Shown here piece by piece: positions 1-64,000 of a stretch of 64,000 nucleotides of DNA. Position 1 is the first letter of the stretch. Each line of letters begins with the position of its first letter. The position numbers and the translations under genes are program-made. The notes under the pieces were generated by a model, which searched no databases, had not been told where the DNA came from, and was given only the letters and a program-made list of their open reading frames with translations. The stretch comes from Oscillospiraceae bacterium (GTDB lineage: Bacteria; Bacillota; Clostridia; Oscillospirales; Oscillospiraceae): positions 221 through 64,220 of the forward strand of contig JAISJH010000068.1 in assembly GCA_031261635.1 (NCBI GenBank), written 5' to 3'.

Positions 1-53
1 TAGCTATATTATACCACTTAATCCCTAATTTGTCCAGTCCCTTTATTCAGTTT

Positions 54-302
54 ACAGTTATCAAATATCAAATATCAGAGACGTTATGACAATTGATAAT
101 GAATAATTACGGGGGTTTGGACGGGTTGACGTTGGGGCGGGTTTCAAACCCGCCCTCCCCCGTCCTACGTCCCGGCGCCCGGCGCCGGGACGTAGGACGG
201 GGGTTGCGTAATCCGGGCGAGGCAAGCCTCGCCCCTACGCCCTCCCGCAGGGCGCAACCCCGTCCAAGCCAACGTCTCTGATATTTGATATTTGATAACT
301 GT
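54..302. mobile_element. MITE-like intergenic element bounded by perfect 30-bp terminal inverted repeats
   Basis: ACAGTTATCAAATATCAAATATCAGAGACG at 54-83 and its exact reverse complement at 273-302. The interior is a chain of GC-rich palindromes (GGGGCGGGTTTCAAACCCGCCC; 22-bp arms CCCCCGTCCTACGTCCCGGCGC/GCGCCGGGACGTAGGACGGGGG; GGGCGAGGCAAGCCTCGCCC). No credible ORF. Confidence 0.6.
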
Positions 303-317
303 TATCTGTTGAAGCGA

Positions 318-346
318 TTGACAAACGCGATTTTAAGTGTTACAAT
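318..346 (+). promoter_or_regulatory. sigma-A type promoter (TTGACA-17-TACAAT) immediately upstream of the chromate transporter gene
   Basis: TTGACA at 318-323, 17-nt spacer, TACAAT at 341-346. The ATG at 356 is only 9 nt downstream of the -10, so the transcript is probably leaderless or near-leaderless. Confidence 0.6.
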
Positions 347-355
347 ATAGGTACT

Positions 356-901
356 ATGGGTTTACTACTACGTTTGTTTCTGATTTTCGCTAAAATCGGG
401 CTGTTTACAATTGGCGGGGGGCTGGCGATGCTGCCGCTTGTTCAGCAGGAGCTTATTGCGGGCGGGTATATGTCGCTTCGGGAGAGCATTGATATGCTCG
501 CTATATCGCAGATGACCCCGGGACCTTTCGCCGTCAACGCCGCTACGTTCAGCGGTATGCGGCTCGCGGGGGTGTGGGGAGCGGTGTCGGCAACGCTGGG
601 AGTGATACTCCCGAGCCTCGTGATTTGCCTTCTGGTCGCAAAACGTTTTTTCGCGTCTTTAGGAAAACCGCAGGTTCGCGCGGTGTTGAACGGTATCAAG
701 CCCGTGGTGTTCGCGCTTATTTTGAGCGGTATGCTCGAGATATGCCGCGAGGCGTTTTTCCCTACGGCGGGAAAGTGGACGCCGGACGTCCCGGTGGTCG
801 CGATAGCGGTCGTGACAACGCTGCTGCTGGTAAAGACAAAGTTGTCGCCCGCGCTGCTGGTACTGGGTTGCGGAGTGGTGGGCGCGGTGTTTCTACAATG
901 A
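356..901 (+). CDS. chromate transporter (ChrA) family protein, short single-domain form
   Basis: 181 aa, multi-TM. The N-terminal FAKIGLFTIGGGLAMLPLVQQE motif is typical of the chromate ion transporter family. Confidence 0.75.
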   Translation: MGLLLRLFLIFAKIGLFTIGGGLAMLPLVQQELIAGGYMSLRESIDMLAISQMTPGPFAVNAATFSGMRLAGVWGAVSATLGVILPSLVICLLVAKRFFASLGKPQVRAVLNGIKPVVFALILSGMLEICREAFFPTAGKWTPDVPVVAIAVVTTLLLVKTKLSPALLVLGCGVVGAVFLQ

Positions 902-941
902 ATAGTTAATAGTGAATAATGAATAATTGGAGGGTTCGGAT

Positions 942-1139
942 ATGCCTAACGAGTTGATACGTGAAATTGAAACTTTGCCTGTCAGCGTTCTTGATGAACT
1001 GTATAATTACATCGGGTTCATTAAGAATCAAAAAGCTCAGAAAGCCCAAAAAGCGTCAGATATTGCGCTTGCTAGTGAGCGCGTTTTGGCGCGGGAGTGG
1101 CTAACGCCGGAGGAGGACGAAGCGTGGGCGCATTTGTAA
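942..1139 (+). CDS. type II antitoxin (DUF2281-like), partner of the downstream MazF/PemK toxin
   Basis: ATG at 942 is preceded by GGAGGG. The small acidic protein (IREIETLPVSVLDELYNYIGFI) overlaps the start of the toxin gene at its 3' end. The track ORF start at 927 is a TTG upstream of the SD. Confidence 0.6.
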   Translation: MPNELIREIETLPVSVLDELYNYIGFIKNQKAQKAQKASDIALASERVLAREWLTPEEDEAWAHL

Positions 1140-1453
1140 AAGGTGACGTCGTTGTCGTTCCGTTTCCGTTTTCTAATCTAAAGGCTGTCAAACGCCGCCC
1201 GGCTCTCGTGCTTGTTGATTTACCCGGTGATGATTTGATACTTTGTCAGATTACAAGTCAAACAGTTAACGACGATTTGGCTGTAACAATTGATATTCAG
1301 GACATTTTGGGCGGGTCGTTAACCAAAATCAGCAGTGCGAGAACAAACAAGCTGTTTACAATCGAAGCGTCGCTTGTGGCGTATAAGGTCGGCTCGCTTA
1401 AAGACGATATATTGAACGAAATTATTGATAAACTTGTCAGTCTACTAAAATGA
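1124..1453 (+). CDS. MazF/PemK family endoribonuclease toxin
   Basis: KGDVVVVPFPFSNLKAVKRRPALVL is the MazF/PemK N-terminal signature. A GTG at 1124 lies 6 nt after GGAGGAGGA and overlaps the antitoxin stop. The track start at 1097 is an upstream GTG. Confidence 0.8.
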   Translation: MGAFVKGDVVVVPFPFSNLKAVKRRPALVLVDLPGDDLILCQITSQTVNDDLAVTIDIQDILGGSLTKISSARTNKLFTIEASLVAYKVGSLKDDILNEIIDKLVSLLK

Positions 1454-1465
1454 CTAACCGGAAAG

Positions 1466-3031
1466 GTGTTGTTTGAAATGCGTTTTGCGTTTAATGGAAA
1501 TACCGTCCCCACCCGCGTGGTTTCTTCTGACCTTGTTATTATCGGGTCGGGGCTTGCGGGCTTGTATACCGCGCTGAATTGCGACCCCGGGGTGCGCGTG
1601 CATATTATTACGAAAGAGAGCATTGACCTCTCCAACAGCTGGCTCGCGCAGGGGGGGATAGCGGCGGCAATTTTGCCGGAGGACGAGCCGCGCTTTCACT
1701 TTGACGATACGCTCGCGGCGGGGGATTCGCTTTGCTATGTTCCCGCCGTGCAGACGCTTGTTACGGAGGGGCCGAAGGAAATACGCCGCCTGCGGGAGCT
1801 GCAGGTACCGTTTGACTTAAACGCCGACGGCGACCTTATGACGACCCGCGAGGGCGGGCATCATATGAACCGCATTGTACACGCGGGAGGCGACGCCACC
1901 GGGCGCGAAGCCGTCAAAACCCTCTCGGCGATTGTACTGAAACAAAGCAATGTCGAGAGCGTCGAACATACGGAGCTTATTGATATACTAACTGACCCGG
2001 ACGGAGCCTTATCGGGCGTACTGGTACGCTCACGGGACGGGGCTTACGAACTCTACAGAACGCGCAACTGCGTTATAGCAACGGGCGGCATAGGTTCCGT
2101 TTACGCGAGCAGCACTAACCCCCATACCGCCACCGGCGACGGAATAGCCGTCGCGATACGCGCCGGAGCGGAGTGTAAGCATTTAGAGTTTGTGCAGTTT
2201 CACCCAACAGGCCTGTTCGACAAAAACGGCGAATACGGCAAGCGGGCGTTTCTGATATCGGAAGCGGTGCGCGGCGAGGGCGGCTTGTTAAAGAACAGCC
2301 GAGGCGAGCGCTTTATGCTCGGGCAACACGAACTTGCCGAGCTTGCGCCGCGCGATATTGTTGCCCGCGGGATACTCGCCGAACTCGCTAAATCCGGGGA
2401 GGCCTGCGCCTATCTTGACGTTACGCATTTGGGCGCGGAGTTTTTCGCTAAACGCTTCCCGACTATCTTTGCCGAATGTTCGAGGCGCGGGATTGATATT
2501 TCTAAAGACTGGATACCCGTTTTCCCGGTTCAGCATTATCTTATGGGCGGGATTAAAACCGATTTACACGCTAAGACGACTATCCCGGGAGTATACGCTG
2601 TAGGCGAAGCCGCCTGTACGGGCGTTCACGGCGCTAACCGTCTTGCGTCTAACAGTATGCTGGAGTGCCTTGTATTCGGGCATCGCGCCGCCTCGCGTGT
2701 TTCAGAGAACGTTTTAGCGGATACGCGCCCGGCGGGGGAAACAGACCTTGAAACCCCGCTTCGCCCCGCGCTCGAGATGGATTTCGAGGCCGAACGAGCA
2801 AGGCTTCAGAACATTATGCACGCAAATGTCGGTGCCTTAAAATCACGCGCGGGTATGCTCGAGGCAAAGGACTACCTGACGGGCTTACTGAAAACCCTTG
2901 AAAGCGGTTATAATCCCTCGGACGCGTATCTCGCTCTATTGAACATCGCGACCGTCGCGAACGCCATTACAGAGGCGTCGCTAAGTCGCGGGAAAAGTGC
3001 AGGCTCACATTATGTTATCAATAACGGCTAA
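1466..3031 (+). CDS. nadB: L-aspartate oxidase
   Basis: FAD dinucleotide fold DLVIIGSGLAGLYTA, HYLMGGIKTD, and GVYAVGEAACTGVHGANRLASNSMLE. Length 521 aa. The alternative ATG at 1478 may be the true start. Confidence 0.9.
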   Translation: MLFEMRFAFNGNTVPTRVVSSDLVIIGSGLAGLYTALNCDPGVRVHIITKESIDLSNSWLAQGGIAAAILPEDEPRFHFDDTLAAGDSLCYVPAVQTLVTEGPKEIRRLRELQVPFDLNADGDLMTTREGGHHMNRIVHAGGDATGREAVKTLSAIVLKQSNVESVEHTELIDILTDPDGALSGVLVRSRDGAYELYRTRNCVIATGGIGSVYASSTNPHTATGDGIAVAIRAGAECKHLEFVQFHPTGLFDKNGEYGKRAFLISEAVRGEGGLLKNSRGERFMLGQHELAELAPRDIVARGILAELAKSGEACAYLDVTHLGAEFFAKRFPTIFAECSRRGIDISKDWIPVFPVQHYLMGGIKTDLHAKTTIPGVYAVGEAACTGVHGANRLASNSMLECLVFGHRAASRVSENVLADTRPAGETDLETPLRPALEMDFEAERARLQNIMHANVGALKSRAGMLEAKDYLTGLLKTLESGYNPSDAYLALLNIATVANAITEASLSRGKSAGSHYVINNG

Positions 3032-3509
3032 AAAAACTGTCGCGGTTTTCAAGGGTTTAGTGTTTTTGCTGATACTATACCTCTTGCAAACGGGAGTGTT
3101 TCCGCATTTGCGTATATACGGCGTTGCGCCTCTGCTGCTGCCCGCCGGGGTGATTGTGATTGCGCTGCTAAAAGTCGGGCAGTCGGGCGGCGTCTGGGGA
3201 ATAACCGCAGGAATACTCTGCGATATGAGCGTGGGCGATTCGCCGCTGATGTGTACGCTGTTTCTGGGAGCGGCGGGGCTTGCCGCGAGCTACCTGGCAC
3301 AGCATTTTCTGGCGAGGACGTTTTTAACGTTTATAACGGTCACGGCGCTCGCGCTGATACTGCTCGCGGCGGTGCAGGCGGCTCCGCTGATGATTTTCGC
3401 GAGGGTAAACATACGCGCAGTCCTCCCGGTAGCCGCCGCGCAGACGGTCTACAGCCTCGCGCTATCGGCGGCAGTATGGCCGCTTGGACAATTGATAATT
3501 GATAATTGA
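3012..3509 (+). CDS. mreD: rod shape-determining protein MreD-like membrane protein
   Basis: About 165 aa, 4-5 TM, with a GGVWGITAGILCDMSVG motif resembling the MreD G..G.L.D core. It lies upstream of PBP2. ATG at 3012 (GTG 2997 is an alternative). The last codons are read out of an AT-rich heptad repeat. Confidence 0.55.
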   Translation: MLSITAKKTVAVFKGLVFLLILYLLQTGVFPHLRIYGVAPLLLPAGVIVIALLKVGQSGGVWGITAGILCDMSVGDSPLMCTLFLGAAGLAASYLAQHFLARTFLTFITVTALALILLAAVQAAPLMIFARVNIRAVLPVAAAQTVYSLALSAAVWPLGQLIIDN

Positions 3510-3530
3510 TAATTGACAATTGACAATTAT
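3489..3530. repeat. AT-rich heptad tandem repeat (6 x 7 bp: CAATTGA/TAATTGA)
   Basis: caattga taattga taattga taattga caattga caattat. It spans the mreD stop codon. Confidence 0.9.
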
Positions 3531-3556
3531 CGCCTGCGGGCGGGAAGGGTTATTTT

Positions 3557-3907
3557 ATGAACACAGACGTATTGGAAGTCGGTACGGATTTCGCGAAAAA
3601 GCTTGATGTGCAGACCGCTTGCGCGGCAACGGAACAGGACGACCCGCGCTCAATGGCGGAACTCCTCGGGGTAAGCCCGGAGGACGCGTTTGATAATTTT
3701 ATGCGCATTATCAATAAATTTAAGGGGCGTATTCCCTCCGATATAGACGAGGACGCAATATTGGCGGAAAAAAGCAATCCCGCTATATGCGCTATGGAAA
3801 GGTTTCAAAATGAAATGGCGGGTGAATGGGAAAAAGCGGGCATTTATTCTGAAGCTGACTTAGACGCGCTTATGCGCGAAATTCGTTTGGAAGTTGAGAG
3901 CGTATGA
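3557..3907 (+). CDS. putative antitoxin of the downstream PIN-domain toxin
   Basis: 116-aa acidic protein. Its stop overlaps the ATG of the PIN gene (ATGA at 3904). I do not recognise a family; the call rests on position and coupling only. Confidence 0.4.
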   Translation: MNTDVLEVGTDFAKKLDVQTACAATEQDDPRSMAELLGVSPEDAFDNFMRIINKFKGRIPSDIDEDAILAEKSNPAICAMERFQNEMAGEWEKAGIYSEADLDALMREIRLEVESV

Positions 3908-4305
3908 TAGTTCTTATTGATACGAATATATTGATTTCAGCCGCGTATTCAGTAGGCAGTACGCCGCACAGGGCGTTTCGAAAAGCTGTTCAGTCCCCCT
4001 TTCAAGCCTTAGTTTGCGAACAAAGTCTTGTGGAATTGCGTAGAACGGCAAACCGGAAGTTCAGCGATAGAATACATATTTTCAATGATTTTATCGCCGG
4101 TATGCTACTTGTCGTTAAAGTAGTACCTGTCCCGGAATTAACATATTCTGAAGAAGAAAAAATTCGCGATTTAAGCGACCGGCCTATTTTAAGGACGGCG
4201 ATAAAAGAGGGCGCGGACATATTATTGACAGGTGACAAGGATTTTTTAGAAAGTTCTGTTATATCTCCTCAAATTATGACCGCAGCGGCGTTTATGACGA
4301 TTTAA
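3904..4305 (+). CDS. PIN-domain toxin (VapC-like, PIN_3 type)
   Basis: N-terminal IVLIDTNILISA and C-terminal DRPILRTAIKEGADILLTGDKDF are the acidic PIN motifs. Confidence 0.8.
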   Translation: MIVLIDTNILISAAYSVGSTPHRAFRKAVQSPFQALVCEQSLVELRRTANRKFSDRIHIFNDFIAGMLLVVKVVPVPELTYSEEEKIRDLSDRPILRTAIKEGADILLTGDKDFLESSVISPQIMTAAAFMTI

Positions 4306-4320
4306 CAGGAGAAAAAACAA

Positions 4321-6390
4321 TTGAGAATCATCAACCCCTTTCGCCTAACCCTGCTTGCGCTTGTTCCGGCTTTGCTTGCTGTTATTTGTATACTGGGTTT
4401 GTATAACCTGCAAATCGTTCACGGTGAGGAATACTATGAGCGTTCGCGAAGCTCTATCGTTACGCGCGAGGTTATTCCCGCTTCTCGGGGGAGCATACTT
4501 GACCGTTACGGGCGCGTGCTTGTCAGCAACCGCGTTAGTTATAACGTTTCAATCGACCGCGCGCGGCTTGTCGCCGGGGGCGACCCTAACGGCGTTATAC
4601 TGGAGCTTATTTCTAACGCCGCGCATTTTGGCGTTCCCTATACAGACACAAGCCCCCTTGAAACAGTCGCGCCCTACGGAATTAAAAAGACGCTTACGGC
4701 TACCCAGCAGACACGTTACGCGGCCTATATGAAGCACCAGAAGCTTGACCCGGACAATATCAGGCAGGACTTTTTTACCTGGCTTAAAAACCACTATTCT
4801 GTCCCGGAGACGTACAGCGATGCCGAAGCGCGGCTCGCGGTCGGAGTACGCTACGAACTCGAACTACGGACGCTTTTCCACTACGCGCCCTATTACTTCG
4901 CGGAGGACGTCGCGCTTGACTATATCGCCCAAATCGAGGAGCGCAGTTATCCCGGTGTATCTATGGAAAGCGTCAGCGTCCGCGAATACAACACCGACTA
5001 CGCGGCGCACGTTCTCGGACACGTCGGACCGATGGACAGCGCGGAAATCATCAAATACAGCGAATTTGGCTACCCGATGAACGCGCTCGTGGGCAAGGAC
5101 GGCCTGGAAAAAGCCTTCGAGGCGGAGCTTCACGGAGAGGACGGGGCGCGGACGATAACGCGCAACGAGGAGGGCGCGATTACAGGCGTTCTCGAAACAA
5201 AAGAGCCTAAACCCGGCAATAACGTTATGCTGACTATCGACATCGAGCTTCAGCAAATCGCGGAGCTTGAACTTGCAAGCGCGATAGAGGCGGTAAACGC
5301 CGAACGTATCGAGGCCGCCGCGCTAAATCCAGAGAAGGCGCAGGTTCCGATACCGGGCGGCGCGGTCGTAGTAATCAATATCGCGGACGGAGGCTTGCTC
5401 GGCAGCGCGAGTTATCCTACGTTCAATACGGCTACGTTCTACCGCGACTACAATACGCTGCTGTCAGACCCGCGAAAGCCGCTTATTAACAGAGCCTTGC
5501 TCGGCGAATACGAGCCGGGTTCTACGTTCAAGCCCGTTACCGCGCTCGGCGTTCTTAACGAGCGGATTATCAGCGAAACCGATACAGTTTACGATAAGGG
5601 TATCTACACGGAATACGCCTCACAGGGCTATTCCCCGACCTGCTGGCTCTATCCGCAGGGTTCGCACGGAACGATTAACGTCGTCGAGGCAATAACGTTC
5701 AGCTGTAACTACTTCTTTTACGACGTGGGAGTGCGGCTCGGTATAGACAAGCTGTCCTACTACGCCGGGCAATTCGGTCTGGGCGAAAAAACCGGCACGG
5801 AGCTTGACGAATCCGCCGGGCGCGTCGCCAGCGCGCAGTACAAAAAAACCGCCAAGGACGAGGACTGGTACCCCGGCGATACGCTACAGGCGGCAATAGG
5901 GCAGAGCTACAATAACTTTACCCCGGTTCAGCTCGCGAGCTACTGCGCGACTATAGCGAACAGCGGGGTTCGCAACGCCGCGCACTTTCTGAAAAGCGTT
6001 AAGACGCGCGATAACTCCCTAACCGTCCGCGAATACGACGCGCCCGCCCTGCCCGCCGTTAACGCCGACCCCTATTGCTTTCTGGCCTTGCAAAAGGGTA
6101 TGCGCGGTGTTGTGACAAACCTCTCCGGCACGGCCTACAGCACCTTCGGGCATTACAGCGTCCCCGTGGCGGCTAAAACGGGTACGGTTCAGTTCGGAAC
6201 GGGCGTAGAAAACAACGCGGTTTTCATAGCCTACGCCCCCTACGAAAACCCCGAGATAGCCGTAGCGGTAGTAGTAGAAAAAGGCGGCTCGGGAAGCTCG
6301 GTGGCAAACATAGCAAAAGCCGTATTCGAAAACTACTTCTCCACAACAAGCACAAACGCCCCCGAGGAAGAGGGTGCGCTTTTGAGATAG
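4321..6390 (+). CDS. mrdA: penicillin-binding protein 2 (elongation transpeptidase)
   Basis: N-terminal TM anchor, SRGSILDRYGRVL dimerisation-domain motif, and the STFK, SCN and KTGT active-site triad. TTG start at 4321. Confidence 0.9.
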   Translation: MRIINPFRLTLLALVPALLAVICILGLYNLQIVHGEEYYERSRSSIVTREVIPASRGSILDRYGRVLVSNRVSYNVSIDRARLVAGGDPNGVILELISNAAHFGVPYTDTSPLETVAPYGIKKTLTATQQTRYAAYMKHQKLDPDNIRQDFFTWLKNHYSVPETYSDAEARLAVGVRYELELRTLFHYAPYYFAEDVALDYIAQIEERSYPGVSMESVSVREYNTDYAAHVLGHVGPMDSAEIIKYSEFGYPMNALVGKDGLEKAFEAELHGEDGARTITRNEEGAITGVLETKEPKPGNNVMLTIDIELQQIAELELASAIEAVNAERIEAAALNPEKAQVPIPGGAVVVINIADGGLLGSASYPTFNTATFYRDYNTLLSDPRKPLINRALLGEYEPGSTFKPVTALGVLNERIISETDTVYDKGIYTEYASQGYSPTCWLYPQGSHGTINVVEAITFSCNYFFYDVGVRLGIDKLSYYAGQFGLGEKTGTELDESAGRVASAQYKKTAKDEDWYPGDTLQAAIGQSYNNFTPVQLASYCATIANSGVRNAAHFLKSVKTRDNSLTVREYDAPALPAVNADPYCFLALQKGMRGVVTNLSGTAYSTFGHYSVPVAAKTGTVQFGTGVENNAVFIAYAPYENPEIAVAVVVEKGGSGSSVANIAKAVFENYFSTTSTNAPEEEGALLR

Positions 6391-6393
6391 TTA

Positions 6394-6892
6394 ACAGTTA
6401 TCAAATATCAAATATCAGAGACGTTAGTTCAGATAACAGTTATCAGATATCAAATATCAGAGACGGGGGTTTTGGACGAAAGGTGCGCCGCGTGACGTAG
6501 GGGCGGGTTTCAAACCCGCCCTCCCCCGCGCCGTGCGCGGGGTGCGCCGTCCCGGCGCAGGGCAGGGCGTTGCCCTGCCCGTCATTGCGAGCCGCGCGAA
6601 GCAATCCAAGCCCAGTATCCCCCGTCCTGCCCCACGTCCCACGTCCCACGTCCCACGTCCTACGTCCCACGTTCAGCGTCCCGGCGCCGTGCGCCGTCTT
6701 TGCGAAGCACCGGTAAGCCTGCGATACGCAGAACGTTACAGGTGCGAAGCAATCCAGTGCCGGGAGGATAACTTACGGACTACGTATCGCAGGATACTAC
6801 GTCAACCCGGGCTTGGCTTCGCCCTGCCGCGCGCCGGGGCGATTTCCCCGCGCACGGCGCGTGGAGGGCGGGTTTGAAACCCGCCCCTACGT
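6394..6892. repeat. composite intergenic mosaic repeat (two AT-rich terminal modules plus GC-rich palindrome chain)
   Basis: Terminal modules at 6394-6423 and 6436-6465. The GGGGCGGGTTTCAAACCCGCCC hairpin near the left end is mirrored at 6863-6892. Also present: GTCATTGCGAGCCGCG, a CACGTCC 7-mer run at about 6632-6672, and the CAATCCAGTGCCGG core at 6750-6763. Confidence 0.85.
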
Positions 6893-6955
6893 AATCTCCG
6901 TGTACCTCCCACAAAAATGTTTACAATTTATTCACAATTCCCCCACAAAAGGCTC

Positions 6956-6984
6956 TTGACAAGGGCGCACAATCGGCATATAAT
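6956..6984 (+). promoter_or_regulatory. sigma-A promoter of the ArsR/P-type ATPase genes
   Basis: TTGACA 6956-6961, 17-nt spacer, TATAAT 6979-6984. It is followed by an inverted repeat AGTTG-N10-CAACT that could be the ArsR operator. Confidence 0.6.
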
Positions 6985-7032
6985 ATAGTTGTTTATAAGC
7001 TCAACTGTTCAACCGTTTTATGGGGGCGTGAT

Positions 7033-7401
7033 ATGAGTTCGTATATAGCGGATACCGACAGGTGCGACTGTAACACGATTCACGAGGACGTTGTCGCGGA
7101 CGTGCGCGAACATATGCCGGAGGAGGACGCCCTGCTCAATCTGGCTGATTTGTTTAAGGTTTTCAGCGACTCTACGCGCGTGAAAATCGTCTGCGCCCTG
7201 CTTCATTCGGAGATGTGCGTTTGCGATATCGCGGTATTGCTGGGTATGACGAAATCCGCTATTTCGCACCAGCTCCGCGCGCTTCGCCTGAGCCGCCTTG
7301 TGAAAAACCGCCGGGACGGCAAGGTCGTATACTACTCGCTGACTGACGAACACGTAAGCAACATCTTCGCGCAAGGGCTGTCGCACGTCTGCGAGGGGTA
7401 A
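7033..7401 (+). CDS. ArsR/SmtB family metalloregulator (CadC/CzrA-like)
   Basis: LFKVFSDSTRVKIVCALLHSEMCVCDIAVLLGMTKSAISHQLRALR is the ArsR wHTH with the CVC metal site. It lies upstream of a heavy-metal ATPase. Confidence 0.85.
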   Translation: MSSYIADTDRCDCNTIHEDVVADVREHMPEEDALLNLADLFKVFSDSTRVKIVCALLHSEMCVCDIAVLLGMTKSAISHQLRALRLSRLVKNRRDGKVVYYSLTDEHVSNIFAQGLSHVCEG

Positions 7402-7464
7402 CGGGGGTTTTAGGTCTGCGGCGGGTGTTCTTTGCGCTACTTTAACTAATCTCGCGGAACCATT

Positions 7465-7595
7465 GTAGGGGGCGATGCCCACATCGCCCCGTTACGTAGA
7501 ATTTAACGTGATAAACCCGGCGGGACGATGTGGGCATCGTCCCCTACGAGATTGCTATGACAATTCAGGCGTGGCAAGCCTTGCCCCTACACGCG
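7465..7595. repeat. GC-rich hairpin repeat pair between arsR and the ATPase gene
   Basis: GTAGGGGGCGATGCCCACATCGCCCCGT and GGGACGATGTGGGCATCGTCCCCTAC, then GGCAAGCCTTGCCCCTAC. The same pair recurs at about 19128-19215. Confidence 0.8.
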
Positions 7596-7686
7596 AGTAG
7601 AACCGGGTAGAAGCGGGTACAGCAGATTTTAGGAACGGGTTCATTTTATACGTCAATAACTTAGTGAAAAGGTAAGGTATCTAACT

Positions 7687-9549
7687 ATGGAAAATCTAAA
7701 AAACGAACACAGTTCACATACCGGCGCTTGCGAGTGCTGCGAACATTGCGGGGAACACGGCGAAACCTCGGAGCGGGCTGAAAAAAACCAGCGCGGGTTT
7801 CTGTATTTAGGCGGCTTCATATTTATCGGCGCTATGCTGCTGCCCTTGTTCGGCGACGGTTCAGAAACATTTTTTGGCGCGATATCATTAAATTTTATAT
7901 TGTTTATGGGCGCGTACCTGTTTATGGGCTACGGCGTACTGCTTCGCGCGGCGCGGAATATTTTGCGCGGCAAGGTCTTTGACGAGAATTTTCTAATGTC
8001 TATCGCGACAATCGGGGCCTTTGCAATCGGCGAATACCCGGAGGCCGCCGCCGTTATGCTCTTTTATCAAATCGGCGAGGCCTTCCAGGACAGCGCGGTT
8101 GAAAAATCGCGCAAGTCTATCACGTCGCTTATGGACATACGCCCGGATTTCGCGAACGTCCTTGCGGGAGGCGTTGAAACGCGCAGCGACCCCGGCGAGG
8201 TCGCGATTGGCTCGCTGATAGTCGTAAAACCCGGCGAGCGCGTACCGCTTGACGGCGTTATTGTGAGCGGCTCGGCGGCGCTTGACACCTCCGCGCTTAC
8301 GGGCGAAGCGCTGCCGCGCGACGTTTCAGGCGGCGACAGCGTGTTATCGGGCGTAGTCAACCTCAACGGCGTGCTGACAATCGAAACCACCGCGAGCTTC
8401 GGGGAATCGGCGGTATCAAAAATCCTGCGCCTCGTAGAGGAAGCGCAGGAAAAGAAAGCCCCGATTGAGAATTTTACTACACGGTTCGCGCATTATTATA
8501 CGCCTGTTGTGGTTATAGCCGCGCTCGTGATAGCCGTAGTGCCGCCGCTTGTCATATCCGGCGCGAGCTTCTGGGAATGGCTTCATAGAGGCTTAGTATT
8601 CCTCGTAATCTCCTGCCCCTGCGCCCTAGTTCTGTCCGTGCCGCTGTCGTATTTTGCGGGAATAGGCGCGGCGTCGAAGCGCGGAGTGCTTGTAAAAGGC
8701 GGCAATTTCCTTGACGCGCTCACGAAAGTTGACACGGTGGTGTTTGACAAAACCGGGACGCTTACGACCGGAACGCCCGTGGTATCGGCCGTGACCTGCG
8801 ATAAGGAGGCTCTACGAATAGCGGCTTCCGCGGAAAAATTTTCTAATCACCCGCTGGCAAAACTATACGTAGAGGCAAACAAAGAGGACTTATACCCGGT
8901 CGAAAATTTCACGGAAACGGCGGGCAAAGGAATAAGCGCGACGGTTAACGGAAACAAGGTAGAAGTAGGACGCTACGGCGTAATAATCAACGGCGAAGCC
9001 CGCGGCGGCTTAGTAATCTCCGACAACATAAAACCCGGCTCTAAAACAGTTATCAAGGGGCTTGAAAAACTCGGTATAGCTACGGCTATGCTGACAGGCG
9101 ACACCGCCGCGAACGCTAACGCCACGGCCTCCGCGCTCGGTATTACAAGCGTCTTTTCAGAGCTTTTGCCAACTGACAAGGTTGCCGCAATTGAGCGTTT
9201 TCAAAAGGAAAACCACTTCACGGCTATGGTCGGGGACGGCATAAACGACGCTCCCGTACTGGCGCTTGCGGACATAGGCGTGGCAATGGGGCAAATCGGC
9301 TCCGACGCGGCCCTCGAAGCGAGCGACATAGTGCTAATGACAGACGACCCCGCCGCGCTCTTAGCGGGTCTCGCGATAGCAAGAAAAACGCGCGGGATAG
9401 TCCTGCAAAACATAGTGTTCATACTGGTAGTAAAAGCGGTCGTACTGACGCTAGGCGCGATAGGCCTGGCCGGAATGTGGGCGGCAGTATTCGCCGACGT
9501 AGGCGTTGCCGCGATAGCGGTGGTAAACTCAATGCGCGCGCTGAAATGA
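7687..9549 (+). CDS. cadA: heavy-metal (Cd/Zn/Co-type) translocating P1B-type ATPase
   Basis: Cys/His-rich N-terminus (HTGACECCEHCGEHGE), CPC in the TM helix (SCPCALVLSVP), DKTGTLT phosphorylation site, and GDGINDAP hinge. Confidence 0.9.
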   Translation: MENLKNEHSSHTGACECCEHCGEHGETSERAEKNQRGFLYLGGFIFIGAMLLPLFGDGSETFFGAISLNFILFMGAYLFMGYGVLLRAARNILRGKVFDENFLMSIATIGAFAIGEYPEAAAVMLFYQIGEAFQDSAVEKSRKSITSLMDIRPDFANVLAGGVETRSDPGEVAIGSLIVVKPGERVPLDGVIVSGSAALDTSALTGEALPRDVSGGDSVLSGVVNLNGVLTIETTASFGESAVSKILRLVEEAQEKKAPIENFTTRFAHYYTPVVVIAALVIAVVPPLVISGASFWEWLHRGLVFLVISCPCALVLSVPLSYFAGIGAASKRGVLVKGGNFLDALTKVDTVVFDKTGTLTTGTPVVSAVTCDKEALRIAASAEKFSNHPLAKLYVEANKEDLYPVENFTETAGKGISATVNGNKVEVGRYGVIINGEARGGLVISDNIKPGSKTVIKGLEKLGIATAMLTGDTAANANATASALGITSVFSELLPTDKVAAIERFQKENHFTAMVGDGINDAPVLALADIGVAMGQIGSDAALEASDIVLMTDDPAALLAGLAIARKTRGIVLQNIVFILVVKAVVLTLGAIGLAGMWAAVFADVGVAAIAVVNSMRALK

Positions 9550-9556
9550 GCGAGGG

Positions 9557-9591
9557 GCTTGTAGGGACGACCAAAGGTCGCCCCTACAAGC
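9557..9591. terminator. bidirectional hairpin between convergent genes
   Basis: GCTTGTAGGGACGACC-AAA-GGTCGCCCCTACAAGC lies between the stops at 9549 (+) and 9593 (-). Confidence 0.6.
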
Positions 9592-9592
9592 G

Positions 9593-10456
9593 TTATATCA
9601 ACAGCGCGACGCTTATTTCGTCGCCTATCGGCATATATGCCGCGTTGTGCTTTTCGCAAAATTCGTCCAGAGCTATTTTTACGCCGGAATAGCCGGGGTT
9701 GAAAAAGTCGTGGACTAGTATCACGCCGCCTTTAACCATCAACGGCCGGAAAAATTCAAGACCCGCGAGCGTCGGATTATATAAGTCAAAGTCGAGGTTT
9801 ACAAACACGAACCTGTCATTGACAGTTCCCGCGCTATCGGGAAAGTAGCCTTTACGGATTATCGCTTTTTCCGGGTGGGGGAGAGTTTTCCGCACAGCTT
9901 CCTCCGTAGCGGTGTCGAGCTTCAGATGCCCCGCGTCAAACGCTGAAAAGCCCTTGGCTTTTTCAAGTTCCGTATCCCGCGCGTCAAAGCCCTCGAAAGT
10001 GTCGAATAAGTAAAGCGTTCTGTCGGGAAAATGCTCGTTTATTTTCTTTGCGAAAATACCCTCGCATACGCCTCCCTCGGCGACGCTGCCTTTGATGTTT
10101 TTGTCGTATACAATTTTCGCGAAATCGCGGAGGAACCTGTCGCGCGTAACGGTTGAGGACGATACATAACTTGTGTCTATTTTTTCGCGCGGAATACCGA
10201 GCGTGTTGACGCAGTATTCCTCAATGACAGAATATGACATTACCGAAGCCACGATAATTTTGTCATACTCCAAACTTCGGAGTTCCAGAGGGCTGACTAC
10301 GGGCAGGTCAAATACTTTGGTTCCCCAATATTTTTCCTGCGAATCGGTGAAAGCGACAATTTTTAATTCCTTACCGCCCGTTTGTTCCAGGGTTTTCCAG
10401 AAAATGCTGTTTTTGTTGGTAGCGGTTGCCCCTACGCCGTAGATAATCGCGGTCAT
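9593..10456 (-). CDS. TylF/MycF-like class I SAM-dependent O-methyltransferase with an N-terminal Rossmann-like extension
   Basis: GSVAEGGVCEGIFA, LYLFDTFEGF, and VNLDFDLYNPTLAGLEFFRPLMVKGGVILVHDF match the macrocin-O-methyltransferase fold. ATG at 10456 is preceded by AGGAGG. The track ORF start at 10522 is upstream of the SD. Confidence 0.7.
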   Translation of the reverse strand: MTAIIYGVGATATNKNSIFWKTLEQTGGKELKIVAFTDSQEKYWGTKVFDLPVVSPLELRSLEYDKIIVASVMSYSVIEEYCVNTLGIPREKIDTSYVSSSTVTRDRFLRDFAKIVYDKNIKGSVAEGGVCEGIFAKKINEHFPDRTLYLFDTFEGFDARDTELEKAKGFSAFDAGHLKLDTATEEAVRKTLPHPEKAIIRKGYFPDSAGTVNDRFVFVNLDFDLYNPTLAGLEFFRPLMVKGGVILVHDFFNPGYSGVKIALDEFCEKHNAAYMPIGDEISVALLI

Positions 10457-10614
10457 ATTGTTGTCCTCCTGATTTTTAGATGAGAACATTATAACACAAA
10501 GAATTACCTTATTTAGCAACAAAACGTGAGTAATTTACGAAAACCACAACTTATCGTGAGTGTTTGCGAAAACTGCTTGCATATATGCCTTTTTGCCTAT
10601 AAAATAGGTAAGAG

Positions 10615-10932
10615 GTGTATGCTGTGTACGGACAAAATATAGCGTATCTGCGGAACCGCAAGGGGCTAACACAAAAGGCGCTTGCCGCCGAACTGAATAT
10701 CTCCGGCGGCGCGCTTGGTATGTACGAAGTGGAAAAACGCGAGCCGGATATTGCCGTAATGCAAAAAATCGCGGAATACTTCGGTGTTGATATAGGCTTC
10801 ATAATCACAGGCAGACTGTCAGGCACCTCCGACCCGCTATTTGAGCGCATATGCCGCCTGTCGCCTGAAAGCCGCGCGGATATTGAAAAATATACGGAAC
10901 TGCTGGAATTGAAAGAGAAGCACGGAAAATAG
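10615..10932 (+). CDS. XRE-family helix-turn-helix transcriptional regulator
   Basis: IAYLRNRKGLTQKALAAELNISGGALGMYEVEKREPDIAVMQKIAEYFGV. The start is uncertain (GTG 10615 or GTG 10624). Confidence 0.8.
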   Translation: MYAVYGQNIAYLRNRKGLTQKALAAELNISGGALGMYEVEKREPDIAVMQKIAEYFGVDIGFIITGRLSGTSDPLFERICRLSPESRADIEKYTELLELKEKHGK

Positions 10933-10968
10933 CGCGGAACATAAGTATATGTATAACGGCAAGCCAAC

Positions 10969-11004
10969 GCCGACACTCTTAGAAATATATCTAAGGGTGT
11001 CGGC
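10969..11004. terminator. hairpin between convergent genes
   Basis: GCCGACACTCTTAG-N8-CTAAGGGTGTCGGC. Confidence 0.55.
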
Positions 11005-11039
11005 GCCGTGCTGTCGCGGGGCGAGGGGCTTGTGCCGGC

Positions 11040-11447
11040 TTACGTACCCGAACCGCCCGCGGCGTTTTGTTCCGCTTGTTCCGCTAGCTTTTGTTCGGTC
11101 TGTTCCGCGAGCTTTTTCGCTTTTTTCTTTGAGGAGGCAAGTCTTGCCGCACTGCGTTTTTGTTCCTGCAGCGCCAGTCGTTCCTGCTCTTTCTGGCGTT
11201 CGGCTTCCTCCGCGCGCAGGCGTAGTTTTTCCGCTGTCGCCTCGCGCAGTTTGATTATTTCGTCCGTTATATTTTCCCGCGCCTTGGAATCGTCAAGTTC
11301 CAGAAACGTTTCAAAGGCGAACGGATAGATAAACTGTTTCGCGCCGTATTCCCCGCCGAAGTCGACCGTAACCGCGCTCTCGCTCTGCTCGCTGACTCTG
11401 CCCTCGCCGTACTTTTTGTGGCTGACTTTTTCGTTAATAATATTCAT
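11040..11447 (-). CDS. hypothetical protein: small N-terminal beta-rich domain plus K/E/Q-rich coiled-coil tail
   Basis: 135 aa, co-directional with and 4 nt downstream of the CarD-like gene. The N-terminus KVSHKKYGEGRVSE..VTVDF loosely resembles a CarD/Tudor-like barrel. The tail is low complexity. Confidence 0.4.
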   Translation of the reverse strand: MNIINEKVSHKKYGEGRVSEQSESAVTVDFGGEYGAKQFIYPFAFETFLELDDSKARENITDEIIKLREATAEKLRLRAEEAERQKEQERLALQEQKRSAARLASSKKKAKKLAEQTEQKLAEQAEQNAAGGSGT

Positions 11448-11451
11448 AGTT

Positions 11452-11949
11452 TCACATCTCCTTTAATCTTTCCGCTATATAACTCTGCACTTCGGCTTTT
11501 TCGACATTGAGCGCGGTGGCGAGTTCCCCGTACAGCAGGCTTTCCGCTATTTTCTTGTATTTCGCGTCCACAACGCCGAGCGTTTTCTTAGCGTTTCGCG
11601 CGTCGCGCCGCTTCGCGTAAATCGACATCGTAAGCTCAATAAGGTCGGGGACGGAGTTTCGCAGAACGAACTGCCGGTAATGCGTGTCAAGCTCCTTGAA
11701 CTCGCGGCTGTTAAACGTTTTCACGTCGTTCTCTGAAATTTTGCTGATAAGGTGTTCGGCTTCCTCCTTAGAGATTACCGGGCGCATAGTGATTTTAGTA
11801 TCTACAGGCGTAGTGATAGTCAGTTCCTGGAACAGCGATTTGATTACGTAACACAAAACGCCCTCCGCGTCGTCGGGTTCGCGCGTAATATCCTCGACCC
11901 TGCAAACGCCTGAAACGCCGTAGACGACCAAATCGCCTATGTTAAACAT
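11452..11949 (-). CDS. CarD/CdnL family RNA-polymerase-binding transcriptional regulator
   Basis: N-terminal FNIGDLVVYGVSGVCRVEDI (CarD_CdnL_TRCF domain) plus a helical C-terminal domain; 165 aa. Confidence 0.75.
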   Translation of the reverse strand: MFNIGDLVVYGVSGVCRVEDITREPDDAEGVLCYVIKSLFQELTITTPVDTKITMRPVISKEEAEHLISKISENDVKTFNSREFKELDTHYRQFVLRNSVPDLIELTMSIYAKRRDARNAKKTLGVVDAKYKKIAESLLYGELATALNVEKAEVQSYIAERLKEM

Positions 11950-12077
11950 AATTAAATCACCTCCCCGGATAAAACTGGCGAAAGCCTCACCCTAACTACA
12001 GGTTTGTATATATATTATAACACAATCCCCGCAATTTTGCAAGCGTGATTTTTCAAAAGTGTTCACATAAGTTGTCG

Positions 12078-12772
12078 AGGCGCACCCCCCTCTAAAGAGG
12101 GGGGCTTTGGAGGGAGGGACGAGGGTTGCGGGGGAAAGATTGAGGGGCTACGTAGGGGCGGGGTTCAAACCCGCCCTCCTCCGTCCCGGCGCCCTCCTCC
12201 GTCCCGGCGCCCTCCTCCGTCCCGGCGCCCTCCTCCGTCCCGGCGCCGTGCGCCGTCTTTGCGAAGCACCGGTAAGCCCGCGATACGTAGGACGTTACAG
12301 GTGCGAAGCAATCCAGTGCCGGGGGGACAACATACGTCCCAACGTATCTTGGGTACCTACGTCAACCCTGGATTGCTTCGCCGCATATCATCGGTACGTA
12401 TCGCAAGTGCGGTGGCGGCTTCGCAAAGACGGTGCGCCGGGGGGCGCACCACGGGCAGGGCGAAGCCCCGCCCTGTCCCGGCGCAATGCGCCGGGACGGT
12501 GGACGGGGTTACGCCGCGCACGGCGCGGGGAGGGGTTTTGCACACGTCTGTAGGGGCGAGGCTCGCCTCGCCCGGTTGCCAATTTCCCCCGGTTGCCAGT
12601 TTTACCCCAGTAATCCGGGCGAGGCAAGCCTCGCACCTACAGACCGCAACGTACATTTGGAAACCCCGCAACCCCCGTCCAAACCCCCGTCTCTGATATT
12701 TGATATTTGATATTTGATAACTGTTATCTGTTATTTGCTATCTGTTATTTGCTGTCTGCTATCTGATAACTG
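12078..12772. repeat. composite intergenic mosaic repeat with an 18-mer x4 tandem array and an 11-unit heptad tail
   Basis: CCCTCCTCCGTCCCGGCG x4 at 12174-12245. Nested palindrome GTCTTTGCGAAGC...CAATCCAGTGCCGG (12309-12322)...CTGGATTGCTTCGC...GCTTCGCAAAGAC. Terminal module CGTCTCTGATATTTGATATTT followed by TGNTATY heptads to 12772. Confidence 0.9.
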
Positions 12773-12782
12773 AAAAAAGCCC

Positions 12783-12812
12783 TTGACATTACTGTGCTAA
12801 AGGGAGTATAAT
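12783..12812 (+). promoter_or_regulatory. sigma-A promoter upstream of the thiolase gene
   Basis: TTGACA 12783-12788, 18-nt spacer, TATAAT 12807-12812. It is followed by the near-palindrome TGTACA-CAGTGC-TGTACT, a possible operator. Confidence 0.6.
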
Positions 12813-12875
12813 GGTATCTGTACACAGTGCTGTACTAATATTTCCCTTGCCTGTAACGAAAGGAAACGTTTTACA

Positions 12876-14069
12876 ATGAGAGATGTTGTAATAGTCGAAG
12901 CTGTCCGGACGGCTGTCGGGACAATCGGCGGCACGCTCAAAAGCACACCGCCGGAGGAGCTTGCGCGGGTAGTGCTTAAGGCTATCCTCGACCGCTCGGG
13001 GCTTGACCCGGCGAAGGTTAACGAGGTCGTGCTGGGTCACTGCCGTCAGTCCAGCGACAACCCCAATATCGCGCGTATCGCGGCTCTCCGCGCCGGAATA
13101 CCGGAGGAAACTCCCTCCTATACCGTTATGCGCCAGTGCGCCTCCGCGCTTTGCGCCGTCAATAACGGCGTTATGTCTATTCAGTCCGGCGACTGCGATA
13201 TTGTTATCGCGGGCGGTACGGAATCTATGTCTATGGCGCCGTTCTATATCAGAAACGCGCGTTTTGGTCTGGGGACAGGCTCTACGGAGCTGCTTGACAG
13301 CCTCACCGAAGGGCAGTTCCAGTCACAGCCTAACGAAACCTACGGACGGTTTAATATGGGTATGACAGCCGACAACGTAGCTGAAAAGTATAATCTGAAA
13401 CGCGAGGACTTGGACGCGTTCTCACTGCGTTCGCAGCAGCGGGCGTTGAAAGCCATCGCGGACGGAAAATTCAAGGACGAAATCGTCCCCGTAACTATCC
13501 CGCAGCGCAAGGGCGAGCCGATTGTTTTCGACACGGACGAGTTCCCCCGCGAAACCACCCTTGAAAAACTCGCGAAGCTAAAACCTGTTTTCAAGCAGGA
13601 CGGAGTTACGACCGCCGGAAGTTCAAGCGGACGCAACGACGGAGCGAGCGCGGTACTTCTTATGGCTCGCGAAACCGCCGAAGCCTTAGGCTTCAAGCCG
13701 CTTGCGAGGTTTGTATCGTTCGCGAACGCCGGGGTTGACCCGCGCTATATGGGCATTGGTCCAGTTCCCGCGACGCGCAAGGCCTTAGACCGCGCGGGGC
13801 TGACTGTTAAAGACCTCGGCCTGGTCGAGCTGAACGAAGCCTTCGCGGCGCAGTCCGTGGCTTGTATCAACGAATTAGGGCTTGACACCGATATAACAAA
13901 CGTCAACGGCGGCGCGATTGCCCTGGGTCACCCCGTAGGCTCGAGCGGCTGCCGTATACTGGTAACGCTCCTGTACGAAATGCGCCGCCGCAAGGTCAAG
14001 TACGGCCTCGCGAGCCTCTGCATAGCGGGAGGTATGGGAACGGCTGATATTATTGAGCTTTTGGATTAA
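12876..14069 (+). CDS. acetyl-CoA C-acetyltransferase (thiolase II)
   Basis: [16 protein letters not shown]-terminus, active-site Cys region (VMRQCASAL), [19 protein letters not shown], and CIAGGMG at the C-terminus. Confidence 0.9.
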
Positions 14070-14072
14070 ATA

Positions 14073-14515
14073 ACAGTTATCAAATATCAAATATCAGAGA
14101 CGATGGGTTGGACGAGGGTTGCGGAGATGGAACAGGCAAATTCCCCTCTTGGGAGGGGTGGCGCGAAGCGCCGGGGTGGTCTCCCGCCGCAGCGACCGTA
14201 CTCCGTCCCTCCCCCGTCATTGCGAGCCGCGGTAAGCTTGCGATACGTAGCAATGAGACCGGCGCGGCAATCCAGTGCCGGGGGCGTAACTTACGGTATC
14301 TGTGGCTTATACTACTGGATTGCTTCGCGCCTAAACCTTGGTTGTATGTTAAGTTTTCCGGCGCTCGCAAAGACGGTGCGCCGGGACGTAAGACGTAGGA
14401 CGTAGGTCATTGGACGTAGAACGTAGAACGAGGCTTGCGCGGCAACGCGGTTCATATACCCCGCGCAATGACAATCGTCCCATTATTCATTATTAACTAT
14501 TCACTATTCATTAAT
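14073..14515. repeat. composite intergenic mosaic repeat
   Basis: Terminal module at 14073-14102, CCCCTCTTGGGAGGGG hairpin, GTCATTGCGAGCCGCG...CAATCCAGTGCCGG...CTGGATTGCTTCGCGCC...GGCGCTCGCAAAGAC nested palindrome, GGACGTAG 7-8-mer run, and an ATTATTC/ACTATTC heptad tail abutting the SD of the next gene. Confidence 0.85.
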
Positions 14516-14535
14516 ATAACTGGAGGGTACTACAA

Positions 14536-15333
14536 ATGGCATTATTCGACTTAACAGGCAAGGGCGCGGTTGTAATCGGCGGCGCGGGCGGCTTAGGACA
14601 GGCAATCGCGCAGGGTTTAGCGCAGGCGGGGGCTAAGGTTCTTATTTCGAGCCGCAAAGAGGACGCGCTTAAACGCGCTCAGGACGAAATTAAGGCCGCG
14701 ACGGGTCTTAGCGTTGAGTACGCGACAGGTGACGCTTCCGTCGAAGCCGACGTTATCGCGCTTGTTAAAACTTCCGTCTCAAAACTCGGAAAAGTGGACA
14801 TACTTGTTAACGCGCAGGGTTTCAACAAGAAGCAGGACGCGCTGGACTTCGATTTGGCTGTATTCGCGCAGATGCTTACGGCGAACGTTACCTCCGTTAT
14901 GACGACGGCGAAACACTTCGGAGCGCATATGAAGGCTAACGGCTACGGCAAGATTGTCAACCTTTCAAGCGTTCGCGGCAAGATTGCCACTAAAACCCCC
15001 GGCAACGCCGGCTACTGTGCCACAAAGGGCGCGGTGGATATGCTTACGAAACAGCTCGCGAGCGAGTTCGGCCCCTTCGGTATTACCGTTAACGCGATTG
15101 GTCCGAACATTACCGAAACCCCGATGATGTCCGAGATTTTCAAGAAACGCGCGGCGGACGCCGGAATCCCGATTGAGGAATACCTCAAAGGACAGGCGGC
15201 AGACCTCCCGCTACGCCGTATGGCGCAGCCGGACGACTGTGTGGGAACGGTAGTGTTCCTCGCGGCTCCCGCAAGCGACTTTATGACGGGCAATATCCTC
15301 TACCCCGACGGCGGCCTAGTCGCGGTGGGCTAA
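14536..15333 (+). CDS. SDR family oxidoreductase (FabG / gluconate-5-dehydrogenase-like)
   Basis: GGAGGLG cofactor motif, NAQG, and catalytic YCATKGAV; 265 aa. Confidence 0.85.
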   Translation: MALFDLTGKGAVVIGGAGGLGQAIAQGLAQAGAKVLISSRKEDALKRAQDEIKAATGLSVEYATGDASVEADVIALVKTSVSKLGKVDILVNAQGFNKKQDALDFDLAVFAQMLTANVTSVMTTAKHFGAHMKANGYGKIVNLSSVRGKIATKTPGNAGYCATKGAVDMLTKQLASEFGPFGITVNAIGPNITETPMMSEIFKKRAADAGIPIEEYLKGQAADLPLRRMAQPDDCVGTVVFLAAPASDFMTGNILYPDGGLVAVG

Positions 15334-15341
15334 TCCAGTTA

Positions 15342-15740
15342 ACAGTTAGCAAATATCAAATATCAGAGACGTGGGGTTTGGACGCGGGGTGCGTTTGCGC
15401 GTTATTACACGCCCGTAGGGGCGGGTTTCAAACCCGCCCTCCCCCGTCCCGGTGCCGTGCGCCGAGGGCGGGGCGTAGCCCCAGCCCGTCATTGCGAGCC
15501 GCGGAACGCGTAAGATACGTAGGATTGAAACCGGCGCGGCAATCCAGTGCCGGGAGCGTAACTTACGTATCTGTGGCTTATACTTACGGTATCTGAGGCT
15601 TATCCTACTGGATTGCTTCGCGCCTAAACCTTGGTTGTATGTTGAGCCTCCCGGCGCTCGCAATGACGAACTCTTAAATCTCCGCGCTAACGCTTAAATT
15701 CTCGCATTATTCATTATTAAATATTAACTATTCATTATAT
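15342..15740. repeat. composite intergenic mosaic repeat
   Basis: Terminal module at 15342-15371 (ACAGTTAGCAAATATCAAATATCAGAGACG), GGGGCGGGTTTCAAACCCGCCC, the GTCATTGCGAGCCGCG...CAATCCAGTGCCGG...CTGGATTGCTTCGCGCC...GCGCTCGCAATGAC palindrome, and an ATTATTC heptad tail. Confidence 0.85.
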
Positions 15741-15757
15741 TACGGAGGAATACTACT

Positions 15758-16660
15758 ATGGCTTATATGCCGCTTGACAAGAGCAAGTTCCATTTGGACA
15801 AGTCCACTATGACGAAAATCCACGACCTTTCTAATCCCTGGGGCGTTGACACGCCGCTTTGGCCGTTTCCCGGGCCTCGCGCCGACCTCGCTTTTCCGCG
15901 CGGGCAGTATCTCGGACGCTTCCATAAGAGAACGATGACCTATACCGGGACGCTTCACGCCGGAACGCATATGGACGCTCCTAACCACGTCCTCCACGAG
16001 GAGGAAGTCGACCGCGAGCGTTACGGTTATACTTTCGCAGAAATCCCGCTTGAGCATTGTATCGGCAGCGGCGTTATACTCGATATGACCTACCTCTTTG
16101 ACGAGTTCAACGCTAAATGGGACGCGGCGGGCGGCGACCCCACAAAATTCGGCGACATCTGGGTAGAGCTGAAGCCCGAGCATTTTGAAAAGGCACTCAA
16201 AAAGGACAATCTCGAAATCCGCCCGAATGACTGGGTTGTCGTGAACACCGGCTTCCAGCGTCTGTGGCGCAAGAATAATGACAAGTATTATAACTACTAC
16301 CCCGGTATGGGTCCCGAAGTCGCTAAGTGGCTCATTCACGAAAAAAAGATTAAGGGCATAAGCGGCACCTGGGGCGCGACTGACGCTCCGCTTTGGCACT
16401 ATCCGCTGAAAGAGCAAATGCCCTGGCTTGATACCGCTTACAAGGACGCTACGGGACACGACGCGTCTGAAAAATTCCACGACTACGAACCCTGCCACCG
16501 CCTCTTTATGCAGCACGGCGTTGTAACAGTAGAAAACGCCGGAGGCGACATCGACGAGGTAAGCGGCAAACGTATGACAATAGCCGCGTTCCCCTTCCGC
16601 TGCGAAATGGCCGACGGCGGCTTTGTAAGGCTCGTAGCGTGGGAAGAAGGAAAGTTCTAA
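15758..16660 (+). CDS. cyclase family protein (kynurenine-formamidase-like metal hydrolase fold)
   Basis: LHAGTHMDAPNHV matches the HxGTHxDxPxH motif of the putative cyclase family; 300 aa. Confidence 0.7.
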   Translation: MAYMPLDKSKFHLDKSTMTKIHDLSNPWGVDTPLWPFPGPRADLAFPRGQYLGRFHKRTMTYTGTLHAGTHMDAPNHVLHEEEVDRERYGYTFAEIPLEHCIGSGVILDMTYLFDEFNAKWDAAGGDPTKFGDIWVELKPEHFEKALKKDNLEIRPNDWVVVNTGFQRLWRKNNDKYYNYYPGMGPEVAKWLIHEKKIKGISGTWGATDAPLWHYPLKEQMPWLDTAYKDATGHDASEKFHDYEPCHRLFMQHGVVTVENAGGDIDEVSGKRMTIAAFPFRCEMADGGFVRLVAWEEGKF

Positions 16661-16689
16661 ACCTTGTATTAGTAATGCAGGATTTACAG

Positions 16690-16992
16690 AACTCAGCCCC
16701 TGCCCCCTTCCGGAGAAGGGGGTGCCTCCGCAGAGGCGGGGGTTGTTCTCTAAGAATTGCGGTAACCCTTAAAGACCAACCCCCGCCGCCTGCGGGCGGC
16801 ACCCCCTTCGTGCGCGAAGGGGGCAGGGAGCGGGAATAGTGCGCGATAAACCGCGTCCCTACGTCCCGCCGCCTGCGGGCGGCACCCCCTTCGTGCGCGA
16901 AGGGGGCAGGGAGCGGGAATAGGGCGCGATAAATCGCGCCCCTACGTCCCGCCCCCGTCTCTGATATTTGATATTTGATAACTGTTAACTGA
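16690..16992. repeat. composite intergenic mosaic repeat containing an 83-bp tandem duplication
   Basis: CCCGCCGCCTGCGGGCGGCACCCCCTTCGTGCGCGAAGGGGGCAGGGAGCGGGAATAG.GCGCGATAAA.CGCG.CCCTACGT occurs twice (16782-16864 and 16865-16947). The terminal module CGTCTCTGATATTTGATATTTGATAACTGT is at 16956-16985. Confidence 0.9.
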
Positions 16993-17004
16993 AATTAAAA
17001 GGAG

Positions 17005-17976
17005 TTGACACCCTTGAAATCACTGGACGAAATAAAGCAAATCGCCGTGCTGGGCGCGGGTACTATGGGACCCGGTATGGCGCAAATCTTCGCTATGGGC
17101 GGCTACAAAGTAACTATGTGGACGCGCTCGGAGGATACCCGAAAAAAGGCGCAGGAAACACTGCATAAGAGTATTGTGACCTTCTCGGAGGAAGGCTTGC
17201 TTGACGCCAAGGACATTGACGCGGTTTACAATCGCGTTAGTTTTGCGTCTACCGTGGAGGAAGCTGTCGCCGGAGCGCAGTATATTCAGGAAACAATTGT
17301 CGAGAATAAGGACGCGAAGCTTGCGCTCTATGAACAGCTCGACAAGTGCCTGGAGGACGATGTTATTATCGCCTCGAACACGTCCGGGCTGAACGTATTC
17401 GGGCTTATTCCCGAACGCCGCTTGAAACAGGCGGTTATAGCCCACTGGTACGCGCCTCCGCAGCTTATCCCGCTCGTTGAGGTCGTCAAAGCCGAACAGG
17501 CTCCGCAGGAGTACGCCGATATCACGGTCGCGCTGCTTGAAAAATGCGGCAAGACCCCCGTTCTTATGAAGAAATTCATTCAGGGCTATATAGCGAACCG
17601 TATGCAGATGGTTCTTAATACCGAGCTGTTCTATCTTCTGGACAACGGCTACTGCACGCCGGAGGATATTGACAAGGCGGTCAAAGCGAGCTTTATCCCC
17701 CGCGCGGTAGTGCTGGGGCTGTGCAAACGCGCGGACTTCGGCGGGCTTGATATGACGGCTAATAACTATAAAAACAAGAGCTACACGCCTCCCGAGCCGG
17801 TCGATATGCCCTCCTCCCTCGCCGAACACGTTGAAAAGGGCGAACTGGGGCTAAAAAGCGGCAAGGGCTTCTACGACTACAGCGGCGTAGATAAACAGGC
17901 GCTCCTGGCTAAACGCGATAAGCAGCTGTTTGAAGTTTTTAAGCTGGCAAAAAAGTTTATGGACGACCCGGTGTAA
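17005..17976 (+). CDS. 3-hydroxyacyl-CoA dehydrogenase family protein (Hbd / carnitine-dehydrogenase-like)
   Basis: IAVLGAGTMGPGMAQIFA Rossmann motif plus the HCDH C-terminal domain. TTG start at 17005 after AAAGGAG. Confidence 0.85.
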   Translation: MTPLKSLDEIKQIAVLGAGTMGPGMAQIFAMGGYKVTMWTRSEDTRKKAQETLHKSIVTFSEEGLLDAKDIDAVYNRVSFASTVEEAVAGAQYIQETIVENKDAKLALYEQLDKCLEDDVIIASNTSGLNVFGLIPERRLKQAVIAHWYAPPQLIPLVEVVKAEQAPQEYADITVALLEKCGKTPVLMKKFIQGYIANRMQMVLNTELFYLLDNGYCTPEDIDKAVKASFIPRAVVLGLCKRADFGGLDMTANNYKNKSYTPPEPVDMPSSLAEHVEKGELGLKSGKGFYDYSGVDKQALLAKRDKQLFEVFKLAKKFMDDPV

Positions 17977-17984
17977 TTTAATTG

Positions 17985-18090
17985 ACAATTGATAATGAAT
18001 AATGAATAATTTCAAATCTTTTATCGGAGCTTTTGAGTTTACATTATTCTTTATTCATTATTCACTATTCACTATCACTATCACTATTCA
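17985..18090. repeat. AT-rich heptad repeat spacer
   Basis: Runs of GAATAAT/CAATTGA, then ATTCATT/ATTCACT/ATCACT units up to the SD of the BKACE gene. Confidence 0.8.
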
Positions 18091-18102
18091 TTGGAGGAAA
18101 CA

Positions 18103-19017
18103 ATGGCTAAATCTAACAAAATCATAATTCAGGTCTGCTTATGCGGGGCGGGTACTAAGAAGGAGCAGGCTCCTACCGTGCCGTATACGGCGGACGAACT
18201 GGCGGAACAAATTGTCGCCTGCGCTAAGGCGGGCGCGTCGATTGCCCATATCCACGTCCGCGAGGACAAAGAAGTCGCCGGGAAACTCGAAATCGGCTAC
18301 AAATCTATGTCGCTTCAGAAATTCACCGACGCCGTGGAAGCCGCCCGCGCCGCTTGCAAAGTAGCCGGGGTTGACATTCTAATCAACCTCACGACCAGCG
18401 GAGGCGAGTACGAGGACCAGAAGCGTATTCAGCACCTCGCGGCTCTGCACCCCGAGATGTGCAGTTTTGACCCTAATACGATTAACTGGGCTAACAGCTA
18501 TATCTTTGAAAATTCACCGCGCTTCCTCAATTACCTCGCGGACGAAGTTGTCAAAGAGGATATCAAGCCGGAGTTCGAGGTTTTTGACACCGGGCATATC
18601 GACAGCGTTATGTACTACGTCAAGAAGCATAATATCCCCGAGCCGCCGCATATACAGTTCATAATGGGCGTAGGCGGCAGTATGCCGGGTACGACCGAGA
18701 ACCTCGCGTTCCTCGTGAATAAGCTCCCGGCGGGGGCTACCTGGAGCGTTTCAGGTATCGGCAAGGCGCACCTCCCGATGTTATTCGCGGGACTGGCGCT
18801 AGGCGCGGACGGGCTTCGCGTGGGCTTGGAGGACAACATCTACTACGCGCGCGGTCAAATCGCGACAAACGTTCAGCTAGTCGAACGCGCCGTAGAAATC
18901 TCAAAACTAGCCCAACGCGAAATAGCGACAGCGGAGGACGCCCGCGAACTCCTGGGCATCAAGCGCCACACCCTGCGCGACGAAAAAACCCTCTCGGCAA
19001 CCTGGAAAGCAGTGTAG
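18103..19017 (+). CDS. BKACE family enzyme (3-keto-5-aminohexanoate cleavage enzyme-like, DUF849)
   Basis: KIIIQVCLCGAGTKKEQAPTVPYTADELAEQIVACAKAGASIAHIHVRED is the characteristic N-terminal TIM-barrel segment of beta-keto acid cleavage enzymes. ATG at 18103 follows GGAGGA. Confidence 0.8.
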   Translation: MAKSNKIIIQVCLCGAGTKKEQAPTVPYTADELAEQIVACAKAGASIAHIHVREDKEVAGKLEIGYKSMSLQKFTDAVEAARAACKVAGVDILINLTTSGGEYEDQKRIQHLAALHPEMCSFDPNTINWANSYIFENSPRFLNYLADEVVKEDIKPEFEVFDTGHIDSVMYYVKKHNIPEPPHIQFIMGVGGSMPGTTENLAFLVNKLPAGATWSVSGIGKAHLPMLFAGLALGADGLRVGLEDNIYYARGQIATNVQLVERAVEISKLAQREIATAEDARELLGIKRHTLRDEKTLSATWKAV

Positions 19018-19025
19018 TACAAATA

Positions 19026-19334
19026 ACAGTTATCAAATATCAAATATCAAATATTAGACGCGGGATAATTTGACCTGTACTGAAACATTGTAATATCAAC
19101 CCTGTCCTAAAACCTTTTGCGGTCTAATGTAGGGGGCGATGCCCACATCGCCCCGTTCCGCAGAATGTGGGATTGATGAACCCGCGGGACGATGTGGGCA
19201 TCGTCCCCTACACTGATACGGAGGGTTGGACGTGGGTTGCGTAATCCGGGCGGGGCTGGGAAACCCCGCCCCTACGTCCCTCCGCAACCAAACGTCCTAA
19301 CCCTCGTCTCTGATATTTGATATTTGATATCTGT
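19026..19334. mobile_element. MITE-like intergenic element with imperfect terminal inverted repeats
   Basis: ACAGTTATCAAATATCAAATATCAAATATTAGACG at 19026-19060 versus CGTCTCTGATATTTGATATTTGATATCTGT at 19305-19334. The interior carries the GGGGGCGATGCCCACATCGCCCC / GGGACGATGTGGGCATCGTCCC hairpin pair also seen at 7465-7550. Confidence 0.55.
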
Positions 19335-19363
19335 AAACTGAAAAAAGAGGAGATTACGCAATT

Positions 19364-20032
19364 ATGGCTAAGAGCAAAGTCACCACCATTGAGACGGCCG
19401 TGGAACGCGTTAAGGACGGGCAGACCGTGCTTATTCCCGGGTTTGTCAATGTCGGCGTACCTGAAACGCTTATTAAGGCGATTATCAAAAACGACGTTAA
19501 AGACATAAATGTCATTTCAAACAACACGAGCGTCAAGGGACAGGGCATAGGGCTTCTTGTCCACGACGGACGCATTAAGCACATAACCTGCTCGCATATC
19601 GGGAGCAATACCGAGACTGTCGAAAAAGTTGTCGCGGGAGAACTCAACGTAACCTTCGTTCCGCAGGGTACGCTTTGCGAGCGCGTCCGCGCGGGTGGCG
19701 CGGGTATCGGCGGCGTGCTTACGCCTACCGGGCTTGGCACTCCGATTGCCGAGGGCAAGCCTGTAATCAACGTTGACGGCAAGGACTATCTGCTCGAAAA
19801 AGCGTTGCGCGGCGATGTTGCGTTAATTCACGCCTGGAAAGCCGACGAAATGGGCAACGTGGTCTATCACCGCACGGCGCGGAATTTCAACCAGGTTTGG
19901 GCGACTGCCGCCGACTGGGTTATTGTCGAGGCGGAGGAAATCGTCCCCGTCGGAAGCCTTGACCCGGACGCTATTATGACGCCCGGCGCATTGGTTGACG
20001 CGGTTGTGCAAGCCGCCGTCAAGGCTGAATAG
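19364..20032 (+). CDS. 3-oxoacid CoA-transferase subunit A
   Basis: VKDGQTVLIPGFVNVGVPETLI and ALIHAWKADEMGNVVY match the AtoD/ScoA family; 222 aa. Confidence 0.9.
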   Translation: MAKSKVTTIETAVERVKDGQTVLIPGFVNVGVPETLIKAIIKNDVKDINVISNNTSVKGQGIGLLVHDGRIKHITCSHIGSNTETVEKVVAGELNVTFVPQGTLCERVRAGGAGIGGVLTPTGLGTPIAEGKPVINVDGKDYLLEKALRGDVALIHAWKADEMGNVVYHRTARNFNQVWATAADWVIVEAEEIVPVGSLDPDAIMTPGALVDAVVQAAVKAE

Positions 20033-20047
20033 GAGGTATATAAAAAA

Positions 20048-20707
20048 ATGGCTTTACAAGGACGCGACCTTATCGCCAACAGAACCGCGAGGTTTTTTGA
20101 GGACGGCGATTTAGTAAATCTCGGTATAGGTATGCCGACGCTCTGCCTCAATCACTTGCCGGAGGGCATAGACGTTTGGGTGGATACTGAAAACGGAGCT
20201 ATAGGCTTAAACGGTCCTCCCGACGAGGGCGAATGGACAGACCCGGACGTAGTGGACGCTGCGGGGCATATAAGCAAGCTTCGCGAGGGCGGCAGTTGCT
20301 TCGACAGTTTCACAAGCTTTGGCTACATTCGCGGCGGCCACGTAGCTGTCTCCGTACTCGGAGCCTACGAAGTGGACGAAGCGGGCAATCTCGCAAACTG
20401 GATGGTTCCCGGGAAAACGGCGGCGGGAATGGGCGGCGCGATGGACTTAGTCGCGGGCGCGAAAAAGGTTATTATAATGACCGAGCATTGCGACAAGAAG
20501 GGCAATCCTAAAATCCTCAAAAAATGCACGCTTCCGCTCACAGCGGCGGGCGAAGTTGACTATATCGTCACGGAGCTTGCGCTTCTCCACCGCACCGACG
20601 CGGGTTTAGTGCTTGAGGAAACCGCTCCCGGCATAACTGTTGAGGAAGTGGTCGGCAAAACCGGAGCTACATTGATAATCCCGGATAAGGTAGGGAGTAT
20701 GGTCTAA
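20048..20707 (+). CDS. 3-oxoacid CoA-transferase subunit B
   Basis: LVNLGIGMPT and the catalytic-Glu motif TENGAIGL match the AtoA/ScoB family; 219 aa. Confidence 0.9.
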   Translation: MALQGRDLIANRTARFFEDGDLVNLGIGMPTLCLNHLPEGIDVWVDTENGAIGLNGPPDEGEWTDPDVVDAAGHISKLREGGSCFDSFTSFGYIRGGHVAVSVLGAYEVDEAGNLANWMVPGKTAAGMGGAMDLVAGAKKVIIMTEHCDKKGNPKILKKCTLPLTAAGEVDYIVTELALLHRTDAGLVLEETAPGITVEEVVGKTGATLIIPDKVGSMV

Positions 20708-22140
20708 TGACAACTTGGCATATAGTAGGGCTTGTGGTAACACTCGTCGTAATCGTCGCGCTCAGTCTGTATTCTGGGCGCAAGGTAAAGAGCGCGGCGG
20801 ACTTCGCGACAGGCGGCGGTAAAACGGGAGCCGCGATAGTCGCGGGGGCGATAATGGGAACGCTCGTAGGAGGCTCGTCCACTGTAGGTACGGCGGAGCT
20901 TGCGTATAACTACGGCCTGTCGGCGTGGTGGTTTACGCTCGGCGGCGGCATTGCCTGTCTGATACTGGCAATCGGCTTCGTTCATAAGTTCAAGATAAGC
21001 GGACAGTCAACGCTTGTCAGCATTGTTTCAAAAGAATACGGCTCGACGGCGGGTATGCTCTCGTCCGTGCTGTCGTCCGTCGGTATATTTATCAATATCA
21101 TCTCGCAGCTGCTTGCGGCGCTCGCGGTTATCGCGGTTGTAGCGCCGCGGCTCGGGACTATTCCCGCGCTCGCTATATCCGCTGTGCTAATGGCGATGTA
21201 CGTCATCTTCGGCGGCGTCAAGGCGGCGGGGCTTGTGGGGGTAGTCAAGCTTGTACTGCTCTATGTGGCTATGATAGGCGGCGGCTTGATAGTCCTGCAT
21301 TTGACGGGCGGCTTAACGCCTCTGCTTGACGGCATACACGGCGTAGAAGCGGCGGAGGGGAACAAGGTCAACTTCCTCAGCCTCTTTGCCCGGGGAGCCG
21401 GAAAAGATATCGGCGCGGGAGTATCGCTCATTCTGGGCGTACTGACAACGCAAAGCTACGCACAGGCGGTAATAGCCGGAAGAAACGACAAGCAGAGCCG
21501 CATAGGCGCGCTCGCAAGCGCGGTGTTGATACCGCCGATTGGCGCGGGCGGCATACTGATTGGTATGTATATGCGCGTTCACGCCGCCGAATACGCGGGG
21601 CTTGGGGCTAAAACCGCGCTTACAGAGTTCATTATGCACCATATGCCTCCCCTGCTCGGCGGCGTTGTGCTTGCGACGCTGTTAATCGCGGTAGTAGGCA
21701 CAGGCGCGGGCTTGTCGCTCGGGATTAGCACTATTCTCAATAACGATATTGTAAAGAAAGTAACGCGCAAGTTTGACGAGCCAAAAAAGAACCTGCTAAT
21801 CAGCCGCGTGTTCATAATCGCGGTACTAGTCCTGGCCTGCGTAATGAGCGAGGTCTTAGGTCACGAGGCAATTCTCTCCTTCGCGTTTATGTCAATGGGA
21901 CTGCGCGGCTCGGTAATATTTATGCCGATGGTGCTTGCGCTCTGGGCTCCGCGAAGGGTTGACAGCAAGTTTATCATAGTGTCCGTAGTAATAAGCCCGC
22001 TCTGCGTGCTGCTGTTCGGTATCCCGCCGCTAAACGGCGCGATAACGTTCGACTCGCTGTTTATTGGTATGGCGGTTAGCGTTGTAATCTGCCTGCTGGG
22101 TCTGGCTGTAGGAAAAGGTAAACGCGCGCTTGGTAATTAG
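20707..22140 (+). CDS. sodium:solute symporter (SSS) family transporter
   Basis: 477 aa with roughly 12-13 TM. The N-terminal SGRKVKSAADFATGGGKTG pattern is typical of SSS family proteins. The start overlaps the stop of the CoA-transferase B gene. Confidence 0.7.
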   Translation: MTTWHIVGLVVTLVVIVALSLYSGRKVKSAADFATGGGKTGAAIVAGAIMGTLVGGSSTVGTAELAYNYGLSAWWFTLGGGIACLILAIGFVHKFKISGQSTLVSIVSKEYGSTAGMLSSVLSSVGIFINIISQLLAALAVIAVVAPRLGTIPALAISAVLMAMYVIFGGVKAAGLVGVVKLVLLYVAMIGGGLIVLHLTGGLTPLLDGIHGVEAAEGNKVNFLSLFARGAGKDIGAGVSLILGVLTTQSYAQAVIAGRNDKQSRIGALASAVLIPPIGAGGILIGMYMRVHAAEYAGLGAKTALTEFIMHHMPPLLGGVVLATLLIAVVGTGAGLSLGISTILNNDIVKKVTRKFDEPKKNLLISRVFIIAVLVLACVMSEVLGHEAILSFAFMSMGLRGSVIFMPMVLALWAPRRVDSKFIIVSVVISPLCVLLFGIPPLNGAITFDSLFIGMAVSVVICLLGLAVGKGKRALGN

Positions 22141-22152
22141 GTAAATATAATA

Positions 22153-22187
22153 ATCCGGGCGGTCATTGTGACCGCCCGGATTTGTTA
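22153..22187. terminator. bidirectional intrinsic terminator
   Basis: ATCCGGGCGGTC-ATTGT-GACCGCCCGGAT followed by TTTGTT, between convergent genes. Confidence 0.75.
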
Positions 22188-22202
22188 TGTTACACGTGCC
22201 GC

Positions 22203-23201
22203 TTATTCCGCGTCCTTTTCCGTTTCAAACTTAGCTGTTACCGCTTTCGCGCGTTTGCGGCGCGAGCGTCTTACGCAGAGGACTATAATCACTACCGCCG
22301 CGAGGAAAATTATTATTCCGAATACGGATTCGGCTGCCCATACTAGCAGGTTTTCAAGCGTTCGCACCATACCGTCGAAGCCGTTTCTGAACGCCAGGGC
22401 TACGCGCTCGGAAAGCGTTACCGGGGGCGGCTTTACGGGGTCGCTCACTTTAGCGACTTCGTGCAGGTAGACGCTTATGATTGAATAATCGACCTGCCTG
22501 TCGTAGGATTTCAGCGTTCCCGTTAGGCTCTCGAGTTCGTAGGTCGCGTTTGAGAGGGCGTTTTCGAGCTGTATGATGTTCTCCATATTGTCCGCCTGCT
22601 CCAGCAAAAGGGTCAGGCGGTCAATCTTTGTCTTGGTGGTCTTAATACGCGTTTCGGTGTCGTAGTAAACGTCTGAAATATCCTGCGTGTTAGAGGACTT
22701 GTCGGTAACGTTGCCGATATTTCCGACAGACTGAAGCGCGGCTTCAAAGGACGCGGACGGCACCCGAAGCGTGTAGTAAGCGGTTTTCAGCATATAGGAG
22801 CCGTAGAGCGCGGTGCCGCCGGAAACCGAGCTGTCCTGCACGTAGCCGCCGAACATAGCCGCGATACCGTCAAGCGCGGTGAGCGACGCGTCGAAGTCCG
22901 TGCTTTCGATACTGTAGGACGCGCTCTTGATGAGCTTGCGGCCGTCCGAAGCCGGCGGCTCTTTTGCCCCGCTGATGTAGCCGGGAGCTTGCGGAGCCGC
23001 CTCCGCTGACATATCGTAGCCAAAGCCGCCCTCAATGGCGGCACTGTCGGCGACAGGACCCTTCGAGACGTTCTGCGGCGGCATAACCGCACCATTGCCC
23101 CGGTCGCCGTTAACGGCGGTAGTATCATACCCCGCCGAACAGGCGGCAAGAGCGAGAATAAGCGCGGAGGTAATAAGCAGCGCGATAAAACGATGTTTCA
23201 T
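22203..23201 (-). CDS. DUF4349-like lipoprotein with a C-terminal TM anchor
   Basis: Lipobox LILALAAC at the N-terminus. The central YYTLRVPSASFEAAL...coiled segment...DYSIISVYLHE layout is typical of DUF4349. There is a hydrophobic C-terminal helix. Confidence 0.6.
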   Translation of the reverse strand: MKHRFIALLITSALILALAACSAGYDTTAVNGDRGNGAVMPPQNVSKGPVADSAAIEGGFGYDMSAEAAPQAPGYISGAKEPPASDGRKLIKSASYSIESTDFDASLTALDGIAAMFGGYVQDSSVSGGTALYGSYMLKTAYYTLRVPSASFEAALQSVGNIGNVTDKSSNTQDISDVYYDTETRIKTTKTKIDRLTLLLEQADNMENIIQLENALSNATYELESLTGTLKSYDRQVDYSIISVYLHEVAKVSDPVKPPPVTLSERVALAFRNGFDGMVRTLENLLVWAAESVFGIIIFLAAVVIIVLCVRRSRRKRAKAVTAKFETEKDAE

Positions 23202-23269
23202 AATAGTGCCTCCTTATAGGTTGAGCGGCTAATTGGCGCGGCGGCGGTTTTGCGGCGGTTCTGCGGCGG

Positions 23270-23645
23270 TTCGTAGGGGCGGGTTTCAAACCCGCCCTCC
23301 CACGTCCCACGTTCCGGCGCCGTGCGCCGTCTTTGCGAAGCACCGGTAAGCCTGCGATACGTAGGACGTTACAGGTGCGAAGCAATCCAGTGCCGGGGGG
23401 GAAACTTACGTCCCTACGTATCACAGACTACTACGTCAACCCTGGATTGCTTCGCCGCGTTTCAATGTTACGTATCGCAAGTGCGGTGGCGGCTTCGCAA
23501 TGACGGGCAGGGCGAAGCCCTGCCCTTACGGGGGCGGGCGCTTCGCTGATACGTAGGTAGGACGGGGGTACGGCGCGCACGGCGCGGGAAACCACCCCGC
23601 CGCCTGCGGGCGGCACCCCTCCACAGAGGGGATAAGGACGGGGGT
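23270..23645. repeat. composite intergenic mosaic repeat (GC modules only, no AT-rich terminal module)
   Basis: GGGGCGGGTTTCAAACCCGCCC, the GTCTTTGCGAAGC...CAATCCAGTGCCGG...CTGGATTGCTTCGCC...GCTTCGCAATGAC nested palindrome, GGGCAGGGCGAAGCCCTGCCC, and CCGCCGCCTGCGGGCGGC. Confidence 0.85.
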
Positions 23646-23665
23646 ACTGGACTATGGCGGTTCTT

Positions 23666-24151
23666 TCACGCGCGTTTCAGCGTTTTTTGCAACGCTATCA
23701 GTAGCGGCAGCCCCAGTACGTAGCCTACGGCTAGTTCGCCGAAGGCTACTGACGCGGCTATTAGCGGGAACGCCGAGAGCGGGTCTGCGGGGACGTCTAC
23801 CCAGGCTATCAGCGCACCTACTATAATGCCGTTTGTAATCACCGGGAACAGCGGTGCGAGTTGCCGCACGCGGCACTTAGCCGTGCAGACGCAGGCAAGT
23901 AGCGTCGCGAGGCTCCCGAATACAACGTCCGGCAGGCCGAAGCCTCCGAATATATTCGCGAACATACACCCGAGCGTAAGCCCTATCGTACACTCGGGAA
24001 AGAGGAACGGTAAGACGCATAAGGCCTCGGCAACGCGGAACTGAAACGCTCCGTAACTGATAGGAGCGAGCGCGACCGTAAGCGTGAAGTAAAGCGCGCC
24101 AATCATAGCCGAACGCGCTATTTTGCGCGTCAGCGGATTATTGATTTGCAT
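23666..24151 (-). CDS. queT: QueT family queuosine-precursor transporter (ECF S-component-like)
   Basis: ARSAMIGALYFTLTVALAPISYGAFQFRVAEAL and 5 TM. ATG at 24151 follows GGAGA and overlaps the end of the upstream GNAT gene. Confidence 0.7.
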   Translation of the reverse strand: MQINNPLTRKIARSAMIGALYFTLTVALAPISYGAFQFRVAEALCVLPFLFPECTIGLTLGCMFANIFGGFGLPDVVFGSLATLLACVCTAKCRVRQLAPLFPVITNGIIVGALIAWVDVPADPLSAFPLIAASVAFGELAVGYVLGLPLLIALQKTLKRA

Positions 24152-24587
24152 AGGGGTTCTCCGTTCTGATTTCGTAGATATCGCCGGGGCGTGAGAATAG
24201 CTTGAACCCGGACTTTTCATAGAACTTGTGCGCGTCGCGGGTCAAAAGTACCTTGTGGTAAACGGTGGCAAGCTCCGGGGCGGCAAGCAGGAATTTTAAC
24301 ATTCGCTGACCAATCCCGCGCCCGCGATACGCGTCGGCAATGAACACGTCCATAACGTAGGCAAAGCGCACCGTGTCGCTTATAGCGCGGCAACAGCCGA
24401 TTTGCGTCTCACCGTCGTACACGCTGACGACGACGGCGGAGTTAGCCCACATCTTTTCAGCGTCCGGCAAGGTTATCCCCGGCACCCAGTAGGAACCCTG
24501 AAGCAAGCGCGTAACCTGCGCGAGGTCGGCGTTATCAAGCCCGTATTTGAAAGTAATGTCCACAGCTTTGTTGTTCCCTCTTGACAA
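24138..24587 (-). CDS. GNAT family N-acetyltransferase
   Basis: VFIADAYRGRGIGQRMLKFLL is acetyl-CoA binding motif A. The start is uncertain (TTG 24587 or a downstream GTG). Confidence 0.8.
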   Translation of the reverse strand: MSRGNNKAVDITFKYGLDNADLAQVTRLLQGSYWVPGITLPDAEKMWANSAVVVSVYDGETQIGCCRAISDTVRFAYVMDVFIADAYRGRGIGQRMLKFLLAAPELATVYHKVLLTRDAHKFYEKSGFKLFSRPGDIYEIRTENPYANQ

Positions 24588-24632
24588 AAATAGAATAATG
24601 ATATAGTTAATTGAACTCTTGCGAAACTAATC

Positions 24633-25148
24633 GCGTCCAAACCCTCGTCCCACGTATCGGCGCGGTGCGCCGGGGCGGGGCTTGCCCCTGCCCGTCATTG
24701 CGAGCCGCGGAACGTTTGCGATACGTACCATTGAGACCGGCGCGGCAATCCAGTGCCGGGAGCGTAACTTACGTATCTGCGGACTGCGGCACTGGATTGC
24801 TTCGCGCCTATAACCGCGTTGTATGTTAGGCTTCCCGGCGCTTCGCAATGACGGACTTTTTAGCTTTTTGGGATACAATAACCCGCGCCCAAACCCTCGT
24901 CCCGTGTATCGGCGCGGTGCGCCGGGAAACCACCCCGCCGCTGCGGCGGCACCCCTCCCAAGAGGGGAATAGGACGAAAATAGGACGAGGGTTGCGAAGT
25001 TGCCGTAATCTTACAGAAACGCAGAGACAAAATTCCCCTCTTGGGAGGGGTGGCGCGTAGCGCCGGGGTGGTATCCCCGCGCCGTGCGCGGACGTAACCG
25101 CGTCCAAGCCCCGTAATTATTCATTATTCACTATTACATATTCATTGT
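24633..25148. repeat. composite intergenic mosaic repeat with an internal about 250-bp-spaced duplication
   Basis: GCG.CCAAACCCTCGTCCC..GTATCGGCGCGGTGCGCCGGG occurs at about 24633 and about 24883. Also present: the GTCATTGCGAGCCGCG...CAATCCAGTGCCGG...CTGGATTGCTTCGCGCC palindrome, CCCCTCTTGGGAGGGG, and an ATTATTC heptad tail. Confidence 0.85.
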
Positions 25149-25149
25149 G

Positions 25150-26121
25150 TTAATATCCCTCGGATAAATCGACCACATTGCGAACGGGCGCACCGGTCGC
25201 TACATACGCCTTAAGGTTTTCAAGAAATATTTCAGCTGCCCGCTCGGCGTAGAACTGGGTGCTTCCTGAGAAGTGCGGCGTAATGTAGAGGTTTGGGGCA
25301 GACCATAGGGGGTGGCCGTCCGGGAGCGGTTCGGGGTCGGTTACGTCTAGCCCCGCGCGGGCGATTGTCCCGCGCTCGAGCGCGTTTAGGAGCGCGTCGC
25401 CGTCGGTTGTGGGTCCCCTGCCTACCGAGATATATACAGCCGTCTTTTTCATTTGAGCGAAGGCCGCCGCGTTGACGAACTTGCGCGTCTTTGGGGTGTA
25501 GGGCAGTATGTTTACAACGAAATCGGACTCGCTATAGAGCTTGCCGGCGTCGGCACTCGTGTAGATTTTATCGAAATACTCGCGTGGAGCGTCCGTTGTG
25601 GCAAGCCCCACCGTGTTCATTTCAAAAACCTTCGCTATACGCGCAGTCTCCGCGCCTATCGTTCCCGCGCCGAGTATGCCGATAGTCGTCCCGGTGAGTT
25701 CAAAAACCTGCGAATATATGCCCTCCGAGAGTTTTCCCGGCGGAGGCGCCCAGTGTTGCCGCACCTGTCCTTTGTAGGCTATATCAAGTCCGCGCGCTAG
25801 TGACAGTATGAACGCGAAAACGCTCTGCGCTATAGGTTTGCCGTGTATTCCGCTCGCGTTTGTGACGATTACGCCGCGGGTTTTGAGTTCGTCCAGCGGT
25901 ATAGCGTCCACGCCCGCCGACCACGTTTGAACCCACTTCAGAGCGGGTGACGACACCCACTTGCCGAGGCCGCCGCCGTAGCCCGCGATAATCTCCGCGT
26001 CCGGCAGCAATACGGTAAGGTCGGTCTGGTGGTTCACGGCGATAACCTCGTACCCGGGCGCGATACGCGTTATTTCAGGGATAAGCTCCGCGCCCTGATG
26101 AAACAGGAGTATGTTTTTCAT
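25150..26121 (-). CDS. D-isomer-specific 2-hydroxyacid dehydrogenase family protein
   Basis: GILGAGTIGAETARIA NAD motif, RGPTTDGDALLNALERGTIARAGLDVTDPEPLP, and the catalytic His region ITPHFSG. Confidence 0.85.
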   Translation of the reverse strand: MKNILLFHQGAELIPEITRIAPGYEVIAVNHQTDLTVLLPDAEIIAGYGGGLGKWVSSPALKWVQTWSAGVDAIPLDELKTRGVIVTNASGIHGKPIAQSVFAFILSLARGLDIAYKGQVRQHWAPPPGKLSEGIYSQVFELTGTTIGILGAGTIGAETARIAKVFEMNTVGLATTDAPREYFDKIYTSADAGKLYSESDFVVNILPYTPKTRKFVNAAAFAQMKKTAVYISVGRGPTTDGDALLNALERGTIARAGLDVTDPEPLPDGHPLWSAPNLYITPHFSGSTQFYAERAAEIFLENLKAYVATGAPVRNVVDLSEGY

Positions 26122-26124
26122 TAG

Positions 26125-26382
26125 TTAAATCCTTTCATAATGCGTCCACATACGCAGGATTTTGATAGTGCCGCCGTTGATTTCGTAAACAAGGCGGTGC
26201 TGTTCATTTATTCGCCGCGAGTATCTGTTGTCGGAACCGCGTAATTTTTCATAAGGCGGAGGGTTTTGGTATGGGTTTTCGTGAATTATATTCAATAATT
26301 CAGCCGCCTTATCCTTTAATTTACTGCGTTCAATCAGCCGCATATCTTTTTCGGCTTGCCTCGTAACTTCAATGTAATACAT
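26125..26382 (-). CDS. yoeB: Txe/YoeB family toxin
   Basis: NPYQNPPPYEKLRGSDNRYSRRINEQHRLVYEI....IKILRMWTHYE is the YoeB signature; 85 aa. Confidence 0.85.
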   Translation of the reverse strand: MYYIEVTRQAEKDMRLIERSKLKDKAAELLNIIHENPYQNPPPYEKLRGSDNRYSRRINEQHRLVYEINGGTIKILRMWTHYERI

Positions 26383-26602
26383 CAGGCCATATTTCCTCCA
26401 ATGCTATACATTCAGAACTTGGTGTTCGGCTTCCTTCCTCAATAGATTCCCACATACCCGGTATGGATTTGAGGTAATCCGTGTCGTCGTCGATAGTAGC
26501 CGGGTCATTATAGACCAGCGCGTCAATATAACCGAGAACGCGCCGCGCTAAAGGTTCCGGGAGCGTGGTTATCCGATTGATACATATTTCCTGAACTGTC
26601 AT
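26369..26602 (-). CDS. putative antitoxin of the YoeB-like toxin
   Basis: 77-aa acidic protein overlapping the toxin start by 14 nt. It is not a canonical YefM/Phd sequence. TLPEPLARRVLGYIDAL resembles the DUF2281-like antitoxin at 942-1139. Confidence 0.5.
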   Translation of the reverse strand: MTVQEICINRITTLPEPLARRVLGYIDALVYNDPATIDDDTDYLKSIPGMWESIEEGSRTPSSECIALEEIWPDVLH

Positions 26603-26690
26603 AAAGATACCTCCATAACTTCGCTACTGTAGTTTTATTATAAGTATAACATATATCAGCCGCTTTCGCAAGAGGAAAGTGTATTAGTTA

Positions 26691-27425
26691 ACAGTTATCA
26701 AATATCAAATATCAGAGACGGAATTACAAATAACAGTTAACAAATATCAGATATCAGAGACGAGAGTTTGGACGAGGGTTGCGTCCTGCGGGAGGCACCC
26801 CCCGCGCTTGCGGGCGGCACGTGCGCTCTCTAAAGAGGGGGGCTTTGGAGGGCAGGACGTAGGGGCGGGTTTCAAACCCGCCCTCCCCCGCGCCGTGCGC
26901 GGGGTGCGCCGGAACGGCGACCTCCCCCGTCCCGGCGCACCGTCATTGCGAGCCGCGCGAAGCAATCCAAGCCCAATACCTACGTCCAGCCCCCGTCCAC
27001 CGTCCCGGCGCGTCCACCGTCCCGGCGCCGTGCGCCGTCTTTGCGAAGCACCGGTAAGCTCGCGATACGTAGGGCGTTACAGGTGCGAAGCAATCCAGTG
27101 CCGGGGGGAAAACATACGTCGTATCGCAGGGTACTACGTCAACCCTGGATTGCTTCGCCGCATATCAATGGTACGTATCGCAAGTGCGGTGGCGGCTCGC
27201 AATGACGGGCAGGGCGAAGCCCTGCCCTGTCCCGGCGCATTGCGCCGGGACGGTGGACGGGGTTACGCCCGCGCACTGCGCGGGGTTGGGCGGGTTTCGC
27301 ACCCGCCCCTACGTAGCCCCGTCCAATCCCCGTCCAACCCCCGTCCAATCCCCGTCCTATTCCCCTCTTGGGAGGGGTGCCCCCGCAGGTGCGGGGTGGT
27401 TTTCCCGCGCCGTGCGCGGCCAATT
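26691..27425. repeat. composite intergenic mosaic repeat (largest copy, about 735 bp)
   Basis: Terminal modules at 26691-26720 and 26733-26762, GGGGCGGGTTTCAAACCCGCCC, GTCATTGCGAGCCGCGCGAAGCAATCCAAGCCC, the GTCTTTGCGAAGC...CAATCCAGTGCCGG...CTGGATTGCTTCGCC palindrome, GGGCAGGGCGAAGCCCTGCCC, and CCCGGCGCATTGCGCCGGG. The 299-aa track ORF here is R/P/G-rich and spurious. Confidence 0.9.
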
Positions 27426-27447
27426 TCGACAAATATGGAAAGTACAC

Positions 27448-27476
27448 TTGACATTTGCAAACGCGTATGTTATAAT
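27448..27476 (+). promoter_or_regulatory. sigma-A promoter of the HTH / DUF2178-like operon
   Basis: TTGACA 27448-27453, 17-nt spacer, TATAAT 27471-27476. Confidence 0.7.
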
Positions 27477-27512
27477 AACGGAAAGTCAACTTGTCATTGG
27501 GGGGGTGATTAC

Positions 27513-27707
27513 ACGAAAAACAGGCTTGAGGAGCTTCGCAAAGAGCGCGGAGTATTGCAGGAGCAGCTTGCGGAGGCCGTCGGCGTTTCGCGCCAAACTA
27601 TCGGCTCGCTCGAGAACGGACGCTATAATCCGTCGATTATCCTCGCGTTCAAACTCGCGCGGTATTTCAATCTGAAAATTGAGGACATATTTCTTTACAA
27701 TGAATAG
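27513..27707 (+). CDS. small XRE/Cro-family HTH regulator (YozG-like); no canonical start codon
   Basis: KNRLEELRKERGVLQEQLAEAVGVSRQTIGSLENGRYNPSIILAFKLARYFNLKIEDIF. Between the promoter and this sequence there is no in-frame ATG/GTG/TTG. An ACG at 27513 lies 4 nt after GGGGGGTGA. Confidence 0.65.
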   Translation, partial: TKNRLEELRKERGVLQEQLAEAVGVSRQTIGSLENGRYNPSIILAFKLARYFNLKIEDIFLYNE

Positions 27708-27756
27708 TTAATAGTGAATAATGAATAATTGTCGCGCTTTTGCGCGGGGAGGGACT

Positions 27757-28206
27757 ATGAAAAAGGGCAATCACGAATGGCGGAATCTGATAGTGACTAT
27801 TTTAATATGCGCCGCGATAGTAACTATTACGGTTCTTGCGGTAGGTTCCGCAACTATAAAGTATCAGACCGAGCGTCCGCCGCTGCCGCCGCTGTGGCTG
27901 CGTATCGTATCTTTCGCGATAATTGCGGGCTTTGTTATTCCGCTGTGGATTGATATTGTCCGCAGAATACTTAGACCAAAAGTTGCCAAAGAAAACGCTT
28001 TAGCCGAGAACGACGAGCGCGGACGGGCAATTGAAGCACGGGCAAGCGTGACCGCAAGCTTTCTTATGTATCACATTTTAGCTATAACCGGAATAATTTC
28101 TTTTTGGCTGGGAGAAAACAACGTTTCAGTCGCGCTGATAACCGCGGGTTTCGCGACGCAATGTGTCAAGCGACTTTGCAAGGCCTACTACAGGCGCAAG
28201 ATGTGA
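27757..28206 (+). CDS. DUF2178-like membrane protein, paralog 1 of 4
   Basis: 4 TM with the central NDERGRAIEARA motif and a C-terminal YYRRKM. ATG at 27757 follows GGAGGG. Confidence 0.6.
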   Translation: MKKGNHEWRNLIVTILICAAIVTITVLAVGSATIKYQTERPPLPPLWLRIVSFAIIAGFVIPLWIDIVRRILRPKVAKENALAENDERGRAIEARASVTASFLMYHILAITGIISFWLGENNVSVALITAGFATQCVKRLCKAYYRRKM

Positions 28207-28217
28207 GGTGCTACATA

Positions 28218-28643
28218 ATGAACAAGTTCGATAAGATGAACAAGCTCTTTCTGCTGTTGATGGTTGTGGGAAACATAGCCGCCATCGTAATAGCTAAGGC
28301 GATTTGGGGCGACAGTGAGTTTACGTTTTACATCTCAATGGCGCTCTGGCTTGCGTTCTGCATAATAACGTCGTTTGTAATCAAGCGCGTGTTCGGAAAA
28401 GTCACGGACGAGGAGCGCAAGGAAAGCCAGCTCGCGCTAACGGACGAGCGGGGGAAAAACATAAACCACCGCGCCGGAAACAGCGCGTGGATTGTCACAA
28501 TAATAATGCTGTTCGCGGGTTCGTTTCTGATTATATATAATATTGACAACGAAGCGTTAATAAAAAAGCTTCTGGGCGGGATACTGCTACTCAGCTACGC
28601 CGTGAAGGAGGTTTTTGTAATATATTATAGGAAAAGAATGTGA
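28218..28643 (+). CDS. DUF2178-like membrane protein, paralog 2 of 4
   Basis: TDERGKNINHRA motif and C-terminal YYRKRM. ATG at 28218 follows GAGGTG. Confidence 0.6.
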   Translation: MNKFDKMNKLFLLLMVVGNIAAIVIAKAIWGDSEFTFYISMALWLAFCIITSFVIKRVFGKVTDEERKESQLALTDERGKNINHRAGNSAWIVTIIMLFAGSFLIIYNIDNEALIKKLLGGILLLSYAVKEVFVIYYRKRM

Positions 28644-28649
28644 GGCGGG

Positions 28650-29339
28650 GGGAATGTGAGGCGTGGGCAACGAACGTGAGGGGGGGTAACGACTGCCGAA
28701 GCTCCGAAGTCACGCGCTACGGTCTCCTCCGTATCGGCGAAGCGCCCGCCCCCGTCATTGCGAAGCACCGGTACGCTTGCGATACGTACCCTGTTACAGG
28801 TGCGAAGCAATCCAGTGCCGGGCGGAAAACATACGTCTAACGTATCGTAGGACTACTACGTCAACCCTGGATTGCTTCGCCGCATAACAATTGTACGTAT
28901 CGCAAGTGCGGTGGCGGCTTCGCAAAGACGGACAGGGCAACGCCCTGCCCTGTCCCGGCGCAATGCGCCGGGACGTTGGACGGGGTTACGTCCGCGCACG
29001 GCGCGGGGAAACCCTGCGTAGTGCTTCCTATTGTGGATATCGCGGAGTTACGTCCGCGCACGGCGCGGGGAAACCACCCCGGCGCTACGCGCCACCCCTC
29101 CCAAGAGGGGAATTTGGACGTAGGACGCGGGGAAATGGCGTACCCTCGTCCTACCCCCGTCCTACCCCCGTCCTGCCCTCGTCCTATTCCCCTCTTGGGA
29201 GGGGTGCCGCCCGCAGGCGGCGGGGTGGTTCCCCGCGCCGCGCGGACGCAGCCAACGTCCAACCCCCCGTAATTATCAATTATTCATTATCAATTATCAA
29301 TTGTCATAACGTCTCTGATATCTGATATTTGATAACTGT
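28650..29339. repeat. composite intergenic mosaic repeat splitting the paralog array
   Basis: GTCATTGCGAAGCACCGG...CAATCCAGTGCCGG...CTGGATTGCTTCGCC...GCTTCGCAAAGAC palindrome, GGGCAACGCCCTGCCC, two CCCCTCTTGGGAGGGG hairpins, AT-rich CAATTAT heptads, and the terminal module CGTCTCTGATATCTGATATTTGATAACTGT at 29310-29339. Confidence 0.9.
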
Positions 29340-29368
29340 TAACTGTACAAAAAGGAGGTATTGCAATA

Positions 29369-29794
29369 ATGAAAAAATCGGAACTCATAAAATCTATCGT
29401 TTTCCCTGTCATATTCGGGCTTGGCTTTAGCCTTGTGGTTGTGTGGCTGTCGCGGCGGGAGTTTTCGCTTGATACTGTTTTGAGTATGGCAGTGGGTGTG
29501 CCGCTTTTTCCGGCGATATATAATATCAACAAGTACAGGCGGCTTGCTAAAGACCCCGCTAAATACGAGGACGAGCAGGCCGCCGCTACGGACGAGCGCG
29601 GCAAAGCTATAGCCCTCGCGGCCGACTCCGCGCTTTTGAAGCTGATACAAATACCCGCTGTGATACTGGTTTTTGTCGCGTACATAGTCAATACGCGGAC
29701 GCTGATGATTGTCGGCGTAACCGTCGGGACACTGGTAATAGTCATATGGCTCGGACGCTACGCGCTGCGGGCGTATTTTCGCAGGAAGATGTGA
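29369..29794 (+). CDS. DUF2178-like membrane protein, paralog 3 of 4
   Basis: TDERGKAIALAA motif and C-terminal YFRRKM. ATG follows AAGGAGG. Confidence 0.6.
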   Translation: MKKSELIKSIVFPVIFGLGFSLVVVWLSRREFSLDTVLSMAVGVPLFPAIYNINKYRRLAKDPAKYEDEQAAATDERGKAIALAADSALLKLIQIPAVILVFVAYIVNTRTLMIVGVTVGTLVIVIWLGRYALRAYFRRKM

Positions 29795-29867
29795 GGAGGC
29801 GGTACAATGAAAAGAGCCACTAGCCAAAGCAAATTTGATACTTCCCAAATTAAAGGAGGGTTTTTCA

Positions 29868-30272
29868 ATGCGGAAAACTGCTATAGCGGTATTATTAACC
29901 TGTATGGGCGCGGCCCTGTCAATTACGCTGTTCGCCTCGGGCGCGGGCGGCACGGCGGTTACAATATTTAAGATACTCGGCAATTTGCTGATGGCGGCAG
30001 GAATAATTTTGCTAATCCTGTCCATTTACAAGCGCGGGCAAAGCAAAGCCGCCCTCGAGCGCGAACGCGTCGAAACAGACGAGCGCGGTCAGGCGATAGA
30101 TAATAAATCCGGCAACTACGCGCTGTCAATAACTCACGGACTGGCGCTAATGGCGGGGCTTGCGCTGTCATTCGCAAATCAGTACGCGTCGGCTTTCGCG
30201 CTGTTCGCGGTGGTTGCGGTGAGCGGGGTTGTGAAATTGGTTTTGAGGGCGCATTATCGCGGGAAAATGTGA
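29868..30272 (+). CDS. DUF2178-like membrane protein, paralog 4 of 4
   Basis: TDERGQAIDNKS motif and C-terminal HYRGKM. ATG at 29868 follows AAGGAGGG. Confidence 0.6.
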   Translation: MRKTAIAVLLTCMGAALSITLFASGAGGTAVTIFKILGNLLMAAGIILLILSIYKRGQSKAALERERVETDERGQAIDNKSGNYALSITHGLALMAGLALSFANQYASAFALFAVVAVSGVVKLVLRAHYRGKM

Positions 30273-30305
30273 CGCGTGGGGGGGTAAACTTGCCATTGCG
30301 GGTTT

Positions 30306-31706
30306 TTACACAGCCAGCGCGCGTTCTACCGCTTCGCGTAGCTCGTCGGGTTTTGCCTTGCCCTTGGTGGATTTCATTACGGCTCCTATTATTGCCTGGG
30401 CGGCTTTTGTTTTTCCCGCTTTGTAGTCGCTTACTGCTCCGGGGTTTGCGGCTATTGCTTCGGCTATTGCGGCGGCGAGGTCTATCGCTTCGCCTGTGGA
30501 TAGTAAACCCTCGCGGTTTGCTATTGCTTCGGCGGCTTCGCCTGTTTCGAGCATTATGCCCAGTACCGTTTTAGCGTTATTCCGCGCCAGTTTGCCGCTG
30601 TCTATAAGCGCGATTAACTCTTTCAGCGCGGCGGCAGGGAAGGGTACGTCCCACAGTTCGCGTTCCACTTCTGTTGAAACGCGGCTGAACATTTGCGTCA
30701 ATATCAGATTTGCGGCGGTTTTATTTCCTCCGCCGGCCTCGAAAAATTCCGCTACGCGGCGGTATTTTGAGAGCTGTGCCGCGTCCTTCGGCGAAATGCC
30801 GAGGTCGGCAATGTAACGCGCCTCGCGAACCCTCGGAAGTTCCGGGAGTTTTGCCGTTAAACGTTCAACGTCCGCGTTAGTGAGGGCAACGGGGATTATA
30901 TCCGGCTCCGGAAAGTAGCGGTAATCGTCGGAGTTTTCCTTATCGCGGAGGCTCGAGGTAGTTTTGCCGTCGAAGCCGCGCGTTTCCTGTACGACAATCC
31001 CGCCGCCGTCCAGAATGTCCGCCTGACGCTCGTATTCGCAGGCTATCGCCGCGCGAACCGCCGTGAAGGAATTGAGGTTTTTAATCTCCGCGCGTATGCC
31101 GAGCTTTTCAGCTCCCTCCGGGCGCAGTGAGATGTTCACGTCGCAGCGCATTGAACCCTCCTGCATACGGCAGTCGGAAACGCCTATATTTCGCATTATC
31201 CCCTGTAGAATTTCGAGGTATTCGACGGCCTCGTCGGCGGAGCGTAAATCCGGCTCGGAGACAAGCTCCATAAGCGGTACGCCGCCGCGGTTGTAGTCGA
31301 TATAAATGCGTCCGCGCTCGTGTATCAGCTTCCCCGCGTCCTCCTCGAGGTGGATATGGTTCATACGTATCACGCGCCCCGAGGCAAGCTCTACCCTGCC
31401 GCCGATGCAGAGCGGAGCGTAGAGCTGCGAAGTCTGCCAGGCCTTCGGCAAATCGGGGTAGAAATAATGCTTCCTGTCCATCTTAGACAGCGGAGCTATA
31501 TCACAGCCGACCGACAAGCCCGCCTGAACGGTATACTCAACGGCCGCGCGGTTAAGGCTCGGCAACACGCCGGGGTGTCCCAGACAAACCGGGCAGACGT
31601 TAGTATTAGGCTCCTCGCCAAACTTAGCCTTGCAGGAACAAAAAAGCTTACTGTTAGTGGAAAGCTCGATATGGGTCTCTAAACCTATAACCATTTCGTA
31701 TTTCAT
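30306..31706 (-). CDS. gatB: Asp-tRNA(Asn)/Glu-tRNA(Gln) amidotransferase subunit B
   Basis: YEMVIGLETHIELST, CPVCLGHPGVLP, and a C-terminal GatB/YqeY domain. ATG at 31706 follows GAGGTAA. Confidence 0.95.
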   Translation of the reverse strand: MKYEMVIGLETHIELSTNSKLFCSCKAKFGEEPNTNVCPVCLGHPGVLPSLNRAAVEYTVQAGLSVGCDIAPLSKMDRKHYFYPDLPKAWQTSQLYAPLCIGGRVELASGRVIRMNHIHLEEDAGKLIHERGRIYIDYNRGGVPLMELVSEPDLRSADEAVEYLEILQGIMRNIGVSDCRMQEGSMRCDVNISLRPEGAEKLGIRAEIKNLNSFTAVRAAIACEYERQADILDGGGIVVQETRGFDGKTTSSLRDKENSDDYRYFPEPDIIPVALTNADVERLTAKLPELPRVREARYIADLGISPKDAAQLSKYRRVAEFFEAGGGNKTAANLILTQMFSRVSTEVERELWDVPFPAAALKELIALIDSGKLARNNAKTVLGIMLETGEAAEAIANREGLLSTGEAIDLAAAIAEAIAANPGAVSDYKAGKTKAAQAIIGAVMKSTKGKAKPDELREAVERALAV

Positions 31707-31756
31707 CGTGTTACCTCTCGTGAATAGGGGGAATGTCAAATGTTTACCGCACCATT

Positions 31757-32235
31757 TTGTAGGGGCAACGCACCTTGCCTCGCCCGGATTGCGTAACCCA
31801 CGTCCAAACCCCTATCCCCTCTGTGGAGGGGTGCCGCCCGCAGGCGGCGGGGTGGTTTCCCGGCGCCGTGCGCCGTCTTTGCGAGCGCCGGGAAACTAAA
31901 CATACAATCAAGGTATAGGCGCGAAGCAATCCAGTGCCGGGAGCGTAACATACGTATCTGCGGACTGCGGCACTGGATTGCTTCGCGCCTATACATACTA
32001 CGTATCGCAAGTGCGGCGGCGCTCGCAAAGACGGCGCACGGCGCCGGGACGGAGGGCTGGACGAAGGCCTGGACGGCGCACGGCGCCGGGACGGGGGAAA
32101 CCACCCCGCCGCCTGCGGGCGGCACCCCTCCACAGAGGGGATAGGGGTTTGGACGGCGCACGGCGCCGGGACGCGATTTCAGTTAACAATTAACAGTGAA
32201 CAGTGAATAATTACGGGGGTTTGGACGGGGAAACG
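31757..32235. repeat. long near-palindromic mosaic repeat inside the gat operon
   Basis: Left arm CCCCTATCCCCTCTGTGGAGGGGTGCCGCCCGCAGGCGGCGGGGTGGTTTCCCGGCGCCGTGCGCCGTCTTTGCGAGCGCC. It is mirrored by GGCGCTCGCAAAGACGGCGCACGGCGCCGGGA...GAAACCACCCCGCCGCCTGCGGGCGGCACCCCTCCACAGAGGGGATAGGGG. The centre is at CAATCCAGTGCCGG...CCGCACTGGATTG, about 31965. Confidence 0.9.
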
Positions 32236-32247
32236 TACCCGCTGTAA

Positions 32248-33006
32248 TTATTCATTATTACCAATCGCCGCCGTCTCTATTTTACTTTTCAAAAACTCCG
32301 CGTCCGCCGTATAGAACCTGTCGCGGGCTATTAGTTTTCCCTCCGCGTTATATAGGCGTATACCGCGCGTTTCGCGGTTTTTACCTTTTCGGCGAATTTC
32401 GTTTTCCGGGAGTTCTATTTTCGCGATTGAGCTGTAGGCTATAGTCCAGCGGTTTATTACGTAGTAGTTTTCAGTAAAAATCGGGGAATGACCGTAGAGT
32501 TTTATGCTTGCGGAGCTGAATACAAAGACGCAGAGATTGGCTATGCCCAAACCCTCCGAGCCGGGGACTGACAGCAGGGAGAAAAAATTCGCGAGTATCA
32601 TAAGAACCAGCAGAGGGGGTACAATCTTATACGCCGCGTCGTCATTGTGAAACTGCTGTTTAGCGTCGGGAGAGCATAAAACGCCGCCATTGCTTGTTAC
32701 CGCGAGCAGTTTATCCCGAAGCTCACGCGCGGTTTTAAGCGTTAGATAGAGCAGTACGAACGCCAGAGCGGCCTCAACAATCAGCACGGGCGTTGAACTT
32801 AAATACGCGTAAAACGAAAACTCGCGTACCTGCATTATATACGATAACGGGCGCGAAACCGCGAGCCACACAATAGGAGCTACCATTAAAACCCACAAAA
32901 ATTTATGCTTTCCAAAAAACGAGCGCAACACAGGCTCCGCGAAAGTTTCACTAAGATACTGGCGCGGGACGTTCTTATCCGTGCTGATATACGTTACCGG
33001 ATACAT
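32248..33006 (-). CDS. hypothetical multi-pass membrane protein embedded in the gatCAB operon
   Basis: 252 aa, about 4 TM plus a C-terminal soluble domain. Its ATG overlaps the gatA stop (TAATG), implying translational coupling. I do not recognise a family. Confidence 0.5.
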   Translation of the reverse strand: MYPVTYISTDKNVPRQYLSETFAEPVLRSFFGKHKFLWVLMVAPIVWLAVSRPLSYIMQVREFSFYAYLSSTPVLIVEAALAFVLLYLTLKTARELRDKLLAVTSNGGVLCSPDAKQQFHNDDAAYKIVPPLLVLMILANFFSLLSVPGSEGLGIANLCVFVFSSASIKLYGHSPIFTENYYVINRWTIAYSSIAKIELPENEIRRKGKNRETRGIRLYNAEGKLIARDRFYTADAEFLKSKIETAAIGNNE

Positions 33007-34436
33007 TACAGCCGCACACCTCCGTCAAGCCTCGTTAAAAACGCGCCGTCTGTTTCGCGCTCGAATTTTGCCGCCGCGTCGAGTAACTGATAATCGCGCC
33101 AGGGCGAACCGATTAACTGCATACCAATCGGCAAACCGTTTGAAAAGCCGCAGGGGACGGACAGCGCGGGCAAGCCCGTTATATTGACCGTAACCGTGCA
33201 AATATCCGTCAGATACGTTTCAACCGGGGACAGCCCCGCGCCTATTTTCAGCGCGGTAGTCGGAACCGTCGGGGTTAAAAGCATATCGCAACTGCCCAAA
33301 ATATCACCCGCGAGCTGCGAGGTTATCGCGGCCTTTAGGTTCTGCGCCTTTTTGTAATACGCGTCAAAATACCCGCTTGACAGCACGTAGGTTCCGAGCA
33401 GTATACGCCGCTGAACCTCCGCCCCGAAGCGTTCACTGCGGATTTTTGAGATGCCGTCGTCAAGGTCGCCGTAATGCTCCGCGCTGGGTCCGTAGCGCAG
33501 ACCGTCGTAGCGCCCGAGGTTAGAGGACGCTTCGGCACAGGCAAGAATGTAATACACCGGGAGCGCGTATTTTAACAGCGGGAAGGTCACGGGGACAATC
33601 TCGCAGCCTGTTTTTTCATAGATTTTCAAGGCTTCGTTTATAGCCTTTTCAACGTCCGGGGACGCTCCGTCCAGAAATTCGTGTGCAATGCCAATCCTCA
33701 ACGGACGTTCAAGCGGCGCGGCAAAAGCGGCCTTTTTAGAGGTCATATCGCGCTCGTCGAAACCGGCAATCGCGCTGAAAACGGTTCCGCAGTCCTCCGC
33801 GTTTTGAGTTATAACTCCGATTTGGTCAAGGCTCGAGGCGTAGGCAATCAGGCCGTAGCGCGATACCGCGCCGTAGGTCGGCTTTAGCCCTGTCAGTCCG
33901 CAGAAAGACGCGGGCTGGCGAACGCTACCGCCCGTATCCGAACCCAAGCTATACGCGGCAAGGTTCCCCGCGACAGCGCTCGCCGAGCCGCCGCTTGAAC
34001 CGCCCGCCACGTAATCGCGCCTGTGCGGGTTTCGCGCCGCGCCTATGCGGGACGTTTCGCAGGTTGAACCCATCGCGAACTCGTCCATATTCGCCTTGCC
34101 GAGCAGTACGGCGTTTTGAGCCTTTAAGCGCTCCCAGACAAACGCGTCATAGGCGGGTATATAACCCTCGAGCATATTGGACGCGCAGGTTGTGAGTAAA
34201 CCGGAGGTTGAAATATTGTCTTTCAAGGCGAACGGAACGCCCTCCAGTGCTTGTAATGGTTCACTCCTAGCAAGTTTAAGGTCAACAGCTTCCGCGCTTT
34301 TCAAGGCAACTTCAGGCGTTAAAGATATGTAACAGTTCAGCTCCCGTTCCCTGTCAATCGCGTCAAGATAGCTTCGCGTAAGCTCCGTGGCGGAGAGTTT
34401 TTTTCCCGTCAACAGCGCGTGTATAGTTCCAATCAT
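33006..34436 (-). CDS. gatA: Asp-tRNA(Asn)/Glu-tRNA(Gln) amidotransferase subunit A
   Basis: Amidase signature GGSSGGSASAVA with catalytic Ser/Lys context; 476 aa. It overlaps the gatC stop. Confidence 0.95.
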   Translation of the reverse strand: MIGTIHALLTGKKLSATELTRSYLDAIDRERELNCYISLTPEVALKSAEAVDLKLARSEPLQALEGVPFALKDNISTSGLLTTCASNMLEGYIPAYDAFVWERLKAQNAVLLGKANMDEFAMGSTCETSRIGAARNPHRRDYVAGGSSGGSASAVAGNLAAYSLGSDTGGSVRQPASFCGLTGLKPTYGAVSRYGLIAYASSLDQIGVITQNAEDCGTVFSAIAGFDERDMTSKKAAFAAPLERPLRIGIAHEFLDGASPDVEKAINEALKIYEKTGCEIVPVTFPLLKYALPVYYILACAEASSNLGRYDGLRYGPSAEHYGDLDDGISKIRSERFGAEVQRRILLGTYVLSSGYFDAYYKKAQNLKAAITSQLAGDILGSCDMLLTPTVPTTALKIGAGLSPVETYLTDICTVTVNITGLPALSVPCGFSNGLPIGMQLIGSPWRDYQLLDAAAKFERETDGAFLTRLDGGVRL

Positions 34437-34714
34437 AATTTCCGTACCTCCGGCGCGAAGTAGCGGCCGTCGCGGACGCGGCTTAAATCAAGAACGGCTT
34501 CGCTATCGGGCGGCTCGACGCGCGCAAAGTCCGGGCGCAGAGCCTCCAGCCCGCCCGCGCCGCCTCCGGGAGCCTCCGCGACCTCCGCGCCCGTTACCGC
34601 GTCCGCGAACGCGACTATCGCGGACATATCCTCCGACAAGGCCGCGAGCCGCTCCGGCCCGATATATAAACGCGACAGCCGCGCGATTTTCAAGAGTTCG
34701 TCAGGTGTAAGCAT
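34433..34714 (-). CDS. gatC: Asp-tRNA(Asn)/Glu-tRNA(Gln) amidotransferase subunit C
   Basis: MLTPDELLKIARLSRLYIGPERLAALSEDMSAIVAFADAV. ATG at 34714 follows AGGAGG. The track ORF start at 34762 is upstream of the SD. Confidence 0.85.
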   Translation of the reverse strand: MLTPDELLKIARLSRLYIGPERLAALSEDMSAIVAFADAVTGAEVAEAPGGGAGGLEALRPDFARVEPPDSEAVLDLSRVRDGRYFAPEVRKL

Positions 34715-34752
34715 TGCGTGGCCTCCTGTGTGTGTTTTGGCTTGGTGCTGAT

Positions 34753-34801
34753 ATTGTACCATATAGCGGGGGAAAAGTCAACCGCCCCCGTGGGGGCGGT
34801 T
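34753..34801 (-). promoter_or_regulatory. cassette-end module: GC hairpin overlapping the -35 of a sigma-A promoter (drives gatCAB)
   Basis: On the minus strand, AACCGCCCCCACGGGGGCGGTT (34801-34780) runs into TTGACT (34781-34776), a 17-nt spacer, and TACAAT (34758-34753). The same module follows the other S-layer cassettes. Confidence 0.65.
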
Positions 34802-34831
34802 GTTGTGTACTATTGATTCTCGGTTAAATAA

Positions 34832-37800
34832 TTACGCTGCAAAAGTTACTGTAGCTCCAGAGTCAACCCAAGCAGATTCCGCGTAACCCGAGCTAGCCGG
34901 CGTTCTGATATAAATGCTTACTATTTGTGCCGTGAACGCGAACGCTTGCGCCGGCAGTATTGATACGGTATTCTCTCCTGATGCTAGCGTAGCAGGGGCA
35001 AGGTAACTCAAGTACGGGCAAGTAGTCAATGAGTAGGTAGAGTCAAAGGCAATGTACTCAAGCTCCGCAGACGTTGCGTCAAACGACGCTGTTCCTACTG
35101 TTGGTCCGCTAATACTTCCGGATGTCCCAGATGTGATTTTGGTAAGTGCTAATGGAACAGTCGCCTTAACAGGGTAATCTTCAGACGGGATTGTCAATAA
35201 CCAATAGTAGAAGCCCGCTACTGGTGTCCAATCATAGAATCCACCTTCATCTACTTTATAGTCAGTTACAAACTGTGCGTCAGCGTAGGTATACACAGCG
35301 GTTGCACCCACGATATCCGTGGCCTTGACTAATTCCAGCATTTCAGCTGCGGTTTTTGTCGGCGTTGACGATGTTCCCTTAAAATCGGGGTGTGTCGGGT
35401 CGCCGTAAGCGTAAACTTGTGCGCTTCCTGCTAGCGTTGAGCTTGCATAAATCGCGGGGTAGAACTCAGTATTGTCATTCCTGTAAAGCAATTCTACATA
35501 CGTTGTAGTAGCTGAATAACCTGCTGCGTCAAGGATAAAGCGGTTTGGCTTGATATTTGTATTCGCGGGGGCACTGCTTTTTACTATTGTATTTTTGTTG
35601 ATATAATTTAGCGTGTCTCCCACAACATAAGCGTAGTCTCCCGCTGCCGGTGCTGCCGCTACGACTCCGCTGGCAAGATACGCATATGGGGCAGTTGCAG
35701 CAGCATAATCAGCTGCTGTTTTTCCGGATACAAACTGAATTTTAGCTACTCCATCCGGATTGGCAGTAGTCGGGTTTATAACATATGTTACAGAACCGTC
35801 TGTTTCAGGTAAAGTGGTAACAAGGGTAATTAAACCCGCCCAATCGGGACTACGCTGGATTCCGTCCCAAGTTACAGCACCGGCAAATTCTTCTTTGTGG
35901 ATAATAAATTCTTTTACAGTTGCTTTTGTGCCAAAAAGGTCGATAGTACTAAGTGCAAGGATATTAAGCTGGTTAACCGCAAGCGGATAGATTACTTTGT
36001 CCCAGCCTGTGCCGACGTTTTTAAGGGGCTGTTTTTCAGTTGCCGGAGGTGCCGACGGATAAACAACTTGGACAAATGTTGTCGTATCAGAAGCGAAAAT
36101 CGGGTCGTGTATAGCGTTCGGGGTCAACGTAAGATTACCTATGTCAGAGCGTGCCGTAGGAACCGTTCCCGCATAGGGTTGAGAGGTGTTTGTCGACACC
36201 GCTGCAGCGATAGAGGACGTATTACCACCAATGGCAAACAGAGCTGTAGTTCCGCCGGTAGTGATGTACTCATAGAACGTACCTGCCACGGCCGGTTTCG
36301 TTACATTCCTTTTGCCGTTACCATTTATGGCTTCGGTTGTCAATTGGGTAATATTACCTTTTGTGCCGTCATCGTAGATAACGTCAACTGTTGCTCCGGT
36401 TGTCGGGGTTTTATATAGGTTGCTGCCGCTTGTACCTGTAACAACATATAGATACTTAGCAGTCGTGGCCGACCACGATTTGTCAATGATAGTCGCGGGA
36501 TTGAATACAACACCGTGCGAACCTTCGATTAACTGAACCTTGCCTTCGAGCGAGGTCATTTCAACTGAACCTACATCTACCGCGTTTTTATCATACCATA
36601 CAAACGCCGTAGCTGATACACTGTCAACGGTGTATGTTACACGGCGCAAAGTACGAACCTGCGACGTCACTGTAACAGATTTTGGAGCCGCATCATTGAG
36701 GTAGAGATAATTGCCGCTGGACGCCTTTTTCGCGCCAACGCTATACGCTCCGACCGCAGTCGTTACGATAGTGGATTTCGGAACTACGGTAAGGTCAAGA
36801 AGACTTTCTATGGCCGTTGTTCCGCCAAGTGTATTATTAACGAGGTCTTCAAAAATAGAAATTGTTTTATACTTAGTTTCGCCGTTGGAATCCACATAAG
36901 AAACTACATTCACATAAGTTCCAAGGACAAATTTATCTGCGTTTGTAGGCGCAACGCCGGTGAACGCGATTGATTTTGCAGCTTCATTGTCACCATTGAG
37001 GACTACATCGTTGAAATCAAGCGAGAAAGTCGTTGAACCGATGATTTTAGCAGGATATCCGGCATACGGATACGCGGGGTCGTTAAGACCTGCCGTAAAG
37101 CTTCCAAGGTTTTCATAATGCGGTACAAATCCCGCGATGTACTTTCCTGACCCCTCAGCGAAAGCGCTGGCACCTCTGCCCGTCGCGATAAGCGCGGTTC
37201 CGGGGTAGCCAAATGCGTCGTGAGCACTTTCAAATTGGGTATTTGTGAGTTTCGCATAGCTATAGTAATATTTAGGCGCACCACCCGACGCATTATTAGC
37301 TAATTCCAACTCTTTCGTAGCTAAAAGCGCGGTGCGGTTCGTGGTGTACGTGTTAATCTTTTGGCCTGTATACGTGTTTACGTCGCTTGTAACGCGGTTC
37401 GCTGTCATAGCGTTAACAAGGATTTGCGCCGCCTGTTCGTAGGTGATCGCTACGTTCGGTTCTGACACGTTAATGCCGTCGAACAGTCTCGCTTCCGCCG
37501 CATAGCGGATAATGTCAGTCTGAGCATACGTCCAGTCGTTGGAAAGCTCGTAGCCAAGCATTTTTACGAGAAGTCCAGTCCAACCAAGAACGGTGATATC
37601 TTTGTCCGGGCTGAAAGTCGGTCCGATATTGCTCGTGCCTGTCATAAAGCCCATAGCGTATGCCCAACCGTCGCCGTTGCCGAATTTAGTCGAATGGTCA
37701 ACGAACGGCGAAACATAGACGTTGCCGAGTTTTGCCCATTCTGTGGGAGTGTTGTAAGCTTTGGCGAGCAAGGTTGCCGCCGCGCCGCGTGTAAATGTAG

Positions 37801-37998
37801 CTTTAGGGCTGAACTCGCCTTTATCGTTGCCGCTGAAAATGTCTAAAGCGGTGACGACCATAGCGGCGTCATAATAGCCCGGGTCGATTTTATCGACGTC
37901 AGTCCACTTCGCGAGGGTCTCGCCGACGAGCTTTGCGTCAGCCCCGGTGCCGATTGTATAGTCGGCCTGTTTGTCGACTGCCGCGGCACTAGTTCCCC
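34832..37998 (-). CDS. silent S-layer (SLH-domain) protein cassette 1: no promoter, SD, start codon or signal peptide
   Basis: The frame is open from the 42-bp core (GTSAAAVDKQADYTIGTG...) to the stop at 34832, with an in-frame TAA at 38014-38012 just upstream of the core. The N-terminal about 230 aa aligns with the four paralogs (TFTRGAAATLLAKAYNTP; GDGWAYAMGFMSGT..FSP; LLVKMLGY; DIIRYAAEARLF..ITYEQAAQILVNA), giving three SLH-like repeats. Confidence 0.8.
37957..37998 (-). repeat. 42-bp recombination core site, copy 1 (silent)
   Basis: GGGGAACTAGTGCCGCGGCAGTCGACAAACAGGCCGACTATA (read on the minus strand), identical in all five copies. Confidence 0.85.
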
Positions 37999-38126
37999 AG
38001 GAATGTACCGTTTACAATATATGTCAGCAAAACTGGCCGCAAAGCTAGACGTTTAGGCGCGCAACGCTCGATTTGGGGCGTTTTGAAAACTCTCGAAACG
38101 CTTCAAAACAGACTCGTTTTGCCCTC
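37999..38126 (-). repeat. conserved non-coding leader of a silent cassette (copy 1)
   Basis: ...GTTTTGAAGCGTTTCGAGAGTTTTCAAAACGCCCCAAATCGAGCGTTGCGCGCCTAAACGTCTAGCTTTGCGGCCAGTTTTGCTGACATATATTGTAAACGGTACATTCCT. It is alignable with the leaders at 41468-41594, 46773-46877 and 50129-50255. Confidence 0.8.
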
Positions 38127-38170
38127 AAAAAGCCCTCCAAACGGTCGTTTTTTCGACCGTTCAGAGGGCT
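38127..38170 (-). terminator. intrinsic terminator upstream of silent cassette 1
   Basis: AGCCCTCTGAACGGTCG-loop-CGACCGTTTGGAGGGCT followed by TTTTT on the minus strand. Confidence 0.75.
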
Positions 38171-38189
38171 ATTTCAAGCTTGCAAAACG

Positions 38190-38378
38190 CTACAGCGAGG
38201 CCTTGACCCTTATGCTCTCATTGGCGATTTTAGGCTTGCGGCGGCGCGCCTCGCGGGCTAATCGCGCGTCGATTTTCGCCTTTTCCGCCTGGTACCACGG
38301 CTCGAGCGCTTCCCAATCCTTTCGAAAATTCGGGTTTTTCATATTTTCCTCGTGCCATTTTTCATAATTCAGCATCAT
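38190..38378 (-). CDS. HigA-like antitoxin remnant lacking the HTH domain
   Basis: N-terminus NPNFRKDWEALEPWYQAEKAKIDAR resembles the leader segment of XRE-type antitoxins that pair with Gp49/HigB toxins. Where the HTH should begin, the ORF continues as LAREARRRKPKIANESIRVKASL and stops. Start overlaps the toxin stop (ATGA). Confidence 0.5.
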   Translation of the reverse strand: MMLNYEKWHEENMKNPNFRKDWEALEPWYQAEKAKIDARLAREARRRKPKIANESIRVKASL

Positions 38379-38725
38379 TTTTTTGCTTTCCTTTCGAAGT
38401 AGATTTTTCTATAATTTTTTGCTTTTTCAATCTCTTTTTTGGGAGTTTTTTGTGTTTTTTTAATAAATCCGTTAGTAAAAACGATGCGTTTTCCAACATA
38501 AAAAAAGTATAGAACGCGGGTAATATCCGAGCCCTGTTTGGCTCTCAGCTCGAAAATTCCGTCGCCGAGCGGGCTCGAATGGGGCTCGCGAAGCGCGGGG
38601 CCGTTTTCGTGAAGCAGCTTCACCACGCGGTCGACCTTAGCCCACATTTTCCCGTCCAAAGCCCCGATAAACTCGCCGACCGGCGACTTCCCGTCCTCGG
38701 TTTCAAACAACTCAATCTCATACAT
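38375..38725 (-). CDS. Gp49/HigB-like RelE-superfamily toxin (copy 1)
   Basis: MYEIELFETEDGKSPVGEFI...GDGIFELRAKQGSDITRVLYFFYVGKRIVFTNGFIKKTQKTPKKEIEKA matches the phage Gp49-like (DUF891) addiction-module killer pattern. Confidence 0.8.
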   Translation of the reverse strand: MYEIELFETEDGKSPVGEFIGALDGKMWAKVDRVVKLLHENGPALREPHSSPLGDGIFELRAKQGSDITRVLYFFYVGKRIVFTNGFIKKTQKTPKKEIEKAKNYRKIYFERKAKK

Positions 38726-38744
38726 CGCGCCACCTCACACGTAC

Positions 38745-38793
38745 AGTATACCACAACCCCACAAAAAAGTCAACCGCCCCCGTGGGGGCGGTT
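38745..38793 (-). promoter_or_regulatory. cassette-end module: GC hairpin overlapping the -35 of a sigma-A promoter (drives toxin pair 1)
   Basis: AACCGCCCCCACGGGGGCGGTT (38793-38772), TTGACT (38773-38768), 17-nt spacer, TGgTATACT extended -10 (38750-38745). Confidence 0.7.
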
Positions 38794-38819
38794 TTGGGTA
38801 ATTACAAGTAACGTCTTTA

Positions 38820-41467
38820 TCAGGACATCTGTAACCCTATTGTATAGAACAGTTCGGGGCGCGATTTATCGTAGTCTGTACCCGTGAAGTGATACGTGTA
38901 CGAACCGTCCTGGCTCGAAGCATTATATCCGACATCTGTTAACACAAAGATATTTATTTGGTCAGCAGTCGGCGCGGCACTTACGGCTTCAAAGGTAGCC
39001 AAAGTCGGTACTATAGCCGCGCCAACTTGTGTCTTTCCTTCGTATGCTAATAGGGCACCTACAGACGCTGTCGTTTGCGATGCGGATTTTTCTACTATCT
39101 TTGTAATCGGTAAATAAGTTGTTGCGTCTGAGCCAATTGTCAAAGTATAGAATGTTCCGTCCGAGTCGGTTGAAATATCCGTAACAACGCCGAAGCCGGA
39201 AACGTGCGGCTTATCAGCCCATATGTCATAGTTTGGTTTGTCAGCGTCAGTAGAAGCCAACCCTACTCCGTTGTGTACTAAAAACGCTCTGCTTGCAACG
39301 GGATACAGCGACGGGACATATAGAATGTCAACTGTTCCGTCAGTTGCGTAAGCAATGTTCTGGTATCCGGTCGCGGCTCTTGTCGCAAGGTCATACCCAA
39401 ATTCGGGAGACGCGGACGCTGCCGGGTTCAACGCAACTTGTTTTACCGTCGTGGTTGAGGTAATACCTAAGGCCGTTCCGGGCGCCGTTTCATACTGCGC
39501 GTTTGTCCAGTTAGGAAGTGCGGGCCAAATTCCCGGGGTAGCCGTAGACGAACCTGCTGTCGGTGTGTTATCTTGTGTCGCAAGCTGTTTCGCAGAACCG
39601 AGCGAATTGCCGCCTAGTGCGAACAAGGCATATGTCCCGTCAGTCTGAACAACATATTCGTAGAATACGCCGTGTGTTGCAACTGCGGTTTCAAGTTCTT
39701 TAAGGTTCAAGCTGTTTGTTTTTCCGTTACCGTTGATTACAGAATTCTTTGCTGTAAGTCTGATGTTTTTGACAGAACCATCTTCGAGTATAACATATAG
39801 TGTTCCGTCCTCTGCCTGTTTCGCCGCAAGCGATATTCCTTGTGCGCCGGTGGCGACGCTTTTAATCGGAACATACAGGTAGGTGGCAGAATAGGCAGTC
39901 CACGTGGCGACTTTTGCGCCCTCAATGAAGTGCAGCGCACCGTGTTCGCCAATGATTGTGTTTACCTTTCCGTCAATGAAGTTCGCCTGATTTACTACCG
40001 CCAAGTCGGTCGCACCATAGGCGTCCAACGTTAATCCTGCTTTTATCGCGGTTTTTGCCGCGCCGTCGCTTGTATATGATACAGTACCCGCAGAATTACT
40101 ATAGCTCTTGACTGTAATTGAAACAGGTGTAACGGCTTTTGCCGCTAAATATTTTCCTGTCCAAGCATATGAATCCGTCGGAGCGGCAGTAGCCTGAACG
40201 CCAAGAACAAAGGTTTTTGCCGTACTCGGAAGGGTAGCAATTATACCGTCAGTAGTGTTTTTCACTTCATCGGCTGCCAAAAGTTTTACAGTAGCGGCAT
40301 AGGGTCCGGCAGACGGACCGTCATTCAGAATGATTGATTCAAAAATGCCGATTGTCTTGTAAAGTTCGCGCGAATCTTCGGTATATTTTACTAGTTCAAG
40401 GAAAGTTCCGTTCGGGACAGCAACGTTCGTCGCCCCCATAAAGTACAGATAAGTACTTGTAACAGTGGGTTCGGTCGAGCCATTCAGTATTAGTTCTTGT
40501 CCTGCGTTGTTCGACGCGTATGTCGAGTTATAAATTGTATCATCACCCGCCCACGCAAGGCCCGGGGCGGTCAATCCCGCAGTAAAGGAATCGACGACAG
40601 CGTAGTGAGGGACAAAACCCGTGATGTACTTTGTGCTTGTGCTAGAAATTCCACCGCTCCATTTTACTAACGCGGTTCCGGGATAGCCGAACGCGTCACG
40701 CGCGGCCGCGTTTATTCCGTCAGAATATAATGTCTCAAAACCGTAATAATATACCGGTTGCGGTCCGTTGTAACCTGATGTCGTGTCCTGTGTCTTTTGC
40801 AAAAGCGCGGTACGGTTTTGCATATATACATCGTACTGCTGTCCGGTGTATTGGTTGCGGTCGTTCGTTACTCGTTTCGCTTTAAGGGCGTTAACGGTAA
40901 TCTGCGCCGCTTGCTCAAACGTAACTTTTGCGGTCGGGTCAGTCACAGTGATACCTGAAAACAATTTCGATTCCGAAGCGAAGCGGATAATGTCGATTTT
41001 GTAGTTTTCAGTCAAGGTGTATCCGAGCATTTTAACGAGCATACCGGTGTACTCGAGAACGGTAATGTCGCGCGCCGGGGAAAATTCTGTCCCGGCTTTG
41101 TTGGTTCCGCTCATAAAGCCTAGAGCATACGCCCAGCCCGCTCCGTTAGCAGCGTAGCTTCCGTCAGTATCGGTGAACGGTGAAACATAGATAGGGCCAA
41201 GTTCAGCCCAAACTTTAGGCGTGTTGTAGGACTTGGCGAGCAAAGTAGCCGCCGCGCCGCGTGTGAAAGTTTTCTTAGCGTTGAAAGCTCCGTCAGTACC
41301 CTCAAAGATACCGAGAGCCGTCACGACCATAGCGGCGTCGTAGTAACCCGCGTCGATGTCGGCCGCGTCAGTCCACTTGGCGAGGGTCTCGCCGACGAGC
41401 TTCGCGTCAGCCCCGGTGCCTATTGTATAGTCGGCCTGTTTGTCGACTGCCGCGGCACTAGTTCCCC
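38820..41467 (-). CDS. silent S-layer (SLH-domain) protein cassette 2: no promoter, SD, start codon or signal peptide
   Basis: The frame is open from the 42-bp core to the stop at 38820. The N-terminal SLH-like region is conserved (TFTRGAAATLLAKSYNTP; AGWAYALGFMSGT..FSP; MLVKMLGY; DIIRFASESKLF..VTFEQAAQITVNAL). The C-terminal two-thirds are divergent. Confidence 0.8.
41426..41467 (-). repeat. 42-bp recombination core site, copy 2 (silent)
   Basis: Identical 42-mer, in frame with cassette 2. Confidence 0.85.
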
Positions 41468-41594
41468 AGGAATGTACCGTTTACAATATATGTCAGCGAA
41501 ATCGACCGCAAAGCTAGATTATTAGGCTCGCAACCCTCGATTTGGGGCGTTTCAAGTTGTCTCGAAACGCTTTAAAACAGCCTTGTTTTGCCCT
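41468..41594 (-). repeat. conserved non-coding leader of a silent cassette (copy 2)
   Basis: Alignable with 37999-38126. It ends ...GCTGACATATATTGTAAACGGTACATTCCT next to the core. Confidence 0.8.
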
Positions 41595-41640
41595 AAAAAA
41601 GCCCTCCAAACGGCCGTTTTTTTCGACCGGTTAGAGGGCT
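41595..41640 (-). terminator. intrinsic terminator upstream of silent cassette 2
   Basis: AGCCCTCTAACCGGTCG-loop-CGGCCGTTTGGAGGGCT followed by TTTTTT on the minus strand. Confidence 0.75.
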
Positions 41641-41659
41641 ATTTCAAGCTTGCAAAACG

Positions 41660-41845
41660 CTACAGCGAGGCCTTGACCCTTATGCTCTCGGCGGAGATTT
41701 TGGGCTTGCGGCGGCTCGCCTCGCGGGCTAATCGCGCGTCGATTTGGGCTTGTATTTGCTTGCCCCAGTCCTCGAGGGCGTCGTATTCTTTGCGAAATTC
41801 CGGGTCTTTTAATTGTTCCGCTAAATAATCTGAAAATTTTCTCAT
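41660..41845 (-). CDS. HigA-like antitoxin remnant lacking the HTH domain (copy 2)
   Basis: MRKFSDYLAEQLKDPEFRKEYDALEDWGKQIQAQIDAR, then the same tail LAREASRRKPKISAESIRVKASL as copy 1. Confidence 0.5.
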   Translation of the reverse strand: MRKFSDYLAEQLKDPEFRKEYDALEDWGKQIQAQIDARLAREASRRKPKISAESIRVKASL

Positions 41846-42195
41846 AATAAATTCCTCCTGTTTTCCCGGTATTCATCTCTGTATTTTTTTGCTTTTTCAA
41901 TTTCATTGGGCGGTATTTCCTGTGTTTTTTTGATAAAACCGTGCGTCAAAACCACAGTTTTTCCCTCGATAAAAAAGTACAGAACACGTGTAATATTCGA
42001 GCCGGACTGCGCTCGCAACTCCAAAATGCCGTCCCTCAAATACGCCGAATGCGGACGCCCGAGTTTTGGCCCGTTGTCGGCCAATTTTTCAATAACTTTA
42101 ACCATTTTTGTTCTCATTTTTTTGTCCAAAGAATTAAGAAATTCTTCGGCCGGCTTGTCGCCGTTGCCCTTTTCAAACAAAATAATCTCATACAT
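41842..42195 (-). CDS. Gp49/HigB-like RelE-superfamily toxin (copy 2)
   Basis: MYEIILFEKGNGDKPAEEFL...RDGILELRAQSGSNITRVLYFFIEGKTVVLTHGFIKKTQEIPPNEIEKA. Confidence 0.8.
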   Translation of the reverse strand: MYEIILFEKGNGDKPAEEFLNSLDKKMRTKMVKVIEKLADNGPKLGRPHSAYLRDGILELRAQSGSNITRVLYFFIEGKTVVLTHGFIKKTQEIPPNEIEKAKKYRDEYRENRRNLL

Positions 42196-42214
42196 CGCGC
42201 CACCTCACACGTAC

Positions 42215-42263
42215 AGTATACCACACCCCCGCAAAAAAGTCAACCGCCCCCGTAGGGGCGGTT
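42215..42263 (-). promoter_or_regulatory. cassette-end module: GC hairpin overlapping the -35 of a sigma-A promoter (drives toxin pair 2)
   Basis: AACCGCCCCTACGGGGGCGGTT (42263-42242), TTGACT (42243-42238), 17-nt spacer, TATACT (42220-42215). Confidence 0.7.
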
Positions 42264-42291
42264 TTGGTATCCGTTAGATTTATAGTTTAAT

Positions 42292-45200
42292 CTAAGGTGC
42301 CACGTATTCGTCGAGGTCTAGCCCCGCCCAGGTAAGGATCAGGAAGTTAGCTCCAACGATGTCATAGGATTCTGCTGTATTGGTTCCCATCATAAGGTCT
42401 AAGCTTCCGGCAGGTACCGGTCCGTACGCGATTGTGAAAGTCACGTCGCTAAGCAGGATTCCGCCGCCAATCGCTGTTCCGTCCGCTCCTGCGTAGTCCG
42501 TTCCATACCAGTCGTGCCACGGGTTATTTTCCGCCCACCACGCAAGGAAGTCAGTTTCGTCCAACGTTCCTTCCGGCTGATAAGCTTTATCTCCGTCGTA
42601 GCTTCCTTTTGGTGTCGAGCTGTATACACCACCCGTGAGGTCTGTCGACGAGAACATCGTCTGGTCTGCCGCCGCAAGTGCTTTACTTACATAGATTGCG
42701 GGGTAGAAGCCGTTTCCGGCGTTGTCAAGGACTTCGAGATAAACGGTTGTGTTCGAGTAGTCTTTACCGTCAAGAATTAGATATTCGTCTCCGATATTGC
42801 TGTCTGCCAAGGCAACCGGACTTGTTTTATACGTTGCGTTGTTGATGTAGTACAAGTCATATCCGGCAGTTTCCGAGCCGATTAGGTAACCGTAGTCGCC
42901 TTTTACCGGAACATTGGAGTTCGCCGCAATAATTGCTGAGGGTACCGCGTCATCACCTGTAACCGCAACAGTCTTGTTAATCGCCTTGTTAATCTTAATT
43001 CCTACGCCGTCCGAAGTATTTACGAGGTAGTGCGCGTTAGCACCTTTTCCCGCTGCCATAGCGTTTTCAATTTTGATTACGCGGTCAGGAGATACCACGC
43101 CGCTCGCCCAGTCTGCACCGCCTGAAGTTTCGAAATGTACAATAAATTCTTTAACGGCTGTGTTAGGCGTTACCGCGTTAAGTGCGAGTACGGCAAGCCA
43201 GCTTATGTTATCCGGGTAGATGATTTTGTTGTAGCCAACCCCGGTATTTTTTACAGGTGCTTTCCAGGAGGCGGTCGCTACTGTATCGTAAGGATAGATG
43301 ACCTGGGTAAAGGTTGTGGCCGCGTTGGTATAAACTGTTTGAGCCGTATACGCGCCCGGCATATCCGCTAGGAGATACCCGCCCCAGTTCGGCTTTGCGC
43401 CGGGGTCAGCAAGCGCCAGGTTTGCACGAGAGTCGTGTACGGTAACATACGGCGCCGCAGAGAAAACAGCAACCGCCGCCGCGCCGCCGGCCGGAGCCGC
43501 TACGTCAAACAGGTTTACTGTGCTGCCCGTTACAACAGTGTACTCATAGAATGTCGTTGCTTTAACATCGTCCGGGTCTAGATAGTTCTTTGCACCCGCG
43601 CCGTTGAGGGCTTCTTTGTCGCTAAGTGTGATTACTCCGATTGAACCGTCGTCGTAGATAACGTCGAACTGGTCGTCTTTAAGCGTGTCGCTTCTGTCAG
43701 ACGCGAACAGGTTACTCTCTACCCCGGCAAGTGCAGGGATAAACAGATACTTCGCGCCGAGAGCCGTCCACGTTGTGTCTACGCTGGTACCCGCGTTGTA
43801 CAGAACGCCGTGCGAGCCGATTACGAGTTTGAAGCGTCCTTCGACCGCCGTTGATTCTGTCCCGAGAGCGGAACCCTGGAAGTTGTTGTCAAGTCCGGTA
43901 GCGGTTACGCCGTCAACTACATATGTTATACGTCCGAGTGTCCGTATATTGCTCGTTACCGTGACAACCTGTTCTTTCGCTCCCTCTGCGTAGAAGTAAA
44001 CGAAATCTTTAGATGTCGCGCCGGAGTTTGCTTCGTCCTTAATGTACAGAGCGAAGGAACCGACATCGACTGTAGCTTTAGCGTTTTTGGCCGCAAGCAG
44101 CGGGCTGAGTTTGTATTCGGTAGCCGCCGTAAGAGCCGCGGCGCTTGCCGTCTCTTTGAAAGCGACGTCCTTGTAGTTCAGTTCGCCGGACGCGTCGGTG
44201 TAGCTAACCACATCAACGTAGGTGCCAAGTAAGAATCCGCCTGAAAGACGTTCCGGGTGGTCTACCGCTCCGACTTTCACGGAGTTCTTAATTGCGCTAA
44301 GCGTAGTTACCGCGCCGTTAAGTACGATACCGCCGCCGGTCGTTTTGACAGCCGCCGCGTGACCGGAGGAACCGGCTGTGCTAAGCGTTGTAAGCCCCGC
44401 TGTAAAGTCGCCTACACTTGTAAAGTGCGGTACAAAACCCGCGATATAGCCCGCGCTGTAGGTATTGTTAGCCGCTTTAAGAATTAGAGCTGTTCCGGGA
44501 TAACCGTATGCGTCGTGAGCCTCAGCCGCTGTCGCTGTACGTGTCAGCGTAGCCAAAGTATAGTTGTACTTTCTCGCGTCTATTATAGTAGAGGTAGGCG
44601 CAATCGTACCGTCGTAAAGCAACGGTGTACGGTTAACCGAATACGTGTCATAATTCTGACCTGTATACGAGTTACGGTCACTTGCTACGCGGTCTGCCTG
44701 TAGCGCGTTAACCATAATCAGTGAGGCCTGTTCGTAGGTAATCTTTGCGTTCGGGTCAGAGATAGTGATACCTCTGAATAGGTTCGCTTCACTCGCAAAG
44801 CGAATGATGTCGGTCTTATAATTCTCGGTAAGCGTATAGCCGAGCATTTTAACCAACATACCGGTAAACTCGATAACGGAAATCTCGCGTTTGGGGCTGA
44901 AATAAATCTGCCCGCCGGCACTTCCGGTACCGCTCATATACCCGAGTGCATACGCCCAGCCGTCGCCGTTGCCGTAATCACTAACGTGGTCAACAAACGG
45001 TGAGACATAAATGTCGCCGAGCTGTTCCCAGGTAGCGGGCGTGTTATACGCTTTAGCGAGCAACGTAGCCGCCGCGCCGCGTGTAAAGGTGGTTTTTGGG
45101 GTAAGCTCCTTATTGGTATTACCCGTGCGGATACCAAGAGCCGCTAAAACCATTGTAGCGTCGTAATAGCCCGCGTCAAGCTCCGCGATATCGGTAAACT

Positions 45201-45345
45201 GAGCAAGCTGCTCGCCGACAGCCTTCCCGTCCACCGTATAGTCGGCCTGTTTGTCGACTGCCGCGGCACTAGTTCCCCCAAAGGCGAACATTCCGACTAT
45301 CATCGTGAGCGCGAGGACTAACGATAATATGCGTTTTGTGGTCAT
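42292..45345 (-). CDS. expressed S-layer protein (three N-terminal SLH-like repeats plus a large variable domain)
   Basis: This is the only paralog with an ATG (45345), an SD (GGAGGA) and a promoter. Signal peptide MTTKRILSLVLALTMIVGMFAFGGTSAAA; 1017 aa, rich in T/A/G/V/Y as is typical of S-layer proteins. SLH-like motifs: TFTRGAAATLLAKAYNTP; GDGWAYALGYMSGT..FSP; MLVKMLGY; DIIRFASEANLF..ITYEQASLIMVNAL. Confidence 0.85.
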   Translation of the reverse strand: MTTKRILSLVLALTMIVGMFAFGGTSAAAVDKQADYTVDGKAVGEQLAQFTDIAELDAGYYDATMVLAALGIRTGNTNKELTPKTTFTRGAAATLLAKAYNTPATWEQLGDIYVSPFVDHVSDYGNGDGWAYALGYMSGTGSAGGQIYFSPKREISVIEFTGMLVKMLGYTLTENYKTDIIRFASEANLFRGITISDPNAKITYEQASLIMVNALQADRVASDRNSYTGQNYDTYSVNRTPLLYDGTIAPTSTIIDARKYNYTLATLTRTATAAEAHDAYGYPGTALILKAANNTYSAGYIAGFVPHFTSVGDFTAGLTTLSTAGSSGHAAAVKTTGGGIVLNGAVTTLSAIKNSVKVGAVDHPERLSGGFLLGTYVDVVSYTDASGELNYKDVAFKETASAAALTAATEYKLSPLLAAKNAKATVDVGSFALYIKDEANSGATSKDFVYFYAEGAKEQVVTVTSNIRTLGRITYVVDGVTATGLDNNFQGSALGTESTAVEGRFKLVIGSHGVLYNAGTSVDTTWTALGAKYLFIPALAGVESNLFASDRSDTLKDDQFDVIYDDGSIGVITLSDKEALNGAGAKNYLDPDDVKATTFYEYTVVTGSTVNLFDVAAPAGGAAAVAVFSAAPYVTVHDSRANLALADPGAKPNWGGYLLADMPGAYTAQTVYTNAATTFTQVIYPYDTVATASWKAPVKNTGVGYNKIIYPDNISWLAVLALNAVTPNTAVKEFIVHFETSGGADWASGVVSPDRVIKIENAMAAGKGANAHYLVNTSDGVGIKINKAINKTVAVTGDDAVPSAIIAANSNVPVKGDYGYLIGSETAGYDLYYINNATYKTSPVALADSNIGDEYLILDGKDYSNTTVYLEVLDNAGNGFYPAIYVSKALAAADQTMFSSTDLTGGVYSSTPKGSYDGDKAYQPEGTLDETDFLAWWAENNPWHDWYGTDYAGADGTAIGGGILLSDVTFTIAYGPVPAGSLDLMMGTNTAESYDIVGANFLILTWAGLDLDEYVAP
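45237..45278 (-). repeat. 42-bp recombination core site, copy 3 (expression site)
   Basis: The identical 42-mer encodes G-T-S-A-A-A-V-D-K-Q-A-D-Y, the end of the signal peptide and the first mature residues. Upstream of it the sequence is unique (signal-peptide exon), not the silent leader. Confidence 0.85.
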
Positions 45346-45352
45346 TTTGTTT

Positions 45353-45460
45353 TCCTCCTAATGTTAGGTGAATTTTTTGTACGCTTGCATTTTACCACAC
45401 TATTCCCGAATATGTCAAGAGGCAAAAGCATATTGTAACAGAACTGTAACATTAGGAGGA
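45353..45460. repeat. perfect 14-bp inverted repeat bracketing the S-layer promoter
   Basis: TCCTCCTAATGTTA at 45353-45366 and TAACATTAGGAGGA at 45447-45460. The proximal arm contains the SD of the expressed gene. Confidence 0.8.
45389..45418 (-). promoter_or_regulatory. strong sigma-A promoter of the S-layer expression site
   Basis: On the minus strand: TTGACA (45418-45413), 18-nt spacer, extended -10 TGgTAAAAT (-10 hexamer 45394-45389). Confidence 0.75.
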
Positions 45461-45479
45461 TATTTAGAAAAATTATCCG

Positions 45480-46643
45480 CTACGCCACAAAAACCTCCTT
45501 CATATATTCATAATACAGCATAGCCGCCTCGCGCTTCTGCTCCGGCAAGACGTCAATGTAGATTGAGTGGACGTCGCCGCCGCCGCGGTGTCCCATAAGC
45601 TCGCGGCAGACGCTCTCCTTGACCCCGGCGGCCTCCATATAGGTGCCGTAGCTATGGCGGAACAGGTGAAAATGAACAGCGCGGGGGTTAATTCCCCGCG
45701 CTGTCCAAAACCTGCTGATTGCGTTGCGTAAGCCGCTGTAGCTGTAAATCTCGCCGAATTTATTCGGGAACACGAGTTTTTGGCCGCCGCTGTCGGCTTT
45801 TCGTTTCCGCAGCATTTTCAGCAGGGATTTGTGAACGTAGATGTCGCGGGCCGAACCCTCGGTTTTGGGGCCTCCGACGCGCCCCTTGTATTCGTCGGAG
45901 CTTTGCGCGGGGTCGGGAACGCGCTTGTAGGCTTTGACGACGCGAATGTAACCCAGCTCGAAGTTAATATTGCCGTATTCAAGCGCGATAACCTCCCCGA
46001 TACGCATACCGGTATGCAAAAGCGTGAGAATTATAGGCGCGTAGGTGCTGTTATCGCGAACCTCGCGAAGCGCGGTCTTAAGCGTCTCAAAGGGAATAGC
46101 CGCGGCGCGGTCGCGCTCGATTTGGGATTTTTTACCATTCAAAAAGTTTTTTAGAAAGCGCATAGGACTGCGCCGGATAATGTTTTCCTCGAGAGCTATG
46201 TCGAAAATGCGGTTTAATAGAAATTTTATTTTTAATAATATTGAAATACTTGGAGTTTGTCCGTTTTTTAATTGCACATTTTTGAAAAATTCTTTAATAT
46301 CGTCGGGGTTTATGTCCTCGATAAATACGCCTTCAAAACCGGGAAATCTGTAAATATAAAGTAAATAATATTCGTAACCCGCGAGGGTCGTGGCCTCCTG
46401 TTCGTCCTTGATAATTGATTCGTAGGCGTATTTCGCGTAGTCTGTAAGAGGGTGCTTCCCGGCGGCCGTATCGCCCGCCGCAAAGCGTTCTAGCTCCCTC
46501 GCATGAATGTATTTTCCGCAAACGACGGTGAGTTCCTTGTGTTCGGTAAGCTCGGAAATAATAGAGGTTTTAAGTCCCAAAATTTTCCCGGATTCCCGAA
46601 ACGTGTACAAAAGTTTTTCCTGCGGCATTCTTTCCTGTGGCAT
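45480..46643 (-). CDS. tyrosine-type site-specific recombinase (phage integrase family), candidate S-layer cassette invertase
   Basis: Catalytic signature LLHTGMRIGEVIAL (Arg), HLFRHSYGTYM (His-x-x-Arg), and LMGHRGGGDVHSIYIDV (His...Tyr). ATG at 46643 follows AAGGAG. The track ORF start at 46712 lies in the promoter. Confidence 0.85.
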   Translation of the reverse strand: MPQERMPQEKLLYTFRESGKILGLKTSIISELTEHKELTVVCGKYIHARELERFAAGDTAAGKHPLTDYAKYAYESIIKDEQEATTLAGYEYYLLYIYRFPGFEGVFIEDINPDDIKEFFKNVQLKNGQTPSISILLKIKFLLNRIFDIALEENIIRRSPMRFLKNFLNGKKSQIERDRAAAIPFETLKTALREVRDNSTYAPIILTLLHTGMRIGEVIALEYGNINFELGYIRVVKAYKRVPDPAQSSDEYKGRVGGPKTEGSARDIYVHKSLLKMLRKRKADSGGQKLVFPNKFGEIYSYSGLRNAISRFWTARGINPRAVHFHLFRHSYGTYMEAAGVKESVCRELMGHRGGGDVHSIYIDVLPEQKREAAMLYYEYMKEVFVA

Positions 46644-46682
46644 AGTGTAGAAATCTCCTTTAATAATAAAAATGTAAGAGCT

Positions 46683-46712
46683 ATTATAACGGAAAATGTA
46701 GGCAATTGTCAA
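46683..46712 (-). promoter_or_regulatory. sigma-A promoter of the recombinase gene
   Basis: TTGACA (46712-46707), 18-nt spacer, TATAAT (46688-46683). It shares the 14-nt TTTGCCTCTTGACA with the S-layer promoter. Confidence 0.7.
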
Positions 46713-46772
46713 GAGGCAAATGTAGAAAAAAGTCGAAAGGTAGGCGGGAGCGAGGCGAAAAGGCGGCGAAAC

Positions 46773-46877
46773 GAAGCGTTTCGAGAGTTTTCAAAACGCC
46801 CCAAATCGACGGTTGCGAGCCTAAACGTCTAGCTTTGCGGCCAATTTCGCTGACATATATTGTAAACGGTACATTCG
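46773..46877 (+). repeat. conserved non-coding leader of a silent cassette (copy 4, no terminator)
   Basis: GAAGCGTTTCGAGAGTTTTCAAAACGCCCCAAATCGACGGTTGCGAGCCTAAACGTCTAGCTTTGCGGCCAATTTCGCTGACATATATTGTAAACGGTACATTC. It is 1 nt shorter before the core than the other leaders. Confidence 0.8.
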
Positions 46878-46919
46878 GGGGAACTAGTGCCGCGGCAGTC
46901 GACAAACAGGCCGACTATA
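46878..46919 (+). repeat. 42-bp recombination core site, copy 4 (silent, inverted relative to the expression site)
   Basis: GGGGAACTAGTGCCGCGGCAGTCGACAAACAGGCCGACTATA on the plus strand. Confidence 0.85.
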
Positions 46920-49798
46920 CAATAGGCACCGGGGCTGACGCAAAGCTCGTCGGCGAGACCCTCGCGCAATTTGCCGACATCGCGGACCTCGACGCGGGGT
47001 ATTACGACGCTACGATGGTTCTCGCGGCTCTTGGTATCCGCGCGGGTAATCCTAACAAGGAACTCACCCCTAAAACCACCTTTACGCGCGGCGCGGCGGC
47101 TACACTTTTAGCCAAAGCGTACAATACGCCCGCCACTTGGGAACAGCTCGGCGAAATTTATGTCTCACCGTTTGTTGACCACGTTGGTGATTATGGAAAC
47201 GGCGACGCTTGGGCATATGCTCTCGGCTTTATGAGCGGCACCGGAAGCGCGGGCGGGCAGCTCTATTTCAGCCCCAAACGCGATATTTCCGTTATCGAGT
47301 TCACAGGTATGCTGGTTAAAATGCTCGGTTACACGCTTACCGAGAGCTACAAGACCGACATAATCCGCTTTGCGAGTGAAGCGAATCTGTTCAATGGTAT
47401 CACGATATCCGACCCCAGCGCGAAAATCACCTATGAACAGGCTTCGCTGATTATGGTTAACGCGCTGAAAGCGCCCCGCGTAGCGAGTAACCGCAACGAG
47501 TATACGGGTCAGAAGTATGACACGTATTCGCCTAACCGCTTACCGTTACTTAGCGAAAAAAAGACCGGTGATAACTTGACTTATGGCGCGCTTACAGACA
47601 TCAAGTATAATTATTCCTTTGGTGGGAACGACGCGTTCGGCTATCCCGGAACTTCGCTGGTTGCAATTACAAAATCCAGTATTGCGAACAAAGACCAAAT
47701 CCTTGGTTTCGTCCCGCATTACACATTTGAAACTTCGTACACCCAAGGCTTGAACCGCCCGGTCGCGGGTCCGACTACGCTCCCCGGAACTGCGGCACTT
47801 GAGGCCGTTCAGCCAATAGAAGTGTTTGAGAACGGTGAGGCAGCGGAGTACGGTCTTGATTTCGCAAACGCGTCAACTTATGTTCCTGCGAATGGAACGT
47901 ATGCGGAAGTCGTTTCGTATACCGCAAATGACGGCACGACTAAATTCCGCACCGTATCCGTTTTGGAAACTCTGGTTGCTCAGGGCGCATATGACGCTGA
48001 AAAAGTATTTTCCGGTGCGACGTCAGTGGGCGGGCAAAAACTCTTAACATTTGCAGCTTACACACCCGGTTATGCTCTTGTTGCCTATACCGCGACGGCT
48101 ACAGCGGGTCCGGTTTTATCGGCACGCGCTGTCACCGCAGAAAAGAAAAACATCACTACAATAATCGGCTCAAAATTTACCGCAAAAGATGTTGATGGTA
48201 CAACTACTTCCACATACGTAAGTGCGAAGTTGGCTGACAAAACGGTTCCTATTGCTGCCGATGGCTTTACACCGTTTGTATCAGTTAGTGGTTTGAAAGA
48301 TACCACCGGTATATTTGAAGTGGTACTCGGTGAACACGGCGAGTTATTCTACGCGAATGACCCGGCTACAACGTGGTCGTGGGCAACGGCAAAATATCTG
48401 TTTGTTCCTGACCAGAGCAGTGCAATTGCCACCGCGGTTGCTACAAACGTAGCAAGTACGCAAACGGTACTCATTTTGGAGGACGGAACGGTTGTCAAAG
48501 GTGTTATTGCGGCGGCTAAAACAGCAACGAGCCAACATAATACACTAAACGTTGTTCCGGGTGTTTCAGCAAACCTGTTTAATACATTCTACGAGTATGA
48601 AATAGTAAACGGAGAATATGCTCTTTATGCGCTGACGGGGGCGATAGACACAACATACGCATATACTGTTACTGGGGCGACTGCGGGCGCCGTGTCCCCG
48701 GGGCTAAACCCCTCGCTTGGACTGGCGCAAAGCGGAACTGTCGCAGGTGTCCCTCTTACCGCCTTGACTAGCATTAAACAAATAGGCGTCAAAACCGGAA
48801 CGCCTCCGTCTGCTGGTGTCACAAATGTCAAAACACAAACGCTGACAGGCTATCATAAAGTAAAAACATCAGCCACAGGCGGGTCGTACATTTTAGAAGT
48901 ATATACGCCGCTAGCACCCGGACAATATTCAACACGAGCTGTTTGGATTTCTGCCGACGCTATAGGACACGGCGATATTACAACCCCGGCGTTCAAAGCT
49001 ACAGGATATGCGCTTGGGTTGCCATATGGGAACTTTGCTTGGTATGCGGAGCCCATTTACACAGTGGGCGATACCACGTATGACATCTACATTTACAACA
49101 CCACCACATACGCATACGCGAAACTTTTCAATACATCAGATACTACTTTTGCCGGAAAAGTGAGTGGCCAAGATAACGGCATACTCGCATATAACGAAAC
49201 AGAAGTGCAAATTCTGGACGCTACTTATTTCGTAGCAAAAATCGGAACAATAACGGCAGATAACGTTAGCATATTTACTGACATAGGCGGACCTGTGACC
49301 TATGCGCGTACTACGGTTGATTCTCCCAAAATCGACCAAACTGGCGCACAGTTGTTCTTATCTGCTACTCCGTCGACTTTGACTACAATTAACGCAACCG
49401 CTTCTGACGCAATCGCAACTATCCAAGCTACCGCTACAGCCACTGCGGCGGTCATAGGCGGCTACGCGAAGGCCGCGGCATGTCCGGCGTTAGCAAGCGC
49501 TACAGCGTTCAAAACAAATACAAGTAATGTTTGGACTGCTGCGTCATTGAACAATCTTGCCGACCATCTAATCCTATGGGAACCCCTGTGGACGGCGATT
49601 GAATCTAAGTTAAATTCTGACGCGACAAACGAAGCAAAAACCGCTGAACAAACCTATGCTGACGCAATAAAATTCTTGAACGCCGCTAGCGCGGAAGTCG
49701 CATTGAATACCAAGAACAGTACGGATATCAACGTAGCGCGTACTAAACTAGACGCATTTTTAACTGGTAAAATAGCTTGGCTTGACGGTATATCCTAA
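46878..49798 (+). CDS. silent S-layer (SLH-domain) protein cassette 4: no promoter, SD or signal peptide
   Basis: GTSAAAVDKQADYTIGTGADAKLVGETLAQF..., then the conserved SLH-like region and a divergent C-terminal part. The track ORF extends upstream to a TTG at 46706 through the leader and the recombinase promoter (basic junk sequence MSRGKCRKKSKGRRERG, no signal peptide). Confidence 0.8.
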
Positions 49799-49820
49799 AA
49801 CAATTCCGCAATCACCAACA

Positions 49821-49869
49821 AACCGCCCCCACGGGGGCGGTTGACTTTTTTGTAGAGGTGTGGTATACT
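49821..49869 (+). promoter_or_regulatory. cassette-end module: GC hairpin overlapping the -35 of a sigma-A promoter (drives the small ORF)
   Basis: AACCGCCCCCACGGGGGCGGTT 49821-49842, TTGACT 49841-49846, 17-nt spacer, TGgTATACT (TATACT 49864-49869). Confidence 0.7.
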
Positions 49870-49900
49870 AAAAGCACCAACAACATAGGAGGGCTACATT

Positions 49901-50074
49901 ATGGCTAAAAACGCGGCGGAAATTTCAGCGAGGGCTTTGCGAGCAAACACGCTTCGCGAGATAAGAGATACATTGCTCATCATAAAGCCCGGCGAATTAG
50001 AAAAATTGCCGGAGGAAATCGACAAACTCGCCGAAGCACTCAAAAAAGAAGCCGACGAGCTTACGAAAATCTAG
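49901..50074 (+). CDS. small hypothetical helical protein (57 aa)
   Basis: ATG at 49901 follows TAGGAGGG. MAKNAAEISARALRANTLREIRDTLLIIKPGELEKLPEEIDKLAEALKKEADELTKI. It sits between a promoter and a terminator in the position the toxin pairs occupy on the other arm. It falls below the ORF-track length cutoff. Confidence 0.45.
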   Translation: MAKNAAEISARALRANTLREIRDTLLIIKPGELEKLPEEIDKLAEALKKEADELTKI

Positions 50075-50082
50075 CGTGAAAT

Positions 50083-50128
50083 AGCCCTCCAAACGGTCGA
50101 AAAAAACGGCCGTTTGGAGGGCTTTTTT
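50083..50128 (+). terminator. intrinsic terminator upstream of silent cassette 5
   Basis: AGCCCTCCAAACGG-loop-CCGTTTGGAGGGCT followed by TTTTT. Confidence 0.8.
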
Positions 50129-50255
50129 AGGGCAAAACGAGGCTGTTTTGAAGCGTTTCGAGAGTTTTTGAAAAGCCTCAAATCGACGGCTGCGAGCCTA
50201 AACGTCTAGCTTTGCGGCCAATTTTACTGACATATATTGTAAACGGCACATTCCT
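50129..50255 (+). repeat. conserved non-coding leader of a silent cassette (copy 5)
   Basis: ...GTTTTGAAGCGTTTCGAGAGTTTTTGAAAAGCCTCAAATCGACGGCTGCGAGCCTAAACGTCTAGCTTTGCGGCCAATTTTACTGACATATATTGTAAACGGCACATTCCT, with an in-frame TAA before the core. Confidence 0.8.
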
Positions 50256-50297
50256 GGGGAACTAGTGCCGCGGCAGTCGACAAACAGGCCGACTATA
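50256..50297 (+). repeat. 42-bp recombination core site, copy 5 (silent, inverted relative to the expression site)
   Basis: Identical 42-mer on the plus strand, in frame with cassette 5. Confidence 0.85.
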
Positions 50298-53200
50298 CCG
50301 TAACCGGCGCGGCCAACTCCGGGCTTATCGGCGAGACGCTCGCTAAGTGGAAAGACGCTGACAAAATCAGCGCGGAGTATCTTGACGCCGCTATGGTTGT
50401 CACCGCTCTTGGTATCTTCAGCGGTACTGATACTGACAATGACGGTATCGGCGATACTTTCAACGCCGCGACAACATTCTCGCGCGGCTCCGCGGCTACT
50501 TTGCTTGCGAAAGCCTATACTACGCCCGCAACCTGGGAAAAGACACAGGGCGCGTATGTTTCGACCTTCACCGATACCGGCACGCAGGGTCAGTACCCCG
50601 CAACCGGCGCGGGCTGGGCGTATGCATACGGCTTTATGAGCGGCACGAACGCCGGCGGGACGCAGTTTAGCCCCGACCGTAAAATCACACAGCTTGAGTA
50701 TGCGGGAATGCTCGTGAAAATGCTCGGCTACCACCTCACCGATAATTACAAAACCGACATCGCGCGTTTCGCTAACGAAGTCGGACTGTTCTCGGGGATT
50801 GACAACATCAACCTCACAGAGCTGATTACCTACGAACAGGCGGCAAAAATCACCGTCAACGCGCTGCTCGCGCAACCGGTTTACAACGACCGCGACAAGT
50901 ACACAACATCTGTCGACGTGTACGAACCGCGCCCGAACTATGCTCCCTTACTTTCGAGTAACCCGACTTTAGGAATACAGGGTATCAAATACCGCGCCAC
51001 CTACTCACAAATCGACGACGTGGCAGATCCGTATCCGCTTAACGCGCGTGACGCCTTCGGTTATCCCGGAACCGCGCTTACATATACTAACGGATACATC
51101 GCCGGCTTTGTACCGCACTATACCGTAATCGGAAAAGGTACTAAGGGGCTGACCGCAAGTTATATCTATTCCGCAGGTCCTACGGGTTATTTCCGCCCGG
51201 ATGGTACGGCTTATGACTTCCAAGACCAATATTTCAATAATGGAACTAGTGGCACTTATCCGTGGAACACAACGACATATGCTGACGAGGCCGTACGCGG
51301 AACCTATGGCGAACTTGTAACGTACACAGATTATCAAGGTAAAACAAAATATCGCTTGGTTGAGGTGTATGAAACTACCGACAATATTACAAACGGAACA
51401 ACTACAACCCAATTGACTTATGATATATCAGTAGAACCAAAAGCTTCAAAAACGACTTTCCCGGCTAACAGCCTTGTCAGTCGTGTAACGAAAGGTGCTT
51501 CTGTCATTTCAGCTAAAGTTGTTACGCCTGTGGTCGCGTCCGTGCTTTCGTACACAACTGCGGACGGATATCAAAACACAGCGACCCTATCAATTGACGG
51601 TAAAACTGTGTCAGCAGTTGCGATTAGTACGATAAACATATCGGACGTACATTTCGTAAGTGACAAAATTACTGTTTATGTAGGTGACCACGGTGACATA
51701 CAATGGCAGAAAAACGTGAAGGATTCCACGTGGTCAGCTGCTACTGCCGATTATCTCTACGTCCCGGAGACTGCAATTGCTGCGGGAGGTTACTTGGGCG
51801 TAGCTCATACCGTAGATAATTCGTTTGATGTAGTTTTAGATAGCGGTAAGGTAGTAACTCAAATCAAAATCGCTAAAGCGGGAACGACAGTAAATGGAAA
51901 CGGTATAACCAACGTTGCAAACAACATTTACGACAAATTCTTTGAATACGTAATTCAATCGGATGGAAGTTATGCACTCTTTGTGCCGTATTTAAGCACA
52001 GCGTATGCCCCTAACTTGGCAATTGCCTCGGCAACTGCAAAATCTTATACTGTTGTTGACCCGGCATTCACGAATGCTAACCCGACGGCAAAAGTTGGCG
52101 CGGTTAACGTAAGTCAAGTAAAAAATAATAGTGGATTTGCCTTAAATAACGCAATATTAGGCTCAAACACGACAACAGAAATCAAATCAGTTTATATAAA
52201 CACAGACACGACGAGTGGCGCTTATAATCCTGCTAACCTAAGTGGACCAATAGGAACTTATACGACTGTAGGATACCAAAACTTAGTATTCCCCGTAGTA
52301 GTTGGCGCGTCAATACGTGTTCTTACGGCTATTGATAACCCATATGAGATGGCGGCGGCCGGAACAGCAAAAAAATTGTTCTCCGTTCATTTGGGAACGA
52401 CGGCATTGACAGCCACAGGATCAAACGTAGTTGGTTGGACATCTTCGCTTCTTCCTGCGAAATACGCGACTACAGTAGCGAAAGTAACAAACGCAAATGG
52501 AGTATACAGCATTTATTCAAATGCGTTTGGAAGTTCTATTGACTATCCGGCATATGATGTTCTCGTTGGTACTACAACAGCGAGCACCGTAGGTGGAGAA
52601 ACACCGGCTGTTGGACAGTACGCCGTGTTTAATGAAACGGATTACTGGCTTGCAACTAAGGAAATGTTTGACGTGTCTGTTATATCGGCAACAATAAACG
52701 CTACAACAGACCAAGCACTCTCACTCGGTTCACCTGCTTCGGGTTACTACAGAGCAAAAGATACTAACGCCATTTTGCCAGACAACTTCTATGTAACTGT
52801 CGCTGGATTTGAAAAGCTTAGTGGTAACGCTATATATACTAACGGCAACGGACTGAAAAATTATATTGACAATTTGGGTAAAACCGCAGATGCTGCTGTT
52901 AGTGCTGCGTTCGAACAGGCCTTTTATGTTACCTTTATGCCGGAAGGCCCCGCAAAGGTAGCAGCTTCTGCTGCTGCGTCCAATGCCATAGCGAGCGCGA
53001 GCGCCGGACAGGTTTCTGCAAGAGCAGCAGCAATTACTGAAGCAAAAAGACTTGTTCCGACAGTTGCCGCGAAACCCGCTCTGTATGCGGAGATTGTCGA
53101 CACTACTGCAGGAAAAACAGACGCGACCCAAAAAACCGCTATTGAAGCATTAGTCAAAGATGTGTTTGGGGTTACTACTATCAACGGTGCCTTAGACGAT

Positions 53201-53401
53201 TGGCTTGTCGATTGGGTGTACCCGACTTGGTCTGGTAGTGCGGTTTACACCACGGCACCATTTGACACTGAAGCTAATTTCCAGGCATACGTTGTCACAC
53301 AATTAGAAGCTGCGTTGAACGCGTATGTCGGTACCGGAGGTGTCGCTGGTAAAGCTTCCGCAACAGATATCGCCACATTTATCAAGACGCTTATAGCGTA
53401 A
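50256..53401 (+). CDS. silent S-layer (SLH-domain) protein cassette 5: no promoter, SD, start codon or signal peptide
   Basis: GTSAAAVDKQADYTVTGAANSGLIGETLAKW..., then the SLH-like region (TFSRGSAATLLAKAYTTP; AGWAYAYGFMSGT..FSP; MLVKMLGY; DIARFANEVGLF..ITYEQAAKITVNAL) and a divergent C-terminal part. Confidence 0.8.
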
Positions 53402-53426
53402 CGAAATCCTGCGGCGACGCAAATAG

Positions 53427-53453
53427 ACAGCCCCCCACGGGGGGCTGTTGACT
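53427..53453 (+). terminator. cassette-end hairpin (degenerate copy; -35 present, no -10)
   Basis: ACAGCCCCCCACGGGGGGCTGT, then TGACTTTTT. It lies between the convergent cassette 5 and the methylase-like gene. Confidence 0.55.
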
Positions 53454-53463
53454 TTTTCGCGCC

Positions 53464-53943
53464 TCAGTTAGCGTAAGGCTCCCTCACTACCGTGAAATTT
53501 CGCCGGCCCTTTAGTTCCGCCGGGAGGGCAGAGGGCAGCACCAGCAGTGGTTCGTTTTTGTCGCAGAGCGCCTCGCCGGCGTTTGCGGCTTCGGCGCAGA
53601 AGTGCGTTATGCCGGGGACGGTTGCGGTTTCGTAGCCCAGTTCGGCAACGCGCCGCCGTATCTGCGTGAACGCCGAGTACACCGAGGGGTCGCCGGGCGT
53701 TATGAACGCCACGGATTTGCCTGCACCGAGCTGTTTCGCGATAGCGTCCGCGGCGGTCTGCGCGGGACACAGCAGGAGCGCCTTGCCGCGTATGTAGCGC
53801 TCGGCAATGCCCAGCGCGGCGTGCCCGCTGCCGCGTTCGGAGGCGGCGATGATGTCCGCGCTCCAGAGAATGTTGACGGCTTTGAGCGTCAGAAGTTCGG
53901 GGTCGCCGGGTCCCACACCAATTCCGTACAGTATGCCTTTCAT
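53464..53943 (-). CDS. tetrapyrrole methylase family protein, CobI/CbiL-like but short (possible remnant)
   Basis: LYGIGVGPGDPELLTLKAVNIL and VAFITPGDPSVYSAF...TVPGITHFCAEAA match precorrin-2 C20-methyltransferase motifs. At 159 aa it lacks most of the C-terminal subdomain, and there are no other cob/cbi genes nearby. Confidence 0.55.
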   Translation of the reverse strand: MKGILYGIGVGPGDPELLTLKAVNILWSADIIAASERGSGHAALGIAERYIRGKALLLCPAQTAADAIAKQLGAGKSVAFITPGDPSVYSAFTQIRRRVAELGYETATVPGITHFCAEAANAGEALCDKNEPLLVLPSALPAELKGRRNFTVVREPYAN

Positions 53944-54006
53944 ATGTCCGCCTCCTTATAGTTTTCCGCTTATGGTTTACGTAGCAACATTAGAGTACCT
54001 CTAAGG

Positions 54007-54044
54007 ATAAAAATCTCGCGTAGCTTCCGTTGAAAGTACGCGAG
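54007..54044 (-). terminator. terminator-like hairpin inside the 5' leader of the methylase-like gene (possible attenuator)
   Basis: On the minus strand: CTCGCGTA-N14-TACGCGAG followed by ATTTTTAT, about 60 nt upstream of the ATG. Confidence 0.4.
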
Positions 54045-54068
54045 GCTTATTACTCTAAACGTTAGCTA

Positions 54069-54097
54069 AGTATAACATTTTTCGCCATTTTTGTCAA
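54069..54097 (-). promoter_or_regulatory. sigma-A promoter of the methylase-like gene
   Basis: TTGACA (54097-54092), 17-nt spacer, TATACT (54074-54069). Confidence 0.65.
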
Positions 54098-54128
54098 TAG
54101 TAAAATATTGGGAACGCAATCTTTAGTT

Positions 54129-54585
54129 AACAGTTATCAAATATCAAATATCAGAGCCGGTGTAACAGTTAACAGTTAGCAAATATCAAATATTAGAGAC
54201 GGGGGGCTTGGACGGGGGGCGCGTCCGCGCTCGGCGCGGGAAACCACCCCGGCGCTACGCGCCACCCCTCCCAAGAGGGGAATTTTCCGCGCACGGCGCG
54301 GGGACGGAATACAACCCCTGCATACGGTTCCCGCGTGCGCGCCCCTATTCCCCTCTTGGGAGGGGTGCCGCCGCAGCGGCGGGGTGGTTTCCCCCGCAGG
54401 GCGCAACTCCCGTCCAAACCTTTCGTCTCTGATATTTGATATTTGCTATCTGTTAACTGAACTTTCGTCTCTGATATTTAATATTTAATAACTGTTAACT
54501 GAACTTTCGTCTCTGATATTTGATATTTAATAACTGTTAACTGAACTATCGTCTCTGATATTTGATATTTGCTAACTGTTAACTG
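54129..54585. repeat. composite mosaic repeat ending in a 4 x 42-bp tandem array of the terminal module
   Basis: Terminal modules at 54129-54158 and 54164-54200, and paired CCCCTCTTGGGAGGGG / GAAACCACCCCGGCG palindromes. CGTCTCTGATATTTGATATTTGCTAACTGTTAACTGAACT.T starts at 54424, 54466, 54508 and 54550. The last unit supplies the hemW stop codon. Confidence 0.9.
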
Positions 54586-55781
54586 ATTAAAGCGTAGTAG
54601 TCGTCCTCTCGCCAGGGGGTTCCTACTTGGGATTTACGTTCCGCCTGGGCGTCGAGGAGTTCGCCGATTAGCCTGTTGGAGAGGAGGAAGCCTTTGGGGG
54701 TCAGGAGGTAGGCGTCGCCGCGTTTTCGCGCGAAGCCTAGTTTTTCGTAGGTCACGAGCGTTTTTTCGAGGGTGTCGAAGCCTCCGCGGTAGATTTGCTC
54801 GTAGCCCTGCCGCGTAATGCCGCGCGTTGTGCGAAGCCCGAGCATAATGTACTCGGCGGCCTTGCTGTAGGCGTTCAGCGTTTCGCTGTCCTCGTCGTTG
54901 ACGACGTTAGTCCCGCCCTCGACCGCCGCGATGTAAGCGTCGGGCGAGCGCAGGTAGCTGTAGCGCGAGTTACCGAGAAACGAAGCCGCCGAAGCTCCGA
55001 AGCCGGCGTACTCCTCCAGAAGCCAGTATTTGAGGTTGTGCCGCGACTCGAAGCCCTTTCGCGCGAAGTTTGAGATTTCGTATTGAGCGAAGCCCGCGCC
55101 GCCGAGCGTATCGACCGCGTAGAGGTACATATCCGCCTGCATATCGTCGTCGGGGATATCGGGAGCGCGGCGTACCCGCCAGAGCGGCGTATTGCGCTCG
55201 ATTTTCAGCCCGTAGGCCGATATATGCTGCGGAGCGGAGCGCAGAACGCCGCTTAGTGTCTGCGCCCAGTCCTCACGCGTCTGCCCCGGCAGGCCGTAGA
55301 TTATGTCAACGCTGACGTTTTCAAAACCCGCGAGCTTCGCGTCAAGCACAGCGTCAAGCGCAAGCTCGGCGTTATGCAAACGCCCAAGGTTCGAGAGCTG
55401 CGCGTTATTGAGCGTCTGCACCCCGATTGAGATACGGTTGAAGCCGTCCCTGCGAAGAAGCTTCAGCTCGTCCCGCCGTATGCTCTCGGGGTTTGCCTCG
55501 AACGTAATCTCCGGGGTTTTGGAAATTTTATAGTCCCTGTCGATAGCCGATAGGAGCCTCGACAGCCGCTTCGCCCCGTAGTGGGTAGGCGTCCCGCCGC
55601 CGAAGTAAATTGTATCCACTTCATACCCCTCAAGGCGCGGCGCGAACTCGCGCAAATGCTTCAAAAGCGCACGCTGGTAGGCGTCCATAAGCCCGTCCTT
55701 ATCGGGAAATGAACAGAAATCGCAGTAAACACACTTCGATTTGCAAAACGGCAGATGGACGTAAATCCCGATGTTTCTCAT
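54579..55781 (-). CDS. hemW: radical SAM heme chaperone HemW (coproporphyrinogen III oxidase-like)
   Basis: YVHLPFCKSKCVYCDF is the CxxxCxxC cluster motif, with a HemN-like C-terminal domain; 400 aa. Confidence 0.9.
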   Translation of the reverse strand: MRNIGIYVHLPFCKSKCVYCDFCSFPDKDGLMDAYQRALLKHLREFAPRLEGYEVDTIYFGGGTPTHYGAKRLSRLLSAIDRDYKISKTPEITFEANPESIRRDELKLLRRDGFNRISIGVQTLNNAQLSNLGRLHNAELALDAVLDAKLAGFENVSVDIIYGLPGQTREDWAQTLSGVLRSAPQHISAYGLKIERNTPLWRVRRAPDIPDDDMQADMYLYAVDTLGGAGFAQYEISNFARKGFESRHNLKYWLLEEYAGFGASAASFLGNSRYSYLRSPDAYIAAVEGGTNVVNDEDSETLNAYSKAAEYIMLGLRTTRGITRQGYEQIYRGGFDTLEKTLVTYEKLGFARKRGDAYLLTPKGFLLSNRLIGELLDAQAERKSQVGTPWREDDYYALIS

Positions 55782-55875
55782 AGCGGCGTTATATACCTCG
55801 TAAGACTAGTCGGTAATAGCAGACGTTGTTGATAGTGTAGCTATATAGATAAATAATATCAATACTCGTACCTTT

Positions 55876-55904
55876 ATTGTACCCTATTAAAACGTCATTG
55901 TCAA
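55876..55904 (-). promoter_or_regulatory. sigma-A promoter upstream of hemW
   Basis: TTGACA (55904-55899), 17-nt spacer, TACAAT (55881-55876). Confidence 0.6.
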
Positions 55905-55918
55905 GCCCGAACATATTA

Positions 55919-56287
55919 GGGGGCAAATTGCGTAGCGGCTTGTAGGGGCGGGTTTCAAACCCGCCCTCCCCCGTCCCACGTCCCGGCGCCGTGCGCCGTC
56001 TTTGCGAGCGCCGCCGCACTTGCGATACGTAGGGCGTATAGGCGCGCGGCAATCCAGTGCCGGGAGTGTAACATACGTATGTTGTCCCCCCGGCACTGGA
56101 TTGCTTCGCACCTGTAACGTCCTACGTATCGCGGGCTTTCCGGTGCTTCGCAAAGACGGGCAGGGCGAAGCCCTGCCCTGTCCCGGCGCACCGCGCCGGG
56201 ACGGTGGACCGGGGTTACGTCCGCGCACGGCGCGGGGTGGGCGGGTTTCAAACCCGCCCCTACGAGCCGCTACGCAAATTTGCCCCC
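55919..56287. repeat. about 370-bp near-palindromic mosaic repeat
   Basis: The ends are inverted copies: GGGGGCAAATTGCGTAGCGGCTTGTAGGGGCGGGTTTCAAACCCGCCC ... GGGCGGGTTTCAAACCCGCCCCTACGAGCCGCTACGCAAATTTGCCCCC. The core CAATCCAGTGCCGG...CCGGCACTGGATTG is at about 56050-56100, with arms in the opposite order to the copies at 12.3 kb and 23.4 kb. Confidence 0.9.
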
Positions 56288-56306
56288 GAACACGCATTTT
56301 TTTCAT

Positions 56307-56336
56307 TTGACAAGCCTACCCAACGTGTGGTATAAT
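56307..56336 (+). promoter_or_regulatory. sigma-A promoter upstream of rpoZ-priA
   Basis: TTGACA 56307-56312, 18-nt spacer, TGgTATAAT (TATAAT 56331-56336). Confidence 0.7.
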
Positions 56337-56373
56337 ATAGTTTGTTATGTTCACTGATTTGGAGGCTTCAAAT

Positions 56374-56577
56374 ATGTTATATCCACCTATGAACGTTTTG
56401 CTTGGCAAAATCGGCTCGCGTTATTTGCTTGTCAACGCTATTGCGCGGCGCTCGCGGCAGATTTCTAATGACGCTATCGAGAGGAAAGAGCCGCTTGAAA
56501 AGAAGGCGGTTTCTATGGCGATACAGGAGATTGCGGAGGACATTTACTCGGTAAAGACCGTTTCCGAGCTGTTTTAA
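56374..56577 (+). CDS. rpoZ: DNA-directed RNA polymerase subunit omega
   Basis: MLYPPMNVLLGKIGSRYLLVNAIARRSRQI. ATG at 56374 follows GGAGG; 67 aa. Confidence 0.85.
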   Translation: MLYPPMNVLLGKIGSRYLLVNAIARRSRQISNDAIERKEPLEKKAVSMAIQEIAEDIYSVKTVSELF

Positions 56578-58827
56578 GTGTTGGAGAGCCTGTCCCTTAC
56601 CGCTCGCGTGGCGGTTGACGTTACCTACGCGCTGGACCTCGTGTATGAGTACGCCGTACCCGAAGCGTCGCTTGCCACGGCACTGCCGGGGAGCCGCGTT
56701 GCCGTACCCTTTGGGCGGGGGAATACGCTCAAAGAGGGCGTTATCCTCGCTCTTACGGACGCGCCGGATTATCAGAACCCTAAAGCCCTGCAAAGCGTAC
56801 TTGACCCCGCTCCGCTTATATCTTCCGAACAGCTCGCTCTGGCTAAATTTATGAAAGCCCGCTTCTTTTGTTCGCTCTACGACGCGCTCAGGGCGATTAT
56901 CCCGGTCGGCCTGTGGTATAAGATTGACCCCGGCGGCAGGCATACGGAGAATGTTCGCGGTAAGACTGCTGAATTTGCGCTTCTGACGGCCACGGCGGAA
57001 CGCGCCGCAGAATACGCCGCGCGCACAAAATCCGTGCCGCAAAGCGAAATTTTACGCTACCTCCTGCGCGATTCTTACGCCCCGCTAGAGGATATATACT
57101 ACTACACCGGCGCGAAACGCCCGAGCCTTAAATCGCTCGAGGCAAAAGGCTATATTACAATCGAAAAGCGCGAAGCCTTTAGAAAACCGCAGGTTTCAGA
57201 GCTGATAGCCGCCGAAGCGATTAGCGAACTCACGGACGAGCAGACAGCGGCATACAGGCGCTTCCTGCCGCTTGTAAACAGCGGGAAGCCCGAGTGCGGC
57301 TTGCTTTACGGAGTTACGGGGAGCGGCAAGACCTCCGTCTATATCAGGCTCATTGAAAAGGCGGCAAGCGCGGGGCGCGGGGCGATTTTTCTTGTGCCGG
57401 AAATCTCGCTTACACCTCAGCTCACCGCGCTGTTTATACGGCACTTCGGGGAGGCTATCGCCGTATTGCACAGCTCGCTGACGGCGGGGCAACGTGCCGA
57501 CGAATGGAAGCGCGTCAATAACGGTTCCGCGAGCGTCGTAATCGGTACGCGAAGCGCGGTTTTCGCCCCGGTTAAAAACCTCGGTTTAATTATCATCGAC
57601 GAGGAGCAGGAAGGCTCGTATATCAGCGACAGCAGTCCGCGCTACAATGCCGTAGCGGTAGCGAAATACCGCGCCGCTAAGTCGGACGCGTTTCTATTGC
57701 TGGGTTCCGCAACGCCCTCCGTTGAAGCGTACCACGCCGCGCAAAGCGGACGCTACGCCTACGCGGAACTGCTTGAACGCTATAACCGTATGAAGCTCCC
57801 GGAGGTTATTATCGCCGATACGCGCGACGACCTCAACGCCGGACGCGGCGGAGCAATCGGCTCTATACTGCAGGCGGAGCTTGCACAGAGGCTTGAAAAA
57901 GGCGAGCAGTCGATACTGTTCATAAACCGGCGCGGAGCTAACACGGTCGTAAGCTGTCCCGCCTGCGGCTACGTTTTCAACTGCCCCAACTGCTCAATGC
58001 GGCTTACCTATCATAAAGTTAACGGCCGCCTGATGTGCCACCTCTGCGGACATTCTGTCCCCTTGCCGTATAACTGCCCGGACTGTCACGGAGCTTTGAA
58101 ATTTTCCGGCGTAGGTACACAGCAGGTTGTAACGGAAGTCGAAGCTCTGTTTCCCGGAGTGCCGCTTTTGCGTATGGACGCTGACGCGCTATCGGCGGGG
58201 AACAGCCATAGTGATATACTCGGCAAATTTGAAACTGAAAAAATCCCTATTCTAATAGGGACGCAAATGGTCACAAAAGGTCTGAACTTCCCGAATGTCA
58301 CGCTCGTGGGCGTTATCAACGCCGATAACAGCCTCTACGCCTCTGATTACCGCGCCTTTGAGCGCACTTTCGCGCTGATAACGCAGGTAATCGGCAGGGC
58401 GGGACGCGCGGACAAGCCGGGACGCGCCGTTATTCAGACTTTCAGCCCCCTGCACGAGCTTATACAGGCCGCCGCCGCGCAGGATTATAAGGCCTTCTAC
58501 GCGCTCGAAATAGAAACGCGCAAATTATCCGGCGCGCCGCCCTTCTGCTCGCTCTATACGTTAAACGTAAGCGGCGAGGAACGCGTCCCCACTGAAACCT
58601 GCGCAGCCGAGCTTCGCGCGGTCTGCGAACAGCTTTTGCCGCAGGGGAGCCTGGTGCTGGGTCCCGCCCCCGCGCAGGTGATACGCGTTAATAAACGCTA
58701 CCGCTACATCGTAACGGCGGTGACAAGAAACGATAACGCGATATTTAGAGCGGCGATAGCTGATATTACTAAGCGGTTTATACTCGACAAACGCTTCCGC
58801 CAGCTCGCGATATACGCACAAAACTAA
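56578..58827 (+). CDS. priA: primosomal replication-restart helicase PriA
   Basis: Walker A GVTGSGKT, the DEEQ box, and Cys-rich zinc motifs CPACGYVFNCPNCSMRLTYH...CHLCGH...CPDC. GTG start abuts the rpoZ stop. Confidence 0.95.
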   Translation: MLESLSLTARVAVDVTYALDLVYEYAVPEASLATALPGSRVAVPFGRGNTLKEGVILALTDAPDYQNPKALQSVLDPAPLISSEQLALAKFMKARFFCSLYDALRAIIPVGLWYKIDPGGRHTENVRGKTAEFALLTATAERAAEYAARTKSVPQSEILRYLLRDSYAPLEDIYYYTGAKRPSLKSLEAKGYITIEKREAFRKPQVSELIAAEAISELTDEQTAAYRRFLPLVNSGKPECGLLYGVTGSGKTSVYIRLIEKAASAGRGAIFLVPEISLTPQLTALFIRHFGEAIAVLHSSLTAGQRADEWKRVNNGSASVVIGTRSAVFAPVKNLGLIIIDEEQEGSYISDSSPRYNAVAVAKYRAAKSDAFLLLGSATPSVEAYHAAQSGRYAYAELLERYNRMKLPEVIIADTRDDLNAGRGGAIGSILQAELAQRLEKGEQSILFINRRGANTVVSCPACGYVFNCPNCSMRLTYHKVNGRLMCHLCGHSVPLPYNCPDCHGALKFSGVGTQQVVTEVEALFPGVPLLRMDADALSAGNSHSDILGKFETEKIPILIGTQMVTKGLNFPNVTLVGVINADNSLYASDYRAFERTFALITQVIGRAGRADKPGRAVIQTFSPLHELIQAAAAQDYKAFYALEIETRKLSGAPPFCSLYTLNVSGEERVPTETCAAELRAVCEQLLPQGSLVLGPAPAQVIRVNKRYRYIVTAVTRNDNAIFRAAIADITKRFILDKRFRQLAIYAQN

Positions 58828-58830
58828 ATA

Positions 58831-59150
58831 ACAGTTATCAAATATCAGATATCAAATATAAGAGACGAGGGGTTAAGGGGTTGTATTCAAACAGTAGAGA
58901 GTCAAGAGTCCGTCATTGCGAGCCGCGGAACGCTTGCGATACGCAGAATTGAAACCGGCGCGGCAATCCAGTGCCGGGGGCGTAACTTACGTATCTGTGG
59001 CTTATACTACTGGATTGCTTCGCGCCTAGACCTTGATTGTTTGTTAAGCCTTGCGGCGCTTCGCAATGACGAACTTTTTAGCTTTTCGCGTCTTGTTTAC
59101 AGCGACCTAACCCCCCGGGCGGGGCAAGCCCCGCCCCTACGAGCTGGTGC
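58831..59150. repeat. composite intergenic mosaic repeat
   Basis: Terminal module at 58831-58867, the GTCATTGCGAGCCGCG...CAATCCAGTGCCGG...CTGGATTGCTTCGCGCC...GCGCTTCGCAATGAC palindrome, and GGGCGGGGCAAGCCCCGCCC. Confidence 0.85.
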
Positions 59151-59277
59151 GACAGTTTACATTCCCGCGCATACGAGCCAATGCGACAGTTTACATTCCC
59201 GCACGTACAATAGCGGTGCGTTTTAATTGACATCTCTGTAGAAACATTCACATATATCAAAGAAAGAAGAATCTATA

Positions 59278-59898
59278 ATGGCACTACGCAAAATACTTCG
59301 GCAAGGCGATAAGGCGTTACTGCGGCTCAGTCGGCCTGTTACTGACTTTGACGCCCGGCTTGCTCAATTGCTTGACGACCTGCACGAAACTATAGAAAGC
59401 GAAGAAGGTATGGGGCTCGCGGCTCCGCAAGTGGGCGTTTTACGCAGGGCTTGCCTTGTTATCGACCTCACGGGACCCGAGGACGAAGTTTTAGAGCTTA
59501 TCAATCCGGAGATTATCCACTACTCGGAGGAACTCGACACGGCCTGCGAGGGCTGTCTTTCCGTACCCAATATCTGGGGTATGGTCGACCGCCCTAAAGA
59601 GGTGCGCGTTCGGGCGCAGGACAGGCAGGGCAACGTTTTTGAGCTTGACTGCGACAATTACCTCGCCCGCGCCATTCAGCACGAAATTGACCACCTCGAC
59701 GGCGTACTATTCAGCAAGAACACCACGCGCTTCCTCTCCGAGCGCGAAGCCGAAGCCATTATGGACGGCCGCGAGCGCGAATTTAGAAAACGGCGAAAGA
59801 ACGCGCGTCTGCTTGCCGCCAAGAGCGGTACGCGCCCGAGTTCTATCAATTCGCGAAAGATTATTATTCAGCCCGCAGACGGCGCGGAGAGCGTATGA
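59278..59898 (+). CDS. def: peptide deformylase with a basic C-terminal extension
   Basis: GMGLAAPQVG, EGCLSVP and HEIDHLDG motifs. About 50 extra K/R-rich residues follow the catalytic domain. Confidence 0.9.
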   Translation: MALRKILRQGDKALLRLSRPVTDFDARLAQLLDDLHETIESEEGMGLAAPQVGVLRRACLVIDLTGPEDEVLELINPEIIHYSEELDTACEGCLSVPNIWGMVDRPKEVRVRAQDRQGNVFELDCDNYLARAIQHEIDHLDGVLFSKNTTRFLSEREAEAIMDGREREFRKRRKNARLLAAKSGTRPSSINSRKIIIQPADGAESV

Positions 59899-60548
59899 CG
59901 ATAAACATTATAACCTTGTTTCCCGAGGTCGTAGACAAGGCCTTGAACTACAGCATCATAGGCAGGGCGCGGGACAAGGGCGCGGTGAACATCAAAACGC
60001 TACAGCTTCGCGACTACACCTGGCACAGGCAGAAGCAAACCGACGACTACCCCTACGGCGGCGGCGGGGGAATGGTGCTGTACGCACAGCCGCTCCTCTC
60101 CGCCTGGGCGGATATACGCGCGGAAGCGGGCTTTCCGCATATCCACACAGTCCTGACCTCGCCGAGGGGACATAAATTCACGCAGGAGGACGCTAAACGT
60201 CTGGCAAAACTTGACAGTTTTATTATAGTCTGCGGGCATTATGAGGGCGTTGACGAGCGTTTTATAGAGGCCTGCGTTGACGAGCAAATCTCTATAGGCG
60301 ATTTCGTGGTAACAGGCGGCGAAATGCCCGCCGCGCTGATAGCCGACGCTACGGCGCGGCTCCTCCCCGGCGTTCTCGCAAGCGAGGACAGTTTCAAACG
60401 CGAAAGCCACTGGGACGGCTACCTCGAACACCCGCACTACACGCGCCCCGAAGTCTGGGAGGGAAAACGCGTCCCCCCCGTGCTACTGTCGGGGAACCAT
60501 AAGGCGATTGCGGAATGGCGGGAGTTAAACCAGGTATATATTAAATAA
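59895..60548 (+). CDS. trmD: tRNA (guanine37-N1)-methyltransferase
   Basis: ITLFPEVV, DDYPYGGGGGMV, VCGHYEGVDER, SIGDFVVTGGEMPA, HPHYTRPEVWEG..VPPVLLSGNH. The start overlaps the def stop (ATGA). Confidence 0.9.
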   Translation: MTINIITLFPEVVDKALNYSIIGRARDKGAVNIKTLQLRDYTWHRQKQTDDYPYGGGGGMVLYAQPLLSAWADIRAEAGFPHIHTVLTSPRGHKFTQEDAKRLAKLDSFIIVCGHYEGVDERFIEACVDEQISIGDFVVTGGEMPAALIADATARLLPGVLASEDSFKRESHWDGYLEHPHYTRPEVWEGKRVPPVLLSGNHKAIAEWRELNQVYIK

Positions 60549-61075
60549 CAGTTATCAAATATCAAATATCAGAGACGATGTGACAGTTAACAGATATCAA
60601 ATATCAGATATCAGAGACGAAGGTTTGGACGGGGGTTGCGTCCTGCGGGGGACACCCCCGTCCCGGCGCACCGTCATTGCGAGCCGCGCGAAGCAATCCA
60701 AGCCCAGTACCCCCGTCTTGCCCCTCGTAATTATTCATTATTCATTGTCAATTGTTATAAGTCCCGGCGCCGTGCGCCGTCTTTGCGAGCGCCACCGCAC
60801 TTGCGATACGTAGGACGTTTAGGCGCGCGGCAATCCAGTGCCGGGAGCGTAACATACGGACTACGTACTTACGTATCGCAGACTACTACGTCAACCCTGG
60901 ATTGCTTCGCCGCATATCATTAACTACGTATCGCAAGTGCGGTGGCGGCTTCGCAATGACGGGCAGGGCGATGCCCTGCCCGCGCAGTACGCACTGCCCC
61001 CGCGGTACGCACTACCCGCGCAGTACGCACTACCCCCGCAATACGGGCGGGGCAAGGTGCGTTGCCCCTACGAAC
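60548..61075. repeat. composite intergenic mosaic repeat
   Basis: Terminal modules at 60548-60577 and 60583-60619, GTCATTGCGAGCCGCGCGAAGCAATCCAAGCCC, internal ATTATTC heptads, the GTCTTTGCGAGCGCC...CAATCCAGTGCCGG...CTGGATTGCTTCGCC...GCTTCGCAATGAC palindrome, and three about 17-nt GCAGTACGCACT.CCC units at about 60981-61040. Confidence 0.9.
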
Positions 61076-61127
61076 CACAGCGATTTTACATTTCCGTCCG
61101 TCCAATCCACAACAACAAGGACACCAA

Positions 61128-61571
61128 ATGAAACACGTTACAATTTACACTGACGGGGCTTGTTCCGGGAACCCCGGACCCGGGGGCTGGGGGGCTATAC
61201 TCCGCTTCGGGCGGCACGAGCGCGAATTATCGGGCGGCGACGCTCATACCACCAATAACCGTATGGAGCTGTCCGCTGTAATCTCCGCTTTGGAACTGCT
61301 TACGGAACCCTGCGAAGTCTCGCTTTTCAGCGACAGCAAGTATGTTATAGACGGTATTTCAAAAGGCTGGGCGGCCTCGTGGCGGCGAAAGGGCTGGAAA
61401 AAATCAGACGGCAAACCCGCGCTAAACCCCGACTTGTGGGAAAAGCTCTTAAACCTTTGCGACAGGCATACGGTCACATTCAACTGGGTAAAAGGCCACA
61501 ACGACAACCCCGGTAACGAACGCTGTGACGAACTTGCACGGAACGCTATTAACGATGTACGAGGTAAATAG
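61128..61571 (+). CDS. rnhA: ribonuclease HI
   Basis: [51 protein letters not shown] at 61128. Confidence 0.9.
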
Positions 61572-61574
61572 ACA

Positions 61575-62429
61575 ATGGAAAAAGGCTTAGGTCGCGGCTT
61601 GTCCGCGCTGTTTGGTTCCGCGGCGGACGCGGAGGAACTCGAATGTGTGTATCTCCCGCTCGTTTCCGTCGAACCGAACGATACTCAGCCGCGAAAGCTC
61701 TTTGACGAGGAGGCGCTTGCGGAACTCGCGGACTCTATCGCGCGTCACGGCGTGCTTCAGCCGCTCGCGGTGCGAAAATTGTCGGGCGGGAGCTACAGCA
61801 TTATCGCGGGTGAACGCCGCTGGAGAGCGGCGCGGCTCGCCGGGCTTGATACTGTCCCCTGCCGGATACTCGACGTTGACGAACGCACGGGAGCGGAACT
61901 AGCGCTTGTGGAAAACCTCCAGCGCGAGGACCTGAACGCGCTCGAGGAAGCGCGGGGTTTTCGTCGGCTTATCGACGACTACAGCCTTACGCAGGAGCAG
62001 ATTTCAGAGGCGGTCGGTAAATCGCGCCCGGCCGTAGCAAACGCCCTGCGTCTGCTATCGCTGCCGGAGGAGGTATTAACGCTCGTGGAAAGCGGAAAAC
62101 TATCCCCGGGTCACGCAAGGGCGGTGCTGAAACTGGACGGCGAGAAGCTGCGGCGCAAGCTCGCGAACGTAATAGTTCGCGACGGCTTGTCGGTTCGTGA
62201 AGCCGAGGCCGCCGCAAAGAAGCTACAGGATTTAGGCGACGCGCCGCTCGAAGCCGTAGTAAAACCTCCCGACAAGCGGACGCTTCATATTAGAGATCTC
62301 GAACAGAAACTAACAACCGAGCTGAAACGCAAAGTAGCAATCTCCGGCAAAGGCAAACGCGGGAGGCTGATACTGGAATACTACGACCTGAACGATTTGG
62401 ACAGTTTGATAAATGCCTTGCGCGGGTAG
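61575..62429 (+). CDS. parB: ParB/Spo0J/Noc family chromosome partition protein
   Basis: GLGRGLSALF, PNDTQPRKLFDEEALAELADSIARHGVLQPLAVR, and GERRWRAA. There is no adjacent parA in this window. Confidence 0.85.
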   Translation: MEKGLGRGLSALFGSAADAEELECVYLPLVSVEPNDTQPRKLFDEEALAELADSIARHGVLQPLAVRKLSGGSYSIIAGERRWRAARLAGLDTVPCRILDVDERTGAELALVENLQREDLNALEEARGFRRLIDDYSLTQEQISEAVGKSRPAVANALRLLSLPEEVLTLVESGKLSPGHARAVLKLDGEKLRRKLANVIVRDGLSVREAEAAAKKLQDLGDAPLEAVVKPPDKRTLHIRDLEQKLTTELKRKVAISGKGKRGRLILEYYDLNDLDSLINALRG

Positions 62430-62431
62430 CA

Positions 62432-62895
62432 CTCCCCGCAGGACGCACCCCCCGCCTCTGCGGAGGCACCCCCCTCTAAAGAGGGGGGCTTTGGAGGGTA
62501 GGACGGAGATGCGCCGCGCACGGCGCGGGCGCAACCCCCGTCCAATCCCACGTCCCGGCGCAGTGCGCCGTCTTTGCGAGCCGCGGAACGCTTGCGATAC
62601 GTAGCATTGAGACCGGCGCGGCAATCCAGTGCCGCAGTCAGCAGATACGTATGTTATGTTCCCGGCAAATACGTATGTTACGCTCCCGGCACTGGATTGC
62701 TTCGCGCCTGTAATGTTCTACGTATCGCAAGTGCGGCGGCGCTCGCAAAGACGGCGCACGGCGCCGGGACGTAGGACGCAGGCGCGGGGGGTGCCGCGTC
62801 CCCCGTCCAAACCCACGTCTCTGATATCTGATATTTGCTAACTGTTAACTGAACCACCGTCTCTGATATTTGATATTTGCTAACTGTTATCTGGT
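62432..62895. repeat. composite intergenic mosaic repeat ending in a 2 x 42-bp terminal-module array
   Basis: CCCCTCTAAAGAGGGG hairpin, the GTCTTTGCGAGCCGCG...CAATCCAGTGCCGC...CCGGCACTGGATTGCTTCGCGCC...GCGCTCGCAAAGAC palindrome, and terminal modules starting at 62816 and 62858. Confidence 0.9.
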
Positions 62896-62923
62896 AAAAA
62901 TAACTGTTATTTAGGTGCAACTT

Positions 62924-63202
62924 ATGGATAACAAACTCATCAATGTTGGCTTTGGCAATTTGGTTTCCGCTCGGCGGGTGCTTTCGCTTGTTCAGCCGGA
63001 GTCCTCGCCTGTTAAGCGGGTTATCGCTGAGGCTCGTGAGAACTCGAAGCTTATTGACGCTACGTTCGGGCGCAAGACGCGCACGGTTATTTTCTGCGAC
63101 ACGGGGCATATTGTCCTCTCCGCGCTTGATGTTGAAACGCTTTCTCTCCGCTTGTCAGAGGATAACGCCGGGCAATTCGGAATTGAAACGGAGGCTGATT
63201 AA
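62924..63202 (+). CDS. remA: RemA (DUF370) family regulator
   Basis: MDNKLINVGFGNLVSARRVLSLVQPESSPVKRVIAEARENSKLIDATFGRKTRTVIF; the conserved remA-gmk arrangement. ATG at 62924 follows AGGTG. Confidence 0.85.
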   Translation: MDNKLINVGFGNLVSARRVLSLVQPESSPVKRVIAEARENSKLIDATFGRKTRTVIFCDTGHIVLSALDVETLSLRLSEDNAGQFGIETEAD

Positions 63203-63769
63203 ATGGCTAAACTATTCGTACTCTCGGGACCGTCCGGAGCGGGCAAGAGCAGTATTCTGAAGCGCGTTCTGGAGGAAACACCGAACGTGGCGTTTTCAGT
63301 TTCCGCGACTACGCGCGCCCCGCGCCCCGGCGAGGTTGACGGCGTGCATTATTATTTTATCACACCGGAGGAGTTCCGCAGACGTATCGCGGACGGCGAG
63401 CTGCTTGAATACAACGAGCATTTTGACACCTACTACGGAACGCCGCGCGGCGAGGTTAGCGACCGGCTCGCAAGCGGCGTGAACGTTATACTCGACATAG
63501 AAACCAAGGGCGCGAAGCAGGTTTTTGACAAATGCCCGGAGGCCGTAGGAGTATTCTGCTTCCCGCCGAGCTTTGAAATACTGGAGGAACGCCTTCGCGG
63601 GCGCGGCACCGACAGCGAGGAAAAAATTCGCCAGCGACTTGAAAAAGCCCGCGAGGAATACGGGGAGCGCGGTAGCTACAGCTATCACATAATCAACGAC
63701 GACCTTGACGAGGCGGTCAACCGCTTCAAATGGATTATAGAACGTGAAAAAAATGAAAAAATTAAGTGA
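63203..63769 (+). CDS. gmk: guanylate kinase
   Basis: P-loop LSGPSGAGKS, SATTRAPRPGEVDGVHYYF, and YGT motifs; 188 aa. Confidence 0.95.
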   Translation: MAKLFVLSGPSGAGKSSILKRVLEETPNVAFSVSATTRAPRPGEVDGVHYYFITPEEFRRRIADGELLEYNEHFDTYYGTPRGEVSDRLASGVNVILDIETKGAKQVFDKCPEAVGVFCFPPSFEILEERLRGRGTDSEEKIRQRLEKAREEYGERGSYSYHIINDDLDEAVNRFKWIIEREKNEKIK

Positions 63770-64000
63770 CGCGCCAAAGAAACAGAATAAGAAGCTGCAA
63801 TGGGTATACCGGATACTATATATCATAGTCGCGGGAATGATTTTTCTGGAAATTCTGAACCGCAACTGGTATAACGTTTTCCTCTGCGCTTTAACACTGA
63901 CGCTGTGGGGTATCCCGCAGTTTATTGAGCGGCGTGCGCGGATAAATATTCCCGACACGCTTGAAATTATCATACTGCTGTTCATATTCGCCGCTGAAAT
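63753..64000 (+). CDS. hypothetical membrane protein, 5' part (runs off the window end)
   Basis: ATG at 63753 overlaps the end of gmk. The frame is open to 64000: MKKLSDAPKKQNKKLQWVYRILYIIVAGMIFLEILNRNWYNVFLCALTLTLWGIPQFIERRARINIPDTLEIIILLFIFAAE. It is not in the ORF track because it is incomplete. Confidence 0.5.
   Translation, partial: MKKLSDAPKKQNKKLQWVYRILYIIVAGMIFLEILNRNWYNVFLCALTLTLWGIPQFIERRARINIPDTLEIIILLFIFAAE

Follow-up and report, generated by a model that had tools for sequence, protein, structure and literature searches.

STRRs have served for decades as cyanobacterial typing markers, and to our knowledge neither they nor heptanucleotide repeats have a known mechanism or function. 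In cyanobacteria they are 7-bp tandem repeats that form hairpins between operon genes, for example hupS-hupL, and their function was given as unknown, with transcript stability or translational coupling suggested (PMC2670836). Direct repeats of TAACTGA were reported from marine Beggiatoaceae, Cyanobacteria and Bacteroidetes, with a sporadic distribution and an unknown mechanism; each set holds 2-6 copies and mostly lies a few nucleotides upstream of a start codon (MacGregor 2015, PMC4679880). Heptanucleotides are the commonest class of long SSRs in repeat-rich prokaryotes, and polymerase slippage was proposed, according to Mrázek 2007 as cited in PMC4679880. The locus described here is a tandem array at 54424-54585 of a 64-kb window (the whole stretch of DNA analysed, 64,000 nucleotides). 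It resembles STRRs and LSSRs in that tandem 7-bp units are in excess, are intergenic, often lie between operon genes and can form hairpins, and its outer heptads read TAACTGT and TAACTGA. It differs from STRRs in occurring in Clostridia, in the amplification of a fixed higher-order unit of 42 bp, to an extreme density (~700 units in 2.3 Mb), and in arms that enclose a GC-rich hairpin mosaic joined by conserved CGTCC-AAAC linkers. The TAACTGA and LSSR reports cover direct repeats of one heptamer, with no inverted arms, foldback or ORF-bearing relative, and half of the arrays here, unlike those repeats, abut stop codons.

Another point of comparison is PF05635, the four-helix-bundle family of Avd and the '23S rRNA IVS protein' (23S_rRNA_IVP). 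Avd, the accessory protein of DGRs, is a homologue of PF05635 (PMC10053308). The IVS of Coxiella, a selfish element, contains an S23p ORF and is excised by RNase III (PMC4990558). With such an IVS the present element would share a selfish nature and terminal inverted repeats that form a stem; it differs in being ORF-less and in lying between protein genes and not in 23S rRNA. REP/BIME elements are likewise dense intergenic mosaics, built from a few hairpin modules that alternate in orientation; their units amplify in tandem and they often lie within operons, but heptad-array arms are absent from BIMEs and no RAYT was found in the six genus genomes searched here. The omega protein of pSM19035, an RHH ParB, coats 7-10 contiguous WATCACW heptads, one dimer on each and at least four needed (PMC9499535). 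Contiguous non-palindromic 7-bp repeats are common to both systems, whereas TGATATT / AATATCA departs from WATCACW at two core positions, and the omega sites are six plasmid arrays at specific promoters against hundreds of chromosomal loci of changing sequence here. In H. influenzae, hmw1A/2A carry (ATCTTTC)n, a 7-bp SSR near the promoter that works by way of an RNA hairpin and RNase III (PMC12721329); this is a single-locus switch at a surface adhesin, in contrast to a genome-wide repeat family.

We read 54424-54585, with a probability of about 65%, as the amplified right arm of a selfish, ORF-less foldback element that belongs to a heptad-armed, STRR-like class and is probably related to cassettes encoding PF05635. 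New relative to the earlier note on this DNA, which was made from the letters alone, are the inverted foldback arms, the insertion, the relation to PF05635 and the link to the published heptanucleotide class.

The earlier note had described four whole 42-bp units at this locus in a strict heptad register, and both statements held. TRF returned a 42-bp tandem repeat at 54420-54586 with 4.0 copies and 93% matches, and period-7 sub-arrays within every unit. Each unit consists of six heptads (TCGTCTC TGATATT TGATATT TGMTAAC TGTTAAC TGAACNN), a count that takes in the base preceding CGTCTC. The copy number of four at 54424..54591 comes from one short-read MAG assembly. CGTCTC anchors lie at 54424, 54466, 54508 and 54550; units 2 and 3 have the private variant TTTAATAAC in common, and unit 4 overlaps the hemW stop codon. 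A second 42-bp array of two units had also been claimed, and its anchors were found at 62816 and 62858, 42 bp apart. This arm stops just short of the remA SD and start, and in the sister species only 5 bp separate the same genes. Every other heptad tract listed earlier was recovered by TRF as well, at 12692-12773 (x11.7), 3490-3528 (x5.6), 14481-14513, 15705-15738, 18042-18092, 25116-25146, 897-927 and 27699-27729. The features of the window referred to in the text are:

3490..3528, plus strand: (AATTGAT)x5.6 heptad arm; supplies the last six codons and the stop of mreD
12690..12773, plus strand: single arm lengthened to ~11.7 consecutive TG-first heptads; a TTGACA promoter box lies directly downstream of the arm
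17979..18093, no strand: minimal foldback with GAATAAT / ATTATTC heptad arms, in a spacer of the BKACE operon
54069..54097, minus strand: sigma-70-type promoter, TTGACA-17-TATACT, TG-extended, for the downstream gene 53464-53943
54115..54595, no strand: whole ORF-less foldback; a single long hairpin is predicted as single-stranded DNA
54122..54201, minus strand: left arm, two inverted units of the 42-bp module; outer CGGCTC, inner CGTCTC TAATATT
54202..54423, no strand: GC-rich core of nested hairpin modules, between the linkers GGGGGCTTGGACG (left) and CGTCCAAACCTTT (right)
54424..54591, plus strand: right arm, four tandem 42-bp units; unit = CGTCTC + TGATATT TGATATT TG/AMTAAC TGTTAAC TGAACNN
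54579..55781, minus strand: hemW (radical SAM); the last four codons (ALIS) and the TAA stop are module sequence
62816..62899, plus strand: two-unit arm; inner unit of the TGATATC..TGCTAAC..TGAACCAC type, outer unit of the TGATATT type

The array forms the right arm of an ORF-less foldback of 470 bp (54122-54591), flanked on one side by the 3' end of hemW and on the other by the promoter of the next gene. The 481 nt of 54115..54595 are predicted to fold with a dG of -157.4 kcal/mol, compared with -63 for shuffled sequence (z -20.65). In the predicted fold both left units are base-paired with right units, and the remaining two right units, which lack a partner, loop out. Arm units have a sharp inner boundary at CGTCTC and fray at the outer end, and the linkers between core and arm in the element family are GGGG(C)TTGGACG and CGTCCAAACC. 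Genome-wide there are 99 two-armed elements with an inner length of at most 900 bp and cores of 200-800 bp, while 352 arrays are one-armed or partnered with a different heptad family. The arms are inverted, as are the terminal repeats of a MITE. A search for cargo between paired TGATATT arms in the source genome gave nothing beyond ordinary genes or short ORFs, and no candidate autonomous copy. No intrinsic terminator was detected in 53900-54700, and Rfam gave sub-threshold matches to generic miRNA hairpins across 53400-55000 and nothing at gathering score. Searches for a target-site duplication found no direct repeat outside the arms of 54-302 or at three filled-versus-empty sites. The outer ends are frayed, and no transposase linked to the element was identified. 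The promoter at 54069..54097 begins ~25 bp past the outer end of the left arm. It was considered as a part of the element and rejected, as its C-N-C-TTGACAA motif is the general -35 consensus of this genome (393 sites).

The source genome (G000) is a 2.31-Mb Oscillospiraceae MAG of a gut bacterium, in 125 contigs, with 53% GC and 89% completeness. In the window the module core TGATATTTGATATT occurs 28 times with at most one mismatch, against none in 100 shuffles. Across the genome the 20-mer CGTCTCTGATATTTGATATT was found 489 times exactly and 696 times with at most one mismatch (341 forward, 355 reverse), which amounts to ~700 module copies at ~550 loci. The core occurs 24 times in the congener G001 and in none of 39 other relatives; the element family has bloomed in the G000 lineage. 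Among the matches listed by a scan of a genome collection with the 20-mer core were the sister MAG (G001, Oscillospiraceae bacterium Hs463_bin82) and two single matches. A metagenome scan with the core gave one unrelated chance match, the species being absent from the JGI metagenome collection, and a viral collection gave no match.

The earlier observation is statistically overwhelming. An autocorrelation test had been proposed for the 7-bp period: in AT-rich intergenic tracts genome-wide, identity at lag 7 was 0.396 compared with 0.287 after shuffling. Further peaks stood at lags 14, 21, 28, 35 and 42, and the GC-rich parts had no lag-7 peak. Perfect tandem runs with 2.5 or more copies numbered 865 for period 7, 76 for period 6, 12 for period 8 and 15 for period 9. 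At least eight unit families make up the period-7 runs, led by TGATATT (541), TGATAAT (94), TGAATAA (43) and TGACAAT (29) and followed by TGTTATT (21), TGTTAAC (18), CCTACGT (14) and TGTTATC (13). All AT-rich families can be written as TG plus five mostly A/T bases. The lag-7 peak persisted clearly when the main family was taken out (z = 19), and it was gone under strict dereplication, in which tracts sharing a 12-mer were collapsed (z = 0). A 7-bp period as a general trait of AT-rich spacers is thereby ruled out; because dereplication abolishes the signal, the period belongs to a small number of dispersed repeat families and not to spacer DNA as such.

Mobility of these families is suggested by presence and absence between species. 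At three spacers the sister species has 18, 112 and 13 bp where the source genome has ~440, 610 and 500 bp of TGATATT-armed mosaic. Against the sister species these elements are insertions, whose exact boundaries are blurred because the two species are only ~80% identical in nucleotide sequence (~75-87% DNA identity in genes). In the BKACE operon four spacers are occupied in both species, by elements that differ in heptad family and core; at the spacer equivalent to 17979..18093 the sister species has a TGATATC-type arm. In a repeat-rich sample of 46 kb from the sister species, tandem runs were of period 7 only (27 runs, with units such as ACCACTG, AGATATC and AGATAGC) and essentially none were of any other period. 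The source genome contains no (CAGTGGT)2 or (TAACCAC)2, and (TAACTGA)2 occurs in it once. Some units are presumably near-identical to those of STRRs, CAACAGT being matched by TGTTAAC here and TTGGTCA by TGACCAC in the sister species. In these spacers and runs, what is conserved between the sister species is the period and not the heptad sequence.

Arm length varies from locus to locus. In 550 arrays, one unit was found 416 times, two units 119 times, three units 12 times, four units once (the present locus) and five units twice. Of 155 spacings between tandem anchors, 130 measured 42 bp; values of 35, 49 and 63 bp were among the others. Doublets are of fixed make-up, with an inner unit TGATATC..TGCTAAC..TGAACCAA and an outer unit TGATATT..TGATAAC, and in longer arrays neighbouring units have private variants in common. 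Inner units differed by a mean of 1.95 mismatches within an array and 4.70 between arrays; the within-array value was never matched in 10,000 random draws. Most copies (559) open with two TGATAT(T/C) heptads, whereas 34 copies have a single leading heptad, 82 have three and 16 have four to six. Unit numbers were unequal between the arms in 38 of the 99 two-armed elements. Private variants, spacing and heptad counts together indicate that arm length changes in situ, by steps of 7 bp and of 42 bp. The earlier note had proposed slipped-strand expansion, and expansion in situ is supported by the array-private variants and the 7-bp length steps; as to how, the duplications probably arose by replication slippage or by unequal recombination between tandem units, and misaligned pairing of the two arms is a possible alternative route. 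That the period is kept while heptad sequence turns over points to the machinery of propagation or slippage, and not to a sequence-specific site or helical phasing.

The abutment of heptad tracts to gene ends and starts, first noticed in the window, holds genome-wide. A stop codon is faced by 286 arrays, at a median of 36 bp from the anchor, and a gene start by 258, at a median of 76 bp. Stop distances peak at 22, 29 and 36 bp from the anchor, one heptad apart, with the stops within the module or at its border. For 227 gene ends, out of ~1,900 crudely called ORFs, the stop and a module anchor are 10-70 bp apart, which mostly places the stop within the module or at its border. On the other side, 89 of the 258 start-facing arms finish 0-20 bp upstream of a TTGACA-N17-TATAAT promoter and many others just short of an SD sequence; a module directly precedes 23% of the promoters that can be recognised. 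The tracts were also said to supply the stop of hemW and the last codons of mreD. HemW here ends in ...DYYALIS* and its congener (protein 91% identical) in ...DYYTVLG* followed by unique DNA; because the congener ends differently, the last four codons and the stop of hemW can be assigned to the module. For mreD the end ...QLIIDN* lies inside (AATTGAT)n, where all three frames end in ...LIIDN*. A stop codon in every frame was considered as the cause of the period. TGATATT, TAATTGA and TAACCAC arrays have this property, but GAATGCA arms lack it, and so does (TGATATT)n on the strand read inwards. Stops in all frames are thus an effect that makes the arrays easier to tolerate, and not what causes the period.

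PF05635 was present in 7 of 40 family genomes, plus G001 and G004; three congeners of the source genome, G001, G002 and G004, have it in heptad-armed cassettes. The ORF is flanked by inverted heptad arrays in G002, G004, G049 and G051 (TTAATGA, AATTATA, AATTAGG and GAATGCA), and in G002, G004 and G049 the cassette fits flush between the stop codon of the neighbour and the SD/start region of the next gene. Two to three of the eight PF05635 loci examined were without clear heptad arms, and one locus was partial. In the sister species the ORF stands between (CAGTGGT)x3.4 plus CGGGGTTGGACGG on one side and (TAACCAC)x8.7 on the other, and the same arms and linker occur in the ORF-less mosaics of that genome. 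This cassette lies upstream of obg, and the orthologous spacer of the source genome is occupied by an ORF-less, TGATATT-armed mosaic. HMM and tblastn searches found no PF05635 match in the source MAG, which is 89% complete and in which 106 of 250 contig ends lie in high-copy repeats; since 42% of contig ends stop in this way, a repeat-flanked ORF could easily be absent from the assembly. The element next to hemW has the inverted, flush-inserted heptad arms of the cassettes and no PF05635 ORF. These comparisons support, but do not prove, a relationship of the transposon-to-MITE kind, in which the elements of the source genome would be ORF-less derivatives of heptad-armed PF05635 cassettes.

A wider proposal is tentative, and we consider it rather less probable than its negation: heptad arms may be the cis sites of widespread, undescribed mobile cassettes whose autonomous form encodes PF05635, with the gene-less copies as MITE-like progeny. 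A literature search for a link between PF05635 and heptad repeats found no paper. If true, the proposal would explain the dominance of 7-bp tandem repeats in prokaryotes (STRRs, TAACTGA repeats and heptanucleotide LSSRs), and the 7-bp step would reflect the PF05635 protein, or a replication or repair intermediate that it provokes, reading DNA or RNA.

The foldback element itself can be summed up as follows. The arms of the family are strings of 7-bp words, the dominant arm of the source genome being a fixed six-heptad, 42-bp higher-order unit. Elements fill spacers as far as the adjoining stop codon, SD sequence or -35 box, often overwriting the last codons and the stop, and their arms change length by 7-bp steps and, through duplication in place, by 42-bp steps. 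They would be mainly selfish DNA, perhaps tolerated because the AT-rich, unstructured arms keep the GC-rich hairpin core away from stops, ribosome-binding sites and promoters.

The earlier note had offered, next to slippage, a protein that binds repeatedly with a footprint of 7 bp, and in its full form this alternative takes the arrays as operator or nucleoid-organising sites whose copy number tunes occupancy. Each unit does have at least four contiguous heptads, nearly every one opening with T-G, an exact 7-bp register has a protein precedent in omega/ParB (PMC9499535), and 89 arrays lie where the UP element of a strong promoter would be. A sequence-specific regulator is nevertheless unlikely, as heptads differ between families and between sister species: the heptad sequence is not conserved, with at least eight families in the source genome, orthologous spacers differ in their heptads, and the dominant arms of the two species are mutually exclusive. 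Stops are faced about as often as starts (286 vs 258) and the strands are used equally, TGATATT / AATATCA does not fit WATCACW, and the signal is restricted to dispersed repeat families. A different regulatory role, as phase-variation contingency loci at which slippage alters the repeat number and so sets expression of the adjacent gene, agrees with the differing heptad and 42-bp copy numbers among loci, with the many arrays in 5' leaders or directly upstream of promoters, and with the HMW precedent, in which RNase III cleaves an RNA hairpin that contains the repeat (PMC12721329). We regard it as more improbable than the footprint protein, given ~550 loci beside genes of all kinds, including the housekeeping genes hemW, trmD, obg, priA and mreD; half of the loci are downstream of genes, and exactly two leading heptads are present in 79% of copies.

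Spread as REP/BIME-type elements by a RAYT (Y1/HUH) transposase, with the AT-rich module as an internally repetitive BIME linker, has a small chance of being correct, close to and slightly below that of the footprint protein. The mosaic, modular layout and a tandem amplification like that of BIME-2 would fit, the GC-rich core includes GTAG-plus-hairpin motifs such as CGTAGGGGCGGGTTTCAAACCCGCCC, and TTGAT and TCAA motifs recur in the arm. Y1_Tnp (PF01797) was however found in none of six genus genomes (the source genome and five congeners), in a search that matched the control genomes; the AT module is a string of direct repeats and not a 20-40 bp imperfect palindrome, although the GC-rich core modules are palindromic, and the heptad period extends to many unrelated arm sequences and to PF05635 cassettes without REP. 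Least probable of all, at long odds, is an artefact of short-read MAG assembly in which a repeat was mis-joined or mis-counted at the four-copy array. The 125-contig MAG does have 42% of its contig ends in repeats, and the other assembly found, a 1.4-kb Logan contig with an exact HemW protein match, breaks 22 bp past hemW and is therefore uninformative. Yet the four units differ at diagnostic positions (93% identity), which permits them to be assembled unambiguously, 42-bp tandem spacing is present at 134 other loci, and the independent MAG of the sister species has the same architecture.

Among genomes with heptanucleotide repeats the source genome is an extreme case. In the sister species some of the sites are empty, the heptads differ, and one orthologous site has a cassette with an ORF. 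The species pair makes the origin of the 7-bp step testable, and likewise the role of PF05635, the Avd homologue, in spreading the elements. The elements also account for the fragmentation of the MAG, and they will mislead gene callers at 3' ends.

GC-rich heptad arrays occur inside the hairpin cores of the mosaics, the intergenic foldback elements of this genome (G000), so that the 7-bp step reaches beyond the AT-rich arms. Tandem duplication of an 83-bp module shows that amplification in place extends to core modules as well. The features in the window are:

6631-6672, six copies of CCCACGT, a GC-rich heptad array inside a mosaic core
14384-14430, 6.7 copies of GGACGTA, a GC-rich heptad array inside a mosaic core
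16782-16953, an 83-bp GC-rich module tandemly duplicated in a mosaic tract (2.1 copies, 96% identity)

Mosaic cores also contain tandem units of 11, 17 and 18 bp (27317-27357, 26994-27028 and 12172-12247), and CGTCC is present in every one of these units. Across the whole genome, 12-mers with at least 8 occurrences cover 22% of the sequence, high-copy 12-mers were found at 106 of the 250 contig ends, and the fragmentation of the assembly is due mainly to the mosaic repeats.

At 227 gene ends in G000 the distance between the stop codon and the anchor of a TGATATT module (the 42-bp six-heptad unit) is 10-70 bp, with peaks at 22, 29 and 36 bp, and most of these stops fall within the module or at its edge. 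On these counts, the C-terminal codons of roughly one gene in ten have been rewritten by the repeat family. In the (AATTGAT)n array at 3490-3528, which supplies the end of mreD, translation terminates as ...LIIDN* whichever of the three frames enters. A heptad with a stop codon, repeated in tandem, terminates all three frames within 21 nt, since 7 is not divisible by 3. Promoter-like sites (n = 393, whole genome) share an extended -35 context, C-N-C-TTGACAA, together with A-rich positions -6 to -10 (numbered from the hexamer); in 89 of them a TGATATT arm lies directly upstream.

Two spacers were compared with those of the sister species (G001), in which the features are:

L012 3530-3585 (G001:C91), a short heptad run, (TCAGTGG/TCAGTGA)x4, without a GC core, downstream of trmD
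L032 1420-1883 (G001:C183), minus strand, a PF05635 (23S rRNA IVS protein/Avd-like) cassette with an ORF of 117 aa, n = 1 in G001

Where the sister species has the short run downstream of trmD, G000 carries a 600-bp mosaic; the run could represent either a remnant or a solo arm. The PF05635 cassette lies between a molybdopterin-enzyme-like gene and obg. Its ORF is flanked on one side by (CAGTGGT)x3.4 and the linker CGGGGTTGGACGG and on the other by (TAACCAC)x8.7, and the first heptad contains the TGA stop of the ORF. The orthologous obg spacer in G000 (C59:10620-11016) is a TGATATT-armed mosaic without an ORF.
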